Notes under the pieces: model-generated | Seen by the model: the letters and a program-made list of their open reading frames with translations, nothing else | Told to the model about the DNA's origin: nothing | The model's database searches: none | Made by a program: the position numbers and the translations under genes | Shown: positions 1-64,000 of the stretch, one piece after another | Numbering within the stretch: the stretch's first letter is position 1 | Layout of the letters: the number at the start of each line of letters is the position of its first letter | Assembly: GCF_009914755.1 (NCBI RefSeq) | Contig: NC_060931.1 | Strand: one strand, 5' to 3' | DNA length: 64,000 nucleotides | Source: the human T2T-CHM13v2.0 reference genome, Homo sapiens

Positions 1-1140
1 ACATATTTTTTTACAACAAGCCACATGGACTTGTTAAAACTAGGATTTAAACACAACTGTAGGGAAATCGTTATCTTAAGGTGAATTGCTTAAGAGGGAA
101 ATTGCATTTGGACATGGGGGGCTCGGTGCAGTGGTTTATGAGTATAGAGCTCTGTCCTGAACAAATGAAGCATTTAGCTGCCACCTGTATTATGTATTGA
201 TGTTACTAATCCTAGCAAAGTTAAGAATAAAAATTGAGCATTTATACACACCAATCTGGAGAAAAGAGGAATTTAAATTACCTTTCAGACTGTGAGTTTA
301 ATTGAAATGCTCCCATTTATTTCAGTCTAATGATAGTGGGTTTGCTGGATCACATCACCATTCTTTGAAATCTGCTTTATTCTTTCACATAGCACAGGAC
401 CTGCAGTCTTCATCTCTGGAGAGCATTCCCAACAACAAGTAATGCTTACCTGCAAATTGGAATGCACCAGAGTCCTATTTAAAGGCCAGCCTCACTGACT
501 GACTGGCAGAATGAACGGGGAGAATGTATGCTTTATGCTCATACAGCTTCTTGAAAAAATGGACTGTGTAGAGTCAAGTTATTATTATAGTTATTTTCAT
601 TTATTTGTCAAGTGCCAAGGAATGCACTTGACAAAGCAAAAAGAGGAAGCTCAAGACAATATGTGTGTCCCCTAGATAATGTTGTTCCAGGAAAATAAAG
701 TTTATTCATCCTCAAGGCAGATGTATGCATTTTTTAATCAACTGAGTATTCCATGAAGTTCTTTCCATAATTTTTAGCACATAAAACTTTTCTCGATTGA
801 AATCATTGATTGTCCTTATCAACCCAATATAAAATAAAGTAAATGTTTGTTCTTCAGAGAGGATTCCTCCTGTAAAAACTTCCAGAATCACAAAAATGAT
901 ATTGTCTATTCACTCCTGTCATTTTTGAAAGTAATATTTCCTTCAAGATACACATGCCTCCTACACAAATTGTCTTTGCAAATGTTACTAAGTCTTTCTC
1001 TCTCACTTGATGAGAGAAAGAGAGAACATCTGTCTTTCTCCAGATGCCCTTTCTAGAACATGCCCTGAAACAGTCATACTAATTCTATCTGAATTTATTT
1101 AAATAAACACTGATACGGCACCATGTCCCTGACACTTCTA

Positions 1141-2716
<1,576 letters not shown>

Positions 2717-2719
2717 ATT

Positions 2720-3406
<687 letters not shown>

Positions 3407-4541
3407 AAGATATGCAATTCTTTAATTTAAAAATTCTGCTTTTTCATAGAGCTATCTGTTTCTTTCGCTTTTTTGACTTTTTCTTTATGTCTATCACCAG
3501 CTCTAAAAGCTAACTTTTCGGTGTCAGGAAAGGTGGTGCAGTTTGTGTCACTGCATAAGCATTATTACACATGTGTAACAACAATCATTGCCAGACAGTG
3601 CTTAGGTGCTCAAACAGACTGCAGGACTGTGTCTGACACCTCAGTGTTTCAACACATGCAATTCAAATAGTGCCTCATTAAAATTACAGATTACTGCATG
3701 CCAGGGACTCACATCACTCAACAATACTCAAAACTATGAATGTTAAATCCATAAATGTCACGATTTCATTACAGCAGGAGCTTAGAACTAGAAAGTGTTT
3801 CATTTTCTTAGATATTTTCTGGTGACCACCACTCCCATATACACACACATAGTTTTCTTTTGTGTCATTCCATTGTGGAAAAGTTTTCAAGAGGATTGTT
3901 TTATCTTTGAAAAACATTGCTCTGAAAACCTATGCCAGGTCAATGTGAGTTACATATTTTCAAGGAAGCTTACTCTTCTACTTTTGTCTATGTTTCTTTC
4001 AATCTGCTTCTCTCTTTTTCTCCCTCACATTGCTTTGTTTGTTTTGTTCATGCACAGTATTTATATTTAACTCAGCCCAAGTGTTCATATTATCTTAACT
4101 CAAGATGTAACATGGGGAATTTTTCCAATTAAATATTAATTATTTTCATAGCTAGAATTTTCAATTAAAAAATTCAGGAATCAAATTTAAAAAATATACA
4201 ATGATTAAAGGACATTCATTTGCATTCATGATTTATACAAAGCAAAACTTAGAAAAATGTGTAGGGGAAGTGATCTCTGGTATGTGTGTGATCAATGATC
4301 AATTGCTGTTTTATTTCTTTACTACCTTTTCCATTTTCATTTTTTCCCTTCTCAGGGAGGTATTTTATACCAGGAAGTGTATGTTTTTAACAATGTTCTA
4401 TAGAAAGTGTTGCCTTACTTTATACCTGTAATATTATTACATTGTTTAGGCTCTTGCTACACAGAACATTGCTTATCTAATGCTTTTGCCAACAGTTGAG
4501 GGGTTTCTTTTACTCTAATATTTTCCTTTTTTACTCTTTCT

Positions 4542-6090
<1,549 letters not shown>

Positions 6091-9073
6091 TGTTTCACAG
6101 TATTCAGTACTGAGTTAGCATCACGATATCGTCTTCTAAAGGAATTCCAGTGCATGATATGCCAGTTGAGAATTAAATTAAGTGCTATGGGAGTAAGAAA
6201 AGAACAAATTGGTTTACTTTGAAGTTATATTTTGTCAATGATCAAGAAATGATTGCATCTATAGACTGTTTACCATCTCCTGATTTCTTAACGTAAGAGA
6301 ACAGGGTAGAGTAGTTAGAGAAAAGCATGTAGCAATTTATTTTGAGTATTAATATTCTCCCCTCCAAATATTCTATGTATTTCTTGTATTTTGAGAATTC
6401 AATATAATTTTATTTAAATAATGGGAAAGTTATATTTTAGTTATAAAGTATTTCTTGAGAACACAGCATAACTCATCTGCAATTTATACTGCCTAAAATA
6501 AAGACATTTTGCGGGCCATTTGTATCCCTACCTACCCAAATTACAGAAGAGCACCTCTAGGAGCAACTCCAGAGATCTGAAAACATATGATACAAATCTC
6601 TAAATTAAAGTTTAATAGGAATTTAATTCAAGCTGCCAATAGCAGTCATAATCTACAATGGCTAATGTGACATCAGTGTCCCACGTAAATGAATGGCTTG
6701 TGTAAAGGAAGGATTTGAGAAGGAAAAATATATTTTATCTGTGACCTGTTCGGTGATTCAATCAGGAGTCTTTAGCACTGAATTAGCTTTTCTGCCTCAG
6801 TTCCCCTATTTCCTTAGCACTTAATTATTTTCCTACAGTCTTCACTAAATTAGGGTTCCAAAAAAACTGTTTTAAAAACACACAATGCATAAATGCAATT
6901 TTGATTTAATCAAATTCAGTCATAAAATATTTATGACAATTTCATCATTTATTAATTGCTTTAAGAAAATCTTTGCCCCTCGTCTAGAAACTTTTGTGTA
7001 ATAAAAATACACTATAACTTTAAAAAATTTTAGGAATGACAACTAGAATTAGCAAAACCAAAGCTAAAACCAAACATTTGTTAGGACTGTAAGTTCAGAC
7101 CCTTCTAATTGGTAGGTATTTCTGGAACTAATTATCGGGTACTTTGTTGATTGCTGTCCTGCATGCCAGATTTCTGTTCAGATGAGTTGGTTAGAGCATC
7201 TTATTGTAGAAGGTCAAAACACTTGGTCACCTCTAGGTCTTATGTAATTGCTGATCTTACATAATTAATTGAATAGTTTTAAAAAATCTTATTCTGCAGG
7301 CATAATGAAGCTAGGGATTTGGGGGTGGATCAAAGCAAATCCATCATTGTTTCTGGAAAAGGAAATCAAAATATAAGTCCTGCAAGTGGTAGGTGAGTAA
7401 CATCACCTTTCCAGATGAGGCCGATATAGCACCAAGAACCCTCCCACATGGTTCTTGGGTATGATTCATCACTAACTTGCTCTGTCACCTTGGACAAATC
7501 ACTCAACTCCCCTACATGAAGGCCAAGAGAAACTTGAGGTTACCATGCGAAAGTACTTTCAAAAATTCTATTAAAAATGCCCCCATTGCCTTAGGAAGAG
7601 GGTGCCATTTTATTATGACCTACATATGCAGAAAATTACTAGGAAGTTTGTACTAGGAAAAGACACGAATATCATGGGAAAAATAGCAAGGAAACTATTT
7701 AGCTTAGTAAAATCATAACTGTAGAAATTCTGTAAAATTTTCTTCTAAAGTTTATTAGATTCCACAGTCATAAAAATCTTTAATCTAAAAAAAAGAAATA
7801 ATACACATTTACATAATGTGTACTGTATGCCTGACACTCTTCTAAGTATTTAACCAAAGCTAGGTCTCATCTCTTGAGAAGGTTAATTAGTTTTTGGTTT
7901 TGTTTAGTACCTAGCACTGGGGAGATGACCTCCTAGAACTGCGATTTCAGGTTTAACAAGACTAACCTAAAAAAATTTAGCTCCTGTTCATTCCTGTTGA
8001 TGTTTTGTAATCCATGGCAGAATTTTAGTGTTCTATTTTAAGATTTTAATCTCTGGAAAATTCAAATCCTCTCGAGATTTAGCATGCATGAATGTTTGAT
8101 GCTTTCTGAGAGTTTTCCACAGTAGGTAGAAAGCAAGAAGTATTTCCATGAGTGTCTAATATAGAAGAAGGGGCCAGTGAGCAGAAAGGGATTCACTAAG
8201 AATATCAAACTGAAGAAAAAGAATACAGAGTACTGATTACAGGAAATGAAAAAGGTATCTAAGGTGAGGTATGTAGGAATAAAAAAACTGAGGCTCAAAA
8301 ACCAATTTCCTACTTTATAATGTTTCCTAGGACCCCTGCCTTCATGCTATAAACAGAATAACCTACTAAGTATGACTCTTTAACTTACATATGTTTATCA
8401 GTTTTGTCCCATTTCAAGTTTTCCCTGATAACAAAGGAAGAGAAAAGTTATAGGGATGGGGGTGACAAGAGGTAAATTAAAACTGTTAATTAGCCAAAAG
8501 AAGAGACTATTATCCTGTAAAGAGCATAACATTAAATATAATATTAATTCAGATAACATATTTATTAAGTGCATATATACAAATGGGAAAGACAAGTAAT
8601 AAGTAAATGCAAAATTAAATAGATTGCATACAAAGGAGGTAGAGATGATTGCTAGAGAGGAAATTAAAGAAGAATAAAGCTGAAGTATATTGTTGGTGGT
8701 GGAGTTATTTTAAATGGAGTGACCAGAGAGGGTTCTGTAATCAATTTGTATCGAAGCAGAGACCTAAATGAAGTGGCAGAGGTTGATGTGCAGATGTGTG
8801 AGTGAATAGATTGCCAGGCAGTGAGAACTGTAAGTGCAAAGGCTGTGAGGCAAGTGCATGCTTGGTGTATTCAAAGAATGAAAATACAGTCAGTGCAAAT
8901 GGAGTGATGTATTAGAGGACAAGAGCTGGAGGAAATGAGATTCATGAGGCAATGGGCTCCCGATCACTCATGCCTTGAGGACACTGTAATGACTTTGAGC
9001 TTTACTTTGAAAGTATTGAGAAGCCATTGGAGAGTAAAGTATATTAGTCTGGCTGCTTTGCTCGGACTAGACT

Positions 9074-9928
9074 TAAAACCAGCCCAAATATCCCATGGAA
9101 CAGATGCTCATGGTTTATTTTGAATTAACATAGAAATTGACCCTCCCAGTTTTACAGCTTGAGAAAGTTAACATTTGTCTTATCTGAGCTCCTTTCTCAG
9201 GAAACCAATTATCAGGCCTCCCAGATAGTATCAAGAAACTGAAATTTACCAGATCACTGCATCTGGACAATGACACTCCAGACCCTTCATTCATCATGAT
9301 TACTTCCATACCCCTCCCTAATTCCCGTTTTCCCACACATGGTTACTTTTTTTTTTTTTTTCCTGCTGTATAAACCCCTAATTTTAGTGAGTTGAAGAGA
9401 TGGATTTGGGACTGATTTTCTATGTCCTTGCCTGCAGCACCTGAATAAAGCCTTCTTCCTTGGCAATACTTGTTGTCTCAGTGACTGGCTTTCTGTTTGA
9501 TGAGCAACAGGGCCTTAGACCAAATCCCTGGTGTTTTGGTAACTGTATTAGTCCATTTTCACACTGCTGTAAAGAACTACCTGAGACTGGGTAATTTATG
9601 GAGAGAAAAAGGTTTAATTGACTTACAGTTCTGCAAGGCTAGGAGGCCTCAGGAAACTTCCAATCATGGCAGAAGGCAAAGGGGAAGCAAGGACCTTCTT
9701 CACATGGCAGCAGGAGAGAGAGAGAGAGAGAGAAAGAGAGACAAAGGGAAGTGCCACACTTTTAAACCATCAGATCTTGTGAGAACTCACTCACTATCAC
9801 AAGAACAGCATGGAGAAAATTGCCCCATGATTCAATCACCTCCCACCTGGTTCCTCCCTCGACACATGGGGAGTACAATTACAGAAGAGATTTGGGTAGG
9901 GACACGGATTCAAACCATGTCAGTAACA
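9074..9928 (+). mobile_element. ERV solo LTR (LTR47-like) with a MaLR LTR inserted at its 3' end
   Basis: It starts TAAAACCAGCCCAAAT, has a TATA-like TATAAA (~9369) and AATAAA (~9445), and ends GTAACA. TSD GACT at 9070-9073 and 9929-9932. Confidence 0.75.
9544..9922 (-). mobile_element. MaLR solo LTR (MSTA/THE1D-like)
   Basis: Termini TGTATTAGTCC...AAACCATGTCA and a perfect 5-bp TSD GTAAC (9539-9543 / 9923-9927). Confidence 0.9.
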
Positions 9929-10734
9929 GACTGTGGGAAGGCAGATGGATGAAGAGAAACTAGCTAGGAAGCAATGATGGTTTGGATCAAGGTGGAGCAA
10001 TGTAAGTGGTGAGAACAGGTAAAAAAAAAAAAAAAAAGTCAATAAATATATTTGGTTATGAATTTTTTCATTAAAACAAATACTAGTTAGCAGGTACATG
10101 GGTCAAGTAGAGTGTTCAATGCTGGGGAAATAACAAACAGGACAAAGTCCATGCCTGCCATCGGTAAATGCATAGCTTAATGGGGGCAGATGTATAAACA
10201 TGGTTTTAATTTCTTGTATGCTAATTGAATTGAGTAAAAAGGAAAGAATGATTACTTTTGCTTAGGGAATGGGAAGCATCCACACAAACTACCCAGAAGA
10301 AAAGATGCTTGGGGTCAATAAAGAGGAGCACAAGTGTGGCAGAAGGTAAAGGAAGGCAAAGAGAGGGTTGCCAACAGCTTATACAAAGGAACACGGCCAT
10401 GGACAAGGGGCAATTAGCAGTGTCGTATGTCTAGTGCATCTATTCCAGCCCAGAGTGTAGTGAACAAAGCTGGGAAAATATGGAGTGAGGGCAGGGAAGA
10501 TGATGAGATAATCTGTGTATCACGATGAGGGTTTTGCACACTTTTGGCAAAATTATGGGAAACCATTGAAGGATTTTATAGAACAAAGTAGAATCAGCTT
10601 CACATCCTAGAAATATCAAAATTCTTTGTCAATAGGAGCATTTCTACTTAACTCTAGTTACATAGTTACATTGTGGCAACAGAGTACTATATAGTAAAAA
10701 ATATTATACTGCTTACTTTTCAAACATGGCAAAC

Positions 10735-10980
10735 AATCTTTTATTGACCAGTTACTGTGTCAGGCACTGGGTAGAGGGCATTGCTCACACGAATTCATCA
10801 GATCCTCACTAATGCCCAGTGAGGTTATTACTATTCTTATGACCCCTTTTTAAAGATAGAGAAACAAATGCTTAGAGTTTCAGCAATTTACCAAATTCAC
10901 ACATAGATAGTGATAGGAGGGGCAGGCTGGGCTGGGCTTCCAACCCAGCATCACAGGCCATGCTTTTCATCACTCTAGAT
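10735..10980 (-). mobile_element. MIR
   Basis: TTATTGACCAGTTACTGTGTCAGGCACTG...ATCCTCAC...GAGGTTATTACTATT...GATAGAGAAAC matches antisense MIR. Confidence 0.7.
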
Positions 10981-13062
10981 AGTGCTTTGATGTTCTTGAA
11001 AGGGCAACAAAGGTGACTAGGAACAGGCTCTTCTAAAGACTGATTACATTAAATAAAATCTCTTCACAACAGGCTGACCTAAATTATAATTTCTTAATTT
11101 AATTATGTAGGTTGCAAAGAATGAAAGGAAATTAATAATGTTCCAGATGTTGGGAATGAATTCATTAAGTCTTTAGAATGAATTTACTTATAGATTTGTT
11201 GAGTGACACCATTTTCATTAGAGCTTCCTGGTATAAATTTTGACTTGTAAAGACAGATATTCAAATCCACTTCGGCTATGTCCACCCAAACCAGGAAAGT
11301 TTTCTTGAATGACGTTTTCTCACTCCTTTGCAAACTGTTTTCTCGATAATCTGCAGAATTTGGCTGCAGTTAGAGATGTCCAGTCACTGCTGCTCAATAC
11401 AATGAAACTTTCCTGCCTAAAGAAATTCAAGGAATAAAGAATTAGGGCTGGAAAGAAGAAGAGAAAGTGATTATCAGAAGTTCAAATCCTGTTGGCAATA
11501 ATTTGTTAGAGGTTGAGAAGTAATTACTGATACATTGGATTTGCTACTAGCAATCCTTTTAAATATATTCTATATTGGAAAAAATAATACAGACTCAAAA
11601 TTTCTCAGAGAATTACCAAGTTATCTGGAGAATGTCCAGAAATGTGAAATCAAAGATCAAGTCCAAATGTCCAGGGTCAGTTTCTAAAAAGCAGATTAGT
11701 TGGATGCAAGGGACAATTTTATGTGAAAAGATAAAATTCCTAATCCACTGGCAAAAGTATCTATAAATAAACCACTCAAGCAAGTTTCTTTTGTACATTT
11801 AAAAAATAAACATAAGACAATTATCTGGCTTGCTTTGAAAAGTTTGTTGAAGGAAACTGTTGCAAACACTAAAGGAGATTAATCATGACTTGAGGTCATG
11901 ATTAAACAGAGGTAAGGGTTTAATTCAGTTTAGATTTTTTAACATTAAGTAAGATAGATAAAAGGAACAAAAGTTGATTTCAAAACATTATTTAGACCTT
12001 AATATCAAGTTATCATGTACAGTACCATGTCTAAGATAAGACATATCTTTGATAATATAGTAAGTCTCGACAATGCACCAATCTCTTAATATTTACTATA
12101 ATATTTTGTTGTCTCATCTTTTACATAGTATATACTGAAATTAAATTACTTTTAAAATCCTCATTCTCCTGTTTTACATTATTCTTGCACTAGTTTGCTC
12201 AGTCCTTTCAAGGTTTAATCTGGTTCAGCAAATGTGTCCGTGCATCAAAGTCTTCACTCCTCTGAAAAGGGCAAGTTTTTACCTGGCCCAATGCCCTGTG
12301 TTGTTCAGACATCAGACGTAGTTTGCTATGTCACTCCTCATTGCTCTGAGGTTAAAACTGATTTTGTGGAGGTGGCTGGCAAGGGTCTCTTGTAATTGTT
12401 CTCATCTTCGTTGTTATGGAGATGGAACTTATACAGTTTTCTCCCTGCTTAGTTTATCATGCTTCGTATCCAACAGCACAGTAAACAACCGATTAGGTGA
12501 CCTACTTAGGTCTGCCAGCATGAATTCGCAGACTTCTGTTATTTAAGGTGTGTGATTACTTGAATCTTCCCCTGTGGTCCAGCTTTTTATTTCTACTATC
12601 TTTACATTTTCAGTGTGTTGTTTATAAGTGGATTCATTTGCTCTAAATACTTTGTTTATTGCCTTCTGTTCAGAAAGAAGTAAGAGACTGGGTCCTAGGC
12701 TGAAAATGTGAATTTTAGATCTATTATTATTGACATAATCCTAAAATCTATACTTCTTCAAGGACACAAAATTGTGCAGCATGCCAAAGCAGTGCCCTGA
12801 TGTTGTCAGGAACACTCAACACCACTTCTCACAATTACGAGCAGCTGAAGAAACAAAGAGGCAAGAGGAAATAAATGTGGTTCAATTTGTCTTGCCTGGC
12901 TTACTATTACAATAAATGAGAGGGGAGAAAGCAAAAGAGGTTGAGTTAAGGTATAATGAGAAGGGGGAGAGGGTAAAGTATCCTTTGGAGAACATAGCAT
13001 ACTATGAAGAAGGTTTGTAGAAGTCTGGCAACATGAGTTTAAATTTTGACTCCATGGAAGAT

Positions 13063-13275
13063 GCTGTTGGTGGCCTGCCCAGAATCCCATTACTGGATTG
13101 GTATACCAGCCCTCAATTTCAGAGTTGGCTGCAAATGGCTCACAGCTGTCCTGAAAGCTGCCTCATCCAGAAAGTTATGCTTATCCTCCTCCTCCAGGTG
13201 GCCTACATACAATGACCTATGCATGCAAAAGTCAAGCCCCTTTTCCTTGAATTGGGGTCAGTTCTGTAATAGGCA
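13063..13275. mobile_element. Old ERVL LTR fragment (LTR16-like)
   Basis: GGCTGCAAATGGCTCACAGCTG...CAGGTGGCCTACATACAATGAC...AAAAGTCAAGCCCCTTTTCCTTGAATTGGGG resembles the LTR16 family as recalled. Confidence 0.5.
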
Positions 13276-14559
13276 TTATGCTTCATTGTCCTCTCTAACG
13301 AAATGGGGGAGATTAGTGACACTCATTGTTTCCTTGCAGCTCTAAAATTCTGTTTTAGGGTAGTCAAGACCATTGGATCATTTTTATCTGTAAGTTCTTT
13401 CTGCTTCAGATGTTCTGTGTGTTTTTCAATGTTGGGCATTTTTGGTATTTGATGCAGGCTGATCATGACTAAGTCGTCATTCAATTCCAGTTTTCTTCTT
13501 TAGCTATTTTTTCCTTTGCCTTTGAGTGTACATGCACTGGAATGGGGAGACAAATTACCTAAAGCAATGCGGCTATAAATTATTAATGATTCCTAACTTC
13601 AGGAATGTGTGCCAGCATATTGGCCTTGTTACTGGGAAGCAGGTAAGGGTTCTCATCTCAACTGTTCTTTAACTCTGGAAAAGAAGAAACAATTCACCTT
13701 ATTTTCTTATCTTGCACAATTATTAAATAGTGCACAAAAATAACCTCCTTTGATTGGGAAATAGTTCAGCAAATCATCTGAATTAGCATCCATGCACAGG
13801 ATTGTAAAATATTAGAAAAACATTAGAAGAATGTTCTTAAAAGCAGGACAGATAACCTCCTGGATGCGTTCTTGCTAAAGCAAGGTCTATGCTGTGTGAT
13901 TAAAGTCACAGCCTGAGGCATAATGGTACAATTCACCTCACATCCTTATTAACCAAAACTGTCTCTAGTGAGTATTGTGAAGATGTGTAAATTGACATCA
14001 TCTCCGATTTTTAGCAATTTCCAGTAAGAGTTTTGAAGTGAAATTGTGACTCTAAACTCCAAGCACAATCTCAGACAACACAGCAACCTTGTAGGCCAGT
14101 GAGAAATGTACAGAGATCTCTATCAGGTACAGGATAGTCAGGTATGTGACTTCCTGTTGAATAACAACGAGGCACAGTTGCATGCATCTTGGCCCTCCAA
14201 AAAGTACTTGGGATCTGGAATAAAGACAAGCAAGTAATGTTTGAGACTACTCACTTGAACAGAATAGCAATTTCTTCAAACCCTCAAGACAATATAACAG
14301 ACATAGATAAATGTACAATTAAAAAAAAATGGTCTGTACAAACATGCAAACCCCCTCTTTGGAATAGTAGATTAAAAACATCTAAATTGCTCTGAAGCTT
14401 CATAGGCATCTGAATTTTTAATGAATTGAAAAATATCATATTGACTCTTTACAAGTTGTAACATGCTTACATATTTATATGATCCTTGTTAAACATTACT
14501 GCTATAATTGGTTCTGGATTAAAAGCCCAATAAAATATAAATGAAATAAAGTCTTATAG

Positions 14560-15030
14560 AGGATGTTAGTGTTTCTCTATTTTCATCTCTCCCTCAACTC
14601 CAATTCACTTCTACTCGTCTCTGTGCCTGCAAATGTTGAGCCCTTTAGTGTAAATTACCGGGGCTCCTTGTCTTCTGGCTTCCAGGTGAATTGGGCCAAT
14701 AGGAGGAACTCACAGGAAACAGGAGGGTCGGGGGAGAGAGAGGCTGGGCATTGCATCCCCTTCTTTCTTTCTGTATCTCCAGTCTGGTAGGGGCTGCCTA
14801 ATCCACAACTACAGGTCCTGTTGAGCAACTGACTCCTGTTGCATGGCTGCAGCTCCTCAGACTCTTGTATAATAATATCATTTCCTCCTCTTGCCCTGCA
14901 GGTGGTGGTTTCATGCTGTGCTAGCCTAGCTGCTGGCTGCCCGCTCCTCTGTAGATACTCCCTTACTCAAATCCTCCTAACAATCCTAGTGGACTGGGTC
15001 TTGTTTCTTGCCAGGCCACTGACTAATATA
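14560..15030 (+). mobile_element. Old ERVL LTR (LTR33-like)
   Basis: GGGCTCCTTGTCTTCTGGCTTCCAGGTGAATTGGGCCAATAGGAGG...GGAGAGAGAGGCTGGG, with a 3' end CCAGGACCACTGACTAATATA. Confidence 0.6.
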
Positions 15031-15398
15031 TGAATTCTCCTCCTATTCAGACTCTGTTAGGTTAAAATTAGGAAATCTCAGTCTTCCTCAAATGCCTGCT
15101 TATAGCAGAAAGGGTCAGGGTACAGAGTATAGAAGGAAAGAGGGCTGATTTCTTTATGTGGAAGTATTTCAAAAAAAGATTCCTACTGCACCGTCCACCA
15201 CACCAAATCCCTTCACTTGCACCTCTGCAGCATTCTCCCTTCTCATTATTTATCCAGTACACTGAGTACTCCCCTGCCTCAGGTCTTCATTCTTGCTGTT
15301 TCCTCTAAATATTTCTCGGAAATGTCTGGAGGAATAGTGTTTGTTTGCCTCCTCACTTCTGCAGCATTATGCCCAAGCTCACATTCTCGTAGAGGCTC

Positions 15399-15951
15399 TG
15401 ATATGGTTTGGATTTGTGTCCCTGCCCAAATCTCAAGTCAAATTTTTATCACCAGTGTTGGAGGAGGTCCCTGGTGGGAGGTGATGGGGGTGGATTTACC
15501 CCTTGATATTGTCCTGATAGTGAGTTCTCATGAGATCTTGTTTAAAAGTGTGTAGTAGGCCAGGCACGGTGGCTCACGCCTGTAATCCCAGCACTGTGGG
15601 TGACTGAGGTGGGAGGATCACTTCAGCCTGGGAGGCAGAGGTTGCAGTGAGCTGAGGTGGCACCACTGCACGCCAGCCTGGGCAACAGAGTGAGGCCTTG
15701 TCTAAAAAACAAAAAATTAATAAAACTAAAAGTGTGTCGCACTTCCTTCTCTCCCTTCCTCTTGCTCCACCTTGTAGGAAAGATGTGTCTGTTTCTCTTT
15801 TGCCTTCCACCGTCATTGTAACTTTCCTGAGGTCTCCCCAGCCATGTTTCCTGTAGAGCCTATGGAACCATGAGCCAATTAAACCTCTTTTCTTTTTAAA
15901 TTACTTAGTCTCAGGTAGTTCTTTATAGCAGTGTGAGAAGGGACTAATACA
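15399..15951 (+). mobile_element. MSTA-like MaLR solo LTR inside an L2 remnant, interrupted by an Alu monomer
   Basis: Termini TGATATGGTTTGG...GGACTAATACA and TSD GGCTC / GGCCC. Confidence 0.9.
15558..15727 (+). mobile_element. Monomer-length Alu (FRAM-like, or a left/right-arm recombinant)
   Basis: A left-arm start (GGCCAGGCACGGTGGCTCACGCCTGTAATCCCAGCACT) is joined to a right-arm end (GGAGGCAGAGGTTGCAGTGAGC...). A-tail present. TSD AAAAGTGTGTAGTA / AAAAGTGTGTCGCA. Confidence 0.85.
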
Positions 15952-17317
15952 GGCCCTCTTTGTTTGCCTCAGATAAAATTTCCACTCCAGACCCTCTATC
16001 CCTTCACCCTGGTTAAGTTTAATCATGGGACTTATTTTCAACCAATGTTATTTATTTACATGTTTCAAGTATGCTTATCTTTACTAGAATATTTTTTTCA
16101 TGATGGTATTTTCATCATCAATTTACTCTGCAGGGCTCAACATTCGCAGGCATAGAGACAAGTAGAAGTGAATTGGAATTGAGGGAGAGACGCAAATAGA
16201 GAAACACTAGCACCCTCTATCAGACTGTATTTCATTTATATTTTATTGGGCTTTTAATCCAGAAGCAATTATAGCAGTAATGGTTAACAAGAATCAATTT
16301 TCTTGCACACATTCGTAGCACAATATACATTTTTTGAATGAGTGAATAATGAGAAAGAAACACATGATAAGATGTTCCATTGAATGATAAAATTCAATGG
16401 AACATCTACACCCTCTTTTCTGTGGGGATAAGGGCTAATTTATCTACAAGGTTTGTTGAACTCCTTAAAGATTAGAGACTGAAAAAAGTGCCCCAATTGC
16501 AATTAAAGTTTTACCAATGTACCGTATGAAATCTACTTTAATCTGTAGGTGAAGTAAACTATAGGTTACGTTCTTCAAGAAAATTTAAAAATGTCATTTC
16601 ATTATATTTCTGCTTCTACGTAAACATGAAGAACAACAACAACACAGTTTCTAGCTCTAGCTCAGGGCTAAATGTCCTGAGGATAATAGCATGAAGTGCA
16701 GAGGGAAGAATAGCCCAGAGTCCTGATTCAGACTTACCAAGTAGAATTTCTTCTTTCTTAACAATGCAGGGGGCAGCACTAGATAATTGGAGGACTTGGG
16801 GAAATTGAAGAAACTTGGGAGCAGAAACCACAACAAAATCACAGCATGGTAAAGCTGTAACACATTGTGGTTTCAGACAGATGAATTTGTACTTGATTTT
16901 AAACATTCCAGTTCAGAAGAGTCACAATCTTCAGTAGTTTCTATTTAAGGGCTGAAGATTCTTCCACCCCAAATATTTTCCTTAACACTTGCCTACATTC
17001 CCTATGACATATACTGTGCTTATTTCATCCTATGTTGAGGAGGTGTATGTAAATGTTGGTCACTATTCTTGGTAAAATAATCCTATCTAGTGAGATCATT
17101 TAATTACCTTATTTACCTCCATTTATCATTCAACCGAAATAGAACCTGCTGCATTTAGTAGGTGCTCAAGTAATCATTTGCTGAATTGAACTCAATGTCC
17201 TGACTTCACAGTTGTTTCTTTTATAATTATTTTACTTTTGCTATTTGGTTTAGTGTCTCACTTTTTAACATACTTCCCCCCCTCCACCATTGTTGTAATA
17301 TAATTGACAAATGAAAA

Positions 17318-17460
17318 CTGGGTACAGTGGCACTTTCCTGCAGTCACAGCTACTCAAGAGGCTGAGGCAGGAAGATTCCTTGAACCTAGCAGCTGGAACC
17401 AAGCCTGGGCAACATAGTGAGAACTCATCCCAAAAATAATAAATAAAAACTAAAAAAAAC
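17318..17460 (+). mobile_element. FLAM (Alu monomer)
   Basis: CTGGGTACAGTGGCAC...CAGCTACTCAAGAGGCTGAGGCAGGAAGATTCCTTGAACC...AGCCTGGGCAACATAGTGAGA followed by an A-rich tail. Confidence 0.8.
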
Positions 17461-18060
17461 CCAAGTGTATATAATCAAGGTACACAACATAATGTTTTGA
17501 TATATGTATACATTGTGAAATGATTACCACAATCAAGCTAATTAATATACCCATTACTTCACATAGTTAATGTTTTTACTTTGTGTGTGTGGGGAAAAAC
17601 ATTTATGATCTATTCTCTTAGCAAATTTCAAGTCTACAACACAGTATTGTGTGACTAACTATATCCATCATGGTATACATTAGATCTCCAGAACTTATTC
17701 ACTGTATATTGGTACTCCTTGACCAACATTTCCACATATTTCCCTCTCTTCATTCCCTGGAAGCCACCATTCTATTCCCTACTTCTAGGAATTCAACTTA
17801 TTTAGATTCCACATAGAAGTGAGATCATGTAGTATTTGTCTTTCTGTGCCTGGCTTATATTACTTAGTATAATGTCCTCTCGGTTCATCAAGATTGCTGG
17901 AAATGACAGGATTTTATTCTTTTTTTTTATGGCTGAGTAGTATTTCATTTTACATATGTATCATATTTTCTTTATTTATTTTGGCTACTGTGAACAATGT
18001 TGCAGTACAAGTGGGAATACAGATACCTTTTGAGATACTGATTTCATTTCCTTTGAATAA

Positions 18061-18440
18061 TGATATAGTTTGATTTTGTGACCCCGCCCAAATCTCATGT
18101 TAAATTGTAATCCCCAATGCTGGAGAAGGGGCCTAGTAGAAGGTGACTTGGATTATGGAGGCAAACTTCCCCCTTGCTGTTCTCATGATAGTGAGTTCTC
18201 ACAAGATCTGGTTGTTTAAAAGTGTGTAGCACCTCCCCTTCTCTCTTCCTCCTGCTCCAGCCATGTAAGTTGTGCCTCCTTCCTCTTCTCCTTCTGCCAT
18301 GATTGTATGTTTCCTGAGGCCTCCTTCAGTCATGCTTCCTGTACAGCCTGTGGAACTGTGAGTCAATTAAATCTCTTTTCTTTATAAATTACCTAGTCTC
18401 AGGTAACTGCTTTACAGCAATGCTAGAATGGACTAAAACA
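18061..18440 (+). mobile_element. MSTA-like MaLR solo LTR
   Basis: Termini TGATATAGTTTG...GAATGGACTAAAACA; the flanking L1 sequence is continuous across it. Confidence 0.9.
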
Positions 18441-18995
18441 TGTATATCTATATACCCAGAAGTGAAATTGCTGGATCATGTTGGTCTTCCTATTTTTAAA
18501 TTTTTGAAGAACCTCCATACATTCTCCATAATGGCTATACAAATTTACATTTCTACAGACATTGTATAAAGATTCCCTTTTCTCCACATCCTCATCAATA
18601 TTTGTTACCTTTTGTCTTTTTGAAGCCATTCTACCAGGTATGAGATGATATATCATTATGGTTTTAATTTGCATTTCCCTGATGATTAGTGATGTTGAGC
18701 ATTTTTAATATACTTGTTGGTCATCTTCATATCGTCTTTTGAGAAATGTCTATGCAGGTCCCTTGGCCTCTTTTAAATTGGGTTATTAGTTTTCTTGCTA
18801 TTGAGTTGTTTGAGTTTCTTACATATATCTTTATATTAACTTCTCATCTGATGTATGGTTTGCAAATATTTTACCCCATTCCATAGTTTGTTTTTCACTC
18901 TTTGGTTGTTTCCCGTGTTGTGCAGAAGGCTCAGTTTGATGCAATCTTATCAGTCTATGTTTTCCTTTTGTTACCTGTGATTTGAGGCCATACGG

Positions 18996-19364
18996 TGATA
19001 TGGTTTGGATTTGTGCTCCCACCCAAATCTTATGGCAAATTGTAATCCCCATTGTTGGAAGAGGGGCCTGATGAGAGGTGATTGGATCATGGGGATGTAT
19101 CTCCCTCATAGTGAGTGAGTTCTCACAAGATCTAGTTGACTAAAAGTGTGTAGCACCTCTCCCTTCACCTTATTCCTCCTTCTCCAGCCATGTAAGACAT
19201 GGCTGCTTCCCCTTTGCCTGCTGCCATGATTGTAAGTTTCTTGACACTTCCCCAGCTATGCTTCCTGTAAACCCTGTGAAACTGTGAGTCAATTAAACCT
19301 GTTTCTTTATAAATTACCCAGTGTGAGGTAGTTCTTTATAGCAGTATGAGAACAGAATAATACA
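18996..19364 (+). mobile_element. MSTA-like MaLR solo LTR
   Basis: Termini TGATATGGTTTGG...GAACAGAATAATACA; the flanking L1 sequence is continuous across it. Confidence 0.9.
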
Positions 19365-21165
19365 TGAGTTCATATCCAAAAAATCATTGCTCAGATCAAT
19401 TTCAAGAAGCTTTTTTCCTATGTTTTCTTCAGTAGTTTACAGTTTCAAGTCTTACATTTAAATATTTAATTCATTTTGAGTTGATTTTTGTATATGGTGT
19501 GAGATAATTCCATTCTTTTGCGTGTGGATATTTAGTTGTCCCAATACCTTTTATTGAATAGGCTGTTTTTTCCCCATTGTGTGTTCTTGCCATCTTTATT
19601 GAAGATCAGTCAACCATATATGAGTGAAATTTGTGTATATGTGCTTTATTTTGTGTTCCATTGGTTTATATATCTGTTTTTATGTTAGTATTCTGTTTTG
19701 ATTATTATAGCTTTGTGTTACATTTTGAAATCAAGTAGTGTGGATGCCTCCAGGTTTGTTCTTTCTCCATATCTCCTTGGTTATTCAAGGTCTTTTGTGC
19801 TTCCTTCTGGTTTTAGGATTGTGTTTTATATTTCTGTGAAAAATGTCATTGGAATTGTGATAGGCATTGCATTGCTTTGGGTAGTATGAACATTTTAACA
19901 CAATCAATTCTTCTAATCCATGAACATGGGACATCTTTTCATTTAGTTGTGTCTTCTTCAATTTCTATTATCAATGTTTGATAGGTTTTGGTGTACAGAT
20001 CATTTACCTCCTTTGTTAAACTTATTCCACAGTAGTTTGCTTTTGGTTGCTATTGTAAATGAGATTATTTTCTTAATTTTGTTTTTTTGGATAGTTTGTT
20101 GTTAATGTAGAGAAATGCAATGATCTTTACATGTTGATATTTTTCCTGAAACTTCACTTAATTGGTTTATTAGTTCTAACAGTTTTTTGAAGAAGTCCTT
20201 AGCATATTTTATACATAAGATCATGTCATCTGCAAACAGCAACAATTTTACTTCTTCTGTTCTATTTGGATGTCTTTTATTTATCTTTCTTGCTTAATTG
20301 CTCTGTTCAATATTTCCTGTATTATATTGAAGAGAAGTGATGGGATTGGGCATCCTTGTCATATTTCTGATCTTACAGGAAAAACTTGTTGCTTTTCACC
20401 ATTAAGTATGATGTTAGTTATGGGCTTTCATATATATCCTACATTATGTTGAAGTATATTCCTTCTATAACTAATTTGTTGAAAGGAAGTTGAATTTTGT
20501 CAAAAATTTTTGCATCTATTGAGATGATTATATGATTTTCATCCTTAATTATTTTCATGTAGTATATCACATTTATTGATTTACATATGTTGAGCCATTT
20601 TTGCATCTTTGGAACAAATCCCACTTGATCATGGAATATGATTCTTTATGCTGTTGAATTCAGTTTACTAGCATTTTGTTGACCATTTTTGCATCTTTGT
20701 TTATCTAGAATATTGGCCTGTAGTTTTATTTCCTTTTCCTATTCTTGTCTGGCTCTGTTATCAGAGTAATGCTGGCCTTAAAAACTAAATTTGGAAGTGT
20801 TCCTTCCTTTTCAATTTTTTTGGAAGAGTTTGAGAAGGTTCAGCATTAAATTTTTTTTATTAAATATTTGTTAGAATTCACCAGAGAAGTCAGTAATTCC
20901 TGGGTTTTCTTTCTTGTTGGTTGGAGGTTTTTGGTTATTGGTTTAATCTCCTAACCCATTATTGTTCTGTTTTAATACATATATTTTTGACTCAATCTCT
21001 GAGACACTGAAAGTGCCCTGTAAACTTTACAAAATATGAGATTTGTTTGAAATTTGACCATATCAAGAGTATTAATCTTAAAATGAACCTTTATCTTAGG
21101 ATTAATACTCTGACCATAATGAGTATTAAGATTAAGAGTACCTGAGCATGTTAAGAGTATTCTTT

Positions 21166-21465
<300 letters not shown>

Positions 21466-21491
21466 AAGAGTATTATTTAAAGCTTAAAGAA

Positions 21492-21680
21492 AATGGTTCT
21501 CAAAACTGCTTGCACTTTTAGAATCCCTATGGAAACTTAAAAGAAACGATGCCCAGAGTCATACCCAGAGAAAATGATTCAATATGTATTCAATAGTACC
21601 TGAATATTGGCACTTTGCAAAACTTTCCCCTGCATTTTGTTTTGTTTTGTTTTTTGCAACAAAGGATTGGCACCACTACC
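21492..21680. mobile_element. MER5-type MITE
   Basis: Termini AATGGTTCTCAAAAC...GGATTGGCACCACT, with GATGCCCAGAGTC inside. Confidence 0.55.
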
Positions 21681-23797
21681 TTAGAGGATCCAGGTTTTTG
21701 GATTCATTTTTGTATTAACTTACAACACATCTGTTTAATCTAAAAGAAACCCTGATAACAACATGACCCAATGGGCAGATGGCTGGATACTTGTCTGGAT
21801 ATCTTCAATTTTTGTATGTCATGTGGATGCAGCCTTATTTTATCAGCCAACAAGGAGGATTAGTTGGAAAAAATACAAACACATTTATCTCTATCAGAGT
21901 AGGAGGAATTACACAATTGGTAGAGTTTATCTTTGACTCTCTAAAGAATAGGTCACACAGTTTTAAGCCAGCCTTGCAGCAGAGATGGAAACATCAGACA
22001 AACTGCTTATCTGACATATCCATAATAATTTACCATACCATGCGTTTCCCTACTCTGTTGTTCATTTGCACTGTCAAGCACGATAAGTGAACAAAGATAG
22101 ACACACTGTTAGCATTTAAATATTACAATGCTTCCCTGTCTTATCATCTATTTTCTTTCTATCCATCTCTTTTCCTTTTTTTCTCCATTTAGCCTCTTTT
22201 TACAGCTTCCCTCCTCCATCTTAAGAAGCTTTTAAGAAAATGAGGGTTATTTTTTATTATAAGCAAGTGACACTGTGATGAATTCTTCCATATGATGTAT
22301 GTAGTGCAGATTGCCTTACTTAAATGATTAATTAAAATTGATCATAAAATAATGCTAACTTACTGAGCCCTCTCCATTACTTTTGAATCCTTTGTTTTTA
22401 GAGAAAATCATGAGATGTGCTGCAGCAATAGTGTTAGTCTGTGAGCAAGGAATTCTTTGAGCTGTGGAAGGCTAGAAGCTTCTCTAGCATTTGATGCTTT
22501 CAAAGGAGGCAGCAGAATGTCCTTTGGGGACACCCTGCCAGAGTTTATAGATTTGTTTTCTTTTCTATTGGGAAATGTGGCAATTGCATCCTAGGGACTT
22601 GGGTAGACATAAAAATGTAGCATTCTAATTATGTCTATATGGATGAAAGATTTATTTTTAGCTCTTTGAACATTTAAATGTGTACTTCTAGTGTTATCTA
22701 ACAAATTATAAGACACTTTATAAAATGGTATTGTCTTATAATAGATCCTAAGAGACAAGAGAAAAATTGCTGAGGGCAGGATTTCAGGCACTGCAGCCCT
22801 TATCTTTACCTGTCATCAAAACCCTCTGTTCTAACCAATTGACTGGAATCCAGCCTATAATGTTATTCGGGAATAAAGACCACACAGTGATTGCTGTAAA
22901 AAAAAAAAAAAAAGGTAAATATAAACAAATGTAAATTATTGAGAGTAATAATTAAATGTGGCTGAATTTTCCACATCTTCATGTCAGATATTTTAAACAT
23001 AAATATAGAAGGGGAGAGGGCGGCCCTGGTATTTTTACTTTGTACAGAAGAGAGAAGTGTAGCATCTGTATGACCTTCCGGCTGTGTCTCCTCAATCAGA
23101 CAAAAAGTGCTAGTAAATTCAGGGTAGTTTGAGGAGTCAGTTTTACTGATTATTAGGTAATTCAATCAAAATGAATGATCTCAATATTTCATTTAGATAT
23201 ACCCTGGAAATCTGACACAGAGACAGAGTAATCAAAAGCTCCTCTGTTTTGGCTACATCAACATCATAATCATAATCAGACATTAATTGATATTTGGACA
23301 AGGTGGTAATCACTGGTGCTGTGAAGAGTAATGAAGAGGTATTAGACACATCAGAATAATAATGTGAATAGAAGGCTGAAATGTTATTCTCCAACAAAGA
23401 AGAAACAAATATTCAAAATTGTAAGAAGAAAAATGCTGCAAAGTTACAAGATTCTATGCAGTGTTACTTGGTTTGCAGATGAAGTCAGGACTTACTTGAA
23501 TCAGAATTACTAAACCCCTAAATAGACCTATTCCTGCTTGCCATGCCCAAATCCCCTCTTGGTTCAAATTTTACAAAAAAGAAGGCATACTACACATTTT
23601 TAAGTACACGAGATCATGAGAAAGTATTTAATTTTCACATACTTGTGATTTGGAGAAAGAACTTAACTTTTTTATGAAGCGTGAGAGGAAATTGAGGATG
23701 AGCATTTGGATTACTTTCTGACTTGAACACCTGGGAAAGTATATGTATTTTCAAGTATAAGTGAATAGCCCTGGAAACAGAAGCACAACTCTAGGAA

Positions 23798-24025
23798 CAA
23801 TAACTAGTATTTATTGAGTGCTTACTATGTGCAAGGTGTTGTTCTAAGCCCTTTGCATTAATTAACTCATCTAATCCTCATTACAATCCTATTTGGTAGG
23901 TAGTATTATTAACACCATTTTACAGAATAATTAAGATGCACAGGTTAAATAAACAGAGCAAGGTCACAGAGCTGGTAAATGGCACAGTTTGTATTTGAAC
24001 CAAAAAATTCTGGGTCCAGAGTCTA
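23798..24025 (-). mobile_element. MIR
   Basis: TTTATTGAGTGCTTACTATGTGCAAGG...AACTCATCTAATCCTCA...CCATTTTACAGA...CAAGGTCACAGAGCTGGTAAATGGCA. Confidence 0.85.
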
Positions 24026-24220
24026 CAAAAAAACTAACACACTAGAGTGCCTTGACGCATTAAGGCGATTTTTAAAAAAATCTTTCTTGTCTCTGGCCAG
24101 GATGCTACCACAGCCTTATATAAAGATAGTTACTTTTTATTACGCACATTTCAGATTATCAAAAGTTCAACGTGTATAGTGAAAAGCTGAGCCTAGGTCA
24201 AAAAATAATGAGATGATCAT

Positions 24221-24238
24221 CAGCCACCAGAGGGCACA
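24221..24238 (+). promoter_or_regulatory. Candidate CTCF motif (forward orientation)
   Basis: CAGCCACCAGAGGGCACA closely matches the CTCF core CCASYAGRKGGCRS and lies in unique sequence near GC boxes (24408-24424). Confidence 0.55.
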
Positions 24239-24849
24239 TTTGTCTATGGTCTTGAAAGCCTCTGGAGGGAGGGGACGGGGTAAAGGAAGAGGGGAGCTAA
24301 GAGTACATGGCCTAGCTGAATTTTCCTGGGCATGAATACCAGCTTGGACCGCAGTGGAAGTGCCAACAAATTATAAGCTTCACAAATCAATGATACAAGT
24401 TTTCTGTGGGGGCGGGGCGGGGGGACATAATGTTTATCTATGAAGAAAGGCTTTATTTTTGGCTCATCTGAGGCAACAGGGTTATCAGGCTACACAGGGA
24501 ATAGGTACAATTCAGGGAACAATATGGGACTGAATAAATAAACATGAGTTTTGCATCTCATATGTTTACTCACTCTATCACAAAGAAGATCCTATGATAT
24601 GTTCTAAGGGCCCTGGGTAGGGGCTCTCAGGCTAAGGACCATGATGAAACAAACCTTTGCATTGTAATAGACAGTGATGTTGAAGGGTGAATTACTGGTC
24701 TGTGTAATTCCAATATAATTAGTCAGTGCTTTCAAAATGGTTGACTGAAGAAGTCACTGTACTTGAGGTCCAAATTAACATAATCTAAATCCTCTAGAGA
24801 GGAGATATTACAATTTCCTTTCTCCCATAAGTGTCAGAAGTCAGAAGAC

Positions 24850-25698
24850 TATTGTTCTTTCTAGCGTTTAGCCAATGACCCTTTTTATAACAAATATTTT
24901 GTAGTTCTCCCTTTTTCATTCTAAGATGAAATTTTAGATACTATATCTTACTTGTAGTATAAAGATCAATGTAAGAGTGGTGATGGTATCACAGGTGTTT
25001 TTCATATATCCAAACCCATCAAATTGTACTCCTTAATACATGCAGCTCTTTGTGTGTCAATTATACCTCAATAAAGCTGTTAACAATCAATATATCTGAT
25101 TTAATTATAAAATAAAAATCAATGAAATAAATTTAAATGAAGTAATACACATTTCAGTATGTAAATATTCAGTCAGGACCACACAAGAAAATAAAATGAA
25201 GTAGTAAGATGCTTGCACCTACACATAGAATTCCAGAAATGTGACTGTTCCAAATCCAGATTGATGTAGGTGTATTGAACTGGTTGTACAGGGTGACTCA
25301 ACCCCCACCAAGTGACACTGCTGTCAGGGACATGATTTTACAAAATTGCAAACAAATCTTGGCTAAAATCCAACTAAAGCAAGGTAAAATCTTCCCACCA
25401 TTTGGCAAAGACTGGCATTCCCAGAAAAATTATCTTAGGGAAAACTACGCTTATTGTAAAATGTGGTTAGATTCTAAGCTCAGATTATAAATATTTTTTC
25501 ATCCACGTAAGAGACCAGCAGGACATTTAAAAGTCATTTGGGACAATTCTTGGTCGGTAGGCCTCCTCCACACACTGCAGAACATGTAGTCCTCCCTTGT
25601 GAAAAGCAAGTGGTGTCCTCTCTTATGATTACCAAAAATACCCCATGCCTTTCCCAAATCCCTCCTATAGGGGGGCATCACCACATGGAGAACCATTA
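24850..25698 (-). mobile_element. MER20B-like hAT element containing a short L1M 3' fragment (~24975-25085, +)
   Basis: The reverse complement of the right end reads AATGGTTCTCCATG...GGATTTGGGAAAG...ATTTTTGGTAATCATAA, resembling MER20. The insert carries GTGTCAATTATACCTCAATAAAGCTGTT, an L1MC/MD 3' end. Confidence 0.55.
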
Positions 25699-27349
25699 GT
25701 CTGGCTCAAACTTGCTTCAGTCAAGTTTTATTTTTTTCTCTTCTCTTTAGTGGAAATAATATAGCTATTCACCTGCACTCATATAGTAATGACTGCAGAC
25801 TCTACCTGCTGTACATGAAGGTTATCGTTAAGCTCCTCTTTAACCTTATGAAATGCCAGGGAGGACATTAAATACAAATCTCTCTTTAAAACCGAAGTTG
25901 CTTTAAGAATGATTCAGCCATGGCAATAATGAAGGTCAGTTCTTAGAATGTGTTCTTTAGCCAGTGTAAATTCCCAAAGGGAAAAAAGAAAAAAAAATAA
26001 GCAAGGGACCATCATGGTCATTTTGAAGGGTAAAGGAATCCAAACTAAGGATTTTATACAGAACACAAGGACAAATGCAAAGCAGTTTTCAGAGGGTCAG
26101 TGGCTCTTACAAAGATTATATGGTCAAGTCTGTTTAGCATGAATCTAGCAACAAAAATCAACGTTACATATGTTCTATCAGAATGACCCACACACAAATC
26201 TTTTAACTGCCAGACACATTGATAAATCAACCAAGCACTAATGTTATCTGACTCCTTCACAGATAAAGATGCCACATTTTTTGTGGCATCCATAGATTAC
26301 TTTAGACAGAAATAAATTCCTAGAGCAAAAAAGGATAAGAAAAATAAGATAAAGTATGTGCTATTAAATACATTGAGATTTATTTTCTTCTGTATTATTT
26401 GAAAAAGTGCAAACTTGGCGACCTTGTGTTTTGTCAAAGCAGTACTAAACCTTACTTTATTTGTGAAAACAAAATAAAGAATATGTATGGGATATCAGGA
26501 CACTCATATACTGCAACAACTACATTTATAGAATATTAAATGGAGTATGCCCAAGTGAACAAAAAACTTTATTAGATACAAACAGTACAAATATTCATGC
26601 TTTTTAACTCCTTGGCAAGCACTGATATTATTAAAGAATCTCGGATCATAGGTAGATTTTTGAAAGGTTTAAGATACAGACCCCTCAATATGTCATTTAT
26701 ATAGATATGTAGTGACCATGTATGGTTAGTCTACTTAATATGATATGTCCCCAAACTCATTAAATTAGTAGTATGCTTAGATACATCACATTTGTAAGAA
26801 TTCAAATAAGTGAGCTGCTTGCACAAGGTAAATATACTTAATACTACTGAACTGTTTAAAAAAACACTGAGCAATTAAGTTTTTCTTTTTTAATTAATGT
26901 CTGCAGTCAAAACCCTGCACCTTTGAATAAGTGTTAGCCCTGTATGGCACATTATGAACACTGCAGTACAATATCCATTGGAAAGTAAGTGCCATGAGTT
27001 CAGGGACATGATCTCTTTTGTTCACATCTATATCCGTAGTGTCTAGAAAATGTCTCTTATAGCAGAAGTTCACAATACTTATTAAATAAATGAATTACTA
27101 AATTTCAGTTGCTCCCATGAGCTCCAATATCTTTAAATTCATAATATGATCACTAATAAAATATACTTATTGTTGAGATGAAGTGAGATATGCAGAAATA
27201 CTTTATAGACTGTATCCATTATGAATTATTATTGTTGTGATATGCTGTTATTTTGATATGTCATTTACCCTTTAAAATAAATTCCTATGTATTTGTCAAT
27301 AGATGAACAAAAGCCTAGAGTACAAAAAAACACATTCTCTGAAACACTC

Positions 27350-28740
27350 TCTGTTAGAAATTTTATGATGTCCGGTGTTCCAGATTTCACTGGCCACTTC
27401 CTGTCAGTCTCCTTTGCTAGTTTTAACTTTTTCTGAAGAGCTTGGTCTTACACACTCTTTTATATCTTTGCATTCTTTCTTTTGGTGATAATGCTTATTA
27501 CCATCACTTCACGTAACACTTACATGCTGAGGACCCCTCAGTGATGCCTATTTTACATGTCTCTTCTTATCCATATTTAACTGCTCACCTGACATTTCAA
27601 ATAAGCTGTCTCCCAGGCATTTCAAACTCCACATTACTGCAACTGAATTTCAGATCTCCACCTCACTCCACCCCATCTCAGTTCAAATTTGTTGTTTCTA
27701 AACTTCCCCATCCCAGTAAAGGTTAACAGTGTCCACTCAACTGCTAAGCCAGGAACGTGGAAGTCATCATTAGTTTAATTTTTCTAATCCTTCTCCCTTC
27801 CTACAGCTAATTCATCAACATATTATTTGTGTCTACCCTTTGAAATATACCTCAAATCTCTACTTCTGTCTTCCCTGCCAGCGCTCTGGTACCGTCCCTT
27901 CTTGCTCAGAGAATAGCACTAGTATCCAACCGAACTTCCTTCTTTAACAATCTATTTAGTTGCCAAAAGGAACATATTAAACTTTAAATCATTTCAGTAC
28001 CCTTTTGTGCCCTCCCACTGCACTTAGGATATAATCCAAACTTAACATTCCTTATGAAGTTCTGATGATTTCACCATGGTCTATTTTTTATAATCCTATT
28101 TCATGTCTCTCTTCTCTTCCCTTCTCTGTTCCAGCTACTGTGGCTTACCCTGTGACCTTTAATCAAACAGATCTCCTTTTTGTTTGTTTCAGGACCATTC
28201 TATATGCTTTCTTGGCCCTTAACATCATATCAAATGGCTGGATCCTTCTCATCTCTAAGATCTCAGCCGTGCTTCTCCCAAGAAAAGCTCCTTTTATCTC
28301 TTTATCTAAATCAGCCCCTCTCCATGTTGTTCTTCATCACCATGCACTATGTTTTCTCCATGAGAACAACTATGATTTAGAATGATTTATTTGTTTACTC
28401 ACACAGTGTCTGCCCCCTAACTGTAATTTCAGTGCCTTGAGGGTGGAAAGATGTCTATTTTTCACTATTGCATTCCTGGTGCCTAGAAGTAAACCTGGAA
28501 TCTCGGAACTGAGTTTCTTAGGAATATTTCTCATACAGCATTCTTCCTTTCCTTCAGAGCACTTATCTCAATTTGTGGTTATTCAATCCTTAGTGTGATC
28601 ATTTGAATAATGACTGTCTGTCTCCTTTACAAACCTAAAATCTCCATAAGAACAGGAACCATGTTTGATTTTGGCCACTAAAGCCTAGCACAGGGTCTGA
28701 CATAATAAATATGCAATGCATACTTGTTGGATTTTATTGA
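27350..28740 (+). mobile_element. L2 remnants
   Basis: Pyrimidine-rich sense L2 motifs (CCCACTGCACTTAGGATATAATCCAAAC, CATTCCTGGTGCCTAGAA, GCCTAGCACAGGGTCTGACATA). Confidence 0.7.
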
Positions 28741-28762
28741 CCAAAAAGTAGCTTTGGCTTAT

Positions 28763-29422
28763 TGTGATGATTGATTTTGGGTATCAATTTGACTGAATTA
28801 GGGGATATCCAGATAGCTGGTAATACATTATTTATTCTCAATAATTGCATTAATTATTCTCAATGTTTTAGTAGGCTCTGAGCCCATCCTTCTTTTGCTA
28901 AAAACGAAGCCCAAGTGGTTTGGCATTTGATTAGAATGAGTGGGCTGCCTCAGATGTGTCTGTGAGGGTGTTTCTGGAGGAGATTTGCATGTGAGTCAGT
29001 GGACTGAGTGGGGGAAGATCTGCCCTCAATGTGGGCAGGTACCTTCCAATTGGCTGGGGATGCAGATTGAATAAAAAGGTAGAGGAAGGGCAAATTCTTG
29101 CTGTCTCTCTTTCAGAGCTGGGATGCCCTTCTTCCCCTGCCCTTGGACATCAGAACTCCAGGTTCTTCAGTTTTTGGACTCCAGGACTTGCATCAGCAGT
29201 TTCTTTACCCCCTGCTACCTCTCACCCTTTGCTTCCCGCTCTTAGGCCTTTGGACTTGGACTGAGCCCCCTACCAACTTCATTGGTTCTCCAGCTTATAG
29301 TCAGTCTATTATGAGACTTCTCAGCCTCTATAATCCAGTGAACCAATTCTCCTGATAAATTCCTTCACATTTGTCTCTATATGCTATCAGTCCTGTCTCT
29401 CTGGAGTACCCTGACCAATATA
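28763..29422 (+). mobile_element. MLT2 (ERVL) solo LTR
   Basis: Starts TGTGATGATTGATTTTGGGTATCAATTTGACTG, has the core GTGTCTGTGAGGGTGTTTCTGGAGGAGATT and ends CTCTGGAGTACCCTGACCAATATA. TSD CTTAT / TTTAT. Confidence 0.85.
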
Positions 29423-31383
29423 TTTATATAAAACGAAATTCTTATCAGATCAACAATCTTAGATTAAATGCAATGATTTTAACCTGACCTGATCATTTTA
29501 CATGTGTAATTGTACTTGTATTTTTCTATTTACCTCAAAAGTGTGGTATTTCATCTGGTCCTCATTACCTTTAATCTCAAAATAATACTTTTTAAAAATT
29601 TTACTTATAAAATCCCTAAATATAAGAAAGTTTTCAGAAAAATATCCTGACAACTGCTCTATTTTCATAAAACCATAGCAAGAAACCTCTGCTGAACAAT
29701 TAACATTACTCAAGCCTAGAGAGTTGTATGACTGATAATTACGGTTACTTGTCCTGCTTATACAGAAAATATCAACTAAAGTATTATGGTTAGTCTCTAT
29801 GAGTTTCATTTTGAAGTATAGAGCATTTTTGAAGAGCTGTCTCCTTTCATGAAAATAAAAGGAAGTTGGGTATTTTATTTATCCTTCAATTCTGGTACCT
29901 TATTAGGGAGGTGGTATCACTACCAAATACTGTGGACTATGCTTTAGAATGTGATAATTATTAAAAATTGAATTTTTCAATGTTATGATCAAGTAGTTCA
30001 GGGGAGGATTGAAAACCATATGTTGACCTAAGGTCCCATGGAAAATGCCACTTCTCGTATTCCAAGGGACTTAGAGTTTGAAGTTGCAATCCAACATCAG
30101 CTACACACTTCACTTTATTTTACAGAGATAAAACATCAGAGCTTCTTTTGCCATACATATCTACTGACTTCTGTATATTATCATTATTTTAAGTCCATAC
30201 TTGTGAATGACTGTGCCATAGGTAAGATTATGTTTTAACATTTTTGTAGCACTTCTGGTCATAGAACTCTGCTAAAATGTGAACTGTGAAAGGATTCTTG
30301 AAAAATTGGTGACATTTGCATAGGGAACAGAAAGGAACAAAAGGCCCTTGGAGGTGGCAATGAGCATAATATATTTCAGGTTAGTAAGAAGAATGACCCA
30401 CATTGTTCAGAAGAAATTTGTGGGGAGGAAGGAGAAATTGGCTGGTTATGTAGAGAAATTAGCAAAGACTTTGAAAGCCCTCAGAATTGTTCAAACTTGA
30501 CCCAGTGGGAGATAGGGTGCCACTGAGGATGACTGAGCGGGTAAGAAAGTGCTCTGAAGTCATCCAGGGCCTTCTTATATAATTCATGTTACAAGATTTT
30601 GCTTTGAAAAAAGGCAGAGTTATGAATCTGATAAACACCATTGGGAAAGCAATGCTTATTAAAAGAGATATTTGTATTCAAAGTTAGCACATAATAGACA
30701 TTACATATGAGCTTCCAACCCTCCTCACTAAGGCTTTGAGACTTTGTGTTAGTCAGATTTGTTCTCGCACATGGTCATTTTTTCAAAAGTGGAACAGCTC
30801 TAACATAATACTTGGCATTTTTCCATCTCACAAAAGCTCTTGGTAAGACAGAATATCCAGACATGAATGTCATTATCAAATTCCTGGAGGCAATATTGCT
30901 AAGAAAGATGTACTTTGTACAACTTTTAACTTTAAACCAACAAATGACTGACAATTCTGTATCCAACACATTTTAATAAAAAAGTTGAATACTTGATGAA
31001 ATACATGCATAATTCACAGTTAGATATCCAACTGTGGTTAAAGTGTTTTGGGGAATCATTAAGGCAAATCCAATTTTCAATTGTAAATGACCACCTACCA
31101 AAGCCTCTGTCCCAAATCTAGCATGTAGAATCTTCACCCTCGACAGAAGTGAAGAAACAATCCTGAAAAAATAGTGTGATGTGAAAATCTCAGACATTTT
31201 TGGGAACTGATATCCATCCAGACTGAAGCTTTAAAGCTCTTCAACTGTATTCCCAGCTTGCCTAGAAATGAGAGTGCAGCCTTGGACTCACTGGTGTTTC
31301 CTAGGCAGATAGTAACCTGACTGAGACTTATAGGTCCAGGAGTGGACAGGCAAAGGCTCTTTAAGGACTAACATGATTGCCAC

Positions 31384-31408
31384 GGGGGTGGGGGTGGGGG
31401 TGGGGGGG
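31384..31408 (+). repeat. (GGGGGT)n G-rich repeat with G-quadruplex potential
   Basis: GGGGGTGGGGGTGGGGGTGGGGGGG: four runs of 5 or more G with single-T loops. Confidence 0.85.
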
Positions 31409-32774
31409 TCAGTAAACAAAGGTAAGAAATCTCAACTTAGAATCCCACCCAACTGTTCTCTTCTCTGTCCATCTCAACTACTTAAAGTTATTGTTAATTT
31501 TTTTTCCTATAATATCCAAAGAATAAGAAGTCCTCCTGCGCTCAGGATTATCTACTCACTATAGACATTCACACACAGTTTGGGGGAAGATGGCTTGTTA
31601 AGATAGCTTTTCTAGGGAAGTGAGAGTCAGAGGAATCTGTAGTTTTTAAGCCCACTTTTCAGCGTCCCCTCCCCTCATGAGACTCAGCAACAAGGCCTGG
31701 TTCTAATATTGCCAACATTTGTGGGTCCTAACTTCTCTCTCTGAAGTCCTGAGGGTGTCTGACTTCTGCTTCCCTGCTTTCAGATTGGTTGCACTTGCTG
31801 AGGATCATAGTCCTTAGACTATAGGATGACTTAGACTATGGGATGGCACCTTTTTGGATACCAGCTTAATCCTCCAATTCTAGAAATGCTACTTTTCCAA
31901 TTTTCCAACAATGAGACTGATAAAGTTAGCCACTGCTATGTGTCAAATGGCTTAGTGGCATCACCATTAAAATAAAGCTGCACCATAAACTATGCTAATG
32001 CTTTGGCTCATACCCAGTGGCATATGTCTACTCTCAAATTACCTATCTAATCCACAAACACTAATTGACCATCTACTATATGCCATTAAGGCAGGTAAAT
32101 TCATGTTACACCATAGGCCTAGTGCTTAGGGCTTGAACTCTTCAAAGGCCATTGACAATTTAAGAACTGAAAGAAAATACCATCGGTTCCAAATTATGAA
32201 AAGAAAATAAGCCTAAAAGGTAAAAGTAATCAGTGTCTAAGTGTCTACAACTTTTAATGTTGTTTCAACTTCATGAATTGTTAAATTTCATGTCCATTAC
32301 CATTTTATGACCAATGAAAAAATGTAATTTGGATTATTTTCCTTTGCAAGAATTTCTAAGAGTGCATTATGAAGCTAAGACTATGGAGAAGTCAGAACCA
32401 ATAATAAAATATTTGGCTCATGGCCAAGTTTCAAAAACCAAAATTACAAATATCTTTAAAATGTTATGGTAAAAATAATCTTTTAATGAGCCATAATCTG
32501 GCTACTAAAATTTAATATGCTTCAAATGATATGGAGTGGGACCGCTACAAAATATCTAAGCCCTGCAATGCCCCTAAGGCAGTTCTGTGTGCCATGCTTA
32601 GTGCTACAGAACACAAAAGAGAAAAAAACTGTGCCTGCTTTTGAGGAACTTATAGTCAAATGAGAGTCACGAGTACAGAAGCAAACACGTAAGATATAAT
32701 GGGGCAAGTCTGAAGATGCATAATCTGTCCACCCAAAAATAAATACTGTTAAACCATAATTTTGTAAGAGGTAT

Positions 32775-32836
32775 GACTTACTTAGTTTGCCCATTGTTTT
32801 AGTCAGAGAAACAAAGTCAGTATTGTATACACATAT

Positions 32837-32907
<71 letters not shown>

Positions 32908-33336
32908 GAGATTTATCATGAGGAACTGTCTCATACAATTCTGGAGGCTGAGAAGTCTCACACTCTGCTGTCAGCAAGCTGCAGACTCACCAAACCTGGT
33001 GGTGTCATTCAGTCTGACTAAGAAGGCCTGAGAACCTGAGGTGCTGATGTCCAAGGGCAGGAGGAGAAGACATGAGATGAGATGAGATGTCTTATCTCAC
33101 GCAGTGATGTAGAAGAAAAAAACCCAAATTCCTCTTTCCTCCACCTTTTGTTCTATTCAGACCCTCAAAGGATTCGGTGATGCTCACCACAGTGAGGAGA
33201 GCAATCTCCTTTACCGAGTCCATTGATTCAAATGCCAATCTCATTTGGAAATATCCTCACAGACATATCCCAAAGCCATGTTTAATCTGGGTATTCTGTG
33301 GTCCAGTTAAATGGACACAGAAAACTATCCATCACA
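32775..33336 (-). mobile_element. MLT2 (ERVL) solo LTR with an internal microsatellite
   Basis: GGAGGCTGAGAAGTCTCAC...GCAAGCTG...GAAGGCCTGAGAACC, with right terminus GGACACAGAAAACTATCCATCACA. Confidence 0.85.
32840..32903. repeat. Compound (CA)n(GA)n microsatellite
   Basis: About 15 CA units followed by about 15 GA units. Confidence 0.95.
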
Positions 33337-33804
33337 CCCATGCTGATCTCCAGGATTTCTGGAGTCTCTTTGAGGTTATCTCTTACATGATTACTTTCCA
33401 TGGAATCTCCTAAAGACCAAAAGAGGATTTATTGAGAATGGTGGATTCATAGTTCAACGTGAAATAATGCATAATACCTTAACTTGAACATAAAACCATA
33501 TTACCTAAAAAAGTAGATTCTGATATACATTTCCTTTCTCCCTAAGGAACTAATTTTGACTAAGTTTTTTTTTTTTTTTTTTTGCTAACAGAGCTTAGGA
33601 GATAGACACACCTTACCTGTATGCATACTGGGGTCCTCTTTTCTCAAGTTTTATTCATTTTTTTATGTCCTATATCATTCTTGCCCCACAATGTTCTGTC
33701 AGGAAAATTTCCCTTCTTTATGTCAGGGTCCCTATTTCTATCTAAATATTATTCTAATTCCCTGTCATATTACCCAAGGTTTCCTTCAGTAATAATAAAG
33801 TCAC

Positions 33805-33995
33805 AAACCATCTCTTAGTGAACCCTTACCATATGTGGGCCCTGTGCCACACACATCTATTTCATGCAGTTCTGATATCTTCTCAAGGTGATTATTAATA
33901 TTTCCGTTTTACAGATAAAACAAAAATAGTCTCAAAAAATTGCTAATGGCCACATAGTATATCTTGACCAAGATTCAGACCAAGGATTTTCTGGT
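33805..33995 (-). mobile_element. MIR remnant
   Basis: CTTACCATATGTGGGCCCTGTGCC...ATTATTAATATTTCCGTTTTACAGATAAA. Confidence 0.55.
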
Positions 33996-34899
33996 GTTAT
34001 ATCCCACCATATTTTTCCTAAAAGATACCCCTTCCTAAATATGTATCACTTACTTCTTATGAAATTGGCCTTCAGTATATTCTATAGGGCGCTGGTGCCA
34101 TGCAGGACTCTCCAATCATTCATGCTCTACTCAGTGTGTCTGTCTGCTGCATTTTGGCTATGATCAGGGTTCTTTCTGTTTGTGAATTTCTCTGTTAAGC
34201 TTTTAACATAGAGAGAGTTAAATAGATCTCCTCTTGGCAAGAATAGTCATTTACTTGCTGGAGTCTCAGCTGGAGACAAATTTTCTCTGACTACACAGTA
34301 TAAGGGCACTTTCTGTTTAATGCCATAACAGCAGCTCATAAGTCCTATTGTCCCATTATTTCCTTTTCAATACTAAATATATTACTGTTTAATGGAAACG
34401 AGCCAATAATACTATGAGCACAAAAGGAAGGGGCAGCAATCCATGTGGTTTCTTTGTTGTGGGGTCCTTACTACCATTTACAGATTATTCTAATTGCTTG
34501 CTAATATAATTGCTCAGAGTTTGCTTTCATTTAACAAGTCTTTATCAATTGATTTCTACAGCAGTCTGTTCCCTTTAATGTGCTCTGTAAAATGCCTGCT
34601 GCTATTTACTTAGTATTAAGGAGGGAATAGCTTGTTTCTAATCTTCATGCTCTGTCCTATGTCTGTTTTTCCTCTTTCTGTGTAAACAGCAATCTGTTTG
34701 CTGTTTACTGCAGCAGTGAAAAGTTATAATTTGTTCCCTTTAGTGGGAAGAGACACTTGCTGATTGGGATCATGATTAAATATAAATCTCTTATATGACA
34801 GAAATGTATACAATGTGTTTAGTGATTAAACATTTCTCAGAGGGTGGTCTGGTTTTTCCATCTTGTATTTAAAATCACATGCATTATACAAAGTTGAAT

Positions 34900-35375
34900 A
34901 TTAAGAAAGAAATTAGTAAATTACTTCTTAACTAATAGGTCAGAAAAGGAAAAGCAATTGGCTAATTTCAATAAAATGAGAAAAAATCTGGAAAAAGTAT
35001 ATACTCTTATTTAAAAAAGTTTTTTTAGAACTCACATGAAATTTAACATGTTGTTTCTATAACAATATTCATCTCAAATCAATAGCTGACTTAATTCTTA
35101 AGAGTATCCAATTAAAATCAGATGGAAAACAAAATACTTGTTATTATCACTGCTATCTAATTGTCCTAAGAACACTAATCCTTAAAGCCATAAGATACAA
35201 AACCAAAAGAAGAGGTATAATTTTTAGAAAGGAAAATACAAGATTATTATTATTTTCAGATGGTATAATTACTTACAAATATATACAGAAAAAAATGACC
35301 AAAAACTGTAAGAATAAGAAACTAAAATAAGATGTACCAATGCCAGATGAATACACAGTTGCCCTTCTGTCCCAT
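34900..35375 (+). mobile_element. Ancient L1M ORF2 fragment (left part of the element hosting the VAPB retrocopy)
   Basis: AAGGAAAATACAAGATTATTATTATTTTCAGATGGTATAATT is a degenerate [14 protein letters not shown] reverse-transcriptase motif. Confidence 0.6.
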
Positions 35376-35429
35376 CCTATAAGTTATCTACCCAGACAAG
35401 CCTTTTTACTGTTACTGTTACATCTTTAT

Positions 35430-37550
35430 GAAAATTGAGCTCTCAGGGGTCTCCTCACCCACCAGTGGTGCTCCTGCTAGTGGTGAACATGTGAAAATGG
35501 ATCATGTCCTGAGTGTCACTCCACAGAGTGAGCTCATATTCTGAAGTCCCTTCATCAAAGTTGTCGTCCTCATCCTAAAACTTGGAATTTTGGCAGATTG
35601 AAGTGAAGATCCTGTTACCACGTTGATGTAGAATGGTGGGTTGATGCATCTGCAAAGTTACAGCCTTTCACTTTGTATTCTAATGAGAAAAGTAGACACG
35701 TTTATGGTCCGGTTTTGCATTTGCTCCCACTGACCTTCTGATAATGAACAAATGGAAGCAATATGTCAGGAGGCAAAAGCAGAAGACATAGATCTCAAAC
35801 TTAGGTGTGTTTGATTTGCCAGCAGAAAATGACTAACCACATGATGTAGAAATATATAAAATACATCCACACCTGGGTCAAAGACAGATACACCAAAAGT
35901 ATCTAAACATCTGAGATCTTCAACTTTGGAGGATGCAGAAGTTACGAGATGGCTTAGGAGGTTGCTGAAGAAGTTCAGAGATGACTAAAGGAAAACAAAC
36001 AATCAAAAGAAGATGAGTTTCAAATGAAGAAGAAAGAGCAGGGCAACAGCTTAGCTTCTGCTATAGCCATAGCTCCTTGCTCTAGGGGTTTCCTTCTCTA
36101 TTGTTGGGTAATATTAAGGAAAATTACTTGTGTGTAGAGACAGCACGCAAAGGACAAAACTTTGTATTGAAGAAGCTGTCATATCTTGAGGTTTAAATGT
36201 ATCTTAATTATGTTTAAAAGGAATTTAATGATGCTGACATCTCATAGGACTTGCTTTTAAATTAGCCCTCTCTGTACACACATAAACACACACACATGTG
36301 TACACCAAACCTTTTAGACAGTTTAAAATGGGCAGTAAATTATTTGGGGTGGGGTTCAGAGTGGGAGGAAAATGGTCTTAATTAAATGACAAGGGGAACT
36401 ATGAATACTACTACAATAAAGGTTGCAAAGGTAATTTTGACTATTTGTGAGACTTGGCACGTACCAAGTCATTCTCCCTTGCCCATCGTTGCTTGCCTTT
36501 GGGGAGCTGGAGCCCAGAACTGTGGGGGTTGTAATCACCTCTGCTGACTAGTCCACCACATTGCTCATGGACTTCAGAGCTTTCTTTCCCTTGTCTTCAG
36601 TGCTGTTCAACCCATCAATTTCATGAGATTGATGAACAGACTCAGAAGCCCCCAAAAAATTCCACTCTGGCAACATGAGATGTGCTAACCATGAATGAAA
36701 GGCATATAGTGACTGATTTACCCAGCACAATGAAATCAGTCAATGCTTTGTTCTCTTAAAGAGGATCAAACTAATTACTGTGTGTTCACTTAGTAAAATT
36801 GAATAGTGATTCAGAAATGTGTAATGCATATTGAGTGTATTTAATATATTTTACCTCATGTTTTCTTATTGTCACAAGATTAAATGTTGAAAAACAGCCG
36901 TCAGGAAATGTTTTTCTGTGTAAAATAAACAACATCTATCATGGGAGGGACATTTTTAGTAGTAACATTATTTTTTTAATGGAGAGACTCAGCAAGAAGC
37001 TCATTCTAATAAAAATGCACACACTGCTTTTCCATGACTTCTCACCACCACTCATGCTTTCAACACACCTGCCCCCAAGTCTGTCCCTGACTTCTTGGTT
37101 TGGCCTTAGTTTGGAATCATCGAGAGCATATCATCAGGCTGCAGAATGGTTAGGAGAGAGGGCAACGAGCTTTGGGAGGGGGAAGGAAGTGGAATATGAA
37201 AAGGATTCTACAGATAATCCAGCAAGTAGTAACTGAGAGTTTGACTTTGAAATTTTTATGCCATAAAAGTCCAATCCAATCATATTTAATTATGTAGCAT
37301 TTTAAGATGAAAAAAAATGTTTAAAGAAGCTCCAAAATTGAATTCTTTTGCCATTTTGTCACATTGGCTAACTGGAGGTTATTATTACTGTTGTTGTAGT
37401 TCTCATTATTTTTCACCAGAAAGTTGATTTAAAAATAGGCATCATCTGTGATAAAGAGATATGGTTAATAATTTAATTATATTTTCATTGGTTGGTGTCA
37501 ACTGACGGTATGAAAATAACACAAAGGAAAATCTTTTTAAAAGGCAAAAT
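35430..37550 (+). pseudogene. Processed pseudogene (retrocopy) of VAPB, including 5'UTR, the whole CDS relic (35489-36137) and about 1.4 kb of 3'UTR
   Basis: Piecewise translation gives KMDHVLSVTPQSELIF*SPFIKVVVLILKLG (VAPB [33 protein letters not shown]), LQPF...NEKSRH/FMV, EAKAED..DLKLRCV/DLPAEND*PHDVEIYKI and SKTDTPKVSKHL, then a degenerate transmembrane tail ending at TAG 36135-36137. It has no introns and many stops and frameshifts. The 3' boundary rests on my recollection of the VAPB 3'UTR. Confidence 0.9.
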
Positions 37551-37619
37551 CAATAGCCTTTATATATTTTAATAATAAAAATAAGTAAATAAGTATTTTT
37601 ATTTTTATTTACATAAATA

Positions 37620-38200
37620 AAAAGTACAGTGTGGAAAATTCATTTTCAATGCCATTAAAAATAAACTACAAAGAAAATACTTAATGAACAATCTGTGAAA
37701 CTCTTATGAGGAATACTATAACACTCCACTTAGTTTTTAATAAATAGGGATGCTTATCATATTAGGAAGAATTAATACATTTAAGTTATCAACCATTTCA
37801 AAATCAATTATAGTTTTTATGAAAATCCCAATGAATAATTTTACAAGTTGGCAAAGTGTTTCTAACAGTGCTCTGAAAGAATTAAAAGCTATTATAATTA
37901 AGAAATTTTGTAAATCAGAATAATCTAGAGAGATTATTTCTATCAAATATTAAAATATATCATATAACTATTTTTAGAAGTTCTACTGGCATAGAAAACA
38001 ATGAAATACATTAAACAGCCCCCAAAGATAACTTATTATGTAATTTAATAAATGATATGGAGGTATTATAAACGACTGTGAAGCAAAAATGTGTATCATA
38101 AATGGATTTCATAAAACTAGTTAGCTATGCTGAAGTAACACTGTTTAGGTTCTTTTAATACACTATACACTAAAATAAATTACAGTGAAACTAGAGAGCT
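37620..38200 (+). mobile_element. Ancient L1M ORF2 fragment (right part, continuing after the retrocopy)
   Basis: CTCTTATGAGGAATACTATAACACT (LYEENYKT-like), then ATAGGGATGCTTATCATATTAGGAAGAATTAATAC and TACTGGCATAGAAA, in L1 ORF2 order. Confidence 0.6.
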
Positions 38201-38214
38201 AAATATTTATCCTT

Positions 38215-39830
38215 TCTTTCATTCAACATATATTTATTGAACAACTATTATGTGCCAGACTCTAGTCTTGATGCCTGGGATAAAGGATTAAATAAAGTAG
38301 AACTCTTTATCTCTCAAGATCAGTGGAGGAAAGAAAATAAACAAACAAGTAGATATAGAAATAATACCATGAGTCAGAAGAATCAAGAGGAAAATTAAAG
38401 TAGGGGAAGATGATAGAAGTTAAGGAGGATTCTGTGTTTGATGTGGGGATAGGGAGGAGTGAGAGTAAGGGAAAAGAACATTTGACCAGAGACCTTAATG
38501 AAGCCAGGGAGCAAGCCAGAAAGACATCTGGGAGAAGATCATTCTTGGTAGAGGGAATAGTAAGGGAAAAGACTTGGAATTAGGAACATGCTGGTTATGT
38601 TTGGGAGAAACAGAAACACCAGTGTGGCTAGAGCAAAGAGAGAGAGGAAGAATAAATTGGAAATGAAATTGGTAATTTGGCCAGGGACCAGCTCATGTAA
38701 AGCTTTGTATGGGATTTTAATGTTATTATAAGTATGATAAAAAGCTATTGGAGAAGGAGAGTACCTAATTCATTGGAAAAATATTACTCTGGCTTTCAAA
38801 TGGACAATAAACAATGAAGGGGAGGCATGGTGATGGCGTAAAGGAGGGAGATCATTTAGGCTAGCAAAATTCCTAGAGACAGAAACTGATGGTTTTGATC
38901 ATGTTGAGAGTGGTAAAGATTGTGCTAAATGGTCAGATTCTGAATTGTGCGAGTAGGCCAGTTGAATTTACTGATGGATTGGATGTGTACTGTGAGAGAA
39001 AGGGACATCAAGGAAAGGAGCAAAGTTTGCATCCTGAGAAATGTTGGTGCTATTTGCCAAGATATGGAATACTGGAGGAAGAGCAAGTTGGGGAATAGTT
39101 TGGGATGGTTGGGGAGGTATCAGTGGTTCTCGTTTGGGCATCTCAACTTTGTTATTCCTACTAGGACATCTAAGGGAGACAATCTATATATAAGCTGTTT
39201 TTATAAGATTCTAGAGATTAGAGGAGAGGTTGGGACTTGAGATAAAAACTACTGAACTCACCAACTTATAAATGATATTTGCAATTCATTACCTGGGGGT
39301 GAGTGTAAATAGAGAGGAGTCCAAAATATTGAGCCTCAGGGGGCTCCACAATTAATATGAGAAAGTGAATCCAGCAGAAAATCAGGAAGGAGGAGATAGC
39401 AACATACAAAGAAAACTAGGAGTCCCAGAAGCTAAATAAGGATTTTTTTTTTTTTTAATGAAGACTGGCCCATTCTTAAGTAAATGAACTCAGAGAACTG
39501 GATTTGATAATATGGAGATGATGGGTGGCCTTAACCAGAGTAGACTGAAAGCAGTAGTGTGAGTGGATTCAAAAGAGAATGGGAGGGAGATGAAAATGTG
39601 GAAAATGAACAAAGACAATTATTTTGAGTGGTTGTGTAATTAGAAGCAATAAAGTGGAATTGTGGAGAGAGTTTTAATCTTTCTTTTTTAAAGAAAGGAG
39701 TTATTACAGTAGTTATTTTGTGAGAATGGGAATGATAGAATAGAGAAGGAAAAATTAATGATACAAATGAGAGAAGAGATAATTGCAGGGGCAAAGTCTT
39801 TGAATATACTGAGGGTGTAAGGGATGCAGG
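38215..39830 (-). mobile_element. L2 remnant
   Basis: It begins with the L2 3'-end complement TTCATTCAACATATATTTATTGAACAACTATTATGTGCCAGAC, followed by a purine-rich antisense L2 body. Confidence 0.8.
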
Positions 39831-40084
39831 GCAAAAGTCGAACTATCTTAAATCTATGACAAAGGGGTATAGTTGTATAGCAAAGTTAAAATAAGGTAAA
39901 AATAGAAAAAATGTAGATAACATATATTAATATATCTAAAAAAAGTTTACCCCTTTTTAAAAAGTATATTAATGAGGAAAAAACACATTTCAGTTAAATG
40001 ATGGATAACTGGATAAATTATGATACATTCACAGTAATATTTGATAGTTTGAAGAATGGGTGCAAATATGTAATAACGAATTTA

Positions 40085-40239
40085 AAATTTTTAATTTCTT
40101 TACTTTTTCTTTATTTCACAGTGGGTATTCACAGGTGGGATTATAGCATATTACATCCCTTAACTCCTGAGCTCAAGCCATCTTCCTGCCTCAGCCTCTT
40201 GTGTAGCTGGGACTGCAGGCACACCCCACCACACTAGGC
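40085..40239 (-). mobile_element. FAM-like Alu monomer
   Basis: GTATTCACAGGTGGGATTATAGC...AACTCCTGAGCTCAAGCCATCTTCCTGCCTCAGCC...CACCACACTAGGC. Confidence 0.7.
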
Positions 40240-40907
40240 TAAAAAATTTGTTAATGTTTATTAATCATCCTAAGTTGAAAATATCTAGACTTCTGGGACA
40301 CCATTAGGAATAATGTACTAAAGCCTGGAATACGTAACAGTGGCTTTGAGGATGTTGACCTCTTACCGTTAGTTTTGTCTATTCCTGAAAAATAATTCAA
40401 AGGCGATTCTTTAAAATTAAATGGGGTTGGCTAATATTGATTATTAATGGGAGAAAGAGAAGGGAAAGGTGGGTAGAATGGGTTTCTTTGTAGTCTGACT
40501 TATTAGAGGGGAAACTCTTGGAACCAGTGAATGATTTGCATGCACAGTTTCTCGTGATCTAGGCAAAGAAGGAAAGGACAGCTAGCATGTCAATTCTATG
40601 ACGCTGCAATTTGGAAAAAGAAAGGATGATATGTTAAGATTTAACTAATATATTGTAAATTCAGATCTTTCAGCCAAATGTTTTCTCAGTAATAAAAGTG
40701 TCAATTAGGTATGTGTTTTTTTTTACACAGATTGAATTTTTGACCACTTTATTTTATTTGCTCTCTTTATTCCAGTGTAAAATTCCAGAAATGAGGGTAT
40801 ATTCCAGGTGGGTGAACTGCACAGTACTTATTGTATAGTTCTCCTTGTTTAATAAAAAGTAAACTTTTTAAAAAGGTACTGAAAGTTTTTTGTATATCAA
40901 GAAAATT

Positions 40908-41205
40908 AGCCGGGCATGGTGGCTTACGCATGTAATCCTAGCACTTTGGGAGGCCCAGTTGGACGGATCACTTGAGGTCAGGATTTCAAGACCAGCCTGG
41001 TCAACATGGTGAAACCCCATCTCTTTTAAAAATACAAATTTTAGCCAGGCATGGTGGCACATGCCTGTGATCCCAGCTACTCGGGAGGCTGAAGCAGGAG
41101 AATCATTGAACCTGGGAAGCGGAGGCTGCAGTGAGCTGAGATCATGCCACTGCACTCCAGCCTGGGCGCGACAGAGTAAGACTCTGTCAAATAAAGAAAA
41201 AGAAA
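40908..41205 (+). mobile_element. AluS (Sx/Sz-like)
   Basis: Full dimeric Alu with TSD AAGAAAATTAGCC (40899-40911 / 41206-41218), which overlaps the Alu start. Confidence 0.95.
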
Positions 41206-41380
41206 AAGAAAATTAGCCCCTTGTTTTGCCAATATTTGCTCTCACTTTCTAAGTTTGTCTTTTGACAATTTATAATTTTTTTGCTTTGCAGAGTTTCTAA
41301 GGTATCATTTTCTCAGGCTATATTCAGGTATATAAAAAATTAAAAATAACATTTTCCTTCATTTCTGAGTACTTCAATTT

Positions 41381-42397
41381 TGTTCATATTCTTGGCATTC
41401 CTCCAGCCCTTCCTCTGTTTCACGTGATAACAGGTGAACTGCATTCACTCCAGTGTAATTCCATCCATTTCAAGTTTAAACAAGGTCAACTCAGGATTTC
41501 CTCTACTCCTCTACCTCTATTTCTCCCTGGGGATACTGTAAATTCTGGGTGTTCTCTGAGGGTCATGGTGTTGGGGGAATATGATTGGTCCCTCAGCTGG
41601 GTTCTGCTCCTGTTTGCATCTGCTGAGCTGGCCATTACACCCACCGATGATTGGCCTCACTAAAATGGCTGTGTTCCCCAACCCCGTGGCAGCCACCTGC
41701 TGGTTTCCTATTGTTACAACCATCTGCTGCCATCTGCTGGTGTATGCTCTTGTTACAACCAATGAGATCTCTTCAGGTCCCATAGGTCTCTCTCAGAACT
41801 TACAGCTGTGTACTTTTCAGGGTAATTTCATCTTCTCCTCCGTTGCTCTCTGGAGCTACAGGAAATTGGTGGGATTGCCTCAGCTCTCCTACTTCATCTT
41901 CACTGGTCCCATGATGCTGTGATGCCAGTCGCAACTCCTGTGAAGGACCTTCCCTCCTGGTGTTCCAGACAAGGATGGGGTACAAGTCTCCTGTCACTCT
42001 TAGATCCCCAAACCTCCTTCTCCTACCTTTGAGAAAATTTTTATTTCCTTTTAGATAGACTAAAACTGGCTCAGAGTTATCTCCCATAATTTTTTGGTAT
42101 TTAAATTGGGCCACAGAAAGGCCAAGAACCTGACATAATTATCTTTGACTAACATGAGGTGTCTCTTCACTTTGTATCAATGAAGACTAGGTTCAGTTCT
42201 CATGCTTAAGTTAATACTGTAGAGAAGTCAAAGGGAACATAGGAAATAATCTGCCTGCTCATAATTGATATCATTATCATTCTGTACCCATGTTTACATA
42301 GTGGGATTTATCTGGCCTCCTGCTGCTGCTTCTGGTTTATGCCACAGTTATTTATTCTGAGGCCTTTTTTACCTAAAGATTTTGCAGAATTTCAACA
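41381..42397. mobile_element. Probable ancient LTR-type element (~1 kb) inserted in an L1M remnant; family not identified
   Basis: A GC-richer block bounded by TGT...ACA with AATTT/TATTT flanks. L1M antisense sequence lies on both sides (41220-41380 and 42400-42510). Confidence 0.4.
41688..41740 (-). promoter_or_regulatory. Two tandem candidate CTCF motifs (reverse orientation)
   Basis: The minus strand reads CCAGCAGATGGCAGCAG (41724-41740) and CCAGCAGGTGGCTGCC (41688-41703). Confidence 0.5.
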
Positions 42398-42624
42398 TAT
42401 TTTCTTCTAGTACTTTTATAGACTCAATATTTTAAACATTTAAATCTTTGACTAGCATGGTATTTATGTTGCAGTGAGATGGGAATGCAGCTTATTAATT
42501 TCTCAAAATGACACAGCTACATAGCAGTTTGGATTTCTTGGAGGAAGATTAAGCCTGAAGAACTACTCAGAGATGCCGAAAATATTCATTAATTTTATGA
42601 CTGGACCTATGAACCTGTCTTTAG

Positions 42625-42995
42625 AGACAGAGAATTTGCTCTCGACTTTGACTGCCTATCAGAACACCTGGGAGCTTTAAAAAAAATATTGATAACTGGT
42701 TCTCAACTCCTCCTGTAATTGCTCTGGGGCATGTCATGATTACAAAAATCTTCCTGGATGATTCCAGTACACAATCAAGGTTGAAAACTTGCCCATGCAC
42801 AGTCAAGATTGTTTTTAGGGCAAAAGAGAGCGTGAGTGAGACCCATGTGATACCTATTTTCCCATGGAGTAATGTGGAGTGTGCATCCCAACACCCACAG
42901 GTCTTGTTGAAACCCAGCTTGCTGGACCCCTCTCTCAGGGTTACTGATTCCCTAGGTCTGATGTCATGCCTAAGAAATTTATTTATTTGATCCTT
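42625..42995. mobile_element. MER5-type MITE fragments
   Basis: ATCAGAACACCTGGGAGCTTTAAAAAA...GATGATTCCAGTACACAATCAAGGTTGAAAACT and CTTGTTGAAACCCAGCTTGCTGGACCCC. Confidence 0.6.
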
Positions 42996-43846
42996 TTATT
43001 TGGACAGAAATTATCAGCAGTCACATTTATACTGGTACCTATCATTTCCCCATTGGAATTTTAAAAGATTGTAAATGAAAACAATTCTATATGCAGAACT
43101 TATTTATGTATACTCATTCTTGTTTAAGAGATGATTTAAGGGGAAATAAAATAAAATATAAAAAGGAAAGGTGAGAAAATTTGAACATATGTAAAATAAT
43201 ACTTGAAAAGATAAAATCAAAAGGATAATATACATATATACATAAGCTGATGTTGGACCATACATTTGGCTAAGTTTTCTAGCAGTGAACATTAAGCAGA
43301 GAAAGAAAATCACTGTAAGATTTATAATGTGCCCTTGATAAAACTAAGCCAGTAGCTTCAGATAAAAATGCTTACTTTGTCCTGGCATTAGAGGAAAATC
43401 TTCTCTGTGTTCTTATAAATATGATTCTATACAACATTGGGAATAAAATCTTCCCTTATCTTTATCATTACAATGATCCTAGAAATTCTACTGATTAAAG
43501 TTGACAAAATTGACAAATGTCAATGAGTGACATTAATATAATAGGTCATTTGGTCACTAGGTAATTTCAAGTTTTCACTTGTAAATGAGGGTGTATTTAC
43601 ATAGGTAGTTCCTTAGTCCTCAGTGTGAAACATTGCTGTTCACACCAAAATACAGTAGAAGGAATTATACAAAGTGCAAATATAATACTGTTCACTCGTG
43701 ATATCCTCAATACGCTTAGCCTGAGTCAAATAATCTAGTAACTTTAACTTATTCCGGGTCTTGGTTTTGGCCTTAAGGAGTGAGAGGTCACAGACTTTTT
43801 TAAGGATCTGCTGATCACTAAGCTTCTTCTTCTCAGCAGATAATAT

Positions 43847-44517
43847 ACAATTGGTCCTCATTATTCACAGATTCTGAATTTGTGAATTCACCTACGCACT
43901 AAAGTGTACTTGTAACCTCAAAGACCATAGGTCCTTTCAAAGTCATTATCAGATGTATGCATGTGCAAAACATCAAAAACTTTGAATTTCCTGATGTGCA
44001 CATTCCCAGCTGATGTGGAAACGGGTGACACTTTGCTTTTTTGTTTCCGATCTCAAACTGTAAACGAGTATCCTTTAGTGCCACATTTTTTTTCACATTT
44101 TTTGCATTTTGTTAATGATTTCTCTGTTTAAAATGGCTCCCAAGCATGGTGCTGAAGTGCTGTTTAATGTTCCTAAGCACGAGAAGGCTGGGATGTGCCT
44201 TATGCAGAAAATGTATGTTAGATACGCTTTATTCAGGAATGATTTATAGTGATGTTGGCCATGAGTTCACTGGTAATAAATTAACAATAAATATTAAATA
44301 TGATGTCTTTAAACAGAAACACACATAAAACAAGGTTATGTATTAATCAGTTGATAAGAAATGTTGTTCCCAGATGCTCGCAAAAGCTTATCTCTGTATT
44401 TTTCCAAGGAAAATAACACTAAATTTCCTCTAGGAGCAATGACTCAGTATTTGCTAATTCTGTGTTCATGGTCACTTTATAAAGCACAACTACTGCAAAT
44501 ATCAAGAACTGAACTGT
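43847..44517. mobile_element. MER82-like Tigger DNA transposon
   Basis: TA-flanked termini CAATTGGTCCTCATTATTCACAGATTC...GCAAATATCAAGAACTGAACTG, about 670 bp, with internal GCACATTCCCAGCTGATGTGGAA. Confidence 0.75.
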
Positions 44518-44669
44518 ATACACATAGAAGTCTCCTTCAAATTCAAGGATTTTATGAAGTCATGAGGCCTATTCAAGTATGTTAGATAAAAGCCCTTGAT
44601 GAAAAATGAATATACTAAATATATTAAGAGCTATCTTACATAAGTAATGGTTTCTCTCAATGAGCTTTT

Positions 44670-44795
44670 TATAATGGTTATGGGCTCTAAAGTCAAACTG
44701 CCAGGGTTCAAACCTTGCCTCTATGACTTTCTAGCGGGCGACCCTGGGCAGGTTTCTTAACCCAAACTTCCTCATCTGCAAAATAGGGAAATTAA
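44670..44795 (+). mobile_element. MIR
   Basis: GGGCTCTAAAGTCAAACTGCCAGGGTTCAAACC...ACCCTGGGCAGGTTTCTTAACC...TTCCTCATCTGCAAAATAGGG. Confidence 0.8.
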
Positions 44796-45911
44796 GGAAA
44801 GGGATTAGAACATCAAAGAGTACATATGACATTACTAATATTTTTGATTGATTGATTATTAACCAGATACATACAAGAATAATTAGAATTTCTGTTACTT
44901 ATCAGGGAGGGGGTTAGAGAACAGTGGGCAGCAGATACAAGACAAACAAATACTATTTTTAGACCTCAATGAGTATAAGGTTTCTCAATTAAACTGTCTA
45001 CTATTCAGCTCCTCATGGTTCTGTTCACAAATGAGTTTGGTGAGAACTAATAACTGAAAGACTAGCCCACAGGGAAGTCAACTTTTTATTCCCAAACTTT
45101 GGGCTAAAAATAATAAGACAAAATAGTTGGGCTTTAAAATGAAGGGAAAGAGATTAGCAATTAATGAGATTAAAATATTAAAATGAAAGTTAAAAGACTA
45201 AGATAAAAGGCATAAGTAAAGGCAAGAAGCTTAGAGATTATAAGAGGAAAAAAGAAAAGCAAAAGGAAAATGCACTAAAAGCAAATAAGGGATGTGCCCA
45301 AAACAAAGCTCAAGGTATGTCCAGTTTCCACAAGGGTTGGGTCCCTTGTAACAGTGGGGCCAACTACAACTCTGATAAACAATTCTTTAGGGATCTACTG
45401 TAACAAAGCTTAGGACCACTCAGTTCAAACAACTGGAGGGATTTAGGACAAGCAGCAATTTGTCTAAGCTAAGTAGAACATACTGATAAAATAAATATGA
45501 TAGTAAAATAATTCTGACGTACTAAAAAACTTCAAGTTTAAGGACCTCTAGCTTTGTTTTTTAACATTGTCTTGGTTATTTTTGGCCCCTTATTCTTTAA
45601 AATAAAGTGCAAAAAATTAATTCATCAATTTCCACTGAGAGTGTTTGGAATTTAATCTATTGATTGAATTTGATCTATAGATCAGCTTGATGGTAATTGG
45701 TATCTTTACAGAAGTCTTTAAATACGTGAACATAGTATATGTCTCCATTTATTTAGGACTTTAAATTTCCTCCATCATGTTTTGCAGTTTTCGTTATAGA
45801 GATCTTACAACTCTTTTTTGTTAGATTTGTTTTTAGGTATTTGATGTTTATGCATACTCTTATAAATAGTATTGCTTTAAAATTTCGTTTTATGTTTGTT
45901 TATGGCTGGTA

Positions 45912-47233
<1,322 letters not shown>

Positions 47234-47329
47234 TATAGAGAATAAAACAGTTGACAATAAATAGTAATTGTCATGTTTCCAGTTTCGGGGAAAACTTTCA
47301 ATATTTCAGCATTAAGTACATTACATATA

Positions 47330-48258
47330 TTGAAATTAGGTATGTTTGTACATCAAAAGACACCCTTAAAGAGGGAAAGAGCAGTCACACAATGGAAGAT
47401 ATTTTAAATAAATAGCTATAGCAAAGGACTTGTATTCAAAATATATAAAGAACTCCTTTAAGTTCATAAAAGTCAGACAACTTAATTTAAAATAGGCAAA
47501 TATTTGAGCAAATACTTTACAAAAGAGAGTATCTAAGAAGCCAAAAAACATGTGAGAAGATGAGTACATTTATAAGTCATCAAGGAAATAGAAATTAAAA
47601 CCACAATGTAATACCACTACATACAAACTAGAAAGGCTAAAATGAAAATTACTGACAACATCACATATTGTTGAGTATGTGGAGTAGGTAGAAATCTCAC
47701 GCACAGCTGATGGGAGTATAAATGGTAAAACTACTTTAGAAAACTATTTGACAGCATCTATTAAAACTCAACACACACGTATTCTCTGTCCCAACAATAA
47801 TATACTCAACAGAAATACTTAACTATTATTATTAAAATACATGCACAAGAGTGTTCATCAAAAACTGAAAAATGGCTCAAATGTCTATCAAGAGTGGAAA
47901 TGAATGAATAAATATATAACTATTATATATTATAATACACTATAAAACAATGAGAAGAAGAAGTTATTGCTAGAGGAATAGCTTTGAACTTGGTGAAATA
48001 CACACTGTAGGCTTCTATTTACATGCAATTCCAAAAAATAGACAAAAGTAATCGATGCCATTAGAAGTCAAGGTGGAGAACGGTACTAGGAAAAGGCACA
48101 AGGAGGCTTCTGGAGTGCCAGTAATATTAAATATTGTGATCTGGAAACTGGTTACATAAGTGTGTTTCAAAGTTCATTGAGCTGTACATTTGTAGTTTAT
48201 GCACTTTCCTGCATGTATGTTATACTTCAATAAAACAACAACAAAAACAAGTTAAAAA
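47330..48258 (+). mobile_element. Old L1 (L1ME/MC) 3' end
   Basis: AAAGGACTTGTATTCAAAATATATAAAGAACTCC...TATGCACTTTCCTGCATGTATGTTATACTTCAATAAAA followed by an A-rich tail. Confidence 0.8.
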
Positions 48259-48304
48259 CCTTAGAGGCTGAGTAAAGCTATTTGATTAAAAATGACTAAA
48301 AGCT

Positions 48305-50802
<2,498 letters not shown>

Positions 50803-51134
50803 CTGCTAAACGGAGCAGGAACAGCAAAACATCTGTATGTTTTTTTTTAATTTTAAAAACTGACTTGGTGAAATCTAGTCAACTTCACTATTTATATCAT
50901 ACTGATATAGCAGAATGTTTTCAGTATGCTTGAAGGTAATGTAAAAACAAAATATAAAACCAAGATCCCTATCTCAAGATTTCCTTGAGAAAGGAAATAG
51001 TGACTGAATTATAGATGAAAATGAAGCAACAATTGTGGAAAAATAAAGACAACAGAGGTCAGACCCATTTATCCTGTTGAGCAAGATCTGTGCCTATTTC
51101 TAATAAAAACACATGAAAAATTAAAAAAAAAAAA
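50803..51134 (+). other. L1 3'-transduced unique sequence (~320 bp) with its own poly(A) signal and tail
   Basis: It lies between the L1 poly(A) and a second A-tail (51123-51134). AATAAA is at 51102-51107. The TSD core GACTAAAAGCT follows at 51135-51145, matching 48294-48304. Confidence 0.85.
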
Positions 51135-52584
51135 GACTAAAAGCTACCATAAATGTCAAGTGTGCCTCACAGAAAAAGTAATGTGTATCTGAAAGTGTCT
51201 AAAATTTATGGGCTGAAAAGGTTAGATCTTTATCAGATTCCAGTGGAACGACTTTGAAAGACGCCCTCTGCTGTTTACACCCCAGGATGGACAGCATGTA
51301 CTATATGCCCGTGGGGAGAAGCCACTAGCAGGAGACAGGATAATCTATATTCTCAAGCTATTAGTCATCTCCAGAATCCATATTAATCCCCTCCCCCAGA
51401 ACACTTCAGCAGGACAGTTCCAGGTTGAGTTCCGCAATTTCAATTGCTACATGCATACTTTTCATAATGTATAGTCAATTGTTGGGGCCTACTTAGGAAG
51501 TAAATCTCTTTTTCAGCCACCAACATGTGGCCAGATGAAATCATCATTGGCTGGTGAACTTGATTGCTTTATTATTTGTATTTCTTTTCAAATGAGGAAG
51601 ATAAAGCCTCCCCAGAGAAAAGATATCCAGATTTCTGAGTTCAGTGTCAATGTGATTACAGGATTTTCACTATCTTTCTCAGACTGATAGTGCAGTGACC
51701 AACATGATATGAAAATAAAGGCAAACATGTAGCAATTCTAAAAACTAAGAAAGCTCCATGAAGCTATCAGAAACACCCAGGAATTTCTAACAGAAAATGA
51801 CAGACAGGCTCAAACTAGAGGCCATAGTTGAAAGGTTAACTCACCACCATAGTATGAGAAATACGCAGCTTTCCATTATAGCAACAGTGACACAGCAGAA
51901 CATTTTTTAAAATCTCATTAAATCAGCAACAATATATATAAAATGAAGAGCAAAATTTTGCAATAAGAGTGGAGAACCCAGGAGTTATGTGATTATTACA
52001 AACATGATAATTCTCTTGAAATAACTTAGAGAAGAAAGCAACTCAAAACAGACCCATTGGGATTCTTTTATTTTTGTAATTTGATATAATTAAGTATTAA
52101 TTGGAAAAATAGTTGAGAATTTTCTTCTCTCTAAATTAAAGCAATATTATGTTCAGTGACATGCTCAGATCTTAATTTTATGATCAATGATATTTGACGT
52201 AATAATCAAGATTTTTTGAAAACATTTTCCTCACTCCCAGAGAGTCATTTCAAGCCTCCTTTTAGTCAATATTTCTACCCTCCACCTTCTGCATCTCTCT
52301 ATTCCCCACAACAGCCAAAAATTATGCTGAATTTTTTTCACTACAAATTACTTGTGTTCATTTTTGAACTTTTGATAATCATATTTAATATTTTGTATTG
52401 AGCTTCTTTTATTTGAAATAGTTTTATTTTTTACATTTTCTGTGTTGTTACATGTATCTGTAGTTTAGTTTTTTAAACTGCTCTGCATATTATATTGTAT
52501 AATATACAGTTCCATTTTCACTTATTCTCCTGATGTTTATTAATTGTTTTGTTGATGGTTAATTGGATTGTTTCCAGTTTTCAA

Positions 52585-52902
52585 GGATGTTTGTATAGTA
52601 AACAGTCTTGGAAAATAGAGATAGGATAGTGTATCTCTGGAACAAAGCTTACTCTCCATTATAAATAACGTTGATTCCTTAAGCTCAGGGTTTCTTTGCT
52701 GTAATACACCAAACTGTCTGTGCAGGCTTTCATATGAGCCCATCAGCATCATTCTGAGCAGCTTGGGGACAAAGGAAATTGACAAAAATTTGTTGACTAT
52801 GGAGGAGTCTTCTGCTTTCTGCCAAAATACAATGAAATGTGGCCAGTTAACTTGTTAGCAAGAAAATAGGATAAATTACCAGACATTTTGCAATTCTTGA
52901 CA
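52585..52902 (+). mobile_element. ERV1 MER4-group LTR fragment (MER67/MER89-like) among L1M debris
   Basis: 3' end GGCCAGTTAACTTGTTAGC...CAATTCTTGACA, with internal CCTTAAGCTCAGGGTTTC. Confidence 0.5.
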
Positions 52903-52904
52903 GT

Positions 52905-54345
52905 GCCTATGATTGGAGGGATATTGGTGTGTAATTTTCTTTTTGATAATGCCCTTCCAGGTTTTGATAAGAGGGTTATATTCAGTTCGTAAAACAAGTT
53001 AGGAATTTTACCCTCCTTTTCAATTTTCTGAAAGTATTTAGGTAAAATTAAAATGAGCTCTTCTTTAAAAGTTTGATGAAACTCATTTGAGAAAACAACT
53101 GGGTCTAGAGTTCTTTTCATGAAAAGATTTAACATTTCAAATTCTACTCTTGTAATAGATAAAGATATAGGTTTTTAAACTTTTTCTTGTGTCACTTTTG
53201 GTCATTTGTGTTTTCCTGATAAATTTGTTCATTTTATCAAATGTGTCAAATTTATTACCAAAGTCTTTTTAATATTTCCAAATTATTCTTTTATATTCAT
53301 AGCATTTGTGAATGAGATGTTGGTGAGTGCTTTACTCTCTTTATTGTTTTGATAACTTACATTTAATTTTTATTTTTTGATTGGTCTTGCTAGGAGTTTG
53401 TCAATTTTATTAGACAAACTAGTTCTATTTGTTATTCAAAAGTTATTCAAAGAACTAACTTTGGCTTAATTTTTTCATTTTTTTTCTATTGTATTGATTC
53501 ATACTCTTATCTTTATCATTTCTTCCCATTATTTTGGGCTGAATTTTCTCTTCTTTTAAATCTTCATATATCACTGAGTATGTCTTTTTCCCTTTTTAAT
53601 TTAGGTATCTAAGGTTATGAATTTCCAACTCTAGCATGCCAGTACTTCACTTTTTGTTTTGATATGTCTTACTTTATTATTATTTGATTCCATGTTCTTC
53701 ATTTCTTTTCATATGACCCGAGGAACATATTTTAACATTTCTTATAGTACATTCTTCCGGTGATTAATTTTCACAGCTTTTTAAACATAAATATATCACT
53801 ACTTCATTCTCATTTTTAAAGGATGTTTTTACTGTACAAATTGTCCGGCTGCCATTGTACCTGATAAGAAGTCAGCATCTATCCTTATTTTTGTTCCCTG
53901 TATGTAGTGGGTCTTTTTTATCTCTGGCTGCTTTTTAATTTTTTTAATCTCTAGTTTTCAGCAATTTGACTAGGTTATATCTAGACATGATTTTATTTGT
54001 ATTTATTCTACTTGGGGTTTGCTGAACATCTTGGGTGTTTGTCACCAAATATTGGAAATTTCCAGCTATAATATTTTTTAAATTTTGCTATTTTACTTTC
54101 TCTTCTTTCTCTTCATCTGTGACTTGAATCGCATTTTTTAGTCTGATTGATATCATCATATTTTTTACTAAGGCTCTGTTTTTTTTCCCAATCTTCTTTC
54201 CTTCTCTCTGTTCTTCAGTTTGGATATTTTATATTTACTTGTCTTAAATTTCATTGATCCTTTCTTCTTTCATGTAAAAACTCCTGTTAAAATAACCCAG
54301 TGAGTTTTCAGATATTGGCCTATTTTCTCTTGAATTTTTCATAGT
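52905..54345 (-). mobile_element. Old L1M (ORF2/ORF1 remnants); resumes after 61975
   Basis: The minus-strand peptide FSNEFHQTFKEELILILPKYFQKIEKEGKIPNLFYE is L1 ORF2-like. Confidence 0.7.
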
Positions 54346-54359
54346 TAGTCTATTTATTT

Positions 54360-54668
54360 ATTTATTTTAGTATTATTATTATTTTTTGAGACAGAGTCTT
54401 GCTCTGTCGCCCAGGCTAGAGTGCAGTGGCCCAATCTCGGCTCACTGCAAGCTCTGCCTCCCGGGTTCACGCCATTCTCCTGCCTCAGCCTCCTGAGTAG
54501 CTGGGACTACAGGCACCCGCCACCAGGCCTGGCTAATTGTTTGTATTTTTTAGTAGAGACGGGGTTCCACTGTGCTAGCCAGGATGGTCTAGATCTCCTG
54601 ACCTCATGATCCACCCGCCTTGGCTTCCAAAGTGCTGGGATTACAGGCGTGAGCCATCAGGCCCGGCC
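54360..54668 (-). mobile_element. AluY inserted at the tail of the L1MA
   Basis: AluY diagnostics CTGCAAGCTC, GGGTTCACGCCATTCTCC and TAGCCAGGATGGTCT; flanking TATTTATTTA repeats. Confidence 0.93.
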
Positions 54669-55473
54669 TTTTTTATTTATTTACTATAAATTTAAGTGGG
54701 TACAAGTGTAGTTTTGTTACATGGATATATTGTGTAGTGGTGAAGGCTGGGCTTTTAGTATAATAATCACCCAAATAGTGTGCATTAACCCATCAAGTAA
54801 TTTATCATCCTTCACTCCTCTACCATCCTCTCACTTTTCCAAGTCTCCAATGACTATTATTCCACTATCCATGTCCATGTGTACACATTATTTACCTTCC
54901 ACTTATAAGTGACAACACGTGGCAGTTGACTTTCTGATTCTGAGTTGTTTCACTTAAGATAATGGCTTCCAGTTCTATCTACATTGCTGCAAAACACGTG
55001 ATTTTATTATTTTTTATGGCTAAACAGTATTCAGTTTTTCCTACATTTTCTTTATTGAGTTATACATTGATGGACACTTAGGTTGATTCTATATCTTTGC
55101 TATTGTGACTAGTGCTGCTATAAGCCTACAAGTGCTGGTGTCTTTTTGGCATAATAATTTCTTTTCCTTTGGGTAGATATCCAGTAGTGGAATTGCTGGA
55201 TTGATTGGTAGCTCTATTTTTAGTTCTTTGAAAAATATCCATATTGTTTTCCATAGAGGTTGTACTAATTTACATTTCTGCCAAATGTGTATAAGTGTTC
55301 CCTTTTCTCCATGTCCTCTCCAACATCTATTATTTTTTGTCTGTTTAATAATAGCCATCTGACTTGTATATCTCATTGATGATTAGCGATGTTGAACATT
55401 TTTTCACATGCTTATTGGCCATCTATGTGTCTTCTTTTGAAAAGTGTTGATTTATGTCCTTTACATACTTTTT

Positions 55474-55989
55474 TTTATTTCCATGAGTTTTTGGGGAACA
55501 GGTGGCATTTGTCTACATGAGTAAGTTATTTAGTGGTGATTTGTGAGATTTTGCTGCACCCATCACCAGAGCAGTATATGTTGAACCCAATATGTAGTTT
55601 TTTATCCCTAAATCCCCTCCCACCCTTTCCCCTGAGTCACCAAAGTCCATTGTATCATTCTTTTGCCTTTGCATCCTCATAGCTTAGCTACCACTGCCAT
55701 CCACAAATTCAATGCAATTCCCATCAAAATACCACCATCAGTTTTCACAGAACTGGAAAAGACAATCCTAAAATTTATATGGAACCAAAAAAGAGCCCAC
55801 ATAGCCAAAGGAAGACTAAGCAAAAATAACAAATCTAGAGGCATCACATTACCTGATTTCAAAGTATACTATTAAAGCCATAGTCACCAAAACAGCATGG
55901 TATTGGTATAAAAATAGGCACTTAGAGCAACGGAACAGAGTAGATTATCCAAAAATAAACCCAAATACTTAACAGCCAACTGATCTTTT
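55474..55989 (-). mobile_element. L1PB-like insertion with 5' inversion (3'UTR end on -, ORF2 piece on +)
   Basis: 55474-55690 is an antisense L1PB 3' end (TTTTGGGGAACAGGTGG...AGTAAGTTATTTAGTGGTGATTTGTGAG). 55693-55989 is sense ORF2 ([21 protein letters not shown]). TSD CATACTTTTT / CACACTTTTT. Confidence 0.85.
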
Positions 55990-56675
55990 CACACTTTTTA
56001 ATAGGGTTATTTGCTTATTTACTGTTGTTGCTGAGGTTTTTGAGTTCCTTGTAAATTCTAGATATAAGTCCCCTGTTGATTCATAGTTTGCAAATATTTT
56101 CTTCCATTTTGCAGGTTATCTGTTTACTCTGTTGATTATTTATTTTGCTGTAGAAGCTTTTAAGTCCCATTTGTCTATTTCTGTTTTTCTTGCTTGTGTT
56201 TTTAGATCTCACCTAGACCAATGTACAGAAGAGTGTTCCCTAGGTTTTCTTCTAGAATTTTTATAATTTCAGGGCTTACATTTAAGTCTTTCATCCATCT
56301 TGAATTGATTTTTGTATATGTTGACAGAGAGGGGTCCAGTTTCATTCTTCTGCCGATAGCAATCTAATTTTCCCAGGACCCCTTATTGAAAAGGATGTAC
56401 TTTCCCCAGTGTATGTTTTTGTTGACTCTCAGTTGGCTGTAGGTATGTGTGACTTTATTTCTGGGTTCTCTATTCTATTCCACTAATCTATGTATCTATT
56501 TTTATGCCAGTACCAAGCTATTTTGATTACTATCTCCTTGTAGTATAATTTGATTTCAGACAAGGTAATACCTCCAGTTTTATTCTTTCTGGTTAAAATT
56601 CCTTTAGCTATTTGGGCTCTTTTTATTTGGTTTTATATAGATTTTTTTTTCTAATTATCAGGAAAATGATGTTGA

Positions 56676-57278
<603 letters not shown>

Positions 57279-57993
57279 TTACTGAATTCATGTATCAAAT
57301 CTAAGGTTGTTTGAGGAGTCTTTAGGGTTTCCTGGGCTTAAGATCATATAATCAGTAAACAGAGATCATTTGATTTCTTCTTTTCCTATTTGAATGTCTT
57401 TTATTTATTTCTCTTGCCTCATTGCTCTGGCTAAGGCTTCCAGTACTATGTTGAATATATATGTAGTGAAAGTGGACATTCTTGTCTTGTTTCAGTTCTT
57501 AGGAGAATTGCTTTCAACTTTTCCCCATTAAGCATGATGTTGGCAGTGGGTTTGTCATATATGGCTCTTATTATTTTGATGTATGTTCCTTCTATGACTA
57601 GTTTTTTGAAGGTTTTTGTTACACAGGGATGCTGAATTTTATTGAATGCTCTTTCTGCATCTATTGAATGATCATAAAGTTTTTGTTTTTAATCCTGCTT
57701 GTGTGATGAAGCACATTTATTGATTGAACCATCCTTGCATCCCTAGAATAAAACCTGCTTGGTCCTGAAGAATTATCTTTTTGATGTGCTGTTGGATTTG
57801 GTTTGCTAGTATTTTGTTAAGGATTTTTGCATCTGTGATCATCCAGGGATATTGGTCTGTAGTTTTCTTTTTTCATCATGTCCTCATCTGACTTTGGTAT
57901 CAGGATGATACTGTCTTCATAGAATGAGTTAGGGAGGATTCCCTCCTCCTCGATTTTTTGGAACAGTTCCAGTTAGTATTGATACCAGTTCTT

Positions 57994-58295
57994 TTTTTTT
58001 TTTTTTCTTTTTTTGAGATGGAGTCTTGCTCTGTCACCCAGGCTGGAGTGCAGTAGCCTAATCTCAGCTCACTACAACCTCCACCTCCTGGGTTCAAGTG
58101 ATCCTCCTGTCTCAGCATCTAAGTAGCTGGCATTACAGGTGCACGCCACCACACCTGGCTAACTTTTTGTATTTTAGTAGAGATGGGGTTTCACCATGTT
58201 GCCCAGGCTAGTTCTGAACTCCTGAGCCCAGGCAATCCACCTGCCTCAGCCTCCCAAAGTGCTAGGATTACAGGCGTGAGCCACCGAGCCCAGCC
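57994..58295 (-). mobile_element. Alu (J or early S)
   Basis: Full Alu with degenerate TSD TGATACCAGTTCTT / TGGTACGAGTTCTT. Confidence 0.93.
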
Positions 58296-61070
58296 TGGTA
58301 CGAGTTCTTCTTTGTATGTTTGGTAGAATGCAGCTGTGAATCCATCTGGTCCTGATCTTTTTTCTAGGGGGAGATATTTTATTACTGACTCAATCTCACT
58401 ACTCATTATTGGTCTGTTCAAAATTTCTGTTTCTTCCTGGTTCAATCTTGAAAGGTTTTGTGTCCAGGAATTTATCCATTTTCTCTAGATTTTCTAGTTT
58501 ATGAGCACAGAGATGTTTATAGTAGCCTCTGATCTTTTGTATTTCTGTGGTATCCTTTGTAATATTTCCATTTAAATTTCTAATTATATTTATTTGGATC
58601 TTCTCTCTTGTTGATTAATTGAGCTGGCAGTTTTTCAATTTTGTTTATCTTTTCAAAGATAAATAAACCAACTTTTCATTTCATTGGTCCTTTGTTTCAC
58701 TGTGGTCTCAATTTCATTTAGCTCTGTTCTGATCTTTGTTATTGTTGTTCTTCTGCTAGTTTTGTGTTTGTTTTGGTTTTCTTTTCCTAGTTCTTTGAGG
58801 TGTGACAGTATGTTCACTTTTTCGATGAAGGTATTTAACACTATAAACTTCCCCATTAGCACTGGTTTTGCTGTATCCCAGAAGTTTTGGTATGTTGTAT
58901 CTGCATTTTTATTCATTCCAAATATTTTAAAATACCCACCTTAATTTCATTATTGACCCAAAGATTGTTCAGGAGCATGCTGTTTAATTTCCAAGTATTT
59001 TTATAATTTCAAGAACTCCTCTTGGTATTGATTTCTAGTTTTATTTCACTGTGGTCTGAGAAGATACTTGATATGATTTCAATATTTTAAAATTTATAGA
59101 AGCTAATTTTGTGGCTGTGTATCTTGGAGAATGTTCCATGTGCTGACGAGAAAAAATGTATATTCTGAACTTGTTGGATAGAATGATCGTGAATGTCTGT
59201 TAGGCCCATTTGGTCTAAACTCCAATTTAAGTCCAGTGTTTCTTTGTTGATGTTCTATCTCAATAACCTGTCTACTGCTGTCATAGAAGTGTCAAAGTCC
59301 CCCACTATTATTATGTTGGTACCTATGTGTTTCTTTAAGTCTAGCTATACTTGTTTCATGAATTTGGGTGCTCTAGTGCTGGTTACATATATATTTAGAA
59401 TACTTATATCCTTGTTAAATTTGCTCCATTTATCATTACATAATAACATTATTTGTGGGTTTTTTTACTCTTTTATTAATTAAAGTCTGTTTTTTTCTTA
59501 TATAAATATGGCTACTCCTGCTTGCTCTCAGTTTCTGTTGTTTGTAGTATCTTTTTCCATGCCTTTGCTTCAATCCATAAGTGTTTTACCAGTAAAGTTT
59601 TTTTTTGTAAGCAGCATATAGTTGGTTTTTCTTTTATCCATTCTGCAAATCTATAGCTTTTAAGTAGAGCATTGAATCCATATATGTTCAAGGTTAGTAT
59701 GCATACATGAGATTTTGTTCCTATCGTAATGTTAATTGTTATCTAGTTGTTTTTGTGGGTTGTTTCTTATTTTTCCTTTCTGTCTGTCTTTGTGATTTAA
59801 TGGAGCTTGGCTGTGTTTCCATTTGATTCTTTCTCTTCCTTCTTTCTATAATTATTTTATAAGACCTGTGAGTTTTATACTTTTGTGTTTTTATGATGGT
59901 AAGTATTGACATTTCATTTTCATGTTTAAAACTCCTTTGAGCATTTCTCATAGGACAGGTCTAAAAGTGAAAAATTCCCTCAGCATTTGTTTTTCTGAGA
60001 AAGATATTGTTTCTCCTTCATTTATAAAGCTTATTTTGGCAGGATATACAATTCATGATTGACACTTCTTTCTTTAAGAAGCCTGACAATAGGCTCCAAA
60101 TCTCTCCTGAATGTTAGGGTTTCTGCTAAGAAGTCTACTCTTAATCTGATGGGGTTTCTGTTATAGATGACTAGACACTTTTGCTGATTTTAGGATTTTT
60201 TTTCTTTGACATTGACTTTAGACCATCTAATGACTATATGTTGTGGTTAAGTACATTTTACAATGTATTTTCCTGGTGTTTGCTGGGCCTCTTGTACTCG
60301 ATGTCTAAATCTCTTGCAAGACTCGGGAAGTTTTCATCAATTAATTCCTCAAATAGGTTTTCCAAACTTTTTGTTTTTTCTTCTCCTTTGGTAATACAAA
60401 TGATTCATAAGTTTGAGTGCTTTGTGTAGTCCCATACTTCCTGAAGATTTTATTAATTCTTTTTTATTCTTTTTTCTTTATTTTTGTCTGACCAAATTAA
60501 TTCAAAAGACGTGTATTCAAGTTTTGAGATTCTCTCTTCATCTTGGTATAGTCTATTGTTAACATTTTCATTTGACCTGACAATTTTTCACACTTCCAGA
60601 ATTGTTATGCTGATTCATTTGGATAAAACTTTTTCCCTTACAAATTTTGTAATTTCTTCAATGAATTTTTCATTTCCAAAAGTTTTTCTTTGGCTTTTTA
60701 AAAAGATATCTATGCCCTTGGTAAATTTCTCATTAATATCCTGAAATGATTTTCTGATTTCTTTGAATTGGTTTACAAATTTTTCTTGGATCTCATTGAG
60801 CATCTTTAAAATCAATATTTTAAATTATTTTCCTGGCATTTCAAAAATTTTGTTTCGGTTAGGATTCATTGCTAGAAATTCGATGAGGTCTTTTGGGGTG
60901 TCATAACACTCTACTTTTTTACAATTCTAGGATTGTTATGATGATATATTCTCATCTGGAGGAACTGTCGCTTCTTATTTTTGAATTTACTTTCATTTGG
61001 ATGGAACTTTTATTTTCCTTGAGGATATGACTATAATGTATATTGAGTAGGGCCAATATTCTTGCATGGG

Positions 61071-61179
61071 AGTTCCTCGCATGGGAAGGGAATGGTGGGC
61101 CAAGCTCCTAATCCAGGTGAGCAAGTTCCTTGCACGGGAAGGGAATGGTGGGCCAAGCTCCTAATCCAGGTGAGCAAGT
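61071..61179. repeat. 53-bp tandem duplication (2 copies)
   Basis: AGTTCCTYGCAYGGGAAGGGAATGGTGGGCCAAGCTCCTAATCCAGGTGAGCA at 61071-61123 and 61124-61176, with two mismatches. Confidence 0.95.
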
Positions 61180-63170
61180 GTGAGACCTGCCTCCTTCTCA
61201 CTCCTTATAACTGGCAGGACTCATTACCCCCCATCCTAACCAATGAAGTGAGCTGGAACACTCAGTAAAGTCACACACACACTGGGTTTAGATCGCAAAG
61301 CCATCCCTGCCCACAAATCTTGCAGCCTAGACAAAACTGTAGCTCCAACAAATCTCCTGCTCTGCTGCTGTAAAGAGATAGCCCAACTCCAGCATTTAAG
61401 GCTAGAGCATATTTTATACTTGCCATTCAGTTCTGCCTGTGGTGGCCCTTCTCCAGACCCAGCACTCCAATCTTTAGCCCAAGATACTCTAATGCCCTTG
61501 GCAGTAGCTTCTTCTAGGCTTGCTGAATCCTGTACAGCTTAGTCTAAGTCACAATTGATAATGGTGCCCTCCTATTGGTCCTGGGTCTGGGAAAATGCCT
61601 GGGGTACATCCTGGTGCCTATCCTTTTAGAGTTTCCCAGCCTCTTGCCAGGTTAGCTCTAGCCCTTGGAAAGGACAAGATGCTCTCCCGTGGAATGGGGT
61701 TATACAGTTTTCCAGTGGAAAGGTGGACCACAGTGGGACACTCACTTCCCCTCTCATTTTGGGCCTTCACTCACAGACTTCAGTTAGACCATGCCGCAGA
61801 GGTTGCCTGTCCACCTTCTCTTCCCTCTGGTATCTGAAGTATTCTTTACTTTTCTGGTGAATTCCCATGTTCCTTCTTGGATAAAAGATCATGGTGCAAA
61901 TCTCTACATATTATTTTGCTTCTTTCAAGTGGGTAAGGCATGCTGGAAAAGCCTCTAATCTGCCATCTTGAAAAAAATATATCTATATATGGTTATTTTT
62001 ATATATGTTCAAAATACCTTCTGAAAGTCCCTGTGTATTCATTTATTATGTTCATTCATTTCTTTATATTCTTAAGCATATTTATAGTAGCAACTTTAAA
62101 GTTTCTGTTTGATGATTTTAACATCTGGATCATCTCAAGGTTTCTATTATTTTTTATATAAACTGTTTTTTATTTCTTTGCTTCTTTGCATTATTTTAGA
62201 TTGTATGTATTTTAGATTTTAAACGTTACACTTTTAGAGTTTAGATTGCATGATTTTTATCTACGTATTTTATGTATGTATTTTGGACTTTAAATTTTAT
62301 ATTTTATGACACTGCAGGGACTCCTGATTATGTTCTTTTTTAAAAGGATACTGAGTTTTGCTCCACTAGGCAGTTAATTTACTAGACTTTCTTTGATCTG
62401 TCAGTCTTAGATTTATGTTTTATTTAAGCAGGTTTATTTCTGTTTTGTCTTTAATCTTAGAGTTGGGTCCTATTTATTGTACTTGATCTTTATCCCTGTT
62501 TCTTATCATTTCTGGAGTCATAGTTATTGCTGGAGGGGTTCAGTGGGATCTCTTCACTCTGATTCAGCCCAACTCCAATGTATCCTGGTACTGGAAAACT
62601 GCTAGTGTTTTTCTCTTTTCATTTATCAGCCTTGTAACAACTTATTTCTATTAGGCCTTTTGCCATATTTGTCTGCATGTATACAGCATAGAGATTAGTT
62701 AAAGACTCAGGGGTAATCGCCATGAATTCTGGGACACACATCTGTGTTTCTTCCTCTTTTTCTTCCTCTTTTCTGATCCTCTGTCCTGAAAATTCCACCT
62801 CCCTTAACAGCCTTGGACCCCACTATCTGCCTTAGCTCAGGTAAACTGCTTCTCTACTTTTGTTCCATATCTATTAGCCAAGATAGGCAAAGTGTCTCCA
62901 GGAAGAGAGCCTGAGTGATTATGGTGTTTACCTCTCCTAGTCTTTTTCTGTTCTCTCAAGTTCTGCACTGCCTATCATGCAATGCCTGAAAACTGTTGCT
63001 TTATATATTTCATCAGGTTCATAGTTGTATACAATGTTTATTCAAGGAATAAATCGAATATCAGTTTTCCATCATTATTTGAAACATAAGTTAATCAGCA
63101 GATCTTTTAAGAAAAACAGGATGAAGAAAAATACAAATTCATGACACAAAAACATAGTATTATAATTAAA

Positions 63171-63470
<300 letters not shown>

Positions 63471-64000
63471 ATATATTATTAAAATAAGAAATTAGTATAT
63501 TTATATAGTCTTTCATAGGCTTTCAAAAACTAATTCAACAAATATATTTAGGTCTCTAGTGTAGCCCCTGTCTTGGAGCACTCACTAGCTTTATTTGTAT
63601 CATTTTTATTTTATAACTTCTTTCAAGAGTGTTCTCAATGCCACTCTATCCATGGAAAGATATCTGAGTCCTTGTATGCCTCAGAATATAAAGTTCTTTT
63701 TCTTCAATATTTAATGATAGTGTTCTACTACCTTATTGTCTCCAGTGGTACCATTGAGAAATTCGATGTCAGTCTGACATATTAGCTTACAAGTGATCTA
63801 CTCTTTCTTTTCATATATTTTTATAATTTGATATTGTTTTTATTATCCTTAATTCCATTGTCACTAAGACGGAAGGCTCCTGAATTTGTGTGGGGTTTGT
63901 TCTCACACTCTGGCTTGTAAGAGTCTTGTATACATAGGGGCTGCCACTTCTTGCAGATTCAATCATCATAATGTCACCAATGCTATGTACCAACGTGATT

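What the first reader, a model, noticed from the sequence alone, without database searches (positions are those of the whole stretch)
50803..51145. L1-mediated 3' transduction: ~320 bp of foreign genomic DNA carried in by an L1PA2-like element
Seen: no TSD follows the L1 poly(A), which ends at 50802. Instead there are ~320 bp of sequence with no repeat I recognise, an AATAAA (51102-51107), a second A-tail starting 15 nt later, and only then GACTAAAAGCT. That 11-mer also sits at 48294-48304 directly before the element, within AAAAATGACTAAAAGCT at a canonical TT/AAAA endonuclease site. Known: read-through of the weak L1 poly(A) signal mobilises downstream flank. Inference: this segment is a copy of the 3' flank of a source L1 elsewhere in the genome. 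It tags that once-active locus, and its first bases (CTGCTAAACGG...) should be the source element's own TSD.
Basis: partly seen in the sequence, partly recalled or inferred. Interest (0 to 1): 0.85.

Follow-up and report, generated by a model that had tools for sequence, protein, structure and literature searches.

The report
L1 insertion carrying chromosome 2 DNA
A jumping-gene (L1) copy on chromosome 7 dragged along 320 bases copied from chromosome 2, a well-known side effect of L1 copying, and the chromosome 2 site no longer holds the L1 that did it.

Summary
An L1 3' end with an 11-A run stops at 50802. It is followed by 320 nt of non-repeat DNA (50803-51122), AATAAA (51102-51107), a 12-A tail (51123-51134) and GACTAAAAGCT, which also abuts the element's 5' edge (48294-48304).

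The 320 nt have exactly one other copy in this genome, chr2:78278138-78278455 (11 substitutions and 1 indel, K2P 0.035). That copy is colinear and has no A-tail, so it is the parent.

In CHM13 no young L1 lies upstream of the parental copy. The homology starts right after T/AAAA, an L1-endonuclease-type site, so this looks like the empty site of a donor L1 that was lost.

48305-49798 is antisense ORF2 and 49799-50802 is sense, with 5 nt of L1 missing between the arms. This is the twin-priming pattern.

One target-primed reverse transcription event of a read-through L1 transcript explains all of this. It is a textbook, common phenomenon. No sibling copies were found. Orthologous ape loci could not be checked with these tools. 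Interest is low.

The parts
48288..48304 (+). 5' target-site duplication. The perfect 11-mer GACTAAAAGCT is at 48294-48304. The extended 17-mer AAAAATGACTAAAAGCT matches the 3' copy at 16 of 17 positions and contains the TTTTT/AA-type endonuclease site on the bottom strand.
   Evidence: family D3
48305..49798 (-). Inverted 5' arm of the L1, read as antisense ORF2 (reverse-transcriptase region). Its stop-free part matches ORF2p residues 574-984, and the whole arm spans about residues 517-1010. It carries stop codons, a frameshift near its ORF2-C-terminal end and FADD changed to FADN. It is decayed.
48389..48403 (.). A 13-nt insertion, duplication-like (CCTGAATG recurs), inside the inverted arm relative to three other genomic L1 copies.
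   Evidence: family D8
49799..50791 (+). Sense 3' arm of the L1: ORF2 from about residue 1013 to its end, plus the 3' UTR. It has GAG at the triplet that I recall as the Ta/pre-Ta diagnostic. The element's own AATAAA is at 50789-50794.
50792..50802 (+). Internal A-run of 11 A. It is the donor L1's genomic A-tail, and up to 4 of the A may belong to the chr2 target (AAAA precedes CTGC there).
50803..51122 (+). Transduced single-copy DNA, copied from chr2:78278138-78278455 (CHM13): 308 identical positions, 11 substitutions, 1 one-base indel.
51102..51107 (+). The AATAAA poly(A) signal that was used. It is present at the same place in the chr2 parent, which continues with CA and a T/GT-rich stretch. 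An earlier AATAAA at 51042-51047 was bypassed.
51123..51134 (+). Poly(A) tail (12 A) of the read-through transcript. It is absent from the chr2 parent.
51135..51145 (+). 3' target-site duplication, GACTAAAAGCT.

Best explanation
A single L1 retrotransposition event produced all of 48305-51134.

1. A young, ape-specific L1 (L1PA2/3-like) once sat on chromosome 2, in + orientation, directly upstream of what is now chr2:78278138 in CHM13.
2. Transcription ran through the L1's own weak poly(A) signal and through one further AATAAA.
3. The transcript was cleaved and polyadenylated at the next AATAAA...CA site, about 320 nt into the flank.
4. This chimeric RNA was inserted at chr7 by target-primed reverse transcription at an A-rich site. 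A second, internal priming event (twin priming) inverted the 5' part of the L1.
5. The result is TSD, inverted ORF2 arm, sense 3' arm, A11, 320 nt of chr2 DNA, A12, TSD.
6. The donor L1 allele is absent from CHM13 and was most likely never fixed, so only its empty site remains.

What is shown: the anatomy, the single parental copy, the direction chr2 to chr7, the RNA intermediate (a tail at a poly(A) site) and the single pair of TSDs.

What is inferred: that an L1 sat at the chr2 site, and the age of very roughly 5-18 Myr.
For: - Anatomy and TSDs at the exact ends.
- Exactly one other genomic copy of the 320 nt, on chr2, at 97% identity (2 of 2 candidates scored).
- The chr2 copy has no A-tail and continues past the cleavage site. 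The chr7 copy replaces that continuation with A12 about 15 nt after AATAAA, at the position of a CA in chr2.
- The 106 nt upstream and the 947 nt downstream of the chr2 copy have no copy at chr7 or elsewhere. The upstream search gave self only. The downstream search gave self plus 4 weak matches of at most 97 nt at 74-85% identity.
- In chr2 the homology starts right after TAAAA. Only 0.5% of positions in the 9-kb chr2 locus are preceded by that pentamer.
- The two L1 arms are adjacent in L1 coordinates, with 5 nt missing between them. The last 4 nt of the TSD pair with L1 at 3 of 4 positions at the inverted arm's start. This fits twin priming.
- Divergence is coherent with one old event. The segment differs from its parent by K2P 0.035. 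The L1 differs at 4 of 993 sites (sense arm) and 21 of 1478 sites (inverted arm) where all, or all but one, of the compared copies agree.
- 3' transductions and 5' inversions are described as common L1 outcomes, and donors absent from the reference genome are documented (passages of PMC10760644; passages of PMC6425141).
Against: - No young L1 lies at the chr2 site in CHM13. In the 9 kb searched there are only old L1 pieces of 72-79% identity, the nearest ending 243 bp upstream. The donor is therefore inferred and not seen.
- No sibling or orphan transduction from the same flank exists in this genome to corroborate a once-active donor.
- The A-run at the chr2 boundary would also be favoured by a microhomology-guided template switch, so it does not discriminate strongly.
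- With the perfect 11-nt TSD, the bottom-strand nick would fall at GTC/AT, which is not canonical. The canonical site needs a 17-nt TSD with one later substitution.
Confidence: 0.9

Rival explanations
1. Bipartite chimeric retrocopy made by template switching. ORF2p first copied the 3' end of a polyadenylated host transcript from chr2. At the A-rich spot GGUAAAA/CUGC it jumped onto the poly(A) tail of an ordinary L1 mRNA. In this reading no L1 ever sat at the chr2 site.
For: The chr2 site holds no young L1 in CHM13. The junction lies at an A-run that could give microhomology with an L1 poly(A) tail. There are no sibling transductions. The product (L1-An-X-An inside one TSD pair) would look identical.
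Against: From my own knowledge, not from a call: described template-switch chimeras are far rarer than 3' transductions and typically join small RNAs such as U6 to L1 or mRNA 3' parts. 3' transduction is a common outcome, about 20-25% of insertions in the studies seen (PMC10760644 passages; abstract of PMC13009371 in the listing). The boundary sits at T/AAAA, as an L1 insertion site would (0.5% of positions by chance). I could see no annotation for chr2, so whether a host transcript ends there is untested.
Confidence: 0.06
2. Two independent events. An older retrocopy or orphan transduction of the chr2 segment was present first, and an L1 later landed exactly at its 5' edge.
For: None specific. 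It would explain two A-tails in tandem.
Against: The L1 part has no TSD of its own: no shared word of 6 nt or more between 48270-48304 and 50795-50835. The only TSD pair brackets the composite. The L1 5' end would have to coincide to the base with the older insert's 5' TSD.
Confidence: 0.02
3. DNA-level duplication (segmental duplication, or filler DNA at a break) between chr2 and chr7, unrelated to L1.
For: Only that the two loci share 320 nt.
Against: The chr7 copy ends in a 12-A tail that is not in chr2. The tail is placed at a CA about 15 nt after AATAAA, which marks an RNA intermediate. The copy starts exactly at an L1 A-run and lies inside one TSD pair.
Confidence: 0.01

Closest known systems
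L1 (LINE-1) 3' transduction by read-through of the L1 poly(A) signal (Moran et al. 1999, Goodier et al. 2000 and Pickeral et al. 2000 recalled; review PMC10760644 read in passages)
   Same: L1 3' end with a short A-run, then unique DNA ending in AATAAA plus a poly(A) tail. One TSD pair surrounds the composite. A colinear parental copy lies elsewhere in the genome.
   Different: The donor L1 is not present at the parental locus in this assembly (empty site). No other offspring of the same donor are found.
Twin-priming 5' inversion of L1 insertions (Ostertag and Kazazian 2001, recalled; paper not held; described in PMC10760644 passages)
   Same: An inverted 5' arm joined to a sense 3' arm. The arms are adjacent in L1 coordinates with a small loss (5 nt). 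There is partial microhomology between the target end and L1. Everything lies inside one TSD pair.
   Different: Nothing of note. The combination with a 3' transduction in one insertion is simply two common outcomes together.
Transduction families with non-reference donors (for example PMC6425141, passages read)
   Same: The transduced tag points to a donor locus that the reference assembly does not show as filled.
   Different: Those families are young, polymorphic L1-Ta elements with several offspring and a donor that can still be genotyped. Here the event is millions of years old, with a single offspring, and the donor was presumably lost.
Template-switch chimeric retrocopies (U6-L1 type; recalled)
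   Same: Two RNA-derived parts in one orientation inside one TSD pair.
   Different: Here the 5' part is an L1 with its own A-run and the 3' part is an internal piece of unique DNA. The boundary in the parent sits at an endonuclease-type site.

Membership tests
L1 3' transduction | An L1 3' end with its own poly(A) signal and A-run is followed directly by non-L1 DNA | tested here: met
   The L1 homology runs to 50802. AATAAA is at 50789-50794, followed by 11 A and then unique sequence. The segment has 2 copies genome-wide.
L1 3' transduction | The extra DNA ends with a poly(A) signal and a poly(A) tail that are not encoded at the parental locus | tested here: met
   AATAAA at 51102-51107 is followed by A12 at 51123-51134. 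The chr2 parent has the same AATAAA but continues CATTTATGATG....
L1 3' transduction | Target-site duplications flank L1 plus extra DNA together, not the L1 alone | tested here: met
   GACTAAAAGCT is at 48294-48304 and 51135-51145 only. No repeat of 6 nt or more links the 5' flank with the bases after the first A-run.
L1 3' transduction | A colinear parental copy of the extra DNA exists elsewhere in the genome | tested here: met
   chr2:78278138-78278455, 97% identity over 319 nt.
L1 3' transduction | A donor L1 in the same orientation lies directly upstream of the parental copy, in the reference or in some other genome or haplotype | tested here: inconclusive
   Absent in CHM13: only old L1 pieces of 72-79% identity in the 9 kb upstream, none adjacent. 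The boundary is at T/AAAA, as expected of an empty L1 site. Other human haplotypes and ape genomes cannot be searched with these tools. Donors missing from a reference are accepted in the literature (PMC6425141 passages).
Twin-priming 5' inversion | The 5' arm is in antisense and the 3' arm in sense, adjacent in L1 coordinates with a small deletion or duplication, inside one TSD pair | tested here: met
   Against a full-length genomic copy used as a ruler (L015), the inverted arm covers ruler positions 4377-5858 and the sense arm covers 5864-6870. Five nt are missing between them. ORF2p residues are 574-984 (stop-free part) and 1013 onward.
   GAG is present at the triplet that I recall as ACA in Ta and ACG in pre-Ta. 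GAG occurs in 6 of 9 and ACG in 3 of 9 of the closest copies. The sense arm is 98.3-98.6% identical to the closest copies. No subfamily library such as Dfam or RepeatMasker was at hand, so L1PA2 and L1PA3 were not separated.
Template-switch chimeric retrocopy | The 3' part derives from an independent host transcript, and no donor L1 was ever present at its locus | not testable with these tools
   No annotation or transcript data for chr2:78.278 Mb was available, and no other genomes were available.

The most novel reading that the evidence does not exclude
No L1 ever sat at chr2:78278138. Instead ORF2p copied the 3' end of a polyadenylated chromosome 2 transcript and then switched template onto the poly(A) tail of an L1 mRNA. 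That would make a bipartite L1-host chimera which mimics a 3' transduction. Empty-site 'transductions' in reference genomes would then overstate read-through and understate template switching.
Probability: 0.06. Interest if true: 0.35.

Novelty: already known. Interest (0 to 1): 0.15.

Why it matters
This is a clean worked example of a known process. L1 read-through moved 320 nt of chromosome 2 DNA to chromosome 7, and the insertion also shows a twin-priming inversion.

Its only modest extra value is as a fossil tag. It records an L1 allele at chr2:78.278 Mb that was active roughly at the time of great-ape divergence and is missing from this human genome. That allows a simple comparative test of whether the donor was lost or sorted into another ape lineage.

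The insertion lies in a gene-poor stretch: no gene is annotated within 100 kb, according to the hub's note. Nothing suggests a functional consequence.

Tried and rejected
- Sibling or orphan transductions from the same donor. I searched the genome with the 320-nt tag, the 1.5 kb downstream of the chr2 copy, its unique first 947 nt and the 106 nt upstream. None were found. In one search, 39 of the 40 scored hits were a repeat of about 435 nt.
- A TSD for the L1 alone. None was found.
- A young L1 near the chr2 copy. BLAST of the 9-kb locus against a full-length L1 gave only three old fragments.
- An L1 5'-UTR motif, used to check that the ruler copies are full length. It gave no exact hit in any of the 3 copies, and I did not pursue it. 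The motif was recalled from memory and may be inexact.
- Subfamily naming. Pairwise comparisons with the nearest copies cannot separate L1PA2 from L1PA3.
- A 16-nt exact match between L1 ORF2 (50024-50039) and the end of the transduced segment (51105-51120) (D1). It is also present in the chr2 parent and is A-rich. I treated it as coincidence.
- Earlier findings of this scan were not open.
- The classic papers (Szak 2003, Pickeral 2000, Ostertag and Kazazian 2001) are not held. What I say about them is recalled. Whether this particular insertion is listed in their tables, or in any T2T repeat catalogue, was not checked. Searches turned up no paper naming this locus, but none of them was a search by coordinates.

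Full report
**1. Observation**

Reading the window and a script confirm each stated feature.

- The L1 3' UTR ends in AATAAA (50789-50794) and an 11-A run (50792-50802).
- The next bases are CTGCTAAACGG.
- AATAAA occurs at 51042-51047 and at 51102-51107.
- Fifteen nt after the second AATAAA a 12-A run begins (51123-51134).
- It is followed by GACTAAAAGCT (51135-51145).
- In the whole window this 11-mer occurs on either strand only there and at 48294-48304. The upstream copy is the last stretch before L1 homology begins.
- No word of 6 nt or more links 48270-48304 with 50795-50835, so the L1 on its own has no TSD.

A match of 11 bases at two fixed positions has a probability of about 5.5e-7 at this composition. 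As a control, the repeat finder on 48150-51300 lists four other exact 11-13-nt direct repeats and one exact 16-nt repeat. The position at both ends of the insert carries the weight, not the mere existence of a repeat. Extended to 17 nt, the repeat matches 16 of 17 (D3).

**2. The segment has one parent, on chromosome 2**

A search of the window's own genome with 50803-51122 found two places, with 2 of 2 candidates scored: the segment itself and chr2:78278138-78278455, + strand, 97% identity. A pairwise alignment gives 308 identities, 11 substitutions (6 transitions, 5 transversions) and a one-base indel. K2P is 0.035.

The direction of copying is clear.

- At chr2 the sequence runs on at both ends into single-copy DNA. 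The 106 nt upstream gave self only. The 947 nt downstream gave self plus four weak matches of at most 97 nt.
- At chr7 the segment starts at an L1 A-run.
- At chr7 it ends where chr2 reads ...GAAAAATCA/TTTATGATGTATTTT. That is a CA about 15 nt after AATAAA, followed by a T/GT-rich stretch. From there chr7 carries A12 instead.

This is the mark of cleavage and polyadenylation of an RNA, so the copy went through an RNA intermediate.

**3. The chr2 site is empty**

No young L1 precedes the parental copy in CHM13. BLAST of the 9 kb ending just past it against a full-length L1 gave three old fragments of 72-79% identity, the nearest ending 243 bp upstream.

The homology begins right after ...CATGGT/AAAA. 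On the bottom strand this reads TTTT/AC, close to the L1 endonuclease preference (TTTT/AA, recalled). Only 0.5% of positions in that 9-kb locus are preceded by TAAAA.

The simplest reading is the pre-integration allele of a donor L1 that was active and later lost. A donor missing from a reference genome is a documented situation (PMC6425141, passages).

No other offspring of this donor exist in CHM13.

**4. The L1 body is 5'-inverted**

The finding as given to me does not mention this.

- Against three genomic L1 copies, 48304/5-49798 aligns in antisense. Identity is 96.4-97.0%, with 30-35 mismatches and 13-23 gap columns over about 1495 columns.
- 49799-50802 aligns in sense, at 98.2-98.5% identity with 14-15 mismatches.
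- On the ruler copy the arms cover 4377-5858 and 5864-6870. They are adjacent in L1, with 5 nt missing between them.
- Translated, the stop-free part of the inverted arm matches human ORF2p residues 574-984 (E about 1e-270). The sense arm matches from residue 1013 onward.
- The end of the inverted arm that abuts the 5' TSD is the one nearest the sense arm in L1 coordinates, as twin priming predicts.
- The last four target bases (AGCT) pair with L1 at three of four positions.
- The arm carries stop codons, a frameshift, a 13-nt duplication-like insertion near 48389-48403 and FADD changed to FADN. This is ordinary decay.

5' inversions and 3' transductions are both described as common outcomes of L1 insertion (PMC10760644, passages).

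**5. Age and subfamily**

K2P 0.035 between the segment and its parent is about the size I recall for human-orangutan divergence. The Poisson 95% range is 5.5-19.7 substitutions. That gives roughly 5-18 Myr at 0.17% per Myr per lineage, a rate I recall from L1 dating work, and more at slower rates.

The L1 differs at 4 of 993 sites in the sense arm (9 comparators) and at 21 of 1478 sites in the inverted arm, counting sites where all, or all but one, of the compared copies agree. For the inverted arm I used 5 comparators, because 4 of the 9 loci covered less than 90% of the arm and were dropped. A further 9 and 7 differences lie at sites where the comparators disagree among themselves. The comparators were the most similar copies of 3477 candidates, 40 of them scored, so these counts are biased low.

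The element has GAG at the triplet I recall as ACA or ACG in human-specific L1. Among the nearest copies, 6 of 9 have GAG and 3 of 9 have ACG. 'L1PA2-like' is reasonable, and L1PA3 is not excluded.

An event this old cannot have a donor still segregating by ordinary drift. The donor was therefore probably lost from the human lineage. This is inference.

**6. Mechanism and rivals**

The best explanation, at about 0.9, is a read-through transcript of a chr2 donor L1. It was polyadenylated at the second downstream AATAAA and inserted at chr7 by target-primed reverse transcription with twin priming.

The main rival, at about 0.06, is a template switch from a chr2 host transcript onto an L1 mRNA tail. 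It gives the same product and also likes an A-run at the junction. Rarity (recalled) and the endonuclease-type site count against it. I could not see chr2 annotation.

Two separate insertions, or a DNA-level duplication, are disfavoured by the single TSD pair and by the untemplated tail.

One wrinkle remains. With the perfect 11-nt TSD the nick would fall at GTC/AT, which is not canonical. The canonical TTTTT/AA site gives a 17-nt TSD that needs one later substitution at 48293 or 51134.

**7. Verdict**

It is a textbook phenomenon that affects a sizeable share of L1 insertions: about 20-25% in the studies seen (passages; abstract listing). The only added points are the empty donor site and the inversion. 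Interest is low.

The decisive comparative checks, on ape and pangenome alleles at both loci, could not be run here.

Noticed in passing
window 50024-50039 and 51105-51120: An exact 16-nt word (A-rich, AAAAACACATGAAAAA) is shared between the L1 ORF2 sense arm and the end of the transduced segment. It overlaps the poly(A) signal that was used and is also present in the chr2 parent. It is probably a coincidence of A-rich sequence.
   Followed up: partly
window 48389-48403: A 13-nt duplication-like insertion in the inverted L1 arm. It may explain why NCBI's repeat mask starts only at 48402 and leaves the first ~100 nt of the element unmasked.
   Followed up: partly
L002 2772-3206 (chr2:78279409-78279843): About 950 nt downstream of the parental segment lies a repeat of about 435 nt, with many genomic copies at 87-91% identity (39 of 40 scored hits). 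Its size fits a solo LTR. The family was not determined.
   Followed up: no
L003 6848-7894 (chr2:78276848-78277894): Old L1 3'-end fragments (72-79% identity to a young L1) lie in the same orientation a few hundred bp upstream of the parental segment. They are far too diverged to be the donor.
   Followed up: partly
window 51042-51047: A first AATAAA, 240 nt into the transduced DNA and conserved in the chr2 parent, was bypassed by the read-through transcript in favour of the one at 51102.
   Followed up: no
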